From positions 352,001 through 416,000 of the forward strand of contig JBMNFL010000001.1 in assembly GCA_050949315.1 (NCBI GenBank): a stretch of DNA of 64,000 nt, given 5' to 3'. The stretch comes from Bacilli bacterium (GTDB lineage: Bacteria > Bacillota_I > Bacilli_A > RFN20 > UBA1709). Position 1 is the stretch's first letter, and each line of letters starts with the position of its first letter. The notes beneath the pieces are model-generated. The model searched no databases. It had not been told where the DNA came from and saw only the letters and a program-made list of their open reading frames with translations. Below, one piece after another: positions 1 to 64,000 of this stretch. The translations under genes were made by a program, and so were the position numbers.

Positions 1-2994
1 GTTAGTGGCACCAACGAAGTCTCGACGATAGACGTCACCCGCAACCACTGTGCGATTGCTATTTTGACCATTGGTGTAGGTATAGGATGTTCTGGTATCT
101 GCCTCGAAGTTTACCGCCCCACCATTATCGTTAATTTGGTTAGCGGCTAATTCTGCCACGATGTTGCTATGGATTGAAATTCCTAAACAAGCCTTATCGG
201 CCATCGCGGCTTTTAAGTTTTCATGGGTATAAACGTTAACCCCCTTGCTTAAGACAAAGTCAAAGGTTCTCGTCCAAGCTTGGGAAGCCGTTTGCTCATC
301 ATACTGAGCCTTATTGAGATATCTTGGTGTTATGGAAACCCTTAAAGTTTTACCAATATAGTTCGAAGTTTTACCCCCGAAACTCAAAGCATATTTTCCG
401 TTATCTTTCTTCAAAGTAATACCATAAGTTGAAGCAATTGTATTTGTGACATCTTCACCATCAATATAGAATTTGAAATTAAACTCTACCAAAGCATCTT
501 GATAATCACCAGCAAAGTAATTTAAATCTAAATCAAGATAATAGTATTGTTTGTAGTCACCTTCTGTTAAACTGCTCGTATCAGCAACACCAATACAATA
601 TGGCTGGGTCGTATCAATGAAAGTTGCCGCACTTGGTGTTTTAGCATTGTGATAAACATCACCTGCGGTAAAAGTAGAAATTTGCGGAACAATCAAAGCC
701 TTACGACTGTGAGTTGCTCCATCAACCGTAAAGGTTAAATCAAAAGGCGCATTAGTAGGAGTAACAACATTATTCATCTTGATAGCATTCCTACTGTGAT
801 CTAAAAGTTTGGTGTAATGTGAACTATCGGCAAAAACCGCGTAGCCTTCAGTACCAGAAATATAATAGGTTTGGCCAGCAAAATAGATATAGGTTGCCTC
901 ACCTTGAGCATTAACAATTTTAATTTGTGTTCCATCAGGACTATAGACGGTTTCCGAACTTAAATTAATGGTAAAGTTCTGGGTCGAATAAGCGTAAGAT
1001 TCGATATAACCAATTCCCGGAACATTTTTGACCGCGATGATTTCGATATCATAATCCCCAGTCAAAGAAACATTAGCCTTAATCTTTGGTGTAGTCACCG
1101 TAATGTATTTAGTGGCTCCATTCCACTTAACCTTGTAACTATCTACACCTGTAACGGGATCCCAAGTAATTTCATCCGTGTCTTGAGTATAGACAAGAGA
1201 GCCAGAAACAACTTGAGCGGGACGTACATAGAACATGGCATAAATCATCGTTGTTTTAGTATATGTTCTGGTCTCAAAGTTGATAGCCCCTGATTCAAGA
1301 TTATTATCTACCGTCCATTTAATGAATTGATAATCTTGTTTGATTGGATCAGCCGGCTTAGCAATCTTACCATCGTCATCAACTTTAACAAAAGTAATAG
1401 TTCCCTGATTGACCAAAGCAACATACAAATCAGTAACTGTGAAATTAACCACACTTATTTCAGATTCGACCTCACCAGTTACGCCAGTAACAGGGGCTAA
1501 AACTTTGAACTTAATACTGTTTTGACCTTTGCTCAAACCATAGACAGTAAGTTTTGTTCCGCTTGTTTCTTGCCATAATCCGTTATTAATCTGATAGAAG
1601 TATTTGCTGGCAGTAGCTACTGCTGTCCAAGAAATACTGCATTCACTATCCGTATAGGTAACGGTTGTCGGTGCCACCGGTTTAGCCGCAAAGTAAGCAT
1701 GCACATCTACGTCGGCCGTCACCACGGTTGTCGCTTTAAACTCGGTATTATCAGCTAGCACCCATTTAACAAAGACAAAATTGGGCTTGGTTGGTACCAC
1801 TGGTGGTAAAGTAGCGGTTTCGCCATCTTGAACATTATCGCTGCTGTATTTCACGCCATCGACTTTGAAAGTCACCGTGAAACGATCCTCAGGAACGATA
1901 TTGAATTTAAATTCCTTAGTAGCAGTTTCCGATTGTATTTGCTGCTCTTCCCATGTCAGTTTAGAAATCACTCTGATTTCGGCATAATAAGTGACCCCTG
2001 CCGTATACTTAGCATTATTAAGAACAAACTGTGGAGTCTTTAGATTAGTAGCCGTCTCAACAGAAGTTCCATCCATTGTCGTAATTTTAATACCATAATA
2101 ATCAAAATTAGCATCAGTAGAGGCCTGCCAGTAGAGTTTTTGCTCTTGTCCTAACTTAGCATCATTATAAGTTATTCTTTCAACCTTGGCTGGAGCTACC
2201 GGTTTATATTCCCACTTAGCAAAAACACTGATTGTTTGATCTTTTCTGATCGTTGAATCAAAGAAAGTATTAGCTCTTGTCTCATCAAAGACGGTATCAA
2301 AGGTCGTATCAGTATACCAGCCCTTGAAATGGGCATCAACTTTGGTTGGAGCAGCCGGTAAAGTTACCGCTTGATTAAGCACTTCGGCTGTCGCATAATC
2401 CGCTTCCCCATCTTTGAATTTGACCGTGTATTTAGGAGCTACAATACTAAAACTTAAAATAGAACTCGGTTTAGAACTGTCTTCGCCCTCTTTTACAACG
2501 ACACTTGCTTGATAATTACCAACCTCGGTGAAAGTATAAGATAATTTATCAAGGGTTTCCGTCTTTTCTTGACCATCCTTAGTGTAAGTTAGGATGTAAG
2601 AAACATTTTCCCCTGTTTTAGCCTCCCAACTTAAAGTTTCAGTCGTTTTGTTCCACTTTAAATTAGTCGGTGCCGCCGGCAAAGCTTTCCAAGCCGCATA
2701 AAGCGTTACATTGCCTTTAATGGGGGCATCTTTATCAAAGGCATTCGTATACTCTTTATCAGTATACCAGCCAATAAAAACGAAGCCATCACGTTCAGGG
2801 TCTTCCGGTAAAGTTAAATCTTTATCGGCATCAATTTCCATGGTCTGCCACAGCGTTTTGGTATCACGATAAAAATTTACCTTGTAAACGACACCGCTTC
2901 CGCCGCCACCACAACTTGTTAAGCCAATAACCGCCGCCGCTCCAAGGCTTAGGATACATAGAAGACCTAACAAGCGCTTTCTTATTATTCTCAT
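1..2994 (-). CDS. Large surface lipoprotein with alternating InlB B-repeat (Flg_new-like) and FN3-like domains; 3' end runs off the window
   Basis: Not in the ORF track because it is open to the edge. Manual translation from ATG 2994 (RBS AAGGAGGT at 3001-3008) gives MRIIRKRLLGLLCILSLGAAAVIGLTSC (lipobox LTSC), then about 4 modules such as YKVNFY...PEDPERDGFVFIGWYTD...TLYAAW, each followed by an AP..L.W-type FN3-like segment. No stop seen over 998 codons. Confidence 0.85.
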   Translation of the reverse strand, partial: MRIIRKRLLGLLCILSLGAAAVIGLTSCGGGGSGVVYKVNFYRDTKTLWQTMEIDADKDLTLPEDPERDGFVFIGWYTDKEYTNAFDKDAPIKGNVTLYAAWKALPAAPTNLKWNKTTETLSWEAKTGENVSYILTYTKDGQEKTETLDKLSYTFTEVGNYQASVVVKEGEDSSKPSSILSFSIVAPKYTVKFKDGEADYATAEVLNQAVTLPAAPTKVDAHFKGWYTDTTFDTVFDETRANTFFDSTIRKDQTISVFAKWEYKPVAPAKVERITYNDAKLGQEQKLYWQASTDANFDYYGIKITTMDGTSVETATNLKTPQFVLNNAKYTAGVTYYAEIRVISKLTWEEQQIQSETATKEFKFNIVPEDRFTVTFKVDGVKYSSDNVQDGETATLPPVVPTKPNFVFVKWVLADNTEFKATTVVTADVDVHAYFAAKPVAPTTVTYTDSECSISWTAVATASKYFYQINNGLWQETSGTKLTVYGLSKGQNSIKFKVLAPVTGVTGEVESEISVVNFTVTDLYVALVNQGTITFVKVDDDGKIAKPADPIKQDYQFIKWTVDNNLESGAINFETRTYTKTTMIYAMFYVRPAQVVSGSLVYTQDTDEITWDPVTGVDSYKVKWNGATKYITVTTPKIKANVSLTGDYDIEIIAVKNVPGIGYIESYAYSTQNFTINLSSETVYSPDGTQIKIVNAQGEATYIYFAGQTYYISGTEGYAVFADSSHYTKLLDHSRNAIKMNNVVTPTNAPFDLTFTVDGATHSRKALIVPQISTFTAGDVYHNAKTPSAATFIDTTQPYCIGVADTSSLTEGDYKQYYYLDLDLNYFAGDYQDALVEFNFKFYIDGEDVTNTIASTYGITLKKDNGKYALSFGGKTSNYIGKTLRVSITPRYLNKAQYDEQTASQAWTRTFDFVLSKGVNVYTHENLKAAMADKACLGISIHSNIVAELAANQINDNGGAVNFEADTRTSYTYTNGQNSNRTVVAGDVYRRDFVGATN

Positions 2995-3031
2995 AGAAAA
3001 ACCTCCTTTTTTTAATTTTTATACAAATTAG

Positions 3032-3508
3032 CTAGAAATCAGGATCAATCTCAATTGGAATATCCGATGGATCATTCACGATGTAGAGTTTATCGCTGAG
3101 ATTGCTACCATCATTGGTGCTAATTGTAATCTTCACTGATAAGTCAGCTGGCAAGGCCTTACTCGTAGCATCAAAGGTTAGAATAAAGACATTGCGCAGC
3201 GTCACCGCTTCTGGATAATTAGTCGCTAACTTGACATCAATTTCACTGATATCCAAAGTCGCTTCCTCATCATATCTGATATATTCATTTAAATAGATTG
3301 AGTAAGAATCGCCCACTGCAAGTTGGGGCATATCCATATATTTCTTACCATCTTCCCGAATTTTTATCTCTTCGGTTTCAACGTTGAATTCACAATAAGT
3401 TGCCATTTTATAATCACTGGAAGAAGCGGCCTCGCCAAAAAGACCAGTGAGGATAATCCCAATGGCGGCAAAGAGGAAAGCGATAATAATTGTTGTTTTC
3501 TTGTTCAT
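3032..3508 (-). CDS. Membrane-anchored/secreted protein, possible Ig-like (Big_2-like) domain
   Basis: N-terminal basic plus hydrophobic segment; C-terminal KITISTNDGSNLSDKLYIV resembles the end of bacterial Ig domains; RBS AGGAGG upstream. Confidence 0.6.
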   Translation of the reverse strand: MNKKTTIIIAFLFAAIGIILTGLFGEAASSSDYKMATYCEFNVETEEIKIREDGKKYMDMPQLAVGDSYSIYLNEYIRYDEEATLDISEIDVKLATNYPEAVTLRNVFILTFDATSKALPADLSVKITISTNDGSNLSDKLYIVNDPSDIPIEIDPDF

Positions 3509-3517
3509 AATTTCCTC

Positions 3518-5131
3518 CTAAAGTTCCAGGTCACTAAATAGACAGCGTAAATTCAAGTTAAAGAGATAGGCTCTGATTAATAAGAAGACAAAGCTTAGAA
3601 TTGACATAACTATAAAAGCCTTGGTATCGGGATAGATAAAGTAAACTACGGCCGAGATAAGGCCAATGATAAAGGCCAGTAAAAAGCCATAGAGAATGCT
3701 GCGACCAACATTTTTATTGTCGCTAACCTCCCCAACCATCGCATACTCATGCATCAAAGGATTCTTAATATCTAATTGCATTGACCACAGAATATGAGCG
3801 ATATTACAAATGAAGCAGATTACAAACATCTGTAGCAAAGTAATAGGGGCAATAACACCAAATAAACCGACAACCCCTAAGGAAAGAGCAATAAAGATGG
3901 TGCTTATTACCACGTTAGTCGTTAACTTGGCCCAGCAGATTAAATGGGTTTTAGCTGGTGATGTTTTCAGTAAAACAAACTCGCCACCCTCTTTACTCAA
4001 AGCCGTCGCGGCTGATTGATTGGAAGCCGTGATAAATAAAAGACTTAAAACCATGTTCATCCCAATCACAATAATTCGTCCATAACCATTTAAAATCAAA
4101 GCGCCTACAATACCATTTACTAGATACAAGAAGAATGGTAACAAAGCGATAAGGGTATATTCAGAAATCAATTGTCCAAATTTTCTAAAGGACAGCGTAA
4201 ATTCCTTCTGTAAAAAGGCTCTATAAGTACGTCTAGCCTTAAGACTCCGTCTTTTGTGCACCTTTATTCTAGCCCGCTCGCCACTCTGACAAGCCAAACT
4301 AAAGAATAAAGGTTTAGATAATACTAAATTAAGAATTAATAGAACAACGATTACCGCTAAAAGGTAAAGTATAGATACTAAAGTTTTTTGGCCAAAGGCA
4401 AAATCAGCCGCCCAAACATAGAAAAGTGAATTGTTGGCAATTAGACCAGCTGACTTATCAATGGCAATTAAAACTGCGTTGTACATAGCCTTTAAGCGCA
4501 AGGGATCTGGTAAGCTTTGAAGCAAAGAATAAATACCAAATAAGACCCCCACAAAAAGAACAAATACTGTAATTACATAAAGAGCCGTTATCTTTTTAAA
4601 AGCTCTGGTAACAAACATAATTGGAATGCTTATTAGCGAACTTAAAAGCAAGGCAATTAAAGGCAGAATAAAAGTCAAAATTGCTGAGGCCACAAAAAAC
4701 CAAATATTTAGGCCACAGAGAATCCCAAAGCCCAGCATTAAAGGCAGCGTTATGTAAAGGCTTTTTATAAACTCATTGATATAGGCCACGATGAGTTTGC
4801 TATAGAAAACCTCACTACCCTCAGCCGGCATTGATAAAAGAATAGGATTGTCCTTGCTGCCATAAAGTGAAGTAATCATAGAGGACATCAAGGCAATGAT
4901 ATTTAAGAATTGAATCAACACCACCAAAAAGAAGAGGAAGTTTCTAGTTAGAGGAATGTAAAAGAAGGATTTAAAGACCAGAAGAAGGCCAATAAAAACT
5001 CCGGTCATGGCCAAAAGTCCAACAAAGCTCAACACAACTGTTAGACTAACGGCTACTATTCCTTTTTTGGCAAGCTTGAAACGATTACCTAATTGTAAAA
5101 GTACAAGGTTGCGAATTCGATAAAAACCCAT
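3518..5131 (-). CDS. Putative ABC exporter permease (about 12-14 TM)
   Basis: Highly hydrophobic; LLSMP and FLQKEF motifs; lies directly after an ABC ATPase; similar to the 28221-29933 permease. Confidence 0.8.
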   Translation of the reverse strand: MGFYRIRNLVLLQLGNRFKLAKKGIVAVSLTVVLSFVGLLAMTGVFIGLLLVFKSFFYIPLTRNFLFFLVVLIQFLNIIALMSSMITSLYGSKDNPILLSMPAEGSEVFYSKLIVAYINEFIKSLYITLPLMLGFGILCGLNIWFFVASAILTFILPLIALLLSSLISIPIMFVTRAFKKITALYVITVFVLFVGVLFGIYSLLQSLPDPLRLKAMYNAVLIAIDKSAGLIANNSLFYVWAADFAFGQKTLVSILYLLAVIVVLLILNLVLSKPLFFSLACQSGERARIKVHKRRSLKARRTYRAFLQKEFTLSFRKFGQLISEYTLIALLPFFLYLVNGIVGALILNGYGRIIVIGMNMVLSLLFITASNQSAATALSKEGGEFVLLKTSPAKTHLICWAKLTTNVVISTIFIALSLGVVGLFGVIAPITLLQMFVICFICNIAHILWSMQLDIKNPLMHEYAMVGEVSDNKNVGRSILYGFLLAFIIGLISAVVYFIYPDTKAFIVMSILSFVFLLIRAYLFNLNLRCLFSDLEL

Positions 5132-5134
5132 GCT

Positions 5135-7666
5135 TTAACTTCCTTTTTTAACACGTTTTTTGGGGGCTTTTTTAGGACCCGATCTTGCTGAATAGCGTTT
5201 TTTCTTAACTTTCACTTCTTCAGTTATAACTTCTGTTTCCTGAACAGGCTCTTGTTCTTCTTCAACTACTGGTTCTGAAACAGTTTCCTTTTCTTCTTCA
5301 ACCACTGGTTCTGAAACAGTTTCCTTTTCTTCTTCAACCACTGGTTCTGAAACAGCTTCTTTTTCTTCTACAAGCGGAACTGGTTTAGAAATTTCTTCTT
5401 CGGAAACTGTGGTTTCAGTTTGAATCTCATCTTCTATACGCTTACCATCAACATCCGTGACAAGATTTTGGGTCGCGACATATTTCATATAGAGTTGTTC
5501 CAAACTCATTCCTTCTTCTCCAAGTTTTTTAATCTCCCATTCACCAATCAGCTTTCCATGACCGATGATACAGATCTTATCACAAATCTTTTCTACCACT
5601 TCAATGACGTGGCTACTGAAGAAAACGATGTTGCCACGATTGGCATGGTCACGCATACATTCCTTAATTTGGAAAGAACTAGTTGGATCTAGACCTGTTA
5701 AAGGCTCATCTAGGATCCAAACTTTGGGATCGTGCATCAAAGAGGCGATGACGACAATTTTTTGTTTCATTCCATGGGAATAGCCTTTAATCTCGCGATC
5801 AATCGCATCCTGTAAATTAAACATCTTGACATACTTTTCAAATCTTTCTTTCCGTTCTTCTTCGGGGACAAGATAAAGATTGGCGACATAATTGATATAT
5901 TCTCGACCAGTAAGTTTTTCATACACCGCGTGATTGTCCGAGACATAACCAATATTGAGTTTGGCGGCCACAGGTTGTTTTTCAATATCAAAACCACAGA
6001 CAGAAATTGTTCCCTCCGTAATAGTTTGGATACCGACTATCGACTTTATCGTGGTGGATTTACCCGCACCATTATGTCCAAGGAAGCCATAGACATCCCC
6101 GCCTCTAATGGTAAGTGAGAAATCGTCAACCGATCTTACTTTGGACCCACTATAAATTTTGGTAAAGTTACTAATCCGAATAACATCTTTGTCTTCGGGA
6201 TATAGTGGCTCCGTTTTACTCATTTTATTTTTCATTCTACGTATATTCATCCAACCCAGCCCCTTTTCTTTTTTAATCAAGTGTAAATTGTGATGGTCAT
6301 CTGCTACCCTAAACATACCGAAGTAGAAGAGCCATTCAGCTAAAATAAAGACGGTATAAACAATATAGATACCAATCCAAAAGGTTTTATAAAATCTAAA
6401 GGTGTGCCCATGAATATCAACATAAGTGACATCCTCACGTACATTGGCAAAAAAGCGCCCAACATCTCCAAAAATTCGCTCTGGCACAACATCCTTAGCT
6501 ACATCCACTAACTTGGTTTCATTCATGAAGAAGTAGTTGGCCCCCTCATTCCACCAGTAAGCATTAAGTAAGGTTACTATGGCGTAGTAGCAAGTAAAAG
6601 TTATCATGCACCAGATAATAGCTTTCATGTTTGGCCTAGGGAATAAGCCTATCACCACCGCCACGATAGGTACCGTAAAGATGCTGGCATGCTCAAACCA
6701 GAAGTGCACCCCTAAAGAGGTGAAAAGCGATTTATCAACTGTTGGAGTAAGCATGGCAAAGAAAGCCCCTATCGTATTCACAAAAAATCCAAAGTAGAAT
6801 AAGCGTTTTGATTTAAAGGTAAAGGTGATAACCATCAAAATTACAGCCGCATGACAAAGGTGCAAAGGCATTGTTGATGGAGTAAATGGCCAAGAATAAT
6901 AATAGAAGAACTGCACAAACATGATATAGACAAACATAGTGAGTACATAGTGTTTATCTTTAAATGGTCGATTTCTCAAAGTTATATAAGCCACTATAAT
7001 CGTGGCAAAACAAACCACAAATATGCCGATATGCGTCTTATTGAAATCGCCGACAACTTCGCCAATGTCACCAAATAAATTGCCTAGGGTTCCATAGGGC
7101 ATAATCAGGACACTAAGCACTAATCCATTAATTATCATCAAGAACAGCTGCTTGAAAAACGGTCGCCAGGTGCGACTTAGGAACTTGCGAACTAAATACA
7201 TCGTGCCTAAAGCTAGACCTAAGACACATTCAATAGCAAACTGAATTTCACGTAAGCTGTAGGATGGAATATCAATGTAATCGAGAAAGGCATAAATATT
7301 AATATTGTAATAATAGATATTTAAAAAATAAACAACGGGAACCACAAAGGCTGCAAGGTTTAATAAAGTCCTTCTTTTAAACCAAGGTGCCGTTACTAAA
7401 ACCAGCACACACATCATAGTTACCGCCCTTAAGATGACAAGCACATAATAAACATTCGCAGCAAAGATGCTGTTATTGAAACCAAGTACATCGTCAATCT
7501 TATCTTCTTGGAACAATCTTACGAGATAACAAGCCAAAAAGATCAAGGAAAAAACCTTGGCGGTTACATCAAAGCGCTTACTGGATTTTGTTTTAAAATT
7601 ACCTATTATGTTTAAAAGGATGGCAAGAATTGCTGCTGCAATAAATAGCCATATTCTAACTGTCAC
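5135..7666 (-). CDS. Fusion of YwaF/TMEM164-like integral membrane domain(s), ABC ATPase and an acidic/basic tail
   Basis: PLHLCH and FWFEH motifs in the membrane part; Walker A GHNGAGKST, signature SHGMKQK, Walker B WILDEP and H-loop SSH; GTG start with GAGGT SD 9 nt upstream. Confidence 0.85.
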   Translation of the reverse strand: MTVRIWLFIAAAILAILLNIIGNFKTKSSKRFDVTAKVFSLIFLACYLVRLFQEDKIDDVLGFNNSIFAANVYYVLVILRAVTMMCVLVLVTAPWFKRRTLLNLAAFVVPVVYFLNIYYYNINIYAFLDYIDIPSYSLREIQFAIECVLGLALGTMYLVRKFLSRTWRPFFKQLFLMIINGLVLSVLIMPYGTLGNLFGDIGEVVGDFNKTHIGIFVVCFATIIVAYITLRNRPFKDKHYVLTMFVYIMFVQFFYYYSWPFTPSTMPLHLCHAAVILMVITFTFKSKRLFYFGFFVNTIGAFFAMLTPTVDKSLFTSLGVHFWFEHASIFTVPIVAVVIGLFPRPNMKAIIWCMITFTCYYAIVTLLNAYWWNEGANYFFMNETKLVDVAKDVVPERIFGDVGRFFANVREDVTYVDIHGHTFRFYKTFWIGIYIVYTVFILAEWLFYFGMFRVADDHHNLHLIKKEKGLGWMNIRRMKNKMSKTEPLYPEDKDVIRISNFTKIYSGSKVRSVDDFSLTIRGGDVYGFLGHNGAGKSTTIKSIVGIQTITEGTISVCGFDIEKQPVAAKLNIGYVSDNHAVYEKLTGREYINYVANLYLVPEEERKERFEKYVKMFNLQDAIDREIKGYSHGMKQKIVVIASLMHDPKVWILDEPLTGLDPTSSFQIKECMRDHANRGNIVFFSSHVIEVVEKICDKICIIGHGKLIGEWEIKKLGEEGMSLEQLYMKYVATQNLVTDVDGKRIEDEIQTETTVSEEEISKPVPLVEEKEAVSEPVVEEEKETVSEPVVEEEKETVSEPVVEEEQEPVQETEVITEEVKVKKKRYSARSGPKKAPKKRVKKGS
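5255..5362. repeat. 3 x 36-bp coding tandem repeat (EEEKETVSEPVV)
   Basis: Unit ttcttcttcaaccactggttctgaaacagtttcctt at 5255, 5291 and 5327 with 0-2 mismatches. Confidence 0.95.
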
Positions 7667-7674
7667 TATTATTC

Positions 7675-7745
7675 AACCTCACAATCAAAAGGCGCAATAC
7701 GCCCAAAAATGATAGCGTACCTTCACACTATCTGATTATGAGATT
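7675..7745 (-). promoter_or_regulatory. Predicted three-way RNA junction sequestering the SD of the ABC fusion gene
   Basis: On the mRNA, AAUCUCAUAAUCA pairs with UGAUUGUGAGGUU (13 bp including 2 G-U) and encloses the hairpins GAUAGUGU/ACGCUAUC and GGGCG/CGCCU. Confidence 0.7.
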
Positions 7746-7746
7746 C

Positions 7747-8214
7747 TCAGCACAAAAATGTAACGTTAACTATATAGCGTAATGTGTTTTTTCTATTGAT
7801 TAATTTTAAATGATAATAATTTTTAGAAGTGGCTTTTTCTGGTTTATCCTCGCTGTTCGCAACAAGCACTTTCTCGCAGAATATAGTTGAAATCAAAACT
7901 GAAAAGACTAGGGGGAGAATAGTTGTCCCTCTTAGTCCAGCAAAAGAAATTTGTTTTAAGAAGCCGCTGAGACCCTTACTAACGAATAATTCATCGAAAT
8001 TTGCGCTACTTGTTAGGGTTCGGAAGTTGGCAACCAAAAAAGGTAAATCCATGGCCATACAAGTTAAAAGCAAGATACAAATTGAAGAGAAAACGCCAAC
8101 GAGAACAGCAATTATTTTATTTTTAAGACAGCGTCTTAACAATGCGAAAAGGCGCCTTAGTCCAACTATGGTAATAACAATTATTAACGCAATAAACAAC
8201 AAATGGACTAGCAT
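7747..8214 (-). CDS. Small membrane protein (3 hydrophobic segments plus 42-aa tail); candidate regulatory leader/arrest peptide
   Basis: RBS AGGAGGA upstream; a candidate promoter TTGTCT-16-(TG)TAAAAT lies at 8274-8247; first gene of the leftward operon. Confidence 0.7.
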   Translation of the reverse strand: MLVHLLFIALIIVITIVGLRRLFALLRRCLKNKIIAVLVGVFSSICILLLTCMAMDLPFLVANFRTLTSSANFDELFVSKGLSGFLKQISFAGLRGTTILPLVFSVLISTIFCEKVLVANSEDKPEKATSKNYYHLKLINRKNTLRYIVNVTFLC

Positions 8215-8391
8215 TCGCTTTTTTCCTCCTCAATCTGCTTTATGACATTTTAACATATATTTTTAAAAAGACAATATCTAAAGATATTATATTTGTATGC
8301 CAATCAAAATTTCTACCAAAATCCCGCCACAATTAAGAAAAGTTTTTTTATGACTTTTTATCCTTTGTTCCTAAAAAACAAGCCGAATACC

Positions 8392-8420
8392 TTGACAAAA
8401 AGGAAGAAAAGTTTTATAAA
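8392..8420 (+). promoter_or_regulatory. Sigma70-type promoter of trkAH
   Basis: TTGACA-17 nt-TATAAA. Confidence 0.6.
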
Positions 8421-8466
8421 TGCAGTATATCTATCAGAAATAGATATACATAACCGAGGTGGACTT

Positions 8467-9822
8467 ATGAATATTATAGTAGTTGGAGATGGCAAAGTCG
8501 GCCGAGCTATAGTCAGTCATATCAGCAAAGAAAATCACAATATTGTTGTCATTGATAAAAACCCCGATAACATTCAAACGGTAGTTAACCAGTTTGATGT
8601 TTTAGGTGTTGTCGGTAATGGTGTTAGCTACGATATTTTAAAAGAGGCCTCTGTCCATACTGCCGACTTATTTATTGCGGCTACCTCTAGTGATGAAATC
8701 AATCTTTTAGCCTGCGCCATCGCTAAGACGCTTGGTGCCAGCGATACCATAGCCCGTGTTCGTGATCCTGAATATTTAAACCAAGTCGCTTTCATGCGTA
8801 GAGAACTCGGCGTAACAATGACTATTAATCCTGAGTATTCAACGGCTCATGAAATTCTCAATATGATCCAAATCCCCGCCGCCTTAAAGATAGAAACTTT
8901 TGCTAATGGGCGCGCTGAAATGATGGAGATCTATGTTGAAGATAAAAGTCCATTGGCGGGAATAAATTTAATTCAGTTGCGACAAAAATATCCTCTACCC
9001 TTCCTAGTCTGCGCGGTTCAACGCGGGGAAGAGGTTTTTATTCCAGGTGGCGATTTTGTTATTCAAGCAAATGATAAAATTCATATCTCTTCTTCTCGCA
9101 AGAATCTCACTCAACTCTTTAAGGAACTAGGCATTTTTAAGCGCCGACTTAATAATATTATGATTATTGGTGGGGGCAAAATTGGCTACTATCTCTGTGA
9201 ACTTTTATTACAGAATAACTACAATGTCAAGATCATTGAAAAAGACCAAAAGCGCTGTGAGGAATTAAGCGACTTTTTCCCAAGAGCAGTTATCATTCAT
9301 GCTGATGGCACTGACCAAGATGTGCTCAACCAAGAAGGTCTTAAAGAAGCCGATGCCATTGTAGCCCTTGCTAACATTGATGAGGAAAACATTGTCGTTT
9401 CCATGTATGCTCAGAAACAAGGTGTTAAAAAGGTTATCGCCAAAGTCAATCATTCTGGCTTACTGCAAATTATTGAAAGCGTTGATGTCGCCAGCACCAT
9501 TTCCCCTAAAGATGTGGTAGCCGATGAAATCCTCAGTTATGTTCGCGCCAAAAGTAATATTCATGGCAATAATGTTAAAACTCTTTATAAATTAGTTAAC
9601 GGTCAAGTCGAGGCCATAGAGTTCGAAGTTTGTGAAATGCCCCAAAAACTTGATTTGCCCTTAAAAGATTTAACTCTTAAAGACAACATCTTAATCGCCG
9701 CCATTATCCGTAATAATGAGGTCATTATTCCTGGTGGCAATGATCAAATAAAATTAGATGATCGCGTAGTCGTGGTTAGCAGTCAGTATTATTTTGACGA
9801 TTTAAGCGAAATTGTTAAATAG
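8467..9822 (+). CDS. trkA: Trk K+ uptake NAD-binding subunit
   Basis: Two Rossmann motifs (IIVVGDGKVG, IIGGGKIG) and RCK_C domains; start reassigned to ATG 8467 after GAGGTGG. Confidence 0.95.
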   Translation: MNIIVVGDGKVGRAIVSHISKENHNIVVIDKNPDNIQTVVNQFDVLGVVGNGVSYDILKEASVHTADLFIAATSSDEINLLACAIAKTLGASDTIARVRDPEYLNQVAFMRRELGVTMTINPEYSTAHEILNMIQIPAALKIETFANGRAEMMEIYVEDKSPLAGINLIQLRQKYPLPFLVCAVQRGEEVFIPGGDFVIQANDKIHISSSRKNLTQLFKELGIFKRRLNNIMIIGGGKIGYYLCELLLQNNYNVKIIEKDQKRCEELSDFFPRAVIIHADGTDQDVLNQEGLKEADAIVALANIDEENIVVSMYAQKQGVKKVIAKVNHSGLLQIIESVDVASTISPKDVVADEILSYVRAKSNIHGNNVKTLYKLVNGQVEAIEFEVCEMPQKLDLPLKDLTLKDNILIAAIIRNNEVIIPGGNDQIKLDDRVVVVSSQYYFDDLSEIVK

Positions 9823-9832
9823 AAGGTAAACT

Positions 9833-11287
9833 ATGAACTATAAAGCTGTTCGCAACTTAATTGGTAAAATTTTAATGATTGTGGGTGCTCTAATGATTCT
9901 CCCACTTTTTGTGGCTTTAATCGAAAATGAAGGCTGGCAAAATTATTTAGCTTTTCTTGTTCCTATAGCCGCTTTAGAAATCTGTGGTTTATTACTTAGA
10001 ATTAAAACCAATAAGTCTACCAACTTTCAAGCCAAAGAAGCCTTTGTTATCGTCGGCCTTTCTTGGCTTTTAATGACTTTATTTGGGGCCCTTCCTTTTG
10101 TTATTTCAGGTGATATCCCAAACTTTGTTGACGCGATTTTTGAAACCGCCTCTGGCTTTACCACCACAGGAGCTAGCATTTTAACCGACATTGAAGCGAC
10201 AACTAAGAGTGCCCTTTTTTGGCGTTCTTTTACTAACTGGATTGGTGGCATGGGCGTACTTGTCTTTGTACTCGCTATTATCCCCGAATCTAAACAAGGT
10301 GCCGCTGTTTTTCTTTTAAAAGCTGAAAGTCCCGGCCCTCAGGTTAATAAACTGGTTTCTAAAATGCGCTTTTCGGCCCGCATTCTCTATCTTATCTATA
10401 TCGGTCTAACTATCTTAGAATTCATTTTCCTACTTTTTGGAAAAATGGAAATCTTTGAAGCGATTACTCTTTCCTTTTCCACCGCGGGTACCGGCGGCTT
10501 TAGTATCCTTAACACCAGCGTGGCTAGCGCCAATGCTTTTTGCCAATATGTCATCGCCATTTTTATGATTATCTTTGGTATTAATTTTTCCCTTTTCTAC
10601 TTTATTCTCATTGGCCGGAGTAAAGAATTTTTTAAGAGCGAAGAGTTACGGGTCTATCTTGGTATTGTTTTTTTCTCAACTATCATCATTATCTTAAATA
10701 CCCTACCCCTTTATCACAATTTTGAAAGTAACTTCCGTACCGCTTTCTTCCAAGTTTCTTCCATTATCACCACCACTGGTTTTACCACTTATAACTATGA
10801 ATTATGGCCCAGTTTTTCTCGCGCCATTCTCTTTTTCCTAATGCTTATTGGGGCTTGTGCTGGTTCTACCGCTGGCGGTTTAAAAATCTCCCGTATAATC
10901 ATTCTTGTAAAAAGCAGTGCTAACAGCCTCTCCCGAGCCGTTAATCCTCGTAAAGTTAAGCAGATCAAATTTGAGAACAAGGCACTTCCTAATGAGACTG
11001 TCAATGCTGTCTTGGCCTACTTTGTTATCTACATGGGAATTATCTTTATTGTTGGTTTAATTGTTTCTTTAGATGGCTATGATTTACTGACGAATTTTTC
11101 GGCTTCTGTCGCCTGTATCTCTAATGTCGGCCCTGGCTTTAAACTGGTTGGTCCAAGTGGCAATTACGCCATCTTTGGCACACTTTCTAAACTCAGTCTT
11201 TCCTTAGAAATGATTCTCGGTCGTTTGGAACTCTTCCCAATTCTTATTCTCTTTAATCCTAAGACTTGGATTAATGGGCGCTGGTAA
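9833..11287 (+). CDS. trkH: Trk K+ uptake membrane subunit
   Basis: SGFTTTG, TAGTGGF, GACAGSTAGGLK, SNVGPG and GRLE pore motifs. Confidence 0.95.
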   Translation: MNYKAVRNLIGKILMIVGALMILPLFVALIENEGWQNYLAFLVPIAALEICGLLLRIKTNKSTNFQAKEAFVIVGLSWLLMTLFGALPFVISGDIPNFVDAIFETASGFTTTGASILTDIEATTKSALFWRSFTNWIGGMGVLVFVLAIIPESKQGAAVFLLKAESPGPQVNKLVSKMRFSARILYLIYIGLTILEFIFLLFGKMEIFEAITLSFSTAGTGGFSILNTSVASANAFCQYVIAIFMIIFGINFSLFYFILIGRSKEFFKSEELRVYLGIVFFSTIIIILNTLPLYHNFESNFRTAFFQVSSIITTTGFTTYNYELWPSFSRAILFFLMLIGACAGSTAGGLKISRIIILVKSSANSLSRAVNPRKVKQIKFENKALPNETVNAVLAYFVIYMGIIFIVGLIVSLDGYDLLTNFSASVACISNVGPGFKLVGPSGNYAIFGTLSKLSLSLEMILGRLELFPILILFNPKTWINGRW

Positions 11288-11296
11288 TAAAAAGTT

Positions 11297-11326
11297 TTGG
11301 CATTAGCTTAATGGCTATGCTATAAT
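11297..11326 (+). promoter_or_regulatory. Promoter of tRNA-Glu
   Basis: TTGGCA-18-TATAAT with extended TG. Confidence 0.6.
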
Positions 11327-11343
11327 GCACTTGCTACTTTTAA

Positions 11344-11418
11344 GGCCCCATGGTCAAGAGGTCAAGACGAGACCCTCTCAAGGTCTAATCCCGAGTTCGA
11401 TTCTCGGTGGGGTCACCA
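11344..11418 (+). tRNA. tRNA-Glu(CTC)
   Basis: Acceptor GGCCCCA/TGGGGTC; anticodon arm AGACC-CTCTCAA-GGTCT; TTCGA loop; encoded CCA. Confidence 0.95.
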
Positions 11419-11421
11419 CTT

Positions 11422-11464
11422 AAAAAAAAGAGGATGTAAGTCAAAATCTCACATCCTTTTTATT
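11422..11464. terminator. Bidirectional intrinsic terminator between tRNA-Glu and abiEii
   Basis: AGGATGT...ACATCCT stem with an A-run before and a T-run after. Confidence 0.7.
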
Positions 11465-11479
11465 ATCTATAAACGTCTT

Positions 11480-12343
11480 TCATTGAGCTTTTAATTCCTT
11501 TAAAGTAGAAATAAATAGTTCAGCCTTCCAAAGATTTAAACTGTCCTTATCACTGATAAAACTAGCGACATCTTTTTTGGCGGCTTCATAATCAATCTCA
11601 GCAAACTTTTCTTTTAAAAGTTCTCTTACCATCTCTAATGTAAGAGTGGCATCACTATCAATTTTGCCAGTATCTTTTAATTTATTTTCTAAGTATCTGA
11701 GATTAAATTTGCTGCCCTTACTGACATAGAAAAGATAGTCATAATAATCTCGACCCTTTACCTGCTTCTTATAACTACGACAGAGAAGGGCATGAATCTT
11801 GCCTGCAAATAAACTTGCTTCATCAAAAATTTGAATCTCATAAGGTGCTGGCAACATTCTAAAAGCAATTTCTGTTGTTCCACCACTAGGATTATCAACA
11901 TCTACTTCAAATTTGATTTTTATCTTTTGATTGGCTATCACTTTTTTAGCATCTTCGCTTCTAGGGAAGAAGGACATCATAAGCACAGCTGTATTTCCTT
12001 TTAAAAAAGCCCGCTGAACCTTTTTTACCCGACTGTCTTTGGATTCGACATTAATCTCAATACCATAGGAAAGAAACTCTTTTTCAAGAGCCGGTAAATA
12101 AGCCGCCAGTTTAAAGGTTTCATCCTTTTCTAACAAGGCAAAATCTAAATCTTCACTAAACCGGTTTAATTGGTGAAATATTCTTAAACAACTGCCACCA
12201 TAAAAGGCGGCCTTCTTAAAAAAGCCTCCTCTAGATAAGCCCGCCAAGGCAATTTCTTGAATTATCTCCTTAATGGCATTTTCTCTTTCTTGGTTGTTTT
12301 GAGGCCTATATTTATTCAACATTATGGCGATGGCATTATTCAT
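11480..12343 (-). CDS. abiEii: Type IV TA toxin, AbiEii/AbiGii-family nucleotidyltransferase
   Basis: FYGGSCLR, RFSEDLDF, KIHALL and GRDYYD motifs. Confidence 0.9.
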   Translation of the reverse strand: MNNAIAIMLNKYRPQNNQERENAIKEIIQEIALAGLSRGGFFKKAAFYGGSCLRIFHQLNRFSEDLDFALLEKDETFKLAAYLPALEKEFLSYGIEINVESKDSRVKKVQRAFLKGNTAVLMMSFFPRSEDAKKVIANQKIKIKFEVDVDNPSGGTTEIAFRMLPAPYEIQIFDEASLFAGKIHALLCRSYKKQVKGRDYYDYLFYVSKGSKFNLRYLENKLKDTGKIDSDATLTLEMVRELLKEKFAEIDYEAAKKDVASFISDKDSLNLWKAELFISTLKELKAQ

Positions 12344-12929
12344 AGTTATATTCCTTTCTAATTAACTTTATTAAAAGATTTAAATTAGTTCTTTTGTATA
12401 GTTTGGCCAGTCTTATCATTAACTTAAAATCACAAGATGAAAATTCATCTTGATCAATTCTTTTATCAATAAATAACAGTTCCTTTAATTCCTTAATACT
12501 GCCCACCACTCTCCACTTGTAAAGAGAATCACAAATAGCCTTTTCTTTCGTGGCCATCTTTACTAGATAATCGCCCTCTTTTAAATAAGTTAAGCCTTCA
12601 GAAAAAGCGGCAGCTGGAATATCGCTGTATTCATATCGGCCTAACTTATTTTCAAAACATTTATTCTTTCTTAAACCTAAAGAGGCCGAGGTAATGGCGA
12701 AAACTTTCTCGGGAATCAAACCATAATACGACAAGGCATAATCAAAACTTAGATATGATGGTGATAAGATAGAAGAGGCTAGTAAGCAGGGATTAATACT
12801 ACTATCCCTAACATAAAGGCTTCTATTTAAGCGAATGAGAGCACCACTAGCAGCATCACGCTTAATTTTATCTAAGGGATTAGCATAATCGGCATATTCT
12901 TTCTTTAACATCGAAGTTGTAACTAGCAT
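12336..12929 (-). CDS. abiEi: Type IV TA antitoxin, AbiEi-family transcriptional regulator
   Basis: LIRLNRSLY, PSYLSFDYALSYYGLIPE and ATKEKAICD motifs; overlaps the toxin start. Confidence 0.85.
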   Translation of the reverse strand: MLVTTSMLKKEYADYANPLDKIKRDAASGALIRLNRSLYVRDSSINPCLLASSILSPSYLSFDYALSYYGLIPEKVFAITSASLGLRKNKCFENKLGRYEYSDIPAAAFSEGLTYLKEGDYLVKMATKEKAICDSLYKWRVVGSIKELKELLFIDKRIDQDEFSSCDFKLMIRLAKLYKRTNLNLLIKLIRKEYNYE

Positions 12930-13033
12930 ATTTGCACCTCCAAATACAATTTTATTGGATTTCGTGGAGATTTCAAGTATATTTTATCAAATATTTAATA
13001 AAATCAAGTTTTTTAAGCAAATTCAAATAAAAA

Positions 13034-13054
13034 CAGGAACCTTAATGATTCCTG
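13034..13054 (-). terminator. Probable terminator of the nusA/infB operon
   Basis: CAGGAA...TTCCTG stem followed by a U-run on the minus strand. Confidence 0.5.
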
Positions 13055-13068
13055 CCCTTGAAAATTTC

Positions 13069-13695
13069 TTATAACAACTCTTTAAAAGAATAGATGTAAC
13101 GATCACAAAAGACCTTCATCTCTTCTTGGTATCTTTTACTTAAATCATCATAGACACCATAGACGACAAAGCCGGCCTTTTTAGCTACCAGTGAAAAGCG
13201 AACATTATCTTCAAAAACCACACACTCATGTGGCTTGTATCCTAATCTTTCCGCACATTTAAGATAGATGTCGGGCCTAAATTTACCCACGCCCGCTTCT
13301 TCTTCATCCATCAAAAATTCAAAATATGAACTGAGTCCTAAATGCTCTATAGCCTTAAGGGCCATAAAACGCGGGGTTGCTGTTGCTACACACATCTTAA
13401 TCTTCTTCTTTTTATTGGCTTTGAGATAAGGGATTACGCCTTCTTTTATTTTGACCTTTGTCGCATAAAAATCCGTCATGACCTGATACCAACGCTCTTT
13501 AAATTCTTGCTTTTCTTCTTCTGTTAAATTTTGAGAAATGTGTCTAACGATCTCTTGCGAAGACATCTTTTGCATCTGCGCGATAAACTCAGGATCATCT
13601 TTTAAATAGGGCTCTGTAGCAATGCGCCCTGATTCATACCAGTGGGACATGGAATCCAAAAGGGTTCCATCCATATCAAAAATAATAGCTTTCAT
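13069..13695 (-). CDS. HAD family phosphatase
   Basis: FDMDGTLLDS motif I; K..PDIY; FED motif IV. Confidence 0.9.
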   Translation of the reverse strand: MKAIIFDMDGTLLDSMSHWYESGRIATEPYLKDDPEFIAQMQKMSSQEIVRHISQNLTEEEKQEFKERWYQVMTDFYATKVKIKEGVIPYLKANKKKKIKMCVATATPRFMALKAIEHLGLSSYFEFLMDEEEAGVGKFRPDIYLKCAERLGYKPHECVVFEDNVRFSLVAKKAGFVVYGVYDDLSKRYQEEMKVFCDRYIYSFKELL

Positions 13696-13696
13696 C

Positions 13697-14029
13697 TTAT
13701 TTCAAGGCCTCGAGAATTTTTTCAATTTTCTTACCATCTTCATAAGAGGTGTCCTGAACAAAAATCAAGGCTGGACATTTATAGGTTTTTAAACGCCTGG
13801 CTAATTCCGTACGTAAATACCCCTTAGCCTGCTCTAAGGCCTCTAAAGTAGCCTTAACTTTCTGCTCCTCTAAAATTGAGACATAGACCTTAGCATAGGA
13901 ATAATCTCTAGTGACTTCAACATTGGTAATCGTCACAAAACCAATCTTAGGATTCTTAACTTCAAATTCAATAATATCCGATAAATGCTTTAAAATCTGA
14001 ACATTTAATTTATCAACTTTGTAAGACAC
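13697..14029 (-). CDS. rbfA: Ribosome-binding factor A
   Basis: VTITNVEVTRDYSYAKVYVS, P.L.F..D; follows infB. Confidence 0.95.
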   Translation of the reverse strand: MSYKVDKLNVQILKHLSDIIEFEVKNPKIGFVTITNVEVTRDYSYAKVYVSILEEQKVKATLEALEQAKGYLRTELARRLKTYKCPALIFVQDTSYEDGKKIEKILEALK

Positions 14030-14045
14030 AATATTACCCCCTTAA

Positions 14046-15896
14046 TTAATCGCGGGCCACCTCTTGATCATAATAACCTTCAATGATGTCGCCTTCTTTA
14101 AGATCATCATAACCCTTAATGGTGCAGCCGCACTCATAACCTTCTTTTATCTCTTTAACATCGTTTTGGAAACGTTTTAAAGAGCCCAAAACCCCATCAT
14201 AGATGACTATGCCATCACGGATGAGCCTAACCTTACTATCGGCCTTCATAAAGCCTGAGGTCACATAACAACCGGCGATAGTGCCGACTTTGGAAACTTT
14301 GAAAAGTTGGCGTATTTCTAATTGACCAGAAACCATCTCTTTATAAACCGGTTTCAACATCCCCTTCATCGCCGCTTCCATCTCTTCAATCAGAGCATAG
14401 ATGACGCGATGTAGACGGATGTCAACATTCTTCTCCTCCGCTAACTTGCGAATATTGGCGTCAGGTCGCACATTGAAGCCATAGATAAGGGCTTGAGAGG
14501 CATCAGCCAATATAACATCACTTTCCGTTATCGCTCCAGCTTGATAACGAATGACATTGATTTTCACACCCTCAACATCGATTTTTTCTAAAGCCCCCTT
14601 AACCGCTTCCGCTGAACCTTGAACATCGGCTTTGATAATCACATTGATGGTGATTGTTTCACCCTCTTTAATCTGATTATAAAGATCATCTAAAGAGTGG
14701 GCCGTTGAGCCACGACGTTCCTTCTCAGTCTTGCGACTTATCCTGGTACTAGCGATAGCCCGGGCTTGTTTTTCGTCCTTAAAAGCCATAAACTTGTCAC
14801 CAGCTTCGGGGACATCACTAAGGCCGCTTATCACTACTGGTGAAGAAGGACCAGCGACTTTAATAAGGCGATTAACATCATCGCGCATCTGCCGAATCCG
14901 GCCAAAATAAGGGCCGACAACGACACAGTCCCCTGTCCTTAAACTACCATTTTGTACCAAAACGGTTGCCACTGGACCTTTGCCTTTATCGAGTTCGGCC
15001 TCAACGACCGTTCCCATGGCATAACGCTTGGGATTGGCCTTTAATTCACGTACTTCTGAAACCACTAAAATATTTTCTAAAAGCTCACTGATTCCGGTTT
15101 TTTGTTTAGCCGAAACCGGACAATAAATCGTACTGCCTCCCCACTCTTCAGGCACCAAGCCTAAATCGCTAAGGGCATATTTAATCTTCTCAGGATCGGC
15201 TCCTTCCTTATCCATCTTATTAACGGCAACAATAATGGGCACATCGGCGGCTTTGGCATGATCGACCGCTTCCCTAGTTTGGGGCATAACTCCATCATCG
15301 GCGGCCACCACGATAATAACCACATCGGTGATTTGACTGCCCCTAGCCCGCATGGCCGTAAAAGCCGCGTGACCTGGAGTATCTAAGAAAGTGATCTTCT
15401 TACCTTTAATCTCGACTTGATAAGCCCCAACTGCCTGAGTGATGCCCCCAACTTCGCCTTCCGCAACTTTGGTTTTTCTAATAGCATCTAACAAGGTAGT
15501 CTTGCCATGGTCAACATGGCCCATAATAGTAACAACTGGAGGTCTTTCCACCAAATCTTTGGGATCATCGATGATGTCAATTTCTTCGAAATTGCTCTCA
15601 TCAACTACCTTTTCTTTTTTGAAATCATAGCCAAAATTAAGACAGACTAGAGCGATTAAATCATCATCAAGGGTTGAATTGATGTTGACCATCTTGCCAT
15701 CCATAAAGAGAAATTTGATAATCTCAGTGACAGTTATATTCAAAGACTCTGCCAATTTGGTAACACTAATCGGCTCTGAATAGGTAAAAACCCCGCCATT
15801 TAGCTTCTCGCGTTCTTTTGGCGCGCGAGTAAATCTTTGAACATTGGATGTCCGTCTATCAGTTGGCTTAGATTTACGGATTCTCTTTTTAGCCAT
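14046..15896 (-). CDS. infB: Translation initiation factor IF-2 (short N-terminus)
   Basis: [22 protein letters not shown] and NKMD motifs. Confidence 0.98.
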
Positions 15897-15913
15897 AAAA
15901 GCTCAACCTCCTT

Positions 15914-16174
15914 TTAAATCTTTTTTAACAATTCTTCATAAATACTCTCCGGTATCGCGATCTCTAAGGCTTTAGCCAGGGCGTTTTTGCGTTTGGCAAG
16001 TTCAATTACCGCGGCCTCTTTTTTTAAATAAGCCCCACGCCCATTAGCCCGACCGCTTTCATCAACAAAGACCTCGCCTTCTTTATTTTTAACAACTCTA
16101 AGTAGTTCCTTTTTAGGTAATAACTCTTGAGTTACTACACACTTTCTCAAAGGAATTTTTTTAACCTTAATCAT
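15914..16174 (-). CDS. ylxR: YlxR/RnpM family RNA-binding protein
   Basis: KKIPLRKCVVT...KKELLRVV...GRGAYL; true start is ATG 16174 overlapping the nusA stop. Confidence 0.9.
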   Translation of the reverse strand: MIKVKKIPLRKCVVTQELLPKKELLRVVKNKEGEVFVDESGRANGRGAYLKKEAAVIELAKRKNALAKALEIAIPESIYEELLKKI

Positions 16175-17831
16175 AGTACTCATCGTAATCTTCTTCATCG
16201 TAGTCATAATCGTAGTCGTCCTTCTTAGCCGCTTCTTCTTCCTCTTGAATGGCCTTGAGTTCTTCTTCGGTGTAGACTGGCATGTAGTTCTTACGAGCCT
16301 CTTCTTCTCTTGCCTTCGCCTTTGCCTCTTCTTCTTTCTTTTTCGCCTTATTGGATTTTCTAGCAACCGTCTTCTTCTCAACTGGTTTTTCTACTTCCTC
16401 AGGCTGACTTTCCTCGACAACAGGAATGTGTTCGGCCTTGATTTTAGGCGTCGGCATTCTAGCTAAAATATCCTCTAAGTGACTTTCTTCTTTTGGTAAA
16501 GGTGGCACAATATCTTCAGCAACTTTTTTCTCTTCAACTTTAGCAGTCTCTTCTAAAACTTCTTCTGTTGGCACACTAGCCTCTACAGGAACTTCTTCAC
16601 TTTCCTTAACTTCTGGTGCCAGTTCTAATTCTTCAGCTTCCTCTTGACGATACTTCAAAGCATATTCCGCCCGAATGTCACTGATAGTCCGATAATTTAA
16701 ACGTTCGGCTAAAGCCTCGTCCACTGTCTTAATATCAATATTGTAATCCGTTATGCGCGCAGCCAAGGAGACATTTTGGCCCTTGCGTCCAACGGCTAAA
16801 GAAAAATCATCATTAGCCACAACTACCGTGGCTCTACCTTTGCGTCCTCGCACCTGACGATCTTCATCCTCATTGAGATCGGACTTTTCTACTGTATCAT
16901 CCGCCGTATTCTTCTCAAGAATAAGCCCCAAAACCTCAGCGGGTTTCAAAGCTTCAGCAATAAATAACTCAGGTTCATCATAATACTGAATAACATCAAT
17001 TTTCTCATTAGCAAGTTGATTGCTGATATTTTGAATACGCATACCTTTTTGACCAATACAGGCCCCAGGGGCATCGATGTTAGGATCGGTGCTGAAAACA
17101 GCAACCTTTGCTCTTTCACCAGGAATTCTAGCGATTTTCTTGATATCGACAAGACCGTTATGCACTTCGGTAATCTCGCGATCAAACAAGCATTTTAATA
17201 GACCAGGTGCCGTCCGCGAAACGACCACTTGGTTCTTATCAACTGATAAAATATAGACTCTTATCTGCTGACCAACATAATAGTTCTCAGTGGGAATTCT
17301 CTGCCTTGCGGGCATTACCGCGTTGGTAGTTCCAAAATTAATTAAGATCCTAGGTTCAACCTTTTCTACAATGCCGGTAAAGATATCGTAAACCTTGTCG
17401 TGGAATTGCTCATAGATAACTTTCTTTTCGGCTTCCTTAATCTGTTGCTTTAGGTTTTGTTTGATATACATGACGGCCATTCTTTGGAAATCATCAATGG
17501 GAATTTCTTTTTCAATGACATCGCCAACTTTGGCATCTTTCTTTATCTTCTTGGCATCACTTAAAAGAATCTCATAGGATGAATCATAACTATTATCATC
17601 CGGCTTATCGATGACATCCTTTTGAGCATAAAAGCGAATACTACCGTTGGTTTCATCCACCTCAACCCGGGCCTTCGCATTGATATTGGCATTCTTTTCT
17701 TTAAATTTCTTTTGGTAGGCTAAAATCAGCGACTGTTTTAAAGCATCGATAATAACATCCGCTGGAATATTAGTTTTCTCTTGTAGCTCAGCAAAGGCGG
17801 CTACAAATTCTTTAGCATTAATCATGTGCAT
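16167..17831 (-). CDS. nusA: Transcription termination factor NusA with long acidic C-terminal tail
   Basis: S1 and KH domains: ARIPGERAKVAV, GACIGQKGMRI, LAVGRKGQNVSLAA. Confidence 0.97.
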   Translation of the reverse strand: MHMINAKEFVAAFAELQEKTNIPADVIIDALKQSLILAYQKKFKEKNANINAKARVEVDETNGSIRFYAQKDVIDKPDDNSYDSSYEILLSDAKKIKKDAKVGDVIEKEIPIDDFQRMAVMYIKQNLKQQIKEAEKKVIYEQFHDKVYDIFTGIVEKVEPRILINFGTTNAVMPARQRIPTENYYVGQQIRVYILSVDKNQVVVSRTAPGLLKCLFDREITEVHNGLVDIKKIARIPGERAKVAVFSTDPNIDAPGACIGQKGMRIQNISNQLANEKIDVIQYYDEPELFIAEALKPAEVLGLILEKNTADDTVEKSDLNEDEDRQVRGRKGRATVVVANDDFSLAVGRKGQNVSLAARITDYNIDIKTVDEALAERLNYRTISDIRAEYALKYRQEEAEELELAPEVKESEEVPVEASVPTEEVLEETAKVEEKKVAEDIVPPLPKEESHLEDILARMPTPKIKAEHIPVVEESQPEEVEKPVEKKTVARKSNKAKKKEEEAKAKAREEEARKNYMPVYTEEELKAIQEEEEAAKKDDYDYDYDEEDYDEYYD

Positions 17832-17838
17832 TTTCCTC

Positions 17839-18309
17839 CTATAACTTTACACATGTTCGAGCCGCAGTGATATTGCTACGACTGATGACAACTTCTTTAA
17901 CTTGCGTTTTAATCTTTATTTCTAGGCTTATTGTTTCGGCATCAACATCTCTTAAATAGCCAACTAATTCATCATAGCCAGCCACCTTTTCTTGGACTTG
18001 GACTAAGATGTATTGATCAATAGCGGCCTGCCATTGCTCAGAATTTATCAAGGCTTTCTCCGCCCCCGCGGAAGCCACTTCTAAAATATACTCTGAATCA
18101 ATGGGGTCTTCTTTATCTAAGGCCAAAGATATTTTCTCACTGAGGGCAACACAACAATCAAGATCAACTCCGCCCTTTTTATCAATTAAAATTGATAAGA
18201 TTAAATCTTTACCTTCCTGATGTAAGGATAAGTCATAGAGTTCAAGTTCTGGACTTAATAAGGGTAAGACCAGTTCTTTTAACCTTGTATAGAGCTTTTT
18301 ATCCACCAA
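17839..18309 (-). CDS. rimP: Ribosome maturation factor RimP
   Basis: IDK.GGV.LD.C and YILEVASAG motifs; first gene of the nusA operon. Confidence 0.93.
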   Translation of the reverse strand: MVDKKLYTRLKELVLPLLSPELELYDLSLHQEGKDLILSILIDKKGGVDLDCCVALSEKISLALDKEDPIDSEYILEVASAGAEKALINSEQWQAAIDQYILVQVQEKVAGYDELVGYLRDVDAETISLEIKIKTQVKEVVISRSNITAARTCVKL

Positions 18310-18332
18310 AACACCTCCTAAATAAAACTTAA

Positions 18333-18352
18333 GAGTGGGTTTGGGCCCACTC
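18333..18352 (-). promoter_or_regulatory. rimP leader hairpin (NusA-responsive attenuator type)
   Basis: GAGTGGG-CCCAAA-CCCACTC followed by a weak U-tract just upstream of the rimP RBS; a candidate promoter TTGCTT-18-TAGTAT lies upstream. Confidence 0.7.
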
Positions 18353-18409
18353 GACTGTAGTCATACTAGCATAAAAGAGAAAAATAAGCAAGGAAAATCT
18401 TTAGGATTT

Positions 18410-19051
18410 TTACTTAGAGCAGAGTTTAACTCCCGAAGAAGTGCCAATCCGACTGGCCCCTGCTTGAACTAAAGCCTCTAAGTCTTCACGACTGCGAATA
18501 CCCCCTGAAGCTTTCACACCCAACTTATCGCCAACGGTTTTCCGCATTAAACTGACATCGTGAACCGTGGCTCCACCAGTAGAAAAACCCGTGGAGGTTT
18601 TAACAAAGTCGGCACCCGCCTCTAAGGCTAGCTTACAGGCTTGAACCTTTTCTTCATCGCTTAATAAACAAGTTTCAATGATAACTTTGACTAAGCGCCC
18701 TTTCGCCGCCTTAACCACGGCCTTAATGTCGCCATAAACATAGTCATAAAAACCGGCCTTTAAAGCCCCGACATTGATGACCATATCAATCTCATCGGCC
18801 CCGTTATCTAAGGCATTGCTGGTCTCAAAAGCCTTGGTTTCAGAAGTCGTCGCTCCTAAAGGAAAGCCAATAACGGTGCAGACCTTAACCCGACTCCCCT
18901 TTAATTGCTGAGTGCAAAATTTAACATAACAGGGATTTACACAGACCGCATAAAAATTATATTCCTTGGCCTCTAAACAAAGTTTAGCGATTGCTTCTTG
19001 TGAGGCCTCTGGCTTTAACAAAGTATGATCAATTAGTTGATTGTAATCCAT
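18410..19051 (-). CDS. deoC: Deoxyribose-phosphate aldolase
   Basis: [25 protein letters not shown] and KASGGIR motifs. Confidence 0.97.
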
Positions 19052-19053
19052 TT

Positions 19054-20358
19054 TTACTCCTCCTTTATCTGACCATAACAGTGGGGATAACCACTTTCTA
19101 CTATTATAACCTCTTTTATTTCATTTAGGTATTTCTGATTAGCTTTTACCGCCACTCTTAGATAATTTGGACTATAGCCGAGCATCTTTTGCTTACTAGA
19201 ATCTAGACTCTCAAATAAAACGTCTAAACTTTGACCTACAAAGTTCAACGCATAATTTTTGGCGAGTTCTATAGACAAACTCCGTAAGATTTGCACACGT
19301 TTCTTCTTTATATCAGGTTCTATCTGCCCTTCCATCTGGGCGGCTTTAGTCCCTAAACGCTTAGAATAGGGAAAGACATGAAGGAAAGAAAAATTGAGCT
19401 TTTTAATAAAGTTATAAGTTTCATTAAACTCCGCTTCACTTTCCATAGGAAAACCCACAATCACATCAGTACTGATAGAAATAAGGGGTAACTTCTCTCG
19501 GATTCTTTTAATCTTTTGTGCAAACTCCTCACAGTTATATCTGCGGTTCATTCTCTTTAAAACACTATTAGAGCCTGACTGTAAAGGGATATGTAAGTGC
19601 GGGACAATTCGCTTATCTATCGTCAATAAATCAATAAACTCATCGCTTATCTCACTTTCTTCAATCGAAGAAATCCGTATACGCATGTCCTTAGGTAAAA
19701 CTTGTAAGAGTTCTTTTAAAAGATCAGTAAAATTATAGTCTTTTAAATCCGAGCCATAAGCGGCCGTATGGATTCCTGTGAGTACCAGTTCCTTAAAACC
19801 ATTAACCACCAATCTTTGGGCCTCTTCTATAATATCCTCTTTTGGACGCGAGCGCATTGGCCCACGCGCATAGGGAATAATACAGAAACTACAAAAGTTA
19901 TTACAACCATCTTGAATCTTTAAAAAGGCCCGCGTGTTATCATTATAACTCGTAACTTTTAAAGGCTCGTAAGAGGTGATTTTTAAGCTATCATCAATAC
20001 GAATTAACACTTCACCCTTTTGTTCATATTCTTGAACTAGGGAAGCAATGTCTTTACGATACTGGGTGCCAATGACAATTTTAACACCCCTAAGTTTACT
20101 AACAACTTCGCTGGCTAACTGTGAATAACAACCTGCCACCACTAAGATAGCCTTAGGATGTTTACGATGCTCACGGTTGATCATCTGGCGACTCTTGGCA
20201 TCACTAACCCCTGTAACAGTGCAGGTATTAATTAAAATTAAATCTGGCTCTTCTGTTGTAGCTTGCCTATAACCAATCTCTTCAAGTTGCTCAGCCATCG
20301 CCATGGATTCATACGTATTAACCTTACAACCCAGGGTAATAATTCGATAATACTTCAT
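19054..20358 (-). CDS. mtaB: tRNA t6A37 methylthiotransferase
   Basis: [18 protein letters not shown] and CNNFCSFC radical SAM motif; start reassigned to ATG 20358 overlapping the rsmE stop. Confidence 0.93.
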
Positions 20359-21083
20359 TAGCGGCCACACTCCATAAAACTCATGATAAGTGTAAGGGCC
20401 GCAATGGCGGCTGTTTCCGCTCTTAAGATTCTTGGTCCAAGGCTTACCCCTTTGGCACCTAAAGAATAAAAACAATCGAATTCTTCCATACAAAATCCAC
20501 CTTCTGGTCCAATGATAATCGTTACTTCTTCACTGGGATTTTGTTTAAGAACGCTAACTAAAGATGGCTCTTTTTTACGCCCAAGTCTTTCATCGGCTAG
20601 GATTACAAGACCTTTTAAATAGGGCTTTAAATCCGCCATTTTACAAGGCTCAAAAATTAAAGGAATGCTTAAGCGCTCCGCTTGCTCACTGGCTTCTTTT
20701 AAAATCTTTTGCCAACGTAAAAGTTTTTTAGGAATGCTTTTATCATCTAATTTAACAACCGAATGTTTGGCAAAATAAGGAATGATTTTACTGACACCAA
20801 GCTCAGTGGCTTTCTGCAAAATCAACTCAAAACTATCCCCCTTAGTTAAGGCTTGAACAAGGTTGATTTTTAAATCACGGACTAAACTTTCTTGTTCCGA
20901 AACTAGACTAGCATAAAGACTATCCTTTGTTAGAACTAAGCGACAAAGAAACTTTTTACCCTCAAAAAGACAAGCGACTTCATCGCCATGATGAAAACGC
21001 ATAACATGACGAATGTGATGTTCATCATCTTTATGAAAATAGAATTTATCCTCTACGCGTTTTTCCACAAAATAATGCTGCAT
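20358..21083 (-). CDS. rsmE: 16S rRNA m3U1498 methyltransferase
   Basis: HHIRHVMR, QKATELGV, IGPEGG and LGPRILRAETA motifs. Confidence 0.96.
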   Translation of the reverse strand: MQHYFVEKRVEDKFYFHKDDEHHIRHVMRFHHGDEVACLFEGKKFLCRLVLTKDSLYASLVSEQESLVRDLKINLVQALTKGDSFELILQKATELGVSKIIPYFAKHSVVKLDDKSIPKKLLRWQKILKEASEQAERLSIPLIFEPCKMADLKPYLKGLVILADERLGRKKEPSLVSVLKQNPSEEVTIIIGPEGGFCMEEFDCFYSLGAKGVSLGPRILRAETAAIAALTLIMSFMECGR

Positions 21084-21084
21084 T

Positions 21085-21414
21085 TTAATAACCCTTCTGT
21101 CCTTTGTTGCGTTTTTTTAAAGCGATTTGAACTTCTAAAATCTCTTTCTTAACTTGGTATTCTTCAGCGTTTATCTTCCCTTCCTGATGACTTTGTTCTA
21201 AATCAGCAAGGGCTTGATTTAAGCTATCTAAACTCTTTTGAAATTCCCGTTTCCGTCTTTTAACGATGTTGGTTACAAAACTTACAAAGACTAAAAAAAC
21301 AAGAACCAAGATTACTAATGGCAAAATATCCTGGCCAAAAATGATATAAGCAAGTATGAGTCCGGCGACTAGTAAAATGACAATTGTCACAAGCGTCCCA
21401 AGCTGTTTTTTCAT
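21085..21414 (-). CDS. Small two-TM protein with coiled coil and SHOCT-like C-terminus
   Basis: Two hydrophobic helices, then GKINAEEYQVKKEIL; ATG 21414 after GGAAGG. Confidence 0.6.
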   Translation of the reverse strand: MKKQLGTLVTIVILLVAGLILAYIIFGQDILPLVILVLVFLVFVSFVTNIVKRRKREFQKSLDSLNQALADLEQSHQEGKINAEEYQVKKEILEVQIALKKRNKGQKGY

Positions 21415-21511
21415 AATCTTGACCTTCCTTTCTAATAATATAGCAATTTTTACCAAGTATCAGCAATAATATTAAATTTTTTCAGCCAATCTCTTTAACT
21501 TTCATGATGTC

Positions 21512-21628
21512 TATTGAACAAAAATGCAGAAAACCGCAAAAATGTTCAGTGAACCTCTTGAAAAATAAGTATCTTATGTTATAATCGTATTGAACAAAAA
21601 CGCAGAAAACTGCAAAAATGTTCAGTGA
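21512..21628 (+). repeat. Two 41-bp direct repeats, each dyad-symmetric, flanking a promoter
   Basis: tattgaacaaaaaYgcagaaaacYgcaaaaatgttcagtga at 21512-21552 and 21588-21628 (39/41 identical); TTGAAA-16-(TG)TATAAT lies between them at 21558-21585. Confidence 0.9.
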
Positions 21629-21638
21629 GGTTATAAAG

Positions 21639-22883
21639 ATGCGCATACAAAGAGATAGATATTTAAAAGAACTAATAAGTTCAAAAGGAAACAAACTAAT
21701 TAAAATTATCACCGGCATTAGAAGATGTGGCAAATCCTATTTACTTGACCCAATTTTTAAAGAGCATTTATTGAGTACCGGCATCCAGGATGATCACATA
21801 ATTAAAATAAATCTAGATGAAAGAAGGAATCGTAAATATCGAAATCCCGACCTTCTCGATACAGAAGTTAGAAAGAGAATTGTCGATGATGATATATATT
21901 ACTTGCTACTAGATGAAATTCAACTTGTTGATGATTTTGAGTCAGTGCTGAATGGTTTTTTACGTATTAATAATTTAGATATATATGTTACGGGAAGTAA
22001 TTCAAAGTTTTTATCTTCGGATATAATTACGGAATTTCGGGGAAGAGGCGAACAAATTCGTATCTATCCTTTGTCTTTTAAAGAATATTTTTCGGCCGTT
22101 GAGATGGACAAAAGAGATGCCTTTGAATCTTATCTTGTGTATGGTGGAATGCCCTTAATTCTTTCAATGAAATCAGATATTAAAAAGGCGAATTACCTAA
22201 AACAGTTGTTTGACTTGACATATACCAAAGACATTATTGATAGAAATAACATCAAGAAAAGCGACGTTTTAGAAAGATTGATAGATATTTTGGCCTCCTC
22301 TGTAGGTTCACTAACAAATCCTAACAAACTGCTTAATACCTTCCGAAGCAGTGGCTATAAGGACCTATCTAGGAACACTGTTGACCTATACTTATCATAT
22401 TTAACAGATTCTTTTTTGATCGAGAAGGTCGATAGATACAATATAAAGGGCAAAAAATACATTCAAACTCCTTCTAAATACTATTTTGCAGATGTTGGGT
22501 TAAGAAATGCTAGATTAAATTTTCGACAAATAGAAGAAAATCATATCTTGGAAAATATCGTTTACCTTGAATTAGTAAGACGCGGATATAATGTTGATGT
22601 TGGTGTCGTTGAAATATACGATAAAAACACAAGAATGCAACTAGAAATTGATTTCGTATGCAATCAAGGGGATAAACGTTATTACATTCAAACAACACTA
22701 AATCTAAGTGCAAGAGAAAAAACGCTTAAAGAAGAGCGTCCTTTGTTGAATATAACAGATAATTTTAAAAAAATAATAATAGTAAAAGGAACAAAAATAC
22801 CTCGGTATACTGAGGAGGGAATCTTAGTAATGGGGATTATTGACTTTTTATTAAATGACAATAGTTTAGAGGTTTTGTTTTAA
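21639..22883 (+). CDS. AAA_14 ATPase with C-terminal DUF4143 (nuclease-like) domain
   Basis: GIRRCGKS Walker A, LLLDEIQ Walker B, TGSNS, YGGMP, KYYFADVGLRN and EIDF...YIQ; start ATG 21639 after GAGG. Confidence 0.9.
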   Translation: MRIQRDRYLKELISSKGNKLIKIITGIRRCGKSYLLDPIFKEHLLSTGIQDDHIIKINLDERRNRKYRNPDLLDTEVRKRIVDDDIYYLLLDEIQLVDDFESVLNGFLRINNLDIYVTGSNSKFLSSDIITEFRGRGEQIRIYPLSFKEYFSAVEMDKRDAFESYLVYGGMPLILSMKSDIKKANYLKQLFDLTYTKDIIDRNNIKKSDVLERLIDILASSVGSLTNPNKLLNTFRSSGYKDLSRNTVDLYLSYLTDSFLIEKVDRYNIKGKKYIQTPSKYYFADVGLRNARLNFRQIEENHILENIVYLELVRRGYNVDVGVVEIYDKNTRMQLEIDFVCNQGDKRYYIQTTLNLSAREKTLKEERPLLNITDNFKKIIIVKGTKIPRYTEEGILVMGIIDFLLNDNSLEVLF

Positions 22884-23059
22884 AGAAAATCGGTCTCATT
22901 TAAAAGCCCTAATCAAGTTATAGTCGAATATTTCTCAAAGTGTAACATATGTCTTGACAATTAAGAGATTTTTAGCCAAGCTTTTTAACTTTTCTTGTTG
23001 AAATTAACTCTTATTAGTGTTATCATAATAACGCTATTTTATTTAGGGAGGTAGAGGGC

Positions 23060-23710
23060 ATGAAGAAGTTCTTTGCTGCTATCGGTCAATTCTTAAAGAC
23101 CAACTATTGGTTACAACCACTACTGTTAGTAGTTATTGTTTTTGTCTTGGTTTTCAGTTTACAAGGTTTTGACTCGGTGATTGAGTCTATTAAAAACTGG
23201 ATCTCACCTCATAGTAAATGCAGCGAATGTACATCTCTTAAATATGATAAGGCTAAGGCCCGTGTTCAAGCCCTTGAAAAAGATAAAGCCATCTATATCT
23301 TCATCTACGAAGATAAGTGCGATGCCTGTAAAACCATCTATAAAAAATTCAATACCTTCATTAAGGCCAACAAAATTGACGTCCTTGCCATCAATGTCGG
23401 TATCAAAGAAACTGACAAACTGACGGAAAAGGTTACTTATTATGATACTACGCTAGGGGCTGACCCTGATGAAAATGGTCACGATGAATTAGCTGAGCTA
23501 ACTGAAGAAGTCCGCCTCTATCTTGTTAACTATACTTCTCAAATTGTTGGTAAGAGTGCCTATTCTTATACCCTAACCAAACCAAGTCTTATTCGTTATG
23601 TTAATAAAAGCAGTGAAGATGGCGTGCGAGTTGAAGGCGTAATTACGGAAACAAGCTCCTTCAATGCTGATGGTCTAAGAACCTTTACCAATCCGGAAAC
23701 CTATGAATAA
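23060..23710 (+). CDS. Membrane-anchored thioredoxin-fold protein
   Basis: N-terminal TM; CSEC and IFIY...CDAC motifs; TKPSL cis-Pro-like motif; RBS GGGAGG. Confidence 0.6.
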   Translation: MKKFFAAIGQFLKTNYWLQPLLLVVIVFVLVFSLQGFDSVIESIKNWISPHSKCSECTSLKYDKAKARVQALEKDKAIYIFIYEDKCDACKTIYKKFNTFIKANKIDVLAINVGIKETDKLTEKVTYYDTTLGADPDENGHDELAELTEEVRLYLVNYTSQIVGKSAYSYTLTKPSLIRYVNKSSEDGVRVEGVITETSSFNADGLRTFTNPETYE

Positions 23711-23736
23711 AGAAAGCAGCGTGAAAGCTGCTTTTT
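23711..23736. terminator. Bidirectional terminator
   Basis: AAAGCAGC-GTGAAA-GCTGCTTT between convergent genes. Confidence 0.75.
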
Positions 23737-24244
23737 ACTTTAATAAATAATCTTCTCCTTTTAAGAAATCTTCGGTAGCTAGATCTTCGTAATCTAATTG
23801 TCTTAAGGCTTCATAAGCCACAACCGCTACACAGTTAGCAAGATTTAAACTGCGCGCGTTAGCCTTCATTGGTAGGCGCAGACAAGTAGCAAGATTGGCT
23901 TGTAAGATTTCTTTAGGAATCCCTGTGCTTTCACGACCAAACATAAAATAAAGGTCTCCCACATCCTTACGAAAATCCACCATTGATGGGGCTTTAAAAC
24001 CGTATCTTGTTATATAGTATATTTTTTTAGCTTTTACCTTTTTAACAAAAGTTTCATAATCGGAATACAGCTCATAGTCAGCCCCTTGAATATAATCTAA
24101 ACCCGCCCTTTTTAAACTCGCATCATTCATCTTAAAACTTAAGGGTCCAATGATATGAAGATAAGCCCCTATTGCTCGACAAGTCCGTAAAATGTTGCCC
24201 GTGTTTTGTGGCTTTTCCGGTCGATATAAAATAATGTTGATCAT
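23735..24244 (-). CDS. trmL: tRNA (cytidine/uridine-34-2'-O)-methyltransferase
   Basis: PQNTGNI.RTC, LKRAGLDY, FGRES.G and RSLNLAN motifs. Confidence 0.93.
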   Translation of the reverse strand: MINIILYRPEKPQNTGNILRTCRAIGAYLHIIGPLSFKMNDASLKRAGLDYIQGADYELYSDYETFVKKVKAKKIYYITRYGFKAPSMVDFRKDVGDLYFMFGRESTGIPKEILQANLATCLRLPMKANARSLNLANCVAVVAYEALRQLDYEDLATEDFLKGEDYLLK

Positions 24245-24840
24245 TTGTATAAGCCCTCTTTCTTGGCGAGAGTCTCAGGTATTTTGCTGAGCAAGTCTTG
24301 AAGGGCTAAAGCGCGGTGAGAAATGGCATTTTTTTCCTTAGCTGTTAGCTCAGCACTACTCTTCTTATAGTTTTTCGGAATAAAGATAGGATCATAGCCA
24401 AAACCATTCTTACCCCGGGCTTCAAAGGCAATACTACCTTCCATCTTGCCCTCTCCTTGATAGATCTCTCCTTCTTTAGTAATCAAAACGACCGCACAAC
24501 TAAAATAAGCATTTCTATTTTTTATGGAAACAAGTTTATCTAAAATCAGTTGATTTTTAACTTCATAACTCTCATTGTTAGCAAAGCGCGCCGAATAAAG
24601 GCCAGGAAAACCACCCAAAGCTTCAATAACTAAACCCGAGTCATCGGCAATAACGCTTTCCTTTACTAGTTTTTGAGCCGCTTGGGCCTTAAAAAAAGCA
24701 TTTTCTAAAAAAGTACTGCCTGTTTCAATATCTTTAAGCTTATCTAAAATGTTTTTATTGAGTAAAACTAGTTGGCAGTTAGGCAATAAGTCCTGAAATT
24801 CACGTAATTTATTGGGATTGGACGATGCTAAATAAATCAT
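24241..24840 (-). CDS. rdgB: Non-canonical purine NTP pyrophosphatase (Ham1)
   Basis: ASSNPNK, ADDSGL, PGLYSAR, GFGYDPIF and KNAISHR motifs. Confidence 0.95.
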   Translation of the reverse strand: MIYLASSNPNKLREFQDLLPNCQLVLLNKNILDKLKDIETGSTFLENAFFKAQAAQKLVKESVIADDSGLVIEALGGFPGLYSARFANNESYEVKNQLILDKLVSIKNRNAYFSCAVVLITKEGEIYQGEGKMEGSIAFEARGKNGFGYDPIFIPKNYKKSSAELTAKEKNAISHRALALQDLLSKIPETLAKKEGLYK

Positions 24841-24986
24841 AATGCCCCTCTTTCTAATCATTAATAGTATATACCATTTTCTTTTTTTTGTTGTTAATTA
24901 TCGGCAAAAGGTATAAAATGGTTGTGTATGGATTTCATCCATTCCGTATAGATATACGTTAAAGATTTTCTAATAGGAGGAAATAT

Positions 24987-26558
24987 ATGATTTTAGCTGG
25001 ATTTACAGATTTCTGGCTTCCTCTTATCGTAGGTATAATTGTCGGTGTTACAATTGGAATGCTCTTGATGCGTCTTTTTCCTGTGGCTGGAATTAAAAAA
25101 GCCCAGAAAGAAGCGGCCAAGGTTACCGATGATGCTAAACTACAAGCTGACCAAACTCTAAAAAACGCACAGATTGATGCCAAAACCATTATTCGCGAAC
25201 TCAAAATGGAAGCGGATAAGGAAATTAGAGAAAAGAAAGCTGAGGTCAAACAACTTGAAGATAAGCTATTGCAACGCGAACAAAATATTGATCGTCGTGA
25301 TTTTGCTTTGCAGAGCAAAGAAGATAGCTTAGACCAAAAGAATGAACAACTGGCAAAAAAGATTACTGACCTCGATAAAAAGGAAGTTGAGCTTAGAGAA
25401 AAACTCAATTCTATCATTGCCGAACTTGAAAAGATCAGCATGATGACCATGGCTGATGCCAAAGATGAATTATTTAAACGGGTCGAAGAAAAATCGAGCC
25501 AAGAAATTGCGGCTTATATGCGTAATCGTGAAGAAGAGGCTAAAGAAAAAGCCAACGATGATGCCCGCAATGTCCTAGCAATGTCCATCCAAAAATTCTC
25601 ACAAGAAGTGGCCTGTGAACACACCGTCTCGGTTGTTCCCTTGCCAAGTGATGACTTAAAAGGACGAATCATTGGTCGTGAAGGTCGTAATATTCGCGCC
25701 ATTGAACAATTGACAGGGGTAGACCTAATCATTGATGATACGCCTGAAGTTATTACCGTTTCCTGTTTTGATCCTATCCGCCGGGAAACCGCAAGACTAG
25801 CCCTGGAATATCTAATTAAAGATGGCCGTATTCAACCAGGAAGAATAGAAGAATTAGTTGAAAAAGCCAAGAATGAATTGGCCGAAACGATTCACAAAGC
25901 TGGCGAAGAGGCGATTTTCCAATTGGGTATTAGTCGCATTAACAAAGACTTAATTGACTACATCGGTAAATTAAAATACCGGACAAGTTATGGTCAAAAC
26001 GCCCTTAAGCACTCCATTGAAGTAGCCCATTTAGCCGGAATTATGGCGGCTGAAATTGGGGCTGACCAACACATAGCAAGAAGAGCGGGTTTACTGCACG
26101 ATATCGGTAAATCTGTTGACTATGAAATTGAAGGAAGCCATGTGGAAATTGGCGTACGCTTAGCCAAAAAATATGGTGAACATCCGATAGTTGTCAATGC
26201 CATTGAGGCTCACCACGGCGACACCGATGCCACCAGTGTTATTGCTAACCTTGTGATTGCCGCTGACACTTTAAGTGCTGCGCGTCCTGGAGCCCGCAGT
26301 GAAACTTTAGAAAACTACATTCAAAGAATTGAAAAATTAGAAGTTTTATCAAAAGGTTTTGATGGGGTTCAATCCGCCTATGCTATTCAAGCTGGTCGAG
26401 AAATTCGCGTGATGGTCTTGCCAGAAAAAATTGATGATGTCGCCGCTTATAAACTAGCCCGGGATATTCGCGAAAAGATTGAAACTGAACTAACTTATCC
26501 TGGTCAAATAAAGGTCACAGTCATCCGCGAACTCAGAGCTAACGAGATCGCAAAGTAA
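24987..26558 (+). CDS. rny: Ribonuclease Y
   Basis: N-terminal TM, coiled coil, KH ([13 protein letters not shown]) and HD (LLHDIGK) domains. Confidence 0.98.
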
Positions 26559-26564
26559 AATATT

Positions 26565-26590
26565 AAGGCTTACATTGTAAGCCTTTTTAT
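26565..26590 (+). terminator. Terminator after rny
   Basis: AAGGCTTAC-ATT-GTAAGCCTT plus T-run. Confidence 0.75.
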
Positions 26591-26636
26591 ATGGACTGAT
26601 ACAATAATTTATGTTATATTTGGAATTGGTGATGTT

Positions 26637-27425
26637 ATGAAAATTTTATTTGTTGGCGATATTTATGCGCAATGTGGTCGGCAAACACTGGCGAGGTTTT
26701 TACCCTATTTGAAAAGACAACATGATATTGATGTCGTAATTGCCAATGGGGAAAATGCCAGCCATGGCAAAGGCTTATCAGCCGCCCACTATCAGGAAAT
26801 TATAGAGATGGGTGTTGATATCATAACCATGGGTAATCATTTCTTTTCTAAGAAAAACCCCAATGCTTTTTATTTATCAGCCGAACGTTTGGTACGACCA
26901 GCTAATATTCATCACAGTGCGGCCGGTGTTGGTAGCCGACACTTTGATATCAATGGCCACAAATTAAGAGTGACCAATCTTTTAGGGCGTGTCTATATCA
27001 ATGAGTTGACACCGAGCAACCCCTTTGAAGCCTTAGATAAAATTTTAGAAAGCAATGAGGATACTGTGCATATTGTTGATTTCCATGCTGAGGCCACGGC
27101 TGAGAAGATGGCCCTAGCTCATGCCTTTGATGGTAAAGTAAGTGCCGTCCTTGGAACACATACACATGTCCAAACCGCTGATGAGCGCATCTTACCTAAG
27201 GGTTCAGCCTACATTACCGATGTCGGTATGACTGGGCCTTATCATTCTGTTATCGGTGCCAATATCGAACAGGTCATTCATAAGACACGAACTGGTTTAG
27301 CCCTTTACTTTGATGTCGCTAAAGGTCCTGGCTTTTTAAGTGCGGTCGTTCTCGATATCAATGAAAACAATGGTAAAGCTAGAAAAATTGAAAGAATTTA
27401 TCTCACCCCTGACCACAATTGGTAG
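26637..27425 (+). CDS. ymdB: YmdB-family metallophosphoesterase
   Basis: GD, NGEN, TMGNH, DFHAEATAEK, GTHTHV and TDVGMTGP motifs; follows rny. Confidence 0.95.
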   Translation: MKILFVGDIYAQCGRQTLARFLPYLKRQHDIDVVIANGENASHGKGLSAAHYQEIIEMGVDIITMGNHFFSKKNPNAFYLSAERLVRPANIHHSAAGVGSRHFDINGHKLRVTNLLGRVYINELTPSNPFEALDKILESNEDTVHIVDFHAEATAEKMALAHAFDGKVSAVLGTHTHVQTADERILPKGSAYITDVGMTGPYHSVIGANIEQVIHKTRTGLALYFDVAKGPGFLSAVVLDINENNGKARKIERIYLTPDHNW

Positions 27426-27436
27426 AATATATTATT

Positions 27437-27465
27437 AAAAAGACACTAGTTGTCTTTTTATTTTT
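27437..27465 (+). terminator. Terminator after ymdB
   Basis: AAAAAGACA-CTAGT-TGTCTTTTT. Confidence 0.6.
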
Positions 27466-27502
27466 AATTATTTATAATGTTTAAAACAGAAGGAGAAAAT
27501 GT

Positions 27503-28228
27503 ATGATTAAACTTGAGCATGTTTCCAAAGAATTCACTAAAGGTATCCGAGTAGTGGATGATGTAAATCTTGAAGTTCTACCAGGCGAAATTTTTGGTTT
27601 TATTGGGCCCAATGGGGCGGGAAAAACCACAACCATTAAGATGATTACTGGTATTACCGATTTCGATGAAGGTCGAATTACCGTCGCTGGTAAAGATATT
27701 CAAGAAGAAGCTCTTGAAGCCAAAAGGCAATTCTGCTACGTGGCGGATAGTCCGGATATTTTCTTACGTCTAAAAGGTATTGAGTACCTAAATTTCATGG
27801 GAACGATCTATGCGGTTCCCGTTGAAAAAAGAAAAGAAAAAATCAAGGAATTAACTGAAAAATTTGAAATTGCTGATGCCTTAAACAATAAAATACAGAG
27901 CTATTCACATGGTATGCGTCAAAAATTAATTATTACCGGTGCTTTATTAGCTGAACCTAAGATTTGGATTTTGGATGAACCGATGACCGGTCTTGATCCT
28001 AAATCCTCCTTCCTTTTAAAAGAGATGATGCGTGAACATGCTGCGAAAGGCTTTTCGGTTTTCTTCTCAACCCACGTTTTAGAAGTGGCTGAAAAACTCT
28101 GTGACCGCATTGGTATTATCGATAAGGGTAAATTGCTCTTCGTGGGCACGATAGCCGAACTTAAAGAAAAATATGCCAGTTCTGGTTCTTTAGAATCAGT
28201 CTTCTTGGAGATAACTAAAAATGCGTAA
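27503..28228 (+). CDS. ABC transporter ATP-binding protein
   Basis: GPNGAGKTT, SHGMRQK and WILDEP motifs. Confidence 0.95.
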   Translation: MIKLEHVSKEFTKGIRVVDDVNLEVLPGEIFGFIGPNGAGKTTTIKMITGITDFDEGRITVAGKDIQEEALEAKRQFCYVADSPDIFLRLKGIEYLNFMGTIYAVPVEKRKEKIKELTEKFEIADALNNKIQSYSHGMRQKLIITGALLAEPKIWILDEPMTGLDPKSSFLLKEMMREHAAKGFSVFFSTHVLEVAEKLCDRIGIIDKGKLLFVGTIAELKEKYASSGSLESVFLEITKNA

Positions 28229-29933
28229 CGTTTTTGCCCTGAGTAAGGTTTTACTGAGATCACTCTTTGATTCTGGTAGTACAACTACTAAGAAAAGTCG
28301 GAAAAGACTAAGTAAAGTTGGTTATGCTGTTCTCATTTTACTTTTGGGTATCTGTGTTTGTTTACCCTTAGGTTTTGGGGCCTATAGTTTTGCACACATC
28401 ATCCATATAAATGGGGGCGATAGTACCGGCTTTTGGATGCTACTCATCCCTATTTTAAATGTGATTCTGGCAGTCATCTCCATTTTTTCAGTAATCAGCG
28501 TCTTCTTCTTGTCCATGGATAACGAAGCACTACTACCCCTGCCACTAAAGCCCTGGGAAATTATTGTAGCGCGCTTTTTAACCACTGTAGTCTTGCTCTA
28601 TCTTTTTACCTTAGGACTTTTTATGCCCTTTATTGTGGGGGCCGGTATTGGTTTTGCTGCGCCGGTTGGTTATTATTTTAACGGTCTACTCATTATAATT
28701 TGTGCCCCGCTTATTCCTGTTAGTATCTGGGGAATTATCCTTTCTTTAATCAACCGCGTTTTCGTTTTTTCAAAACACCGCGATTTCTTTACCTATGTCT
28801 TTGTTGGCGTTTCTTTACTCTTGAGTTTCAGTTTTAGTATATCTTTCAACTTAATTGCTCCTCAGATGGAAAGTTTTAATGAAAATCCGGAAGCTTTTAA
28901 TAGTTTTAATGAGCTTGTCGATAGTTTTATCGTTCCCTTCGCCCGTTACTTCCCTATTTTTAAACCGCAGATGCTGGCCTTATCTTCAACCAACTTTGGC
29001 ATCGGGTTTTTATGGGCTTTGTTAAATGTAGTAATCAGTGTCGCTTTTGTGGCTTTATTTGCTTTAATCGGCAATAAAATTTACCTTAAAACCATGCTGG
29101 GTAGTGGGGAAAGCAGTGCTAAAAAGAAGCGAATGGACTCCAAAGAATTTGATAAATCTTTGAAAAATCGGGCAATCTTACCGAGTTTGATTCGCAGCGA
29201 ATGGCAGCTAATTGTCCGTAGCCCTAACTATTTTTTAAATCTGGTGGCCATGGTCTTTATCGTGCCAATTGTTATGGTTTTGTCTTTTGTCATCGCTTTG
29301 GCTAGTGCTGGAGAAGAAGGAGAGACAGAAAATCTCATCACTTTAGCTAGAGAAAACCTAAACTTTGCTGATCCTTTAGTTTTTTCTATTTTCTTAGGTG
29401 CCCTTCTCTTTTTTGCCAGCATGAATATGATCTCTTCAACCGCTGTTTCTAGAATGGGTAAGGATGCTTACTTTTATAAAATTATTCCTGTTAAGGCTAA
29501 TACCATCATCTTTTCTAAAGTTTGCCTTGGTTGGCTCTTAAGTAGTTTTCTTTGCTTCCTAATTCTTGTTATCATCTTTGCTATGGGCATTCTTGAGTGG
29601 TATGAAGCACTTTTATTATTAGTAGTTGCTAATGTGATTTATCTCGGCACTAATTATTTTGGTTTCTACCTTGATTTAAGAAAGCCTAGACTTGATTGGG
29701 CGAACGAAACCCAGGCCGTTAAAAATAACATAAGTAGTCTTATCTATACCCTAACAAGTATTTTAGGGGTCGGGGTTATGATAGGCCTTAGTCTTCTCAT
29801 AAATTTAATTCCTATCACTTGGGGAACTTATCTCTATGCGGGAATTCTCTTTATTATTTTCGGTTTAATCACCCTTTATTTTTACAACAAAGGAAAGGCT
29901 CCAACCTTTGAAGTCTTTAAAAAGATACAGTGA
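28221..29933 (+). CDS. Putative ABC exporter permease
   Basis: Multi-TM; LLPLPLKP, STAVSRMG and DLRKPRLDW.NE..AVKNN motifs; overlaps the ATPase stop. Confidence 0.85.
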   Translation: MRNVFALSKVLLRSLFDSGSTTTKKSRKRLSKVGYAVLILLLGICVCLPLGFGAYSFAHIIHINGGDSTGFWMLLIPILNVILAVISIFSVISVFFLSMDNEALLPLPLKPWEIIVARFLTTVVLLYLFTLGLFMPFIVGAGIGFAAPVGYYFNGLLIIICAPLIPVSIWGIILSLINRVFVFSKHRDFFTYVFVGVSLLLSFSFSISFNLIAPQMESFNENPEAFNSFNELVDSFIVPFARYFPIFKPQMLALSSTNFGIGFLWALLNVVISVAFVALFALIGNKIYLKTMLGSGESSAKKKRMDSKEFDKSLKNRAILPSLIRSEWQLIVRSPNYFLNLVAMVFIVPIVMVLSFVIALASAGEEGETENLITLARENLNFADPLVFSIFLGALLFFASMNMISSTAVSRMGKDAYFYKIIPVKANTIIFSKVCLGWLLSSFLCFLILVIIFAMGILEWYEALLLLVVANVIYLGTNYFGFYLDLRKPRLDWANETQAVKNNISSLIYTLTSILGVGVMIGLSLLINLIPITWGTYLYAGILFIIFGLITLYFYNKGKAPTFEVFKKIQ

Positions 29934-31699
29934 AAGCTTGTCCTAAATACTTTGAGCGGCCCTCATTAGAAGAGGCGGCTAAGCGCTCCCAAAAGCCTAT
30001 TCCCATCATCCGAACAGAATTAAAGATTGACCCTAATCTACTTGACTATACTAAAGATAAGAAATACTTTATTCAAACCTTTGGTTGCCAGGCGAATGAA
30101 CGTGATGGCGAGTTTTTAGCTGGGCTTTTAGAACTCTGTGGCTACCAAAAAGCTAAATTGCGGGAAGAAGCTGATATCATCTTGCTCAATACCTGCGCGG
30201 TGCGAGCGGGAGCAGAAGAGCGCATTTATGGGGAAATCGGCCATATCAAAGCTTTAAAACAAGTTAAACCCGAGCTAATTCTTGGGGTCTGTGGCTGCAT
30301 GCCGCAACAAGAAGAAGTGGTAGAAAAACTTTTAAAAAAGCCTAAGACAGTTGATCTTATCTTTGGCACCCATAATCTTGAGCGATTACCCGACCTAATT
30401 AAAGAAGCCTACCTAAGTAAGGTTCCCATCGTTGAAGTCTACTCTAAAGAAGGCGAAGTCTACGAAAATCTACCCTCAGTTCGCTCCTCTAATTTAAAAG
30501 CTTGGGTCAATATTATGTATGGTTGCGATAAATTCTGTACCTATTGTATCGTTCCCTATGCTCGCGGGCGTGAGCGTTCGCGCTTGTTAGAAGATATTAT
30601 TAAAGAAGTTGAAACCCTTAAAAAGCAGGGCTATCAAGAAGTCACTCTGCTTGGACAAAATGTCAATGCCTATGGTCAAGATTTAAAGTTGGGTTATAAC
30701 TTTGAAGATTTATTAGTTGCTACCGCTAAAACCGGTATCCCGCGTATTCGCTTTATGACCTCCCATCCCTGGAATTTTACCGAAGGAATGTTAAAGGCTA
30801 TTCGCGATTATCCCAATATCATGCCGGCCATTCATCTTCCCTTACAAGCCGGAGATAATGAGATCTTACGCAAGATGGGCAGGCGTTATAGCGCGGAAGA
30901 ATACTGCAAACTCTATGATAGAATTCGCAAAGAAATTTCTAATGTCGCCATCACAACCGATATCATCGTCGGTTTTCCTAATGAGACTTATGAGCAATTC
31001 TCAAAAACTTTAGACTTAGTTAAGTACTGTAAATTTGATAGTGCCTTTACCTTTATCTTCTCACCACGCCCGGGAACGCCGGCCGCCAAAATGAGCGATA
31101 CCGTCAGTTTAGAAGAAAAAAAGCGCCGTTTTAAAGAGTTAATCGCTTTAGTTGCTAGCCATGCCAAAGAAAGAAATATGGCCTATCTTGGTAAAACCCT
31201 AGAGGTTTTAGTTGAAGGTCCTTCTAAGCGTTGCGAAGCCATTCTTTCCGGCTATAGTGAAAACAATAAATTAGTCAACTTTAAAGGTAAAGGTGACAAG
31301 AGTTTAATTGGACAAATCGTTCCCGTGAAAATTACCAGAGCCAAGAGTTGGACACTTGAAGGAGAGGTAGCCGTGGATAAAGAAGTTAAAAAGGCTGTAG
31401 ACGAATTAAAAAAGGCTTTTGATCGCGATGAACTGATTCAAGAATATAGATTGCTAGCCAATAAAATTGCCGAGTCAAGCGAGATCCAAACTCTTGAAAA
31501 GGAATTAAAAGAATTGCAGCAAAAACTCTGCAATTATCTTGATCAGAATTTAAAAGAATTATATGAAGAGACTAAGGAAAAGTATCAAGAACTTAAAAAG
31601 GTCTATCTTGAAAATCCTTTAGTAAATAATTATCAGGTTTTAAAAGAACAAGTAGATGAACTCTTAAAAGAGGTTAACGAGATTTTAAGTAAGCTCTAA
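29930..31699 (+). CDS. miaB: tRNA i6A37 methylthiotransferase MiaB fused in frame to a C-terminal YmcA/RicA (YlbF-family) domain
   Basis: TFGCQAN, LNTCAVR, CDKFCTYC and TRAM domain ending WTLEGE, followed by about 108 helical residues containing ENPLVNNY. Confidence 0.92.
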   Translation: MKACPKYFERPSLEEAAKRSQKPIPIIRTELKIDPNLLDYTKDKKYFIQTFGCQANERDGEFLAGLLELCGYQKAKLREEADIILLNTCAVRAGAEERIYGEIGHIKALKQVKPELILGVCGCMPQQEEVVEKLLKKPKTVDLIFGTHNLERLPDLIKEAYLSKVPIVEVYSKEGEVYENLPSVRSSNLKAWVNIMYGCDKFCTYCIVPYARGRERSRLLEDIIKEVETLKKQGYQEVTLLGQNVNAYGQDLKLGYNFEDLLVATAKTGIPRIRFMTSHPWNFTEGMLKAIRDYPNIMPAIHLPLQAGDNEILRKMGRRYSAEEYCKLYDRIRKEISNVAITTDIIVGFPNETYEQFSKTLDLVKYCKFDSAFTFIFSPRPGTPAAKMSDTVSLEEKKRRFKELIALVASHAKERNMAYLGKTLEVLVEGPSKRCEAILSGYSENNKLVNFKGKGDKSLIGQIVPVKITRAKSWTLEGEVAVDKEVKKAVDELKKAFDRDELIQEYRLLANKIAESSEIQTLEKELKELQQKLCNYLDQNLKELYEETKEKYQELKKVYLENPLVNNYQVLKEQVDELLKEVNEILSKL

Positions 31700-34600
31700 T
31701 CTTTCGTATTTTTGGACTATTCTTTTTAAGTCTTTTAAAAAGCGATTGGCATACTCTAGCCAATTTTTATCTTTTTTAGCAAGTCTTATACGAACACGAC
31801 CTTGGCGATAACTGACTAAAATATCGCGAGATATTTCATCACAAAGACGGAAAATATCAAAGCCGATGCCATCAAATTTAGAGACCTTTTCACCTAAAAC
31901 CAGTTCATAAAAATCTTCGAAATCCTTTATTTCCTCAATTAAATCATTATCGATAAAGATTTCGAAACGCCTTTTTTCTAATAATAATTTGACACTTTTA
32001 GGTAGACGACCATAAACATCGATCATCTCTTCTTCTAAGGCCTCTAATTGCTGGCTGTTTTTAACTTCCGCCATCTTTTTATAAACATCAATTTTATCAA
32101 GATCATCGGCGGTGAAATGTTCGGGTAAATAGGCATCAAGACGGTAATCAAGAGCAGGCTTTTTCGTACTTTCTTTAACTATACCTGTCTCTTTTTCTTT
32201 TAAGGCCTCTTGTAAGAGATGGAGATACATATCCATACCTACGGTTTCAATAAAGCCGGCCTGTTCACTACCTAAGATATCCCCGGCCCCACGAATGCTC
32301 AAATCCCTTAAGGCAATACGGTAACCACTGCCTAATTCAACAAATTCTTTAATGGCACTTAAGCGTTTGGTCGCCGCGGGATTTAAGATTTTCTTAGGAT
32401 TATAGAAAAGATAGGCATAGGCTAAACGATCGCCTCTTCCCACTCGCCCTTTGATTTGATAAAGCTGAGCTAAACCAAAACGATCGGAATCTTCAACAAT
32501 AATAGTGTTGGCACTAGGAATATCTAGACCATTTTCAATAATTGTGGTACAGATCATCACATTGGCTAAACCCTTATTAAAATCTATCATCGCATCTTCA
32601 ATCTGCTCATGATTCATCCGCCCATGGACAACAATAACCTTAGCATCAGGAACCATCTTCCTAACCTTATTTGCTAAGGTAAAAATATCACTGATGCGAT
32701 TATGCAGATAGAAAACCTGACCATGACGGCTCAATTCTCTTTCAATAATCTCTTTAATTAGCCGTTCTGACTTTTCTAAAACATAGGTTTGAATAGGCAT
32801 GCGGTTGCGCGGAGGCGTATCAATTTGCGAGAAACTCTTAAGCCCAATTAAGGCCGTCTGTAAAGTTCTAGGAATTGGGGTAGCCGATAAGGTTAAAACA
32901 TCAATGCTTTCTTTAAGCTCTTTGATTTTTTCCTTGTGTTCAACCCCAAAGCGCTGCTCCTCATCGACAATTAATAAACCTAAATCCTTAAACTCAACAT
33001 CCTTAGATAATAAACGGTGAGTGCCTATTAAAAAGTTTAGTTCGCCTTTTTGAAGTTCATCAAGGTATTTATTTTGCTCATTAAGTGGCACTAAACGACT
33101 TAAAACACCGATATTGATAGGGAAATTTTGGAAACGTTCTTTAGCGACCTCATAGTGTTGACGGGCTAGGATGGTAGTTGGACAAAGCAAGGCCACTTGT
33201 TTACCATTGAGAATGGCTTTAAAAGCGGCAATAAAAGCGACCTCGGTCTTACCAAAACCCACATCACCGCAGAGCAAACGATCCATAGGATAAGGCTTTT
33301 CCATATCCTCTTTGATTTCTTGTACTGCTCTTTTTTGATCTCTAGTCAGTTCATAGGGAAAGGAATTTTCAAATTGCCGTTGCCATTCTTCATCAGGCGC
33401 ACAGGCAAAACCAACTTTTTCACTGCGTTTAAGATATAAACTCATCAAACGATCGCTTATTTCACCAATGCGTTGCTTAATTTTGGTTTTAGTCTTCAGC
33501 CACTCATTACTACCAAGTTTGCTCAAGCGCGGGCTGGCTCCTTGTTTAGAAACATACTTACGTACTACTTTAAACTGGGCTAAAGGAACATATAGATCCT
33601 CATTGTTACGGTAGGCAATATGTAAATAATCCCTATGTATTCCCTGATTTTCAATGGTTTTGATGCCTAAAAACTGGCCAATACCATAGACTTCATGAAC
33701 GACATAATCCCCTAAATCTAAGTTATCGTAAGATTGTAAAACCTGAGCATCACGATAGCGGGTATAACTGCGCCTTGATCTTAATTGTTGACCAAAAATT
33801 TCTAAGGGTGAAAGAAAGATATAGCCTTCATTTACTAACTCAAAGCCCTCTTTAAAAGGAAAATCACTGTAAGATAAAGAATCTCTAGGCAAGGACTTTT
33901 TGCCATCATAGTAGCTGAGTTCATAACCCCAATCTTTAAACCAGTTTTTAACACAGGCAATTTGATTAGGATTATCAAGGCATAAAATCAAGCGATAATG
34001 TCTTCTTAAGTACTCCTCAACAATCAGTTTTAATTGTTGGGCATTGCCATTCGCTCCCTCAACTTCACGTAAGGGGAATTCGACATCACTTTCACTTCTT
34101 CTAAAAATCTCAATACTGGTTTTATTAGGAATTTTATTTAAGATAGTTGACAAAGGAAAATGCAGAATAAAAGAGGTGTCTTCACGCTCTTTTAAATATT
34201 CAAAACTTTCCTCAGTCAACAAGCGGAAATTCTCTTGAATCTCTTTTAGGTGGGAATAGATAACTCGCGCCTCTTTAGCGTAATCAAAAAGGCAGCCTAC
34301 TTTTTTAGAAACCTGACTGTAGTATTTATAAAGGGTGGAATAAGATTCCTGCTTACTTAAACTTTCTAAATCTTTAACTTTATGTTCATAGTCTAAACTA
34401 GCAGTATCAAGTTTGGCTCTTAACTCATTAAGCTTACTTTGATAATAAATTTCATCAACAATTAAATCAGTAGCGGCAATAATTTTCGCCTTATCAACCA
34501 TCTTAACCGTCCTTTGACTATCAAGATCAAAGAAACGAATGCTTTCAATCTCATCCCCAAAAAACTCAATTCTTAAAGGCAATTCATTATTAACTGAATA

Positions 34601-35131
34601 GATATCTAAAACCCCACCACGACGCGCGAATTCTAAAGAGTGGGTAATTTTGTTCACTCTTTGATAACCTATACTAACTAACTTAGCCATAAACTCCTCT
34701 AAGTTAAGCTGGCTATTAACTTGAAGATCAATTTGGCTAGCTTTAAAGAGTTCATAAGTTGGTAGTAAGCGACTAATGGCAGCGGTATGAGTTATTAGTA
34801 AATAGTTTTCTTCGGTTAGTAACTTATCTAATACATAAAGGCGCTGAGTTAATAGTTCTGGCGAAGAGGCTAAGGCTTCAATTCGAAAAGATTCATCAAC
34901 AGGGAAAAAAAGGCAGTGCTCATAGTCCACTAGCCCTTCTAGACGTTCATAGAGTTGTTGGGCAGCAAAGAGATTATTTTTAACAATAATCATCTTTTGC
35001 TTATTCGCCCAAAAAGAAGCCGCAATTAAAAGGGCTTCTTGACTGCGATCATTGGCAATAATGCGTTTTTGACCAGCGCTTAAAGCCTTAACTGCCGGAA
35101 AGTCTTGTAAAAGTTCAAGCAGGGCTTTCAT
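31685..35131 (-). CDS. mfd: Transcription-repair coupling factor
   Basis: GDYVVHE.YGIG (RID), GDVGFGKT, DEEQRFGV, SATPIPRT, QIKGRVGR and TRCF C-terminus; probable start ATG 35131. Confidence 0.97.
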   Translation of the reverse strand: MKALLELLQDFPAVKALSAGQKRIIANDRSQEALLIAASFWANKQKMIIVKNNLFAAQQLYERLEGLVDYEHCLFFPVDESFRIEALASSPELLTQRLYVLDKLLTEENYLLITHTAAISRLLPTYELFKASQIDLQVNSQLNLEEFMAKLVSIGYQRVNKITHSLEFARRGGVLDIYSVNNELPLRIEFFGDEIESIRFFDLDSQRTVKMVDKAKIIAATDLIVDEIYYQSKLNELRAKLDTASLDYEHKVKDLESLSKQESYSTLYKYYSQVSKKVGCLFDYAKEARVIYSHLKEIQENFRLLTEESFEYLKEREDTSFILHFPLSTILNKIPNKTSIEIFRRSESDVEFPLREVEGANGNAQQLKLIVEEYLRRHYRLILCLDNPNQIACVKNWFKDWGYELSYYDGKKSLPRDSLSYSDFPFKEGFELVNEGYIFLSPLEIFGQQLRSRRSYTRYRDAQVLQSYDNLDLGDYVVHEVYGIGQFLGIKTIENQGIHRDYLHIAYRNNEDLYVPLAQFKVVRKYVSKQGASPRLSKLGSNEWLKTKTKIKQRIGEISDRLMSLYLKRSEKVGFACAPDEEWQRQFENSFPYELTRDQKRAVQEIKEDMEKPYPMDRLLCGDVGFGKTEVAFIAAFKAILNGKQVALLCPTTILARQHYEVAKERFQNFPINIGVLSRLVPLNEQNKYLDELQKGELNFLIGTHRLLSKDVEFKDLGLLIVDEEQRFGVEHKEKIKELKESIDVLTLSATPIPRTLQTALIGLKSFSQIDTPPRNRMPIQTYVLEKSERLIKEIIERELSRHGQVFYLHNRISDIFTLANKVRKMVPDAKVIVVHGRMNHEQIEDAMIDFNKGLANVMICTTIIENGLDIPSANTIIVEDSDRFGLAQLYQIKGRVGRGDRLAYAYLFYNPKKILNPAATKRLSAIKEFVELGSGYRIALRDLSIRGAGDILGSEQAGFIETVGMDMYLHLLQEALKEKETGIVKESTKKPALDYRLDAYLPEHFTADDLDKIDVYKKMAEVKNSQQLEALEEEMIDVYGRLPKSVKLLLEKRRFEIFIDNDLIEEIKDFEDFYELVLGEKVSKFDGIGFDIFRLCDEISRDILVSYRQGRVRIRLAKKDKNWLEYANRFLKDLKRIVQKYERLELT

Positions 35132-35717
35132 TACGTGGCTCAACCTTGTCCTTTTTATTGTATTTATTCATCACTTTATCAAAGGGTTCTTTTAACCAAT
35201 CTAAAATGGCATTACTGGCTTGAACAATCGCCTCTTTGATAAGCACCTGTTCTTCTTTATTTAATTTACCTAAAACATAATCACTAACTGGAATTAGATT
35301 ATCTTTAGCAATACCGATTCTTAAGCGTTTATACTCTTCACTTTCTAAGTAAGCGTTGATGCTTTCAATGCCTTTATGACCACCACTAGCACAGTGTTCT
35401 CTTAGGCGTAGCTGTCCCGTTTTTAAATCTAAATCATCGCTGATAACTAAGATGTTTTCTTTTTCAATTTTAAAATAATCAACAAATTTTTTAACCGCCA
35501 AACCTGAGTTATTCATATAGTTCTGGGGCTTTAAGAAGATGACATCTTCTGAGCCAATTTTGGTCTTGACATACAAAGAATTGAAGCGACTTTTCTCGGG
35601 TCCTAAATCATTATGACTTAAAAGATAATCAATGACCATAAAGCCGATATTATGGCGTGTCAAAGCATACTCGTTTCCGGGATTTCCAAGACCAACAATC
35701 AATTTCATTTTCATCAT
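35115..35717 (-). CDS. pth: Peptidyl-tRNA hydrolase
   Basis: LIVGLGNPG.EY..TRHNIGF, KPQNYMNNSG and GGHKG motifs. Confidence 0.97.
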   Translation of the reverse strand: MMKMKLIVGLGNPGNEYALTRHNIGFMVIDYLLSHNDLGPEKSRFNSLYVKTKIGSEDVIFLKPQNYMNNSGLAVKKFVDYFKIEKENILVISDDLDLKTGQLRLREHCASGGHKGIESINAYLESEEYKRLRIGIAKDNLIPVSDYVLGKLNKEEQVLIKEAIVQASNAILDWLKEPFDKVMNKYNKKDKVEPRNESPA

Positions 35718-35737
35718 CCTCTCATTTAAGATTCACT

Positions 35738-36472
35738 CTATTTTTTAGATACTTTTTGTTTATTTAAGTTTTTTAGAATATCCACTTCTTTACTTGTTAA
35801 TTCACGATAAGCTCCTAGCCTTAAAGTTGATACTTCTAAACCGGCAAAAGAACGACGATATAAGCTTACAACTTCACTACCCAAGGCTTCAATCAAACGT
35901 TTAATAAGATGCTTACGTCCCTCAACAACTTCTAGTTCCAGTTTGCTTAAATTCAACTCTTCGTTATAACTAAGCAAGCTAGCTTTTGTAACTTTAGCTA
36001 AGCCATCGCTTAAGATAAGACCCTTCCTTAATTTGTCAAGATCACTATCATCTAATCTACCAAGACATTGGACCTGATAGACCTTAGTTATACCATAGCG
36101 TGGATGCATGAGCTTGTTAGCAAGTTCACCATCATTGGTCATAATAAGGGCCCCTGTAGTATCAAAGTCCAGCCGCCCAATAGGGAAGATCCGCTCTGGG
36201 ACCTTTTTAAAATAATTCATAATAGTTGGACGCTTGCGATCATCAGAAACCGTACTTAAACAGTTCTTAGGTTTATGGAAGAGAAAGTAAACAAAAGTTT
36301 CTCTTTCTAAAGGCTTATCATCAATCATGATTTTGGCACCTTTATCAACCTTAGTTCCTAGAACATCGCAGACCTTTCCATCGACCTTAACCCGTCCCGC
36401 CTGAATTAACTCTTCAGCTTTCCTACGGGAACAAAAACCTGATTGAGCGATAACTTTTTGTAAACGTTCCAT
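35738..36472 (-). CDS. rluB: rRNA pseudouridine synthase (RluB/RsuA family)
   Basis: S4 domain MERLQKVIA..G.CSRR; catalytic GRLD. Confidence 0.9.
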   Translation of the reverse strand: MERLQKVIAQSGFCSRRKAEELIQAGRVKVDGKVCDVLGTKVDKGAKIMIDDKPLERETFVYFLFHKPKNCLSTVSDDRKRPTIMNYFKKVPERIFPIGRLDFDTTGALIMTNDGELANKLMHPRYGITKVYQVQCLGRLDDSDLDKLRKGLILSDGLAKVTKASLLSYNEELNLSKLELEVVEGRKHLIKRLIEALGSEVVSLYRRSFAGLEVSTLRLGAYRELTSKEVDILKNLNKQKVSKK

Positions 36473-37797
36473 TACAAGCCTGCGATAACTAAACCCTTAA
36501 TCCAAGCCGATGGACCCTTGATACTGGGATTAAAATAGAAGTCTTGCTCATCGCTTAATTCCACTAAATTATGGAGCATGGTATAAAGATTACCAGCAAC
36601 GGTTATCACACTGACTGGGCGTTCTTTTTGACCGTTTTTAATCACATAACCACTGGCCTGTAAGGAGAAGTTGCCCGAGATGGAATCAAGCCCAGCATGC
36701 ATACCTTGAAGTTCCGTAATATAAAGTCCATCTTGCATTTTAGCAAAGAGTTCTTCTTTCTTGCTCTTACCAGCAACTAAGTAGGCATTGCGAACACTGA
36801 TACCCACCACACCACCACTGCGATAACCATTACCCGTTGATTTAACATCATCTTTTAAAGCCCGTTTGAGATTATAAAGATAAGTTTTTAAAACACCTTT
36901 TTCAATAATGGTCTTGGGTTTAGTAGCTACCCCTTCATCATCAAAGCCCGTACTGACAATAGAATTTTCTAACCACGGATCTTCAATGAGCGTGAAATTA
37001 TCGCCCCCAACCTTAGTTCCTAATTTATCTTTCCAAATAGAAAAGCCATCTTGAATGTTGCTGGCGTAGCAATTGCTAACCACAAAACCCAGTAAAGCTG
37101 ACATCATCTTAGCATCTAAGACCACATCATAAGGACCAGACTTAACCGCCTTACTACCTAATTTTGAAAGGGCCTCATCACAGGCTTCCTTAACAATTTT
37201 AGAAGTGTTCAGTTTTTGAAAATCATTATCAACAAAGATATAACTTCCCGTCTTATCCTCATTATCCTTACGGGCCACAACATCAAGATAGTAGACAATT
37301 TGATTGTTCTCTCTTGTCAAATTAAGTCCTTTATCATTGATAATAGTCACCTTGGAACTGGCCTCGCTATAGCTATTAGAAGCCACTTCCACAATGGCAG
37401 GATTATAAGCCAAAGCCTCTTTTTCAATCTGCTTAATAAAAGCAATTTTCTCTGCCATAGAAACCTCAGCTAAAGCAGGATTAAAGACATTGATCTTTTT
37501 ATATTCTTTATCACCCGCATAAATACTAACTTTATCACTAGAAGTGATAAGCTTGGCGTTTTTAATGATATTATCAACTAGAAATTTAGCAGTTTTATTA
37601 TCGTATTTTTCAGCGCGAACATAGCCCATCTTGCCCTCAAAAATACCCCGAGCGGAAAGCATAAAATCGCTGTTAATACGATAATCATCAATCTCACTAT
37701 GGAAAAGACTAACCGCCACTTCTCTTCCTTCATAGATATAGAGTTCTAAACTCTCAATCCCCTTGCTTTTAGCTAATTCAAAAATTTCTTTGTACAT
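36472..37797 (-). CDS. TldE/PmbA family protein
   Basis: FDDEG, GNG.R and SGNFS motifs without HExxxH; paired with tldD. Confidence 0.9.
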   Translation of the reverse strand: MYKEIFELAKSKGIESLELYIYEGREVAVSLFHSEIDDYRINSDFMLSARGIFEGKMGYVRAEKYDNKTAKFLVDNIIKNAKLITSSDKVSIYAGDKEYKKINVFNPALAEVSMAEKIAFIKQIEKEALAYNPAIVEVASNSYSEASSKVTIINDKGLNLTRENNQIVYYLDVVARKDNEDKTGSYIFVDNDFQKLNTSKIVKEACDEALSKLGSKAVKSGPYDVVLDAKMMSALLGFVVSNCYASNIQDGFSIWKDKLGTKVGGDNFTLIEDPWLENSIVSTGFDDEGVATKPKTIIEKGVLKTYLYNLKRALKDDVKSTGNGYRSGGVVGISVRNAYLVAGKSKKEELFAKMQDGLYITELQGMHAGLDSISGNFSLQASGYVIKNGQKERPVSVITVAGNLYTMLHNLVELSDEQDFYFNPSIKGPSAWIKGLVIAGL

Positions 37798-37802
37798 AAA
37801 GT

Positions 37803-39179
37803 TTACCCCCTACCACCAACGGTGATATTCCTAACCCGCAAACAAGGTTGTCCAACATCAACAGGAATTGAGCCACTCACACTCCCACACATACCCTGGG
37901 CGCGCTTTAGGTTACTACCAATCATATCAATATTGAAAAGAATCTCATTGCCCTTACCAACTAAAGATGCTCCTTTAACCGGACGAGATAGCTTGCCATT
38001 TTTAATTAGATAACCTTCAGAAACCGAGAAATTAAATTCCCCAGTAATGGGATTAACACTGCCACCACCCATCTTCTTGGCATAAAGACCATACTTAGTA
38101 GCCTTGATCATCTCTTCAACCGTAGAGGTTCCTTGGGCGATATAGGTGTTAGACATTCTACTAGTTGGGGCCAGTTTATAACTTTCCCTACGGCAGCAAC
38201 CATTGGCTTTTTCTTTCATCCGCCTGCCGTTTTGACTATCGACAAGATAACTATTTAAAACACCATTTTTAATCAGGGTGGTTTTTTGGGTGGGATTACC
38301 CTCATCATCAATACTAGCACTACCCCAGCCATACTCAATGGTCCCATCATCAATGGCTGTTACGATGTCACTAGCAATCTTTTGACCCTTTTTACCACAA
38401 AAAACCGATAAACCCTTAGCAACCGAGGTGGCTTCTAAGGAATGGCCACAAGCTTCGTGGAAAACAACTCCACCAAAACCATTTTCTAAAACTACATCCA
38501 TCTTCCTTGAGGGACACTCACGCGCTTTCAAGGTAGTGATGGCGGATTTAGCCACTGATTTAGCAATCTCTTTTAAATCAATCGTCTCAAAAAACTCATA
38601 GCCTTGATTGGCTCCTGGTCCTTCAAAGGCCATCTCCATTTGGCCATCTTTACTAGCGACCGCTAGAATGCCTAAGCGCACCCGAAAGCGTCTATCGTTA
38701 GTCCAAAGGCCATCGCTATTGATAATTAGAACTCGTTGATCGGTATCAACTAAACTTATCTCTACTTTAGAAATCAATTTGTTGCGACCTTTACAGGCCT
38801 TATAAACCTTGGTCATCAAACGACTGCGATAGGCGTTAGAAACCTTGGTCTTTTGATAATTAAAACCCTGATGTTCTTTAATTTCAAAACCCTCTACTCT
38901 TTTACAGCGCTTGCCTTCATAACAAGCACTTAAATCGCTGGCTAAACGCATAAGACCCATTGGGCTTACATCATTGGTATAGCCATAAACAGCCTGTAAA
39001 TCTTTTAAGATTCTTAAACCAATGCCGGTGACTAAAGAACTACTGGCTTCATTAATGACCGCATCTTCGCGTTTAACGGCCACATTTCTAATAGTTGATT
39101 CACAGAAAAGCTCGGCATAGTCTCCTCCTGTGGCTAAGGCTTTATTTAAAACTTTCTTAGCTAAGGTTTTAGTAATCAT
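37803..39179 (-). CDS. tldD: TldD metalloprotease
   Basis: FHEACGHSLE metal motif, DDEG, RMSNT, and C-terminal GMCG...PV..GQP. Confidence 0.93.
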   Translation of the reverse strand: MITKTLAKKVLNKALATGGDYAELFCESTIRNVAVKREDAVINEASSSLVTGIGLRILKDLQAVYGYTNDVSPMGLMRLASDLSACYEGKRCKRVEGFEIKEHQGFNYQKTKVSNAYRSRLMTKVYKACKGRNKLISKVEISLVDTDQRVLIINSDGLWTNDRRFRVRLGILAVASKDGQMEMAFEGPGANQGYEFFETIDLKEIAKSVAKSAITTLKARECPSRKMDVVLENGFGGVVFHEACGHSLEATSVAKGLSVFCGKKGQKIASDIVTAIDDGTIEYGWGSASIDDEGNPTQKTTLIKNGVLNSYLVDSQNGRRMKEKANGCCRRESYKLAPTSRMSNTYIAQGTSTVEEMIKATKYGLYAKKMGGGSVNPITGEFNFSVSEGYLIKNGKLSRPVKGASLVGKGNEILFNIDMIGSNLKRAQGMCGSVSGSIPVDVGQPCLRVRNITVGGRG

Positions 39180-39369
39180 ATCTTCACCCTCTTTATTTTA
39201 CTCTATACTCTTAATTATAAGAATTTATCAGTTTTACACAAGTCAAAGACTTGTAAAGTTTTATTGATAAACTTCGCTTTTAAAGATAATTATTCCTAAT
39301 TCAAGGGAAAATTTGCGTTTTATTTAGGGCTTATTGTATAATTAGTTATTGGTAAAAGGGGGCTATATT

Positions 39370-39927
39370 ATGGCAAACTTAAAGTGTTTAGAAAACTTTG
39401 TTCCCAGTGAAGGCAATGTCTATAGTGAAGCCGAAATGCGGAATATCAATATTAAGATTTTAAAGGAAAGAGGCGTTTCGGTTGATGACATCGCTCAACT
39501 ATCCTATTGGGCGCAAAGTAAGTATTTAGATTCCTTAACCATTGAAGAAATGCGGGAATCAGTACTGGAGATCCTTGGAAAAAGAGATCAGTTTCATGCG
39601 ATTTTATTAGGGGTCCAAATTGATGTTTTAGCTGAAAAAGGTATGTTAGATAATCCTTTGTTAAATATCTTAACCCACGATTTAGGACTCTTTGGTTTAG
39701 ATGAGGCGATTGCTATCTCTATCGCTGGTAACTACGGACAGATAGGTGTTACTAATTTTGGTAATATGGATGTCAATAAACCTGGGAAAATAAGTCTACT
39801 GCAGAAAGATAAAAACCGCTGCAATTGCTTCCTTGATGATATTGTCGGCGCCATTGCCGCTGTCGCGGCTATTCGGGTCGCTCAAAGGCATGCTATTGCA
39901 AAAGCTACTGGACAATTAAATATCTAA
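39370..39927 (+). CDS. Phosphatidylglycerophosphatase A-like protein (YutG type)
   Basis: LKERGV...DIA, GLFGLDE, YG.IG.TNFG..D..KPG and FLDDIVGAIAA motifs. Confidence 0.85.
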   Translation: MANLKCLENFVPSEGNVYSEAEMRNINIKILKERGVSVDDIAQLSYWAQSKYLDSLTIEEMRESVLEILGKRDQFHAILLGVQIDVLAEKGMLDNPLLNILTHDLGLFGLDEAIAISIAGNYGQIGVTNFGNMDVNKPGKISLLQKDKNRCNCFLDDIVGAIAAVAAIRVAQRHAIAKATGQLNI

Positions 39928-39983
39928 CACCCTATAGGGTGTTTTTTATTTTAGATATAAAAAGAGTTGACTTAATCAACTCT
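39926..39983. terminator. Two hairpins terminating the convergent pgpA-like gene and lysS
   Basis: AACACCCTATAGGGTGTT plus T-run; AGAGTTGA-CTTAA-TCAACTCT with an A-run on its left. Confidence 0.7.
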
Positions 39984-39992
39984 CCTTACTTT

Positions 39993-41486
39993 TTATTTCA
40001 AAGGACGCATAGTCGGGAACAGAAGAACTTCCCGAATGGAATTAACTTGACAGAGCAACATAACTAAGCGATCAATACCAATGCCTATGCCCCCGCAAGG
40101 TGGCATACCATATTCTAAAGCCTCTATATAATCATTATCGACTTGGTTAGCTTCTTCGTTACCGAGTTCCCGCTCTTTTAATTGTTGTTCAAAGCGTTCC
40201 CTCTGATCTAAAGGATCATTGAGTTCACTAAAGGCATTGGCATATTCATGCCCTAAGATAAAGAGTTCAAAGCGTTCAGTATAACGCGGATCTTTACTCT
40301 TCTTAGCTAAGGGACTAATCTCAATAGGATGACCGGTTAAAAAAGTGGGTTGAATTAAACTTTTCTCACCATACTCTTCAAAGAAGAGATTTAAGATATG
40401 ACCGACAGAATAATGATGCTTCTCAACACTTAGCTTGTGTTCTTCTGCTAACTTTCTTGCCTCTTCAAAATCGGTGATCTTGCTAAAATCAATTCCGCAT
40501 TGTTCCTTAACTAACTCAACCATCGATATTCTTCTAAAAGGCTTACTAAAATCAATAGTTACCTCATCTTTAGTAATAATAGTGGTGCCTAAAACATCTT
40601 GACAAACATATCTAATTAGACCCTCGGCTAAATCCATCATCCCATACATATCACTATAGGCTTGATAGGCCTCAATTGAGGTAAACTCTGGATTATGCTT
40701 AGTATCCATACCTTCATTTCTAAATAGGCGGCCGATTTCATAAACTTTCTCTAAACCACCCACAATTAAACGCTTTAGGGGTAGTTCTGTAGCAATTCTT
40801 AAATAAAAGTCCATATCTAAGGTGTTGTGATGGGTGATGAAAGGCCGAGCATTCGCTCCCCCTAAAATGGCTTGTAAAACTGGAGTTTCAACCTCAACAA
40901 AACCTTGGCCATCCATATATCTTTGAATTGAGCGGATGATTTTTGGTCTTAATAAGGCACAGCGCTTAGCCTCTTCATTCATGATTAAATCAAGATAACG
41001 ACGGCGGTAGCGCTCTTCAACATCGGTTAGACCATGAAACTTTTCGGGTAAAGGCTTAAAAGCCTTGGCTAAGTGGGTATAGGTAGTAGCCCGCACCGAT
41101 AGTTCACCTGTTCTTGTCCGCATAATCGTACCACTGACACCGATGATGTCCCCAATATCACTCTGCTTAAAAACATTGGTGAAAACTTCTTCGCCAACTA
41201 CATCTTTACGTAGGTAAACTTGAATTTTGCCACCCAAATCTTGAAGCGTCAAAAAAGCGACTTTCCCCATATCGCGAATCATCATAATCCGACCAGCAAT
41301 AGTTACTTGATGGCTGGCTTTATCAAGTTCTTCATGACTCTTGTCACCAAACTCTTCTCGTAATTTGCTGGATAAATGGGTTCTTTCAAATCTTTGACCA
41401 AAAGGTTCAATCCCTAGTTTGATTAATTTATTTACTTTTTCTCTTCTAACTATTTCTTGATCAGACAAGTTTTGTTCATTCGCCAT
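39993..41486 (-). CDS. lysS: Lysine--tRNA ligase (class II)
   Basis: [19 protein letters not shown] and EYGMPP.GG.GIGIDRL motifs; start ATG 41486 after GAGGTG. Confidence 0.98.
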
Positions 41487-41678
41487 AATTAAACACCTCA
41501 TTCTTGGTAGCAAGGAAAATTTTAACCTAAAAATGCAAAAAATTCAACCGCTAGCCCGACTTTTCTTCCTAAAAAGCCTTGACTTTTACCTTTTTATGCC
41601 AAACGACGAAAAACATTATTGTTTTTTATTCTTTTTTTGGGCAATTTATGCTATTATGTTCTCATTGGAGTTGATAAT

Positions 41679-42812
41679 ATGCTAAATACCGAACTAGCGC
41701 AAAGAATTGTTAATTCAGTTATCCCCATCATTAACTGCAATGTTAATGTTTTTGACAAGCAAGGGGTAATTATCGGCAGTGGTGACAAGGAAAGAATTGG
41801 TCAAGTACATGCCATCGCTAAAGAGATAATCTCTTCTCCGGCCTTTGCTAAAAGTTATGGCATTATCCAAGAAGCTAAAATCATCAATGGCACCATGGTC
41901 CATCCTGGTGTTAACTTACCTATCTATCTTAATAATGAAGTGATTGGAGCCATCGGGGTTACCGGTAATCCCAGCCAAGTTTTAAACTACGCTAGATTAA
42001 TTCAACAAACCGCTGAACTGCTGGTTTGGAAAGAGATCACCTCTAACAGCATTGAATTAAAAAGAATGTTAAGCTATGAATTTGTGACTGCCATTTTGGA
42101 ACACAAAGACTTAAGCAGTGGTTTGACTAGCAGCATTAAGAACCTACAAATTGATTATGAAAACTTCCATTACTGTACCTTAATTGAATTAGAATCTAAT
42201 CAAAATATCATCAACGAAATTGATGCGATTTTTAAGTTTTTACCAAAGGCCGCTATCGGTAAGGATGATAGATATATCATCGTCTTTACCAATCGCAAAG
42301 TTGATTTTAACAAATTAAAAAGTGGTTCTGCTGGTAACTTTAACTTCTATACTGGTTGTCGCGTGGATAACTGGATGGATCTTGACAAGTCTTTAACCGT
42401 GGCTAAGGCCAAGGCTTTATTCCATAAAGAAGCCCCTAGTAGTCGCTATAAAGAAAGCAATGGGGCGCTTGCAGTCATCATCAATTATCTAGAAAACCCT
42501 TATCTTTATCTACCTGATTTAAAAAAATACAGCAGGATGGCCCAAAAGAAAAATCTCTTAGAAACTCATGAAGCTTATATTCACTTTAATGGGGCCATTA
42601 AAGAAATCTGTGAGAAGCTAGATATCCATCGCAACACCATTATCTATCGTCTGCAACGCATTAAAGAAATAACTGGACTTGATGTTAGAAAAAGCGAAGA
42701 TAGTTTCCGCTTGTTCTCTTTACACATCATCTATCAGGTGATGGATAAGGAAGAGAAAAATGCGCTTTTAAAAGGTAAAACTAATAAAAAAGTGGGTGAT
42801 CAAAATGATTAA
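41679..42812 (+). CDS. CdaR-family regulator (sugar-diacid recognition plus PucR-type HTH)
   Basis: LAQRIV...NVNVFD..G.IIGSGD.ERIG..H, PGVNLPI, and IHRNTIIYRLQRI.EITG motifs. Confidence 0.9.
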   Translation: MLNTELAQRIVNSVIPIINCNVNVFDKQGVIIGSGDKERIGQVHAIAKEIISSPAFAKSYGIIQEAKIINGTMVHPGVNLPIYLNNEVIGAIGVTGNPSQVLNYARLIQQTAELLVWKEITSNSIELKRMLSYEFVTAILEHKDLSSGLTSSIKNLQIDYENFHYCTLIELESNQNIINEIDAIFKFLPKAAIGKDDRYIIVFTNRKVDFNKLKSGSAGNFNFYTGCRVDNWMDLDKSLTVAKAKALFHKEAPSSRYKESNGALAVIINYLENPYLYLPDLKKYSRMAQKKNLLETHEAYIHFNGAIKEICEKLDIHRNTIIYRLQRIKEITGLDVRKSEDSFRLFSLHIIYQVMDKEEKNALLKGKTNKKVGDQND

Positions 42813-43491
42813 ATTAGTCTTAGTTCGCCATGGTCAAAGCACCTGGAATTTTGAAAATCGCTTCACGGGTTGGACCGATGTTGGTCTAACCAAAAAAGGT
42901 GAAGAAGAAGCGGATGAGGCTGGAGAAATTCTCCTTAAAAACGGGTACATTTTTGATATCGCCTATACCTCACTACTCAAAAGGGCAAAGATTACTTTAA
43001 CTAGAATTTTAAAGGTTTTAAAACAAAAACCTAACATCTATTGTTCTTGGCGTTTAAATGAACGGCACTATGGAGCCTTACAGGGCTTAAACAAAAAAGA
43101 AACGATTTTAAAATACGGTAGTGAACAAGTGCGCTTGTGGCGTAGGAGTGCGGAAGTTCGCCCACCAGCTCTAAGTTTAGAAGATGCGCGTCATCCCTCA
43201 AATAGTCCACTTTATAAGGATCTTGATAAAGACTTATTACCCTGCACTGAGAATTTATTAGATACCGCTAAACGTGTCCTCCCTTACTGGGATTTGGAAA
43301 TAAAACCCCACTTATTAGATGGCAAAAGAATTATCATTGTCGCTCATGGCAATAGTTTAAGAGCCCTAGTCATGCATCTAGAGAAACTCGATTCTAAAAA
43401 GATAATGGAAGTCGAGATCCCTACTGGTAAACCCTTGGTCTATGAACTGGATGAAAAACTAGCCGTTCTTAAAAAATATTATCTTAGTTAG
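42805..43491 (+). CDS. gpmA: 2,3-BPG-dependent phosphoglycerate mutase
   Basis: LVRHGQSTWN, RLNERHYGALQG and AHGNSLRAL motifs. Confidence 0.97.
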   Translation: MIKLVLVRHGQSTWNFENRFTGWTDVGLTKKGEEEADEAGEILLKNGYIFDIAYTSLLKRAKITLTRILKVLKQKPNIYCSWRLNERHYGALQGLNKKETILKYGSEQVRLWRRSAEVRPPALSLEDARHPSNSPLYKDLDKDLLPCTENLLDTAKRVLPYWDLEIKPHLLDGKRIIIVAHGNSLRALVMHLEKLDSKKIMEVEIPTGKPLVYELDEKLAVLKKYYLS

Positions 43492-43515
43492 AAGTCACTC
43501 CGGTGACTTTTTTTT
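43492..43515 (+). terminator. Terminator after gpmA
   Basis: AAGTCAC-TCCG-GTGACTT plus long T-run. Confidence 0.8.
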
Positions 43516-43534
43516 AGAACTTTTTCAAAAAAGA

Positions 43535-43608
43535 TTGACAGGCTGTCTAATTGTTTTTATAATGCATATGTTTAGATATACTAAACTTGGAGTTTAATAT
43601 TATTAACT
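43535..43608 (+). promoter_or_regulatory. Consensus promoter plus putative operators of the polyamine operon
   Basis: TTGACA-17-TATAAT (43535-43563); palindrome GTTTAG-ATATA-CTAAAC (43570-43586) and a related imperfect copy at 43591-43608. Confidence 0.75.
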
Positions 43609-43631
43609 CTGTTAAATAAAGGAGGTTGATT

Positions 43632-44165
43632 ATGAAAATCGGACCAAAACTTAAAGAACTACGCTTACTGTGTAAGCTCACCCAGGCAGAACTTGCCGAT
43701 CGCTGTGAACTCACTAAGGGCTACATTTCACAGTTAGAAAATGATTTGACTAGCCCCTCAATCTCCACCCTAACCGATATCTTAATAACCCTAGGGACGA
43801 ACTTACGGGAATTCTTTGCCGAAGAAGAAGTAGAACCCGTAGTTTTTAGAAAACAGGACTACTTTGAAAAGGAAAACGATGGTCATAAAATAACTTGGCT
43901 AATCCCCAGTAGTCAAAAAAACGAAATGGAACCTATTATGCTAGAACTAGCGCCTGGCATGACAACTGTCTTAGACATGCCCCATGAAGGTCAAGAATTT
44001 GGTTATGTTTTAGAAGGTAAAATTCAATTATTTATCAATAAAAATCGTTATATTGTGAAAAAAGGTGAATCTTTTTATTACAGTACCGATAAACCCCATT
44101 ATCTAAAGAATCATGGTGACAAAGTGGCTAAGGTCCTTTGGATTTCTAGCCCACCCAACTTTTAG
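43632..44165 (+). CDS. XRE/cupin transcriptional regulator (PuuR-like)
   Basis: HTH TQ.ELA.RC.LTKGYISQLE plus cupin HEGQEFGYVLEG; heads potABCD. Confidence 0.9.
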   Translation: MKIGPKLKELRLLCKLTQAELADRCELTKGYISQLENDLTSPSISTLTDILITLGTNLREFFAEEEVEPVVFRKQDYFEKENDGHKITWLIPSSQKNEMEPIMLELAPGMTTVLDMPHEGQEFGYVLEGKIQLFINKNRYIVKKGESFYYSTDKPHYLKNHGDKVAKVLWISSPPNF

Positions 44166-44177
44166 GAGGCCAAAATC

Positions 44178-45689
44178 ATGAAAGAACCAATTATTATTGA
44201 ACTACGTAATGTTTCTAAAGTTTTCGGCGACATGACCGCGGTGGATGACATCAACTTAGCCATTAAAAAGGGAGAGTTTGTAACCCTTTTAGGGCCCTCG
44301 GGTTGTGGTAAGAGTACCACGCTACGCATGATTGCCGGTTTTGACATGCCTACTCAAGGTCAAATTTTCTTAAATGGGGAGGATATTACTAATCTACCCC
44401 CTTACCAAAGGCCCGTTAATACCGTTTTCCAACGCTACGCCCTTTTCCCCTATCTTGATGTCTATGATAATATCGCCTTTGGCTTAAAACTCAAGAAGAT
44501 TAAGGAAAAGGTTATCGACCGCCATGGTCAAGAAGTGGAAGTTACTCGCAAATTAACACAGGAAGAAATTGATGATAAGGTCACTAAAGCCTTAAAGATG
44601 GTGGATTTAGAAGAGTTTGAGTGGCGGGATATCGCCACCCTTTCTGGTGGTCAACAACAAAGGGTCGCTATCGCAAGAGCTATTGTCAATGAACCGGAAA
44701 TCCTCTTACTTGATGAGCCTTTAGGGGCTTTAGACTTAAAGATGCGCCAAGAGATGCAACTAGAACTCAAAGACATGCATAAAAAACTAGGTATTACCTT
44801 TATCTATGTTACCCACGATCAAGAAGAAGCTTTAACGATGTCGGATACCATAGTGGTTATGAAGGATGGGATGATTCAACAGATCGGTAGTCCCGTCGAT
44901 GTTTATAATGAACCCAAGAATGCCTTTGTGGCGGACTTTATTGGGGAATCAAATATCTATAATGCCACTTATCTAGGCGATAAAAAGGTGCGCTTTTTAG
45001 GTCAAGTTTTTACTTGTGTCGATGACTTTGAGAAAAACGAAAAAGTTGATGTTGTCATACGACCTGAAGATATTCGTCTCTGTCCAGCCTCTGAGGGCAT
45101 GGTTGTTGGTAAGATAATCAGTAAGATCTTTAAAGGTGTGCATTATGAATACACCATGATGGTCGGTAAAAATGAAGTGATAATTCAGGATACTCGTGAT
45201 ATCCCTGAAATGGATAAAATCGGTATTACTATCGCTCCTGATATGATACATATCATGAAGAAGGTTATCACAGAGAATATTTATCTAGGTCATATTGATA
45301 AAAACAATAATGTTTGCTTCGCAAACGGGGTTTTTGAAGCCGATATCACTCAATTACTGCAAGACTCAAGGGTGGACGAGGATGGCTATTTAGTTGACGC
45401 TAAAGGCCTAAAATACGACCTAACTGATGTCGATGTTCAAGTCAGCATTGACTTGAATGCAATTGATATTATTGATAATGAAGAAGATGGCGAGGTAGCG
45501 GGAGAAATCGTCAGTATCATCTATAAGGGTGACCATTATCAAGTTATCGTTCGCACTAGCGATGAAGAAGACTTTGTCGTGGACACAGAATATAGCTGGA
45601 ATGAACATGACCGTGTCAGTGTCAATATTGCTAAAAAAGACATCCGGCTAAAATTAAAAGGCGATATCAAGGACCATGTCAAAGCTTAG
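44178..45689 (+). CDS. potA: Spermidine/putrescine ABC transporter ATPase with extended C-terminus
   Basis: [28 protein letters not shown] and TOBE-like domains. Confidence 0.93.
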
Positions 45690-46479
45690 TTTTCGCTTCT
45701 CCCGCAAGTATTTAGCCATACCCTATGCTGTCTTCCTCTTATGCTTTATCATTGTACCCCTACTTTTAATTATCTATTATGCCTTTACTAATGGGGGTGG
45801 GGAATTTAGTCTTAATAATCTCAATAAATTCTTTACCGACCCCACTAAACTCAATGTCTTATTTGTCAGCTTATTAATCGGCTTTATGAATACGGCCATC
45901 TGTTTGATTATTGGTTATCCTCTAGCCTACTTCTTAGCCAGTAAAAGATACAATATCAACAAGATCATGGTCTTGCTTTTCATCATGCCGATGTGGATCA
46001 ACTTTGTCTTAAGAACTGGGGCCACTAGGGATCTATTAGTTTGGATTGGTCTAGGTGGTGGACACTATCCTATCTTAGCCACCATGATCGGTATGGCTTA
46101 TAACTACTTACCCTTTGTCATCTTACCCCTTTATACAACTATGTTAAAAATGGATCAAAGTTTAATTGAGGCCGCCAGTGATTTAGGGGCGACACCCAAG
46201 CAAGTTTTCTTTAAAACGGTAGTGCCCTTATCTTCTCCTGGTATTGTCAGTGCGGCAACCATGGTCTTTATGCCGACGATGTCTTCTTATGTCATAAGCG
46301 ATGTCTTATCAGAAGGTCAGATAATCCTCTTTGGTAACTCTATCTACTTAAACTTTTCCCAGGGTCAATGGAATGATGGTTCCTTTATGGCCTTTGTCTT
46401 ACTAGTGATTATTCTAGTCAGCATGTTATTTACTAAGAATGTCAAAAAAGATGAGGATGCGAGGGGATCAATATGGTAA
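45676..46479 (+). CDS. potB: Spermidine/putrescine ABC permease
   Basis: PMWIN, YLPF.ILP.Y and EAASDLGA motifs. Confidence 0.92.
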
Positions 46480-47279
46480 AGAAAATTTTTGTCAAGAGTT
46501 ATGTTTGGCTCTTCTTGCTACTAATGTATCTTCCTATCTTCACTCTCATCGTCTTTAGTTTTACTGAAGCGACCAACGTTGGTGATTGGACCGGCTTTAG
46601 TTTTGGCTTATATGCCAAGCTCTTTAAAGACCAAGAGACGATGGTGGCTCTTAGTAACACGGTATTGATCGCCGTGGTCTCAGCGGTAGTTTCAACCATC
46701 CTTGGTACCCTTGGAGCTATTGGCATCTTCTATTCTAAGAAACGGGCGAAGAATGCCTTAGAGTTAGTAGGACAAATACCGGTGGTTAATCCAGAGATTG
46801 TCATCGCCTTATCCTTAACAATTCTCTTTGTCTTTTTAGGAATTAGGTTTAACTTTCTAACCCTCTTAATCGGTCATGTGGTTTTAACTTTACCCTTTGT
46901 GGTCTTAAGTGTTAGACCGAAATTAATGCAGATGGATCCTAATATCTATGAGGCGGCTTTAGATTTAGGGGCTAGTCCTATCTATGCCTTAAGAAAAGTC
47001 ATTGTCCCCGAAATCTTACCTGGCATCTTCTCAGGCTTTCTATTAGCCATCACTTTATCACTTGATGACTTTATCATTACCGCCTTTACCCGTAATAACT
47101 CTTTCCAAACCTTAAGTACCTTAGTCCAAACTAAAATTAAGAAGGGACCAATTCCTTCTCAATTACGAGCCTTAACTACCATCATCTTCCTTTTAGCCTT
47201 AGTGGTGGTTATTGTTACTAATCTCAATCTTCGCCGACAAAGTGCGAAAATAAGGAGGCAGCAAAAAAATGAAGTTTAA
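46473..47279 (+). CDS. potC: Spermidine/putrescine ABC permease
   Basis: YLPI, EAALDLGA and LSLDDF motifs. Confidence 0.92.
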   Translation: MVKKIFVKSYVWLFLLLMYLPIFTLIVFSFTEATNVGDWTGFSFGLYAKLFKDQETMVALSNTVLIAVVSAVVSTILGTLGAIGIFYSKKRAKNALELVGQIPVVNPEIVIALSLTILFVFLGIRFNFLTLLIGHVVLTLPFVVLSVRPKLMQMDPNIYEAALDLGASPIYALRKVIVPEILPGIFSGFLLAITLSLDDFIITAFTRNNSFQTLSTLVQTKIKKGPIPSQLRALTTIIFLLALVVVIVTNLNLRRQSAKIRRQQKNEV

Positions 47280-48741
47280 AAAAATCCTTACTTTTATTCT
47301 GAGTTCAACTCTCATCGCAAGCTTTAGTCTAAGCTTAACTAAGAAAGAACAAAAACTTTATGCGGAAAACCCTAAAGAAGTTTTAAAAGTCTATAACTGG
47401 GCCGACTACATCTATGATGGTAGCGATCCTCTTTTTGACGATGATGAAAAGGAAATCCCGGGTATTATCGAACAGTTTGAAGCATATTATGCTGAAAAGT
47501 ATCCAGGCAGAACAGTCAGTGTTGAATACGATACCTTTGATACTAACGAAGTGATGTTAAATGAAATTAAAACGGGTAAAACTCAGTATGATTTAATCTG
47601 CCCCAGTGACTATATCATTCAAAGATTAATGGTTGAGGATATGCTTGAAGAAATCGATTTAACTAAAATTCCTAACTATACCCAATATGCCTCTAAGTAT
47701 CTACAGAATTTATTTATCAAGAATGAGTGGGATAAATATGCCTGTGGCTATATGTGGGGGACCGTAGGTCTAACCTATAACCCCGCAACCGTTGATGAAG
47801 AGGATATGAAGACTTGGACCTCTTTATGGTCGGTTGATTATAACAAAAAGATTTTAATTAAAGATAGTTTAAGAGAGACCTATATGGTGGGGGTTATGAA
47901 GGTCTATCGTGGCGAACTCAATAAGGCCAGAGCTAAGTATCAAACTGGTGAATTAAGTGCAGCTGAATACAATGCCATCTTAACCGAGATCTTTAATCGT
48001 CACGATAAAGATACCCTTGAAAAGGTCCAGAAAACCTTAACTAATCTTAAAAAGAATATCTATGGCTTTGAAGTCGATAGTGGCAAGAATGATATTGTCA
48101 CCGGTAAAGTAGATATCAATTTGGCTTGGTCAGGCGATGCCGTCTTTTCGATGGATACCGCTGAAGAAGAAGATGGGGTCTTACTTAATTACTCGGTACC
48201 TGAAGAAGGTAGCAACATCTGGTTTGATGGTTGGTGCTTACCAAAGGGTGCTAAAAAGGAACTAGCCTATGAATTTTTAAACTTTATCTCCCAACCCAGT
48301 ATCGCCTGTCTTAATATGAGCTATATTGGTTATACAAGTTTCATCGCTGGTGATGAGGTCTTAGATATGGTCTGGGATTGGTATGGCGATGAAGAAGGTG
48401 AATATACTGCCGACTTAACTTATTTCTTTGAAAATACTCTTAGTGGGACCTATGATACCAGCAGGATGTTAGTTAAAACTGACACTGTTGGGCGGCAATT
48501 TACGGCCCAATACCCTACCCTAGATATCATCAATAACTGTGCCATCATGGAAGACTTTGGTGAGGGAAATGAAAATGTGGTGGCCATGTGGGAGGCCATA
48601 AGAGCTAATGAAGTTCCCATTTGGTTAATCATTGTAGTCTGTGGTGTTGTGGTTTTAGGAGCAGCGGGTTACGCTTATTATAAATATAGTAAAACCAGAA
48701 ATAGACGGCGTAGAAGAAAGGCAAGCCTTAAGCGCAGTTAA
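47269..48741 (+). CDS. potD: Polyamine-binding protein with C-terminal TM anchor
   Basis: VYNWADYI, PSDY, YMWGTVG, WSGDA and PEEGSNIWFD motifs; C-terminal hydrophobic helix plus Arg-rich tail. Confidence 0.9.
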   Translation: MKFKKILTFILSSTLIASFSLSLTKKEQKLYAENPKEVLKVYNWADYIYDGSDPLFDDDEKEIPGIIEQFEAYYAEKYPGRTVSVEYDTFDTNEVMLNEIKTGKTQYDLICPSDYIIQRLMVEDMLEEIDLTKIPNYTQYASKYLQNLFIKNEWDKYACGYMWGTVGLTYNPATVDEEDMKTWTSLWSVDYNKKILIKDSLRETYMVGVMKVYRGELNKARAKYQTGELSAAEYNAILTEIFNRHDKDTLEKVQKTLTNLKKNIYGFEVDSGKNDIVTGKVDINLAWSGDAVFSMDTAEEEDGVLLNYSVPEEGSNIWFDGWCLPKGAKKELAYEFLNFISQPSIACLNMSYIGYTSFIAGDEVLDMVWDWYGDEEGEYTADLTYFFENTLSGTYDTSRMLVKTDTVGRQFTAQYPTLDIINNCAIMEDFGEGNENVVAMWEAIRANEVPIWLIIVVCGVVVLGAAGYAYYKYSKTRNRRRRRKASLKRS

Positions 48742-48743
48742 AT

Positions 48744-49874
48744 ATGAAGAGCTTAAAGATCGGTATCTTTACTGATAGTTTTTATCCTAGCGTTGGTGGT
48801 ACGGAAACCGTCGTGCAAAAGTTAGCCAGCCAACTTGCGAAAACTAACGAGGTTACTGTCTTTTGTCCTGCCTCAAAAAAGGCCGATGACCAAAACTTTA
48901 ACTTTAAGATAGTAAGAGCTAAGGCTACTGCCTTAAGCGAAAACGATCTTTATGCTTTACCTGGTCTTGATTCTAAGTTTAAAAAGAAACTCCAAGACAG
49001 CGATTTAGATATTATTCATTGTCATACGGTATCTAAAATGGCGGGGGTGGGTATTAAACTTGCTAAGAAAAGAAATATCCCCTGTGTTGCTACCATCCAT
49101 ACGAAATTTAAAACCTGTTACAAATCTGTCTCTCATAGTAATCTAATCGCCAATATCATGACTAAAAACCTAGTAAGACTTATCAATAAGGCTAGTCTTG
49201 TGACAACCGTCTCACATAATATGAAAGAAGAACTTGAAGGCTATGGCTATAAAAAAGAAATCAAAATCATCAATAATGGGATTGATATAGAAAAAATAAT
49301 AAACACCCAAAAAAATAAGCAAGCCTTAACTAAACCTCTTTTAATCTATGTTGGGCGGATTGAAAAATATAAAAATTTAGATTTTAGTTTAAAAGCCCTA
49401 AAAATCCTTAAGGAACAAGAAATGCCCTTTGAATTTTGGTTAGTAGGAAGAGGAAGTAAAGAAAAACATTATCAAAAACTGATAAATAAACTTGGTTTAC
49501 AAGATAGATGCTTTTTAAAAGGCTTAATGAAACAAGATGAACTAAGAAAGCTTTTTAAGCAAGCGACTTTACAACTCTTTCCTTCAACCTTTGATAGTGA
49601 TGGTTTAAGTGTTTCAGAGGCTATGGCCTATGGTACTCCATCACTCGTCCTGAAAAACACTGGAGCCAGTGAAAAAATTATTGATGGTGAAAATGGCTTT
49701 ACTGCCGAGAATGATATTAATGCATATGCTAAACGAATCAGCGAGATTTTAAGCAATGAAAATCTGCTGAATAATATTAAAAACCACAAGTTAAAAACTT
49801 GGGAAGAAATCGCTAACGAATATTTAAATCTCTACCATAATTTGCTCTCTAACAAGCTATCAACCATAGACTGA
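48744..49874 (+). CDS. GT4 (GT-B) glycosyltransferase, possibly a glycolipid synthase
   Basis: IGIFTDSFYP..GG, IIHCHT, VGRI...KN and EAMAYGTP motifs. Confidence 0.88.
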   Translation: MKSLKIGIFTDSFYPSVGGTETVVQKLASQLAKTNEVTVFCPASKKADDQNFNFKIVRAKATALSENDLYALPGLDSKFKKKLQDSDLDIIHCHTVSKMAGVGIKLAKKRNIPCVATIHTKFKTCYKSVSHSNLIANIMTKNLVRLINKASLVTTVSHNMKEELEGYGYKKEIKIINNGIDIEKIINTQKNKQALTKPLLIYVGRIEKYKNLDFSLKALKILKEQEMPFEFWLVGRGSKEKHYQKLINKLGLQDRCFLKGLMKQDELRKLFKQATLQLFPSTFDSDGLSVSEAMAYGTPSLVLKNTGASEKIIDGENGFTAENDINAYAKRISEILSNENLLNNIKNHKLKTWEEIANEYLNLYHNLLSNKLSTID

Positions 49875-49890
49875 AATTCCGATATTTTTA

Positions 49891-49919
49891 TTGAAACAGA
49901 GCCTAATCTTTGTTATAAT
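49891..49919 (+). promoter_or_regulatory. Promoter of tRNA-Cys/tRNA cluster
   Basis: TTGAAA-17-(TG)TATAAT; a second candidate TTGAAT-17-TATGAT precedes tRNA-Arg. Confidence 0.65.
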
Positions 49920-49931
49920 ATCCCTTGCCTT

Positions 49932-50005
49932 GGTTCCATAGCCAAGTGGTAAGGCAATTGACTGCAACTCAATGATCGCCAGTTCGAATCTGGTTGGAAC
50001 CTCCA
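49932..50005 (+). tRNA. tRNA-Cys(GCA)
   Basis: GGTTCCA/TGGAACC, U73; anticodon arm ATTGA-CTGCAAC-TCAAT. Confidence 0.95.
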
Positions 50006-50085
50006 TTCTTGTTGAATTAATTCAATAAATATCACACGATTATTTGTTGAATTTGGCTTGCGTCTTTGGTATGATGTTAAAGCAC

Positions 50086-50162
50086 GCGCCCATAGCTCAA
50101 CTGGATAGAGTGTTGGACTACGAATCCAAAGGTTGCGGGTTCGACTCCTGCTGGGCGCGCCA
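50086..50162 (+). tRNA. tRNA-Arg(ACG)
   Basis: GCGCCCA/TGGGCGC; TTGGA-CTACGAA-TCCAA. Confidence 0.96.
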
Positions 50163-50177
50163 ATAACTAATCTTACC

Positions 50178-50254
50178 CGGGATGTAGCACAGCTTGGTAG
50201 TGCGCTTGGTTTGGGACCAAGATGTCGCAGGTTCAAATCCTGTCATCCCGACCA
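50178..50254 (+). tRNA. tRNA-Pro(TGG)
   Basis: CGGGATG/CATCCCG; CTTGG-TTTGGGA-CCAAG. Confidence 0.96.
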
Positions 50255-50262
50255 CTCGTATT

Positions 50263-50338
50263 GGGGCTGTAGCTCACCCGGGAGAGCGTCTGCTTTGCAA
50301 GCAGAAGGTAGCGAGTTCGAGTCTCGTCAGCTCCACCA
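50263..50338 (+). tRNA. tRNA-Ala(TGC)
   Basis: G3:U70 pair; TCTGC-TTTGCAA-GCAGA. Confidence 0.96.
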
Positions 50339-50356
50339 AAAGCTTTCTAAATAAAT

Positions 50357-50433
50357 GGCGGTGTAGCTCAGTTGGCCAGAGCATTCGGTTCATACCCGGA
50401 CGGTCGTGGGTTCGACTCCCACTGCCGCCACCA
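50357..50433 (+). tRNA. Elongator tRNA-Met(CAT)
   Basis: GGCGGTG acceptor; TTCGG-TTCATAC-CCGGA. Confidence 0.9.
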
Positions 50434-50466
50434 TTACTTAGAAAATAGTTGTTTTTTGAATGAATC

Positions 50467-50542
50467 GGACCCTTAGCTCAATGGTTAGAGCTTCCGGCTC
50501 ATAACCGGCTGGTTGTAGGTTCGAGTCCTGCAGGGTCCACCA
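50467..50542 (+). tRNA. tRNA-Ile2(CAT, lysidine type)
   Basis: GGACCCT acceptor and CCGG-CTCATAA-CCGG, as in Bacillus/Mollicutes Ile2; position in the cluster agrees. Confidence 0.85.
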
Positions 50543-50556
50543 ACTTAACTTCTTTT

Positions 50557-50647
50557 GGAGGCGTACCCAAGCGGTTGAAGGGACCGGTCTTGAAAACCGG
50601 AAGTAGTGTCAAAGCTAGCAAGAGTTCGAATCTCTTCGCCTCCGCCA
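50557..50647 (+). tRNA. tRNA-Ser(TGA)
   Basis: Long variable arm; CCGGT-CTTGAAA-ACCGG; G73. Confidence 0.95.
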
Positions 50648-50673
50648 TTAGACACTAAAATTTAATTGCATAT

Positions 50674-50750
<77 letters not shown>

Positions 50751-50751
50751 T

Positions 50752-50827
50752 GGTCTTGTGGTGTAGTGGCTAACATGTCTCCCTGTCACGGAGAAGATCG
50801 CGGGTTCGATCCCCGTCAAGACCGCCA
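50752..50827 (+). tRNA. tRNA-Asp(GTC)
   Basis: GGTCTTG/CAAGACC; TCTCC-CTGTCAC-GGAGA. Confidence 0.95.
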
Positions 50828-50839
50828 TCTTTGCTTAAT

Positions 50840-50915
<76 letters not shown>

Positions 50916-50927
50916 GCAAACATAAAG

Positions 50928-51001
50928 AAAGCGTAGTAAATTACCACGCTTTTTTGTTTTTATTACTTTAAAAATAAAATCCCGATTACTTATCGGGATT
51001 T
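50928..51001. terminator. Terminators of the tRNA cluster (+) and galE (-)
   Basis: AAAGCGT...ACGCTTT plus T-run; AAATCCCGAT-TACTT-ATCGGGATTT. Confidence 0.75.
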
Positions 51002-51005
51002 ATAC

Positions 51006-52022
51006 TTATTCATAACCTTTAGGATTCTTCTTTTGCCAGTTCCAAGCATCTCTTACCATATCTTTGATATTATAACGGGCTTGCCAGCCTAAGAGTTTAT
51101 TAGCCTTACTAGCATCAGCATAGCAGGTGGCAATATCACCCGGCCTTCTTTCAGTTATAACATAAGGAATCTTAACTTTATTTTCTTCTTCAAAGGCTTT
51201 AACTATCTCTAAAACAGAATAGCCTCTACCCGTTCCTAGATTAAAAACATCTAAACCAGGGTGCTTGATAACATAGTCAAGTGCTTTTAAGTGACCATCT
51301 GCCAAATCAACTACATGAATGTAATCTCTAACTCCTGTCCCATCCTTAGTTGGATAATCATTACCATAGACATTTAAAAATGGGCGTAAGCCAACGGCAA
51401 CTTGACTGATATAGGGCATAAGGTTATTAGGAATACCATTAGGATCTTCACCAATAAGACCACTCTTATGAGCACCTACTGGATTAAAGTAACGGAGCAA
51501 GATGGCATGGAAATTAGGATGGGCAGTGCAATAATCAGTGATTATCTGTTCAATCATTAACTTAGTCCATCCATAAGGATTAGAACAAGGGCCAACTTGA
51601 GAGGTCTCAAAAAGCGGTAAAACTTCAGCCTTACCATAAACAGTGGCACTAGAACTGAAAATCAGATTATTAACTTTATGTTCTTCCATTACTTCTAATA
51701 GAGTAATTAAAGAATCCAAGTTATTACGATAATATTTTAAGGGTTTTTCTACCGATTCACCAACCGCCTTAAAACCCGCAAAATGGACTACTGCTTTAAT
51801 GTTTTCCTCTTTAAAAAACAAGTTGTCCAATTGCTTTTTATCCTTGACATCAATTTGATAAAACTTGAAATCCTTATTGCTAATTTGTTTTAAGCGCTCT
51901 AAAACTATGGGCTTGCTATTAGACAAATCATCAGCAATAACAACTTCATAATTACTGGCAAGGAAAGCTAAGGCTGTATGAGAACCAATATAGCCCGCGC
52001 CACCCGTTAATAAAACTTTCAT
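51006..52022 (-). CDS. galE: UDP-glucose 4-epimerase
   Basis: TGGAGYIGSH, FSSSATVYG, YGWTK and LRYFNPVGAH motifs. Confidence 0.97.
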   Translation of the reverse strand: MKVLLTGGAGYIGSHTALAFLASNYEVVIADDLSNSKPIVLERLKQISNKDFKFYQIDVKDKKQLDNLFFKEENIKAVVHFAGFKAVGESVEKPLKYYRNNLDSLITLLEVMEEHKVNNLIFSSSATVYGKAEVLPLFETSQVGPCSNPYGWTKLMIEQIITDYCTAHPNFHAILLRYFNPVGAHKSGLIGEDPNGIPNNLMPYISQVAVGLRPFLNVYGNDYPTKDGTGVRDYIHVVDLADGHLKALDYVIKHPGLDVFNLGTGRGYSVLEIVKAFEEENKVKIPYVITERRPGDIATCYADASKANKLLGWQARYNIKDMVRDAWNWQKKNPKGYE

Positions 52023-52120
52023 AATTTTCGACCTCCATTACGTTAATAATTATATTCAAAAAACTAGTTAGTGAATTAAAGGAAGTTTCATAATTTCCTT
52101 ATTAATAATTTAATATTTTT

Positions 52121-53485
52121 CTACTCAATTTCATAACCTTTCCTTTTAATAAGATTAACAACTTGATTGCAGTATTTATTGCATTCTTTTTGTGTTTCGG
52201 CTTCAACCATAACACGAATCAATGGCTCAGTACCTGATCCACGGACCAAAATACGTCCAGTTGTTCCTAAAGCCTCTTCTACTTTTTTAATTGAATTTTT
52301 AACATCCTCATCATTTAAGACCGTGGCTTTATCTTGAACTTTAACGTTGATTAAAGTTTGGGGATAAATCTTAAATTGAGAAGTTAAAATAGATAATGTT
52401 GTTTTCTTAGCTAACATTACTTCCATTAACTTTAACGAGGTTAAAATCCCATCACCTGTCGTGGCGTATTTTGGGAAAATAATATGACCTGATTGCTCAC
52501 CACCAAAAGAATCGTGGTGTTTTTTAATGTGTTCATAGACATTTTTATCACCAACTGGCACTTTGACATACTTAATCCCTAATTCATCAAAAGACTTATA
52601 TAAGCCCAAATTAGACATTATGGTTGTCACAACCGTATCATTTGCTAAGGCATTTTTCTCTTTCATATGACGAGCACAAATATACATTATATGATCGCCT
52701 GTTAAGATTTGACCATTTTCATCAACCGCTAAACAGCGATCAGCATCACCATCGTAAGCAAAGCCGACATCTAACTTATTGTCAATTACAAGTTTCTGTA
52801 AACTTTCAAGATGGGTTGAGCCTGAATTAAGATTGATATTATAACCATTAGGCTGGGCATTAATAAGATAAGTTGAGGCCCCAAAAGCATCAAAGACATT
52901 TTTAGCGATAGCCCAAGCACTACCATTTGCACAATCAAGACCTACCCTAATTCCTTTAAAGGAATATAAACCGATAGAAATAAGATATGCAGTATAGCGA
53001 TTACGACCGGCTACATAATCTATAACCGCCCCTAAATCGGCTCTAGTTGCTAAAGGTATTTCAAATTTGCCATCCAAATATTCCTCAATCTTTAAGATGA
53101 CTTTTTCTTCCATCTTTTCACCTTTACGATTAACAAGTTTAATACCATTATCATAATAGGGATTATGAGAAGCCGAAATCATAATACCACAATCAAAATC
53201 ATCAACTCTTGTTATATAACAAATAGAAGGTGTGGTAGTTACGTGCATGATATAAACATCAGCGCCACTAGAAACTATACCAGCCGCTAAGGAGTTCTCT
53301 ATCATGTAACTTGAACGACGAGTATCTTTACCAATAACAATCTTGGCCGATTCAGCACTTCCTGCTTGTTGTTTCAGCCCTTTATAATACCAACCAAGAA
53401 AACGACCAATTCTAAAAGCATCGTTTGCCTTTAGATCAACATTGACTTCACCTCGAAAACCATCAGTACCGAAATATTTTTTCAT
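52121..53485 (-). CDS. glmM: Phosphoglucosamine mutase
   Basis: YFGTDG.RG, ISASHNP, DGDADR, GGEQSGH and SGTEP motifs. Confidence 0.93.
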   Translation of the reverse strand: MKKYFGTDGFRGEVNVDLKANDAFRIGRFLGWYYKGLKQQAGSAESAKIVIGKDTRRSSYMIENSLAAGIVSSGADVYIMHVTTTPSICYITRVDDFDCGIMISASHNPYYDNGIKLVNRKGEKMEEKVILKIEEYLDGKFEIPLATRADLGAVIDYVAGRNRYTAYLISIGLYSFKGIRVGLDCANGSAWAIAKNVFDAFGASTYLINAQPNGYNINLNSGSTHLESLQKLVIDNKLDVGFAYDGDADRCLAVDENGQILTGDHIMYICARHMKEKNALANDTVVTTIMSNLGLYKSFDELGIKYVKVPVGDKNVYEHIKKHHDSFGGEQSGHIIFPKYATTGDGILTSLKLMEVMLAKKTTLSILTSQFKIYPQTLINVKVQDKATVLNDEDVKNSIKKVEEALGTTGRILVRGSGTEPLIRVMVEAETQKECNKYCNQVVNLIKRKGYEIE

Positions 53486-53496
53486 AAAATTCACTC

Positions 53497-54222
53497 CTAT
53501 TTTATTAATTCTGCCGCTTCTTCATCTAAAACAACAATACAATTAGGATGTCTTTGTAAGATAGATGCTGGACAGTTTTCACTAACTGGTCCTTTTAACA
53601 TATCATAAACAGCCTGCGCTTTGTTTTTACCACTAGCTAATAATAATATTTTCTTGGCTCGCATAATGTTTTTTGGTCCTTGTGTATATGCTTTTGTTGG
53701 AACCTCACTAATATCCTTAAACAAACGGGAATTGTCTTTAATCGTGGAAGCAGTAAGAGTGGCAACATGGGTTTCGGCTTCAAAAGAAGTCCCAGGCTCA
53801 TTAAAAGCAATATGCCCATCGCTTCCTATTCCTAGTAATTGAATATCGGGAACATTTTCTTTTAAAATCTCATTATAACGTTGACATTCTTCTTTGGGAT
53901 CTAAAGCCTTACCATTTTCAATATGGGTATTCTTTAAGTCAATATCAAGATAATCAAATAAATTAACTCGCATAAAATAAGCATAAGATTGATCATTAGA
54001 ATAATCTAGGCCTAGATACTCATCTAGGTTAACTGTTCTTACCTTTTTATATGAAGTTTTATTTTCTTGATGATCTTTAATTAACTCTTGATATAGACCC
54101 AAAGGTGTGGTTCCAGTAGCTAAACCTAAACAAGCATTAGGCTTATTTTTGATAACATCGATCATAATCTTAAATGCTTCTTTACTAAGTTCGTCATAAT
54201 TTTTTGTGATTATAACTTTCAC
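53497..54222 (-). CDS. nagB: Glucosamine-6-phosphate deaminase
   Basis: LGLATGTTP, NLDEY and GIG.DGHIAFNEPG motifs. Confidence 0.96.
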   Translation of the reverse strand: MKVIITKNYDELSKEAFKIMIDVIKNKPNACLGLATGTTPLGLYQELIKDHQENKTSYKKVRTVNLDEYLGLDYSNDQSYAYFMRVNLFDYLDIDLKNTHIENGKALDPKEECQRYNEILKENVPDIQLLGIGSDGHIAFNEPGTSFEAETHVATLTASTIKDNSRLFKDISEVPTKAYTQGPKNIMRAKKILLLASGKNKAQAVYDMLKGPVSENCPASILQRHPNCIVVLDEEAAELIK

Positions 54223-54227
54223 CCTAA

Positions 54228-54896
54228 CTACCTCTTTTTAACAATCTCTTTAGCACTCTTATAAATGCTGTTGTTTTCAATAACACCTCGAACATTAGAT
54301 AAAGGGTAGATTGTACAATTCCTACCAATAATTGTGCCTGGATTTAACACGGTATTACAACCAATCTCTGTGTTGTCACCAATTAAAGCACCAAACTTTC
54401 TAAGCCCAGTATTTATATTTTGTTTTCCATCATGCACAAATACTGTTGTTTTATCAGATTTAATATTAGAAGTTATTGCTCCAGCACCTAAATGCACCCT
54501 ATAACCGAGAATACTATCACCGACATAATTATAATGAGGCACATGTACTTCATCAAAAAGAATGGAATTTTTAAGTTCTGCACTATTACCAACTACACAA
54601 TCGTTACCAACTATAACACTGCCACGAATAAAGGCCCCGTGTCGAACTTCGCTTCTTTCTCCAATAATACATGGACCAGTTAAATACGCACTATCAAAAA
54701 TTTTAGCACTCTTATGTACCCAGACATTTTCATTAACTTCTAAATACTCTTCTTTTGGTAAACTTTCTCCCAACTGAATTATCATTCTTTTGATTCCACC
54801 TAGTGCCTCCCAAGGATATTTAAAAGCACTTAGATAATTGCCTGCCATAGAATGAATAAAATTATATAGATTTTTAGTTTGACTGTCTAAAGTCAC
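54228..54896 (-). CDS. Stand-alone GlmU-like left-handed beta-helix acetyltransferase
   Basis: Hexapeptide repeats, PHYNYVGDSILG and GAGAITSN motifs; no N-terminal uridyltransferase domain. Confidence 0.8.
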   Translation of the reverse strand: MTLDSQTKNLYNFIHSMAGNYLSAFKYPWEALGGIKRMIIQLGESLPKEEYLEVNENVWVHKSAKIFDSAYLTGPCIIGERSEVRHGAFIRGSVIVGNDCVVGNSAELKNSILFDEVHVPHYNYVGDSILGYRVHLGAGAITSNIKSDKTTVFVHDGKQNINTGLRKFGALIGDNTEIGCNTVLNPGTIIGRNCTIYPLSNVRGVIENNSIYKSAKEIVKKR

Positions 54897-55024
54897 TTTA
54901 TAAAACCTCCTTGCGAAAATTGAAATTAAATAGTGTTAACTTTGTTAGAATAAAATGATGGCATAGTGATTTGTTTTTTTATTAAACCGAAACGATTATA
55001 TAATTTCTTTCATTTTGTATGTAA

Positions 55025-56047
55025 TTACACTTTGTAATATTTCTTGTACCATCTAGCAAAACTTCTTAATCCTTCTCTAAGTGATGTTTTTGGTTTGAAT
55101 TTAAAATCTCTTTCTAAATCACTTATATCAGCGTATGTAATTGGAACATCACCCTTTTGCATAGGGACTAATTTCTTATGTGCTTCAAAATCATAATCAA
55201 TAGGTAAGACCCCTTCAGACACTAACTCTTCTGATAATATTTGTACAAAATCTAACAGATTTTCTGGATTGTTATTTCCAATGTTATAAATTTTGTACGG
55301 AGCATCTGGTAACCCATCTTCTCCCACTTTCTTTTCAGGCGCTCTATTCATCACTCTAATCACACCTTCAATAGCATCATCTATATATGTAAAATCACGT
55401 TTGCAATTACCATAATTAAAAATCTCAATCGTGTTACCCTTGATAAGTTTATTAGTAAATGAGAAATATGCCATATCGGGTCTTCCCATCGGCCCATAAA
55501 CCGTAAAGAACCTAAGGCCTGTGGTTGGAATATCATACAACTTACTATATGCATACGCTAATAATTCGTTTGATTTCTTCGTGGCCGCATACAAACTTAC
55601 TGGATTATCTACTTTATCACCTGTGCTGAATGGTATTTTTGTATTACCACCATAAACAGATGAACTTGATGCATACACTAAATGTTTAACTGGATGATGT
55701 CTACAAGCCTCAAGAATGTTGTAAAATCCAATGATATTTGATTGGATATATGCATCTGGATGATCAATGGAATATCTCACCCCTGCTTGAGCGGCTAAAT
55801 TTACCACAATATCAATTTCATTTTCGGCAAATAATTTATTTATAAATGCTTTATCAGATATATCACCCTTAATAAATCTAAAATTAGCAAAAGGAGACAA
55901 CATCTTAAGTCTTTCTTCCTTTAGTGAGACTTCGTAATATTCATTAAGGTTATCTACACCGATAATTGTATCATTAGTTGTCCTTAATAATTTATCACAA
56001 AGAAAAGCACCGATAAAACCAGCTGAGCCCGTAATTAATATCTTCAT
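55025..56047 (-). CDS. UDP-glucuronate 4-epimerase (CapI/WbnF type)
   Basis: TGSAGFIG, NLAAQAGVRYS, PVSLYAATKK and RFFTVYGP.GRPDMA motifs. Confidence 0.92.
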   Translation of the reverse strand: MKILITGSAGFIGAFLCDKLLRTTNDTIIGVDNLNEYYEVSLKEERLKMLSPFANFRFIKGDISDKAFINKLFAENEIDIVVNLAAQAGVRYSIDHPDAYIQSNIIGFYNILEACRHHPVKHLVYASSSSVYGGNTKIPFSTGDKVDNPVSLYAATKKSNELLAYAYSKLYDIPTTGLRFFTVYGPMGRPDMAYFSFTNKLIKGNTIEIFNYGNCKRDFTYIDDAIEGVIRVMNRAPEKKVGEDGLPDAPYKIYNIGNNNPENLLDFVQILSEELVSEGVLPIDYDFEAHKKLVPMQKGDVPITYADISDLERDFKFKPKTSLREGLRSFARWYKKYYKV

Positions 56048-56049
56048 AA

Positions 56050-57282
56050 CTAATCCCTCTTAAAAATATCCCTTGTATATACTTTATCTTTAACGTCATC
56101 TAAGCAAGAAGCATATCTATTAGCTATAATCGCATGCGACATCTTTTTGAATCTCTTCAGGTCGTTCACCACTTCAGAGCCGAAAAAAAGTTCACCGTCG
56201 TTCAAAGTGGGTTCATAGATTATTACTTTGGCACCTTTAGCTTTAATACGCTTCATTACACCTTGGATAGATGATTGACGGAAATTATCACTGTTAGATT
56301 TCATTGTGAGTCTGTAAACTCCAATAACAACTTCCTTTTCTTTTTGTTTATCCCAAGATGAACTAGCCGTATAATAGTCAACCATTTGCAATACTCTATC
56401 AGCAATAAAGTCTTTCCTTGTCCTATTACTTTCTACAATAGCGCTAATTAAATTTTCTGGAACATCATCAAAGTTTGCTCGTAATTGCTTGGTGTCTTTT
56501 GGTAAGCAATATCCACCATATCCAAACGATGGATTGTTGTAATGTGTACCAATTCTTGGATCTAAACAAACCCCATCAATAATTGACTTGGTGTCTAAAC
56601 CTTTACTTTCTGCATATGAATCCAATTCATTGAAATATGCAACACGTAAAGCGAGATAAGTATTAGCAAATAGTTTTACTGCTTCTGCTTCGGTAAGTCC
56701 CATTGTAAGCACAGAGATGTCTTTTTTAATAGCGCCATTGGCAAGCAAATTAGCAAATTTCTCCGCTTTTGCTTTTTCATTCGTCTCACAGCCAACAATT
56801 ATTCTTGATGGATATAAGTTGTCCTCTAAAGCTTTTGACTCTCTTAAGAATTCTGGGGAGAAAAGAATGTTATTAGTTTTATACTTGGCTCTTACGCTTT
56901 TTGTATAACCTACTGGAACAGTAGACTTAATAATCATTGTTGCATTAGGGTTTACTTTTAAAACAAACTCAATAACTTGCTCAACATAAGTCGTATCAAA
57001 AAAATTCTTCACTGGGTCATAATTAGTTGGTGTAGCTATTACTACAAATTCAGCGTCTTTATAAGCTACTTCCCCATCAAGTGTAGCAACTAAATTCAAT
57101 TCTTTTTCTTTAAAATACTTTTCAATATAGTCATCCTGAATCGGTGAGATACGTGCATTAACTTTATCTACTTTATCGGAAACAACATCAACTAGTTTTA
57201 CATCGTTGTTTTGTGCAAGAAGGGTTGCAATAGATAAGCCAACATATCCCGCGCCCGCTACTGCTATTTTATATTGTTTCAT
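56050..57282 (-). CDS. ugd: UDP-glucose 6-dehydrogenase
   Basis: [25 protein letters not shown] and [10 protein letters not shown] motifs. Confidence 0.96.
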
Positions 57283-57461
57283 AATTACCTACTCTCCTTT
57301 CGGTGCATTATCTGTCTCCATATATTTTTTTGTAATATTTCTAGTGTCAGCGCCTGTGCTCCGCTCACTGGTGTGTTTTTTTCTAGTTATTTGGGTGCAA
57401 CAATTTCAAAATAGCTACGCTGAATTCTTAACTACAGCCACCGCAAGAGGAATTTAAAAAA

Positions 57462-58049
57462 CTATTTACCATGGCCTAACAACTTCTTATATTCTTTAAG
57501 ACTCATTAAATTAGAATCTTTGCTGCTAATAATAAGATTCTTTTCCCCACCTATTTTTTCAAATGGCCATTGAATATTGATGTCTTTATCGTTATACATA
57601 ATGCCAGAATCACCTTCTCCATAGAAAACTTCAGCACATTTATAACTCACTATGGAATCTTCAAGAACTAAATACCCGTGACCAAAAAAAGGCGGAACGA
57701 GTATTTCGTTCATATTCTCGCCAGTCAAATCAAAACCTAGCCACTTCCCAAATGTTGGTGAATTTGGCCTTAAATCAACTATCACATCATAAACATGCCC
57801 ACTGACACATCTGACCAATTTGGCTTGTTGCTTAACTAATTGAAAATGAATAGCACGTATAACACCTTTTTTCGAGATTGTATAAAAAATCTCTTTCAAC
57901 TCGTGTTCTATTCCGTTTGCCTTAAAAGTGTCGACATTGTAGTCTTTTATAAAACCACCGCGATCATCAGAAGCGTAAAATGGCTTGATTAAGAAAGCAC
58001 CTTTTAATTCTAATTCCTTGAATTCAAATTTTTGAACCATTTGCATCAC
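57462..58049 (-). CDS. RmlC-like NDP-4-keto-6-deoxyhexose epimerase
   Basis: DDRG.F, RAIHFQ...QAKLVRC..G.VYDV.VDLR and GHG motifs. Confidence 0.88.
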   Translation of the reverse strand: MMQMVQKFEFKELELKGAFLIKPFYASDDRGGFIKDYNVDTFKANGIEHELKEIFYTISKKGVIRAIHFQLVKQQAKLVRCVSGHVYDVIVDLRPNSPTFGKWLGFDLTGENMNEILVPPFFGHGYLVLEDSIVSYKCAEVFYGEGDSGIMYNDKDINIQWPFEKIGGEKNLIISSKDSNLMSLKEYKKLLGHGK

Positions 58050-58051
58050 CT

Positions 58052-58945
58052 CTAATAATTTTGAATAGTAAAATGTATTAATTCATCAAAAGAGCCCGAT
58101 ATATAGTTTCCAATATCGTTAACTAGGTTGGTATTATCCAACATATTGAACGAATATTTTATGCCATCATCTTCTTTTTCACCAATTTTTATCAGTTCTG
58201 GTTTTCCAAAAACATAACCAACTTTAATTAAATAGTCAGCAAGAATCATTGGCGTACCAGATCCAATAAAATAAAAGTTTTGTTTTGTTTCTTTTATTCC
58301 GAGTCTATAAACCGCTTCAATCAAGTCATCAACGAAAATAAAATCATATGGCTGTCGTGCTGGCCCAAATGATGCCGTTTCATTTTTTTGAAGTTGACTT
58401 ATAGTATAACTAATTAAATTTCCTGTTTTATTGTTTGGGCCATAAATGTTTGAAAATTGCATCCAAATAAAATTTAATCCAACATTTTTACAATATGTTT
58501 CTAACAAAAGATGAGTAGCATGCTTTGCAGAGCCATAAAACATTCCTGGTCCCGCTTTTTTAAGATTAGGAAGACTCTCAATGTTCCTTTCTGCTATCGT
58601 ACCAGCGCACAAAAACTTCTTACAATCTAATTTTTTTGCGACTTTTGCACACAATAGAGCCATTTTAATATTTTGAAGTTGTACATCAATGTTGCCTTTA
58701 TCAGGACCATTTACACCAACCCAAGCAAAGTGATAAAAGAATTCATAATCGCGATTATTCATTTCTTGGGCTAGTTCTTGAATATTTTCTATAGATACTT
58801 CTTTCTTAAAAATCAAATCGCTTTTGGGCAGTTTTGAATTAGCGAAGGATATATCAATAGCCAAAACTTCAATATTATTTGCGATTAGTTTTTTAATTAG
58901 ACTTGAACCAACAAATCCATTCGCACCAGTAACTATTGCCTTCAT
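58052..58945 (-). CDS. NAD-dependent sugar-nucleotide reductase/epimerase (extended SDR)
   Basis: TGANGFVG, YGSAK and IYGP motifs. Confidence 0.85.
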   Translation of the reverse strand: MKAIVTGANGFVGSSLIKKLIANNIEVLAIDISFANSKLPKSDLIFKKEVSIENIQELAQEMNNRDYEFFYHFAWVGVNGPDKGNIDVQLQNIKMALLCAKVAKKLDCKKFLCAGTIAERNIESLPNLKKAGPGMFYGSAKHATHLLLETYCKNVGLNFIWMQFSNIYGPNNKTGNLISYTISQLQKNETASFGPARQPYDFIFVDDLIEAVYRLGIKETKQNFYFIGSGTPMILADYLIKVGYVFGKPELIKIGEKEDDGIKYSFNMLDNTNLVNDIGNYISGSFDELIHFTIQNY

Positions 58946-60003
58946 TCTATATCACCAAAGAATTCATTTATCTCTTTATCCATTTCTTCAAGAATCAATC
59001 CTTTATCTTTTAAATAAACGATGGTAAATTGAACAACTTTATCGACACATTCGTTGATATGCCATCTAGGTTTCCATCCAAATGTATCTTTAATCTTTTG
59101 ATTATTTAATTTAAGAAATGCCGCTTCATGTGGACCGCCGTCGTGTTTGTTAATCCACTTGAGGCCATGACCCCATTTTTCACAAAACATCGTCGCTAAA
59201 TCGCCCGTGTTTATGCAATCACATTCATCGGGACCAACATTATAATATCCTTCGTATTTTCTATCGTTATATTGCTTTTCAACAATCAAAAGGTAAATAT
59301 ACAACGGTTCTAAAACATGTTGATATGGTCTTGTTGAATATGGATTTCTAACAATAATATTTTCTCCTCTTTCTATTGCCCTAACACAATCTGGAATAAT
59401 CCTATCATTGGCAAAATCTCCGCCACCAATGACATTGCCCGCCCTAGCGGTAGAAACGGCACAGTTAGAAGAATTGAAAAAAGATTTTTTATAACAATGA
59501 GTCACTAATTCAGAACATGATTTTGAATTGGAATAAGGATCGTAGCCATCAAGTGGATCCTCTTCTTTAAACGGATGATTTGACTCATCATCGTTCAGAT
59601 AAACTTTATCTGTTGTAACATTCAAGAAAGATTTAACCGATGGAGTAAGTCTCACACATTCACAAATATTTACCGTTCCAATAACATTGGTTTCATACGT
59701 GTATTTCGGATTTATATATGAATCCCTAACAATAGTTTGCGCAGCTAAATGAAAAACTAGTTCTGGTTGATATTTATCAAATACTTGCTTCAAGTGTTCA
59801 TAATTGCGAACATCACCAATTATTGAAGTCATCTGAGTATCAATTTTGGATAGTTCAAACAAACTTGGATTTGTAGGTGCCTCTAATGAGTACCCAACGA
59901 CCCTTGCACCGGCATTTATTAAGATTCTACACAACCAAGTTCCTTTAAAACCGGTGTGCCCTGTAACTAAGACAGTTTTATCTTTATAAAAAGTTAAGTC
60001 CAT
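58942..60003 (-). CDS. rfbG: CDP-glucose 4,6-dehydratase
   Basis: VTGHTGFKGTWL, TTDKVY, DPYSNSK, RAGNVIGGGD and RPYQHVLEPL motifs. Confidence 0.95.
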   Translation of the reverse strand: MDLTFYKDKTVLVTGHTGFKGTWLCRILINAGARVVGYSLEAPTNPSLFELSKIDTQMTSIIGDVRNYEHLKQVFDKYQPELVFHLAAQTIVRDSYINPKYTYETNVIGTVNICECVRLTPSVKSFLNVTTDKVYLNDDESNHPFKEEDPLDGYDPYSNSKSCSELVTHCYKKSFFNSSNCAVSTARAGNVIGGGDFANDRIIPDCVRAIERGENIIVRNPYSTRPYQHVLEPLYIYLLIVEKQYNDRKYEGYYNVGPDECDCINTGDLATMFCEKWGHGLKWINKHDGGPHEAAFLKLNNQKIKDTFGWKPRWHINECVDKVVQFTIVYLKDKGLILEEMDKEINEFFGDIE

Positions 60004-60004
60004 G

Positions 60005-60778
60005 TTAATCCTCATATTTCCACGGTGCCTTACCGCTATTCCAGAGCTTTTCCAATTTTTCTTTGTCTCTTAATGTATCCATACACTGCCAAAAACCGGT
60101 GTGTTTATAGCAAACCATTTGACCCTCTGAAGCAATTCGTTCCATCGGTTGTCTTTCAAAAACAGTAGAATCTCCATCAATATAATCCAATACCTTTGGC
60201 TCTAAAACCATGAAACCAGCATTAATCCAGCCAGTATCGCGTTCGCTTTTTTCTCTAAACGAAAGAACTTGATTATTTTTTAAATCAATATACCCAAATC
60301 GACCCTCTGGCTGAATTGCGGTAATTGTTGCTAATTTTCCATTGGCTTTATGAAACTTGATCAATTCGTTAATATTGATATTGGACACACCATCTCCATA
60401 GGTCATTAAGAACGGTTCATTGCCAATATACTCTTTGACTCTTTTAAGTCTTCCTCCTGTCATCGTATTCAACCCTGTATCAACTATAGTTACTTTCCAT
60501 GGTTCGGAGTGTTTGTTATGTACCTCCATAACACCGCCGTTAGAAAAATCAAAAGTAATATCACTGGTGTGAATAAAATAATTTGCGAACCATTCTTTAA
60601 TTACAGATTGTTTGTAACCTGCACAAATAATGAATTCCTTAAATCCATAATGCGAATATTCTTTCATAATATGCCAAAGAATAGGCATCTCACCAATCTC
60701 AATCATTGGTTTGGGTCTGAGGTGAGATTCTTCGGAAATTCTTGTTCCAAAACCACCAGCTAACAATACAACTTTCAT
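60005..60778 (-). CDS. rfbF: Glucose-1-phosphate cytidylyltransferase
   Basis: LAGGFGTRISEE...PKPM, TMTGGR and FWQCMDTLRDK motifs. Confidence 0.96.
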   Translation of the reverse strand: MKVVLLAGGFGTRISEESHLRPKPMIEIGEMPILWHIMKEYSHYGFKEFIICAGYKQSVIKEWFANYFIHTSDITFDFSNGGVMEVHNKHSEPWKVTIVDTGLNTMTGGRLKRVKEYIGNEPFLMTYGDGVSNININELIKFHKANGKLATITAIQPEGRFGYIDLKNNQVLSFREKSERDTGWINAGFMVLEPKVLDYIDGDSTVFERQPMERIASEGQMVCYKHTGFWQCMDTLRDKEKLEKLWNSGKAPWKYED

Positions 60779-60790
60779 ATTTTACTCCTT

Positions 60791-61933
60791 TCAAATGTTA
60801 TGTTTTGAAAAAACATCAACTATATGTTCTGCTAAAAGAGAACCTTTATTTTTCCTGTAATAAACAAACAAATCATTCCCTTTTTTTGCAATGTTCTTTC
60901 CTAGGCTCTGCCCCTCAGCGGTTGATAAAAAATATAGAATTTTTTTGAAGTTTTGGAAATCCCAATCAATCGGAATATATGTTTCGTTTTCAATAAACAA
61001 ATTTGGAAATGTTTCAAGATGATTAACGGTTGGTTTGATCAAACAAGATCCAAACAAAAAAGCCTCAAAATCTCTATTACAAATTTCACCCCAACCAAAA
61101 GGACTAATTACAAACTTTGAACTTCTCATATTTAATTCATATGATTTTCTTGAAATCTTATTCCTTTCAACGATGTATTTGGAGTCATTGTATTGCTCCA
61201 CCTCAGAAAAAACTTTTAACCTTTGAAAAGAAATGGCGTTTTCTTCTTTCGGACAAGTCCCATTAAAAAATAGAGTAATGTTCTTTTCCTCAAAATCTGT
61301 ATAACGACCTTTTAAGTTAAGCGAATCTAGTGAAAGAAGTTTTTTAATTCTAGAAATCATTCCAGTTCGAATATTATTCCAAAAAGATATGTTCCATGAA
61401 ACATCTATTTTGCTTAGATTAGTAACATCGGCGATCCAAAAAACTTCTGTTTCATTTGAAGGAGCAGAAAGATGAAATGTTTTATAATAATAATCGGTAT
61501 GTATTCTTTGTCCCTTAAATTGATTGGTGTATAAATGCTTATCTTTTAATATTTGTTTCTTGAGATATAAGTCAACAACATCCAAAACGTCAAACATACA
61601 TGTACCTGTACTATCTGAACAATCCATCCACACCAGTTTGTTACATTTTTCTTTAATGTTCTCTAATATTAGCCGTCTTTGATCTGTGCCAATTCTTCCA
61701 AGTTCTGATTTGTGATGAATTGCTAAAACAACAATATCATATGACTTTTCTTTTTTTAATTGTGAGATAAGACTCTTTTTCAAAAAAATATTCACAATGT
61801 CGAGCCTTGAAAAATTAATATGATATCCAAGTTTTTTAAAATATTTCTTTGCCTCAAACAGAGGCTGCAACCAAGCAAATGTATAATATGTATTATCAAA
61901 AAAAACATGAATCTCTCTCATAGCACACCTCAT
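60791..61933 (-). CDS. Putative glycosyltransferase (GT-B-like C-terminal domain)
   Basis: SKFVISPFGWGEICNRDFEA...GS.LIKP motif; lies within the polysaccharide locus. Confidence 0.6.
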   Translation of the reverse strand: MRCAMREIHVFFDNTYYTFAWLQPLFEAKKYFKKLGYHINFSRLDIVNIFLKKSLISQLKKEKSYDIVVLAIHHKSELGRIGTDQRRLILENIKEKCNKLVWMDCSDSTGTCMFDVLDVVDLYLKKQILKDKHLYTNQFKGQRIHTDYYYKTFHLSAPSNETEVFWIADVTNLSKIDVSWNISFWNNIRTGMISRIKKLLSLDSLNLKGRYTDFEEKNITLFFNGTCPKEENAISFQRLKVFSEVEQYNDSKYIVERNKISRKSYELNMRSSKFVISPFGWGEICNRDFEAFLFGSCLIKPTVNHLETFPNLFIENETYIPIDWDFQNFKKILYFLSTAEGQSLGKNIAKKGNDLFVYYRKNKGSLLAEHIVDVFSKHNI

Positions 61934-61936
61934 CCA

Positions 61937-63481
61937 TTAATTCTTTTTATTGTGTAATAATCCTAACACAAGTCCCTTGGCCTCTTTAAATTCTTTTGTC
62001 TTAAATAAAAACGCTAAAAACAAGACATTGGGCAAAACAACACATAGCAAACTCCTGATTATTATATTTAAAAAACCCTCAATTCTAATAAAATCGCATA
62101 GATGATAGGTCACAAACCCAACACAAATAGTAATTAAAAAGTACAGCAAATGTTTCAAATAAAACTCTTTAGGTGAAATATTGAAATAATGCTTGAAAAC
62201 AACATTAGTTCTGGTAATAAAGTTGAATACAAAAATAGTGATAATGGTGGCTAAAATAATACCTGTTATGCCAAGGAAATATCCCAACAATAAGTTCAAA
62301 ACCAGATTACCAACAGCTTCTAGCACAAACCATAATCTACATTCATGATACAATCCATTTCCTTCAAGAAACAAGTTCCTAGCATTATTCATATTCAAAA
62401 TATAAAAATATAAACATAACAGGAACATATCTAGCAGTGACAAAAGCATGTTGGTGTCTCCGCGCATCCACAAGAACATAAATGGTTGATATAAACAAGA
62501 CATCGTTATAGAGCACCAACCAACTATCCACATAAACAAAAAATTAAACTTTAAAAGATCTTTATAATTTTTAAGTTTTGTTTCTTTTGCAATGCTGTTC
62601 CCAACACTAGCTTGCATTGATTGGGTTAACACAAGCAAAATTCCATAGATAGCAGAAAAAATATAATAGTAATTGTCGTAGATAGCGACAGCAACTAGGC
62701 CCATAAAAAAAGAAATCATCACATCATCCAAAGAATTTCTTGCTACAGTTCCTAATTTCCCTACAAATAATGCTTTAACTTGCTTTATTATAACTCTATA
62801 AGTTTCTTTTGGAAGTTTCCCATTAGGAATTATTTCTGGAAAATATTTTTTTGAAAAAACTTGTAATAGAATGTTGTTGGCTACAGTTCCTAAAGGCATA
62901 ACCATTATAAACACATAATAGTTTCTCAAAAAAATTAATAGTAATATTTGGATGCCTTTGATAAAAAAACTGGTAACAGAATAAATGTTGCTGACAACAT
63001 CCTCCCTTTGCATCGCATTAAAAAGAGCTCCCTTATATGCAAACAAAAGATAGGATATTACCGTGTTAAAAAGATAAATAAGGAACAACAAATAAATATT
63101 AATGTCACTTGGTATTTCTCCAGAAATCAAATACGAGAGAAGCGGAGTAATTGCAAGACCAATTAACAATATTACTATTCCTACAATAAAATAAGTCTTC
63201 TTAAGAAAATTAAGGATAGCAGAGACACTTTCGTTATCTCCATCAGCGATTGGGCGGTACATTACAAAAGTAACCGCAGCAGTAAAGCCCAAATCCGTCA
63301 AATTCAAAACTTGTAAAATTGAAGAAAAAAGACCATTTAATCCCGAATAAGCCGTGCCAAGTGTATATATAATAATGGTTCTAATTATAAACGGAAGTAA
63401 AATTGATATTATTTGTTTTATCAATCCACTAACTATATTGCGCTTTGTATTCTTTATTCTAGATTTAGAAACTCTCTCCAT
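61937..63481 (-). CDS. Wzx-type polysaccharide flippase
   Basis: About 12-14 TM; N-terminal SRIKNTKRNI, LNLTDLGF and ASVGNSIA motifs. Confidence 0.88.
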   Translation of the reverse strand: MERVSKSRIKNTKRNIVSGLIKQIISILLPFIIRTIIIYTLGTAYSGLNGLFSSILQVLNLTDLGFTAAVTFVMYRPIADGDNESVSAILNFLKKTYFIVGIVILLIGLAITPLLSYLISGEIPSDINIYLLFLIYLFNTVISYLLFAYKGALFNAMQREDVVSNIYSVTSFFIKGIQILLLIFLRNYYVFIMVMPLGTVANNILLQVFSKKYFPEIIPNGKLPKETYRVIIKQVKALFVGKLGTVARNSLDDVMISFFMGLVAVAIYDNYYYIFSAIYGILLVLTQSMQASVGNSIAKETKLKNYKDLLKFNFLFMWIVGWCSITMSCLYQPFMFLWMRGDTNMLLSLLDMFLLCLYFYILNMNNARNLFLEGNGLYHECRLWFVLEAVGNLVLNLLLGYFLGITGIILATIITIFVFNFITRTNVVFKHYFNISPKEFYLKHLLYFLITICVGFVTYHLCDFIRIEGFLNIIIRSLLCVVLPNVLFLAFLFKTKEFKEAKGLVLGLLHNKKN

Positions 63482-63483
63482 TG

Positions 63484-63999
63484 TTAATCCTTTTTAGAAA
63501 CCAGTTTCTTAATTGCACCCTTTATTCTCGCGGTTAAGGAATAGCCTCCATATTTTTTTGCCGTTCTAACAAAGCCGTTTTTATAGTAATATTTCCAAAA
63601 TGAGTCATAAGAAGGAGGCATAATACTAGGGCTCGAAAGATTTGCTTGTTTCTTTTTTATTTTTTCAACTGACGTGTATATCCATTTAATGCCTGGTAAA
63701 TTCTCAACAAAATTCGCTCCTTTAACTGTGTGTGCTAAAACAGCAAAAACTCCATCTTCAGAAAAGAAGGCTTCTTCTTCATCTTTGCACCCCCAATAAT
63801 CAGCCATTGTTAAATCAGAAGGTTTATCAACTGTGGCATATGGACACTCATAGCAACAAGGTCTTAAGCAGTTATTTGAAAAGAACAGATTTAAAAATAG
63901 CCTGGCCTTGCTCGTATCGATTTCTTTTTTCTCGTTTTTTTGTTTATATAAATAGGTAATTGTGCAGCCATAATTCTTGCTACCATATCCCCATGGTTT
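63484..63999 (-). CDS. F420 hydrogenase/dehydrogenase beta-subunit (FrhB)-like Fe-S protein, C-terminal part; 5' end outside the window
   Basis: The frame stays open upstream of the listed 107-aa ORF and reads ...NNCLRPCCYECPYATVDKPSDLTMADYWG, the FrhB C-terminal motif. Confidence 0.8.
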   Translation of the reverse strand, partial: KPWGYGSKNYGCTITYLYKQKNEKKEIDTSKARLFLNLFFSNNCLRPCCYECPYATVDKPSDLTMADYWGCKDEEEAFFSEDGVFAVLAHTVKGANFVENLPGIKWIYTSVEKIKKKQANLSSPSIMPPSYDSFWKYYYKNGFVRTAKKYGGYSLTARIKGAIKKLVSKKD

Positions 64000-64000
64000 G

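Follow-up and report, generated by a model that had tools for sequence, protein, structure and literature searches.

The window, a 64,000-nucleotide stretch of the Bacilli bacterium contig JBMNFL010000001.1, carries on its minus strand a small membrane-protein gene followed, across a structured gap, by a gene with an ABC ATPase domain. The coordinates proposed in an initial annotation for the gap, the stem and the ORFs all hold. The upstream ORF (7747-8214; TGA at 7749-7747) encodes 155 amino acids with three hydrophobic segments and a 42-residue tail. It is preceded by an AGGAGG Shine-Dalgarno (SD) sequence (8225-8230, read from the sequence) 10 nt before its ATG, and by a promoter-like site (8247-8274; TTGTCT, 16 nt, TG-TAAAAT) that is a consensus match only, at 9 of 12 positions plus the TG. 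The downstream gene (5135-7666; GTG start at 7666-7664) lies in a different frame and encodes an 843-residue fusion protein, composed of an N-terminal polytopic membrane part with a TMEM164-family domain (Pfam, 1.2e-23, residues 211-385), an ABC ATPase domain (ABC_tran, 3.8e-26, residues 514-656) and an acidic C-terminal repeat. Its NCBIfam matches are ABC ATPase models only, and the N-termini of its orthologues align from residue 1. According to both Pfam and NCBIfam, the gene is neither sec nor yidC.

Two further genes follow on the same strand. The first (3518-5131) encodes a 537-residue polytopic membrane protein, a putative permease partner that is syntenic in the related locus L045 and matches Pfam ABC_tran_2 weakly, below the cut-off (E 0.028). 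The second (3032-3508) encodes a 158-residue protein with an N-terminal hydrophobic anchor, seen by inspection, and with no family match in Pfam or NCBIfam. The initial annotation had described the operon as encoding a lipoprotein, a label that must be dropped for this 158-residue product (3508-3032), since inspection reveals no Cys among its first 38 residues and therefore no lipobox. An alternative genetic code was considered and rejected: TGA ends 103 of the 801 ORFs of at least 150 residues, and long ORFs are intact under table 11.

RNAfold reproduced the architecture proposed for the gap, namely a 13-bp closing stem (7745-7733 with 7687-7675) that encloses two inner hairpins (7732-7711 and 7704-7690). 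The 5' arm of the stem (7733-7745) begins 1 nt past the TGA, as had been claimed, and contains the anti-SD, 2-8 nt past the stop, together with a CATAAT hexamer (7740-7735). The 3' arm (7675-7687) holds the GAGGU SD of the fusion gene (7680-7676), 9 nt before its GTG. Inner hairpin 1 (7711-7732) has 9 pairs and is followed by AUUUUU, while inner hairpin 2 (7690-7704) has 6 pairs, four of them G-C, is followed by UUUU and appears weakly terminator-like in the terminator scan. RNAfold predicts a further helix between the GTG region and codons ~148-151 of the 155-residue ORF. In its 121-nt context the structure folds with -37.7 kcal/mol (z -4.89), and none of 200 dinucleotide shuffles was as stable; the 83-nt gap alone yields -31.9 kcal/mol (z -4.66), sixth among the genome's 185 same-strand gaps 40-160 nt long. 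An Rfam scan of 7400-8500 returned seven matches with E-values of 0.64-9, far below gathering scores, and no minus-strand match over 7667-7746; no riboswitch, leader or thermometer family was matched there. A repeat or mobile element was likewise rejected as its origin: the gap sequence occurs only once in the 1.01-Mb genome, and the second-best blastn-short match is 14 nt long.

The masking of the fusion gene's ribosome-binding site (RBS) was then compared with the genomic background, using heuristic gene calls of which some starts are surely wrong, such that the genome-wide ranks are approximate. Opening the RBS (-17 to +3) costs 13.3 kcal/mol, rank 34 of 915 called genes. The duplex formed by the stop codon plus 14 nt with the RBS reaches -15.5 kcal/mol, the strongest of all 185 same-strand gaps, and only 0.07% of 3000 mismatched controls attain this energy. 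Mean pairing probability is less extreme, placing the RBS at rank 100 of 915 (approximately the 89th percentile) and the SD alone, with a pairing probability of 0.76, at rank 128 of 915. The anti-SD, 2-8 nt past the stop, lies within the footprint of a terminating ribosome. Since the 5' arm begins 1 nt past the upstream stop, the stem must be opened by any ribosome that occupies the final codons or the stop itself.

The 155-residue protein has no match in Pfam or NCBIfam and belongs to a very small family. Among 1.84 billion representative proteins only three matches were found, and a word-index search for relatives returned the protein's own 99% cluster alone. A scan of 61 relatives produced three passing genomes, one of them real besides the genome itself, as the match in G037 contains stops. 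Scanning 12 genomes of the taxonomic family yielded four passing genomes, two with full-length matches, and scanning 401 genomes of the order yielded five, with full-length matches free of stops in G000 and G007 only. Metagenomes scanned with the alignment A1 gave no member, nor did genome contigs scanned with the family member P0003; P0003 recovered a single metagenomic locus, L045. When other small upstream ORFs were assessed for remote homology by hhalign, the probability was 11% for L016, 0.6% for L009 and 0.15% for L039 (the G007b ORF); L009 and L016 were left out of the family, and L039 was included solely for its C-terminal match.

Each of the four clear family members has exactly 155 residues, although identity to the window protein is only 24-28%. 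The first hydrophobic segment of the latter spans residues 2-19, and the last ends near residue 113, in agreement with the tail length originally claimed; the corresponding tail measures 41-42 residues in the three other clear members. The best-conserved windows are the first transmembrane segment (TM1) and the TM2-TM3 loop, an outer loop (residues 68-80), and the window of the last ten residues follows behind them at rank 10 of 146. Since neither TM1 nor the TM2-TM3 loop is less conserved than the C-terminus, and since the length is fixed at such low identity, the comparison suggests that the ORF encodes a functional membrane protein rather than a disposable leader. An AlphaFold2 model from a five-row alignment, set aside in this analysis, has a mean pLDDT of 51.9, with the tail below 50 and helices of low confidence, and an ESM Atlas search gave a best feature score of 0.83 and TM scores of at most 0.46, all within noise. 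The predicted complex with the membrane part of the fusion protein scored 0.00, which is no answer and counts neither way.

The extreme C-terminus carries a motif common to the window, L045, G007a and G007b, [YF]-[IL]-[IV]-[NQ]-x-x-[FIL]-[LS]-x-end (residues 147-154 in the window protein), and the check for a conserved leader C-terminus proposed in the initial annotation was thus positive. In an end-anchored comparison of the last 12 residues (codons at 7750-7785) with the 914 other C-termini of the genome, all ten family pairs fell within the top 0-3% by BLOSUM score. For the G007b ORF the motif is the sole detectable similarity, and none of the 914 background tails matches as well. The codons for the motif differ between loci, and selection therefore acts on the peptide. 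The last residue of the five tails varies (C, N, R, R, C). On inspection, the tail matched none of the known arrest motifs (RAPP-like, KYxIW, NSP/NAP/DGMK-stop, LPPP), and its final 30 residues are free of proline.

The three other loci found differ in their masking of the fusion gene, which is moderate in L045 and absent in G007a and G007b. RBS opening energies are 9.9 kcal/mol in L045 (top 12%), 6.2 in G007a and 4.5 in G007b, the genome median being 6.0. The duplex between the post-stop region and the RBS amounts to -8.6 kcal/mol in L045 (top 5%), and lies at the 35th percentile in G007a and the 87th in G007b. The fusion gene of L045 also starts with GTG, and its anti-SD/SD helix has seven pairs, four unchanged and three changed on one side; no compensatory change on both sides was found in this helix. 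In G007a the fusion gene has an ATG start and a strong GAGGAG SD and is not masked, which fits masking as a tunable expression device. Fold stability relative to shuffles is not significant in L045, G007a or G007b (z -1.14, -1.46 and -0.56, respectively), and RNAalifold returned zero consensus pairs over the four loci. The C-terminal motif is kept by G007a and G007b, loci that lack a stem for a ribosome to melt. Furthermore, a small upstream membrane ORF is absent at 11 of 14 informative homologous fusion-gene loci. A CAT[AT]A[TC] hexamer stands 6-7 nt past the stop in all four loci, as compared to 4 of 915 genes in the genome.

Contigs assembled from RNA libraries (three runs from three studies) bridge the gap at 7565-7774, 7577-7760 and 7624-7833, although such libraries may contain DNA and contigs, unlike reads, do not prove a single transcript. 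None of these contigs covers 8242-8442, and two of the runs have contig ends at 7749-7774. As they are contigs rather than reads, we draw no inference from them on transcript starts, ends or levels.

We regard ordinary translational coupling by RNA unfolding, beside a real small membrane protein, as the best explanation of the locus, with about an even chance of being correct. The RNA-unfolding model is established (PMC12548453), and coupling is described in that review as most efficient at short spacing. The gap folds three-way, with the closing stem pairing the SD of the fusion gene to the 13 nt past the upstream stop, and by this model the RBS would be closed by default on the long transcript. 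Opening would be limited to the time that a ribosome spends translating the final codons of the 155-residue ORF or terminating there, which would tie synthesis of the ABC fusion, with its weak GTG start, to that of the small membrane protein. This small protein would be a functioning three-TM protein with a C-terminal motif that benefits the protein itself, perhaps through contact with a partner. Programmed arrest would be unnecessary, as a terminating ribosome would account for the anatomy equally well. Two features expected of such coupling are present: the downstream RBS is occluded, at the opening cost given above, and its pairing partner sits where ribosomes on the upstream ORF sit. The partly retained helix and the GTG start of L045, as well as the RNA-library contigs that bridge the gap, also speak for it. 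The structure, its rarity in the genome and the place of the anti-SD under a terminating ribosome are shown, whereas co-transcription, a dependence of downstream on upstream translation and a role of the motif at the protein level are inferred. Against coupling stand the folds of the other loci, which are no better than shuffles and share no four-locus consensus structure, the lack of a two-sided compensatory change in the anti-SD/SD helix, the less extreme pairing probability of the RBS, the possible DNA content of the RNA libraries, and the 80-nt gap, which is long for the mechanism. Coupling of the phage MS2 coat-lysis type (PMC12548453) resembles the present case in its co-oriented neighbours and weak downstream start (GTG here); the 80-nt gap and the two extra hairpins in the loop set the window apart, since spacing is short or negative in most described cases. 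If the coupling explanation is right, the locus would provide a clean natural case of long-range RBS masking across an unusually long gap, in which an ABC-type membrane machine is coupled to a small membrane partner, a case that is unsurprising but would help annotation and the modelling of operon stoichiometry.

The initial annotation went further and proposed a force-sensing arrest peptide. The half of that interpretation which locks the SD in a stem at the upstream stop stands, while the arrest and force-sensing half finds no specific support and meets some counter-evidence. It would require the motif to stall the ribosome at or near the stop, keeping the stem open and thereby allowing translation of the fusion gene, until insertion of TM3, 42 residues back, pulls on the chain and releases the stall; we consider this highly improbable, and its prior is very low. 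Monitoring substrates have been sought as small unknown ORFs right upstream of sec or yidC, with an N-terminal TM or signal, a conserved C-terminus and a spacer of more than 30 residues (PMC10987492, PMC7897499). Three of these four published features are found here (N-terminal TM, conserved C-terminal sequence and a 42-residue spacer), but the downstream gene is of the TMEM164/ABC_tran type and, as it is not Sec/YidC, the feedback rationale is missing. The tail of 41-42 residues and the total of 155 are kept in four lineages, the motif is retained at the peptide level despite codon differences and is the only link to the G007b ORF, and the stem begins so close to the stop that a ribosome must reach the very end of the ORF to open it, all of which would suit arrest. 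However, the motif is also kept in the two loci that lack RBS masking, its last residue is variable, the tail contains neither a known arrest motif nor a proline, 11 of the 14 informative loci lack the small ORF, and a three-TM protein in which TM1 and the loop match or exceed the C-terminus in conservation is unlike known monitoring substrates.

With MifM-yidC2 and SecM-secA (PMC10987492, PMC7897499 and PMC13183943) the locus shares an upstream ORF that is small and targeted to the membrane, a stem that sequesters the SD and would be melted by a ribosome close to the end of the ORF, a conserved C-terminus and a spacer of more than 30 residues. It differs from them in its TMEM164-like/ABC fusion downstream, its three TMs, its other conserved parts, its lack of a known arrest motif, the absence of the stem in two of three related loci, and an arrest that is only hypothetical here. 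Clostridioides difficile CliM (PMC13183943) likewise comes from a Firmicute-type organism, and Tyr147 and Asn150 stand 8 and 5 positions from the end of the window protein; its critical Lys and Trp have no counterpart here, and CliM is a single-TM protein encoded upstream of yidC2. In Rhodobacter capsulatus, the stalling upstream ORF CutF melts a stem shielding the RBS of cutO, a gene outside Sec/YidC (bioRxiv 10.1101/2025.02.05.636593), although the tail of the 155-residue protein lacks a proline motif. This precedent favors arrest, and it also means that an arrest peptide outside Sec/YidC would not be categorically new. That the family is a new class of termination-stage, insertion-sensitive arrest peptide, with its motif 41-42 residues past the last TM and gating a lipid-acyltransferase-like/ABC fusion instead of Sec/YidC, is likewise a highly improbable proposition. 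Were it true, it would be among the very few monitoring-type arrest peptides outside Sec/YidC, with a proline-free motif, and would bring envelope or lipid transport within the reach of nascent-chain force sensing.

Three further explanations place the function of the gap elsewhere, or deny it one. The U-tailed inner hairpins may act at the transcript level, either as a leaky terminator or attenuator, reducing how much transcription continues into the ABC genes, or the fold may be a stability or processing element, with the SD overlap being secondary. Both hairpins were flagged by the scan, which counted four terminator-like sites over the 1.7-kb region where shuffles gave 1.1 ± 0.9, and most other highly structured gaps in the genome are plain terminators. 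At the same place in L045, too, a U-run follows a hairpin, yet no terminator-like site passes the scan there or at the equivalent place in G007a and G007b. With 6 and 9 pairs and 4-5 U, the hairpins are weak next to the terminators elsewhere in the genome, which have 9-13 pairs and 6-8 U, the RNA-library contigs span the gap in three runs, and the placement of the anti-SD exactly at the stop (rank 1 of 185) is left unexplained, which together make this role unlikely. An internal promoter appears very unlikely: CATAAT would be a -10 box for the ABC operon, within a promoter-like site at 7764-7735 (GTTACA, 18 nt, CATAAT), and transcripts starting at ~7729 would lack the 5' arm, leaving masking a minor matter on read-through RNA only. 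The occurrence of the hexamer past the stop in all four loci speaks for such a promoter, but in three loci the hexamer is explained equally well as part of the anti-SD arm. The match reaches only 9 of 12 positions, with no TG and an 18-nt spacer, in a region where the scan gave 12 promoter-like sites against 6.5 expected; no such site occurs at that place on the gene strand in L045, G007a or G007b, and the RNA-library contigs reach upstream of 7745. Finally, the fold may be an inverted repeat specific to this lineage, neutral under selection and without any regulatory role. The lack of structural conservation across the four loci, the uniqueness of the element in the genome and the shuffle-like folds of L045, G007a and G007b are consistent with neutrality. 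We nevertheless consider it unlikely, as both the stability (z -4.9) and the placement relative to the stop and SD (again rank 1 of 185) are extreme, and the arrangement is partly retained in L045.

RNAfold analysis of the 80-nt gap between the 155-aa small ORF (8214-7747, minus strand) and the fusion gene that follows it (7666-5135, minus strand) returned the structure described in the initial annotation, namely a closing stem pairing 7745-7733 with 7687-7675 and enclosing two inner hairpins (7732-7711 and 7704-7690). The GAGGU Shine-Dalgarno (SD) sequence of the fusion gene (7680-7676) indeed sits in the 3' arm of this stem, 9 nt ahead of the GTG start codon, and in a 121-nt context RNAfold predicts an outer helix that joins the GTG region to codons ~148-151 of the small ORF. 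The fold is not due to chance: its stability corresponds to a z-score of -4.89, none of 200 shuffles was equally stable, and the gap ranks sixth by z-score among the 185 same-strand gaps of 40-160 nt in its own genome. Opening the region from -17 to +3 costs 13.3 kcal/mol, against a median of 6.0 over 915 genes, among which it ranks 34th, and the duplex that the stop codon and the 14 nt after it form with the ribosome-binding site (RBS), at -15.5 kcal/mol, ranks first of the 185 gaps and is attained by 0.07% of mismatched controls (n = 3000). The mean pairing probability of the RBS is less extreme (rank 100 of 915). An Rfam search of the gap matched no family.

The product of the small ORF contains three hydrophobic segments, ends in a tail of 42 aa and had no match among the Pfam and NCBIfam models; a promoter-like site and an AGGAGG SD of its own precede the ORF on the minus strand. 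The 843-aa fusion protein joins a polytopic membrane part, in which Pfam recognizes a TMEM164-family domain (1.2e-23), to an ABC ATPase domain (Pfam, 3.8e-26), and ends in three acidic repeats; such a junction of a TMEM164-family membrane domain and an ABC ATPase (5135-7666, minus strand) is unusual. A 537-aa polytopic protein, the putative permease, is encoded next on the same strand, as is a 158-aa protein with an N-terminal hydrophobic anchor (3032-3508, minus strand). The latter had been labelled a lipoprotein, a label that has to be withdrawn since cysteine is absent from residues 1-38 and there is thus no lipobox. The genome is a single contig of 1.01 Mb with 37.7% G+C, in which TGA serves as a stop codon.

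The bases that pair with the SD (the anti-SD) lie 2-8 nt past the small-ORF stop, within the footprint of a ribosome whose A site holds that codon. Each pass of a ribosome through the small ORF must therefore unfold the stem, which would expose the RBS of the fusion gene. Stem opening by upstream ribosomes corresponds to the RNA-unfolding model of translational coupling, as outlined in a review (PMC12548453). The gap is also bridged by contigs of three metatranscriptome libraries from three studies, a result that agrees with co-transcription without proving it. Translational coupling beside a working small membrane protein appears to be the best explanation, and we give it roughly an even chance.

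Sequence searches left the small protein almost without relatives. A word-index search found its own 99% cluster only, while profile searching across 1.84 billion representatives yielded three hits, each of 155 aa: the protein itself, one from the related genome G007, and a further representative, P0003. No additional full-length members were found in sets of 61, 12 and 401 related genomes. At one metagenome locus, L045, a product of 155 aa shares 62% identity with P0003 and synteny is complete: trkH and trkA come first, on the opposite strand, and the small ORF is followed, after an 83-nt gap, by a fusion gene with a GTG start and then by the permease. One G007 locus (G007a) has the same gene arrangement, with a 110-nt gap, an ATG start and a GAGGAG SD. 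At the paralogous locus (G007b), the upstream membrane ORF of 162-178 aa has no overall homology to the small-protein family (hhalign probability 0.15%).

The C-terminus was compared over its last 12 residues, ungapped and end-anchored, with 914 further C-termini from the window's genome as background. Its conservation, which the initial annotation had put forward as a check, was borne out: all 10 family pairs fall within the top 0-3% by BLOSUM score, and the window-G007b and G007a-G007b pairs are each equalled by none of the 914 background tails. The motif reads [YF]-[IL]-[IV]-[NQ]-x-x-[FIL]-[LS]-x-end, and since its codons vary among loci, selection works at the peptide level. The tail measures 41-42 aa in the four clear family members. 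The C-terminus is not alone in being conserved: TM1 and a loop near residues 68-80 do equally well or better, and the stretch of the last 10 residues comes 10th of 146 when all five sequences are used and 19th when the clear orthologues are.

Conservation of the stem is only partial. RNAalifold gave no consensus pairs for all four loci together and, for the window and L045 alone, a 7-pair anti-SD/SD helix (four pairs unchanged, three with one-side changes, none with two-side changes). The L045 fold resembles that of the window in topology, although it is no more stable than its shuffles (z -1.14); the L045 duplex, at -8.6 kcal/mol, falls in the top 5%, and opening the RBS there takes 9.9 kcal/mol, which is in about the top 12%. 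RBS masking is absent from both G007a (z -1.46, opening energy 6.2 kcal/mol, duplex at the 35th percentile) and G007b (z -0.56, 4.5 kcal/mol, 87th percentile).

The initial annotation had read the small protein as a force-sensing arrest peptide of the MifM/SecM type. The reading is supported in part: RBS masking and a conserved C-terminus are present, while arrest is its hypothetical component. When compared with the features of arrest peptides listed in PMC10987492 and PMC7897499, the small protein does possess an N-terminal TM segment, a conserved C-terminus and a spacer of more than 30 aa; however, it is not located upstream of sec or yidC and lacks any known arrest motif. The strongest counter-argument is that the motif is retained at G007a and G007b, where no stem needs melting. 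The conservation of further parts of the protein and the missing feedback rationale also speak against it. TMEM164 is described as a membrane-bound lipid acyltransferase within a wider superfamily (PMC12345273), which points to envelope lipids over protein insertion. The idea is neither absurd nor categorically new, since C. difficile CliM offers a precedent for termination-stage arrest (PMC13183943) and CutF for a target outside Sec/YidC (bioRxiv 10.1101/2025.02.05.636593), but we consider it very improbable.

Other readings concern the RNA or DNA of the gap itself. The fold could be a leaky terminator or stability element, or else a neutral, lineage-specific repeat, both of which are unlikely; the gap sequence occurs once in its own genome. 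A hexamer, CAT[AT]A[TC], lies 6-7 nt past the small-ORF stop in all four loci (window 7735-7740, minus strand; L045 4476-4481; the equivalent place in both G007 loci, L002 and L039) compared with 4 of 915 genes of the window's genome; the pattern was set post hoc, after being noticed. It belongs to the anti-SD arm in three of the four loci, whereas at G007b the SD differs and pairing does not account for it. The hexamer may serve in an anti-SD arm, as a -10 box or in some other way; an internal promoter at this place seems quite improbable. None of the terminator-like and promoter-like sites of the window has a gene-strand counterpart in L045, G007a or G007b.

The fusion gene, for its part, is common across the order: of the 60 related genomes searched, at least 14 carry full-length homologues, and G007 has four paralogues, two of which contain internal stops. 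Upstream of these homologues, 14 loci were informative (a fifteenth, L010, was left out as its upstream DNA is too short): a homologue of the small ORF occurs at one, an unrelated small membrane ORF at each of two, and neither at the other 11. Such a leader is therefore not generally needed by the fusion gene. A protein of 311-447 aa recurs immediately upstream of the fusion gene in L011, L012, L013 and L020, and in G007 (L002, 2069-3256) it precedes the small ORF, which thus has the look of an insert separating two conserved neighbours.

Strong RBS masking was also encountered in at least seven copies of a 1026-nt gene for an rve-type (DDE) transposase with HTH domains, located outside the window (G000:C1 ~63024, 200716, 244467, 256575, 581948, 657861 and 1003687; also L046 169-1191). 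In the copies inspected, a near-identical leader hairpin covers the SD and start codon, and these genes rank among the most strongly masked RBSs of the genome. Within the window (11480-12929, minus strand), a 197-aa ORF without a Pfam match precedes, with an 8-nt overlap, a 287-aa ORF for an AbiEii-family nucleotidyltransferase toxin (Pfam, 3.1e-26), and together they probably make up a toxin-antitoxin pair of type IV or an abortive-infection pair.
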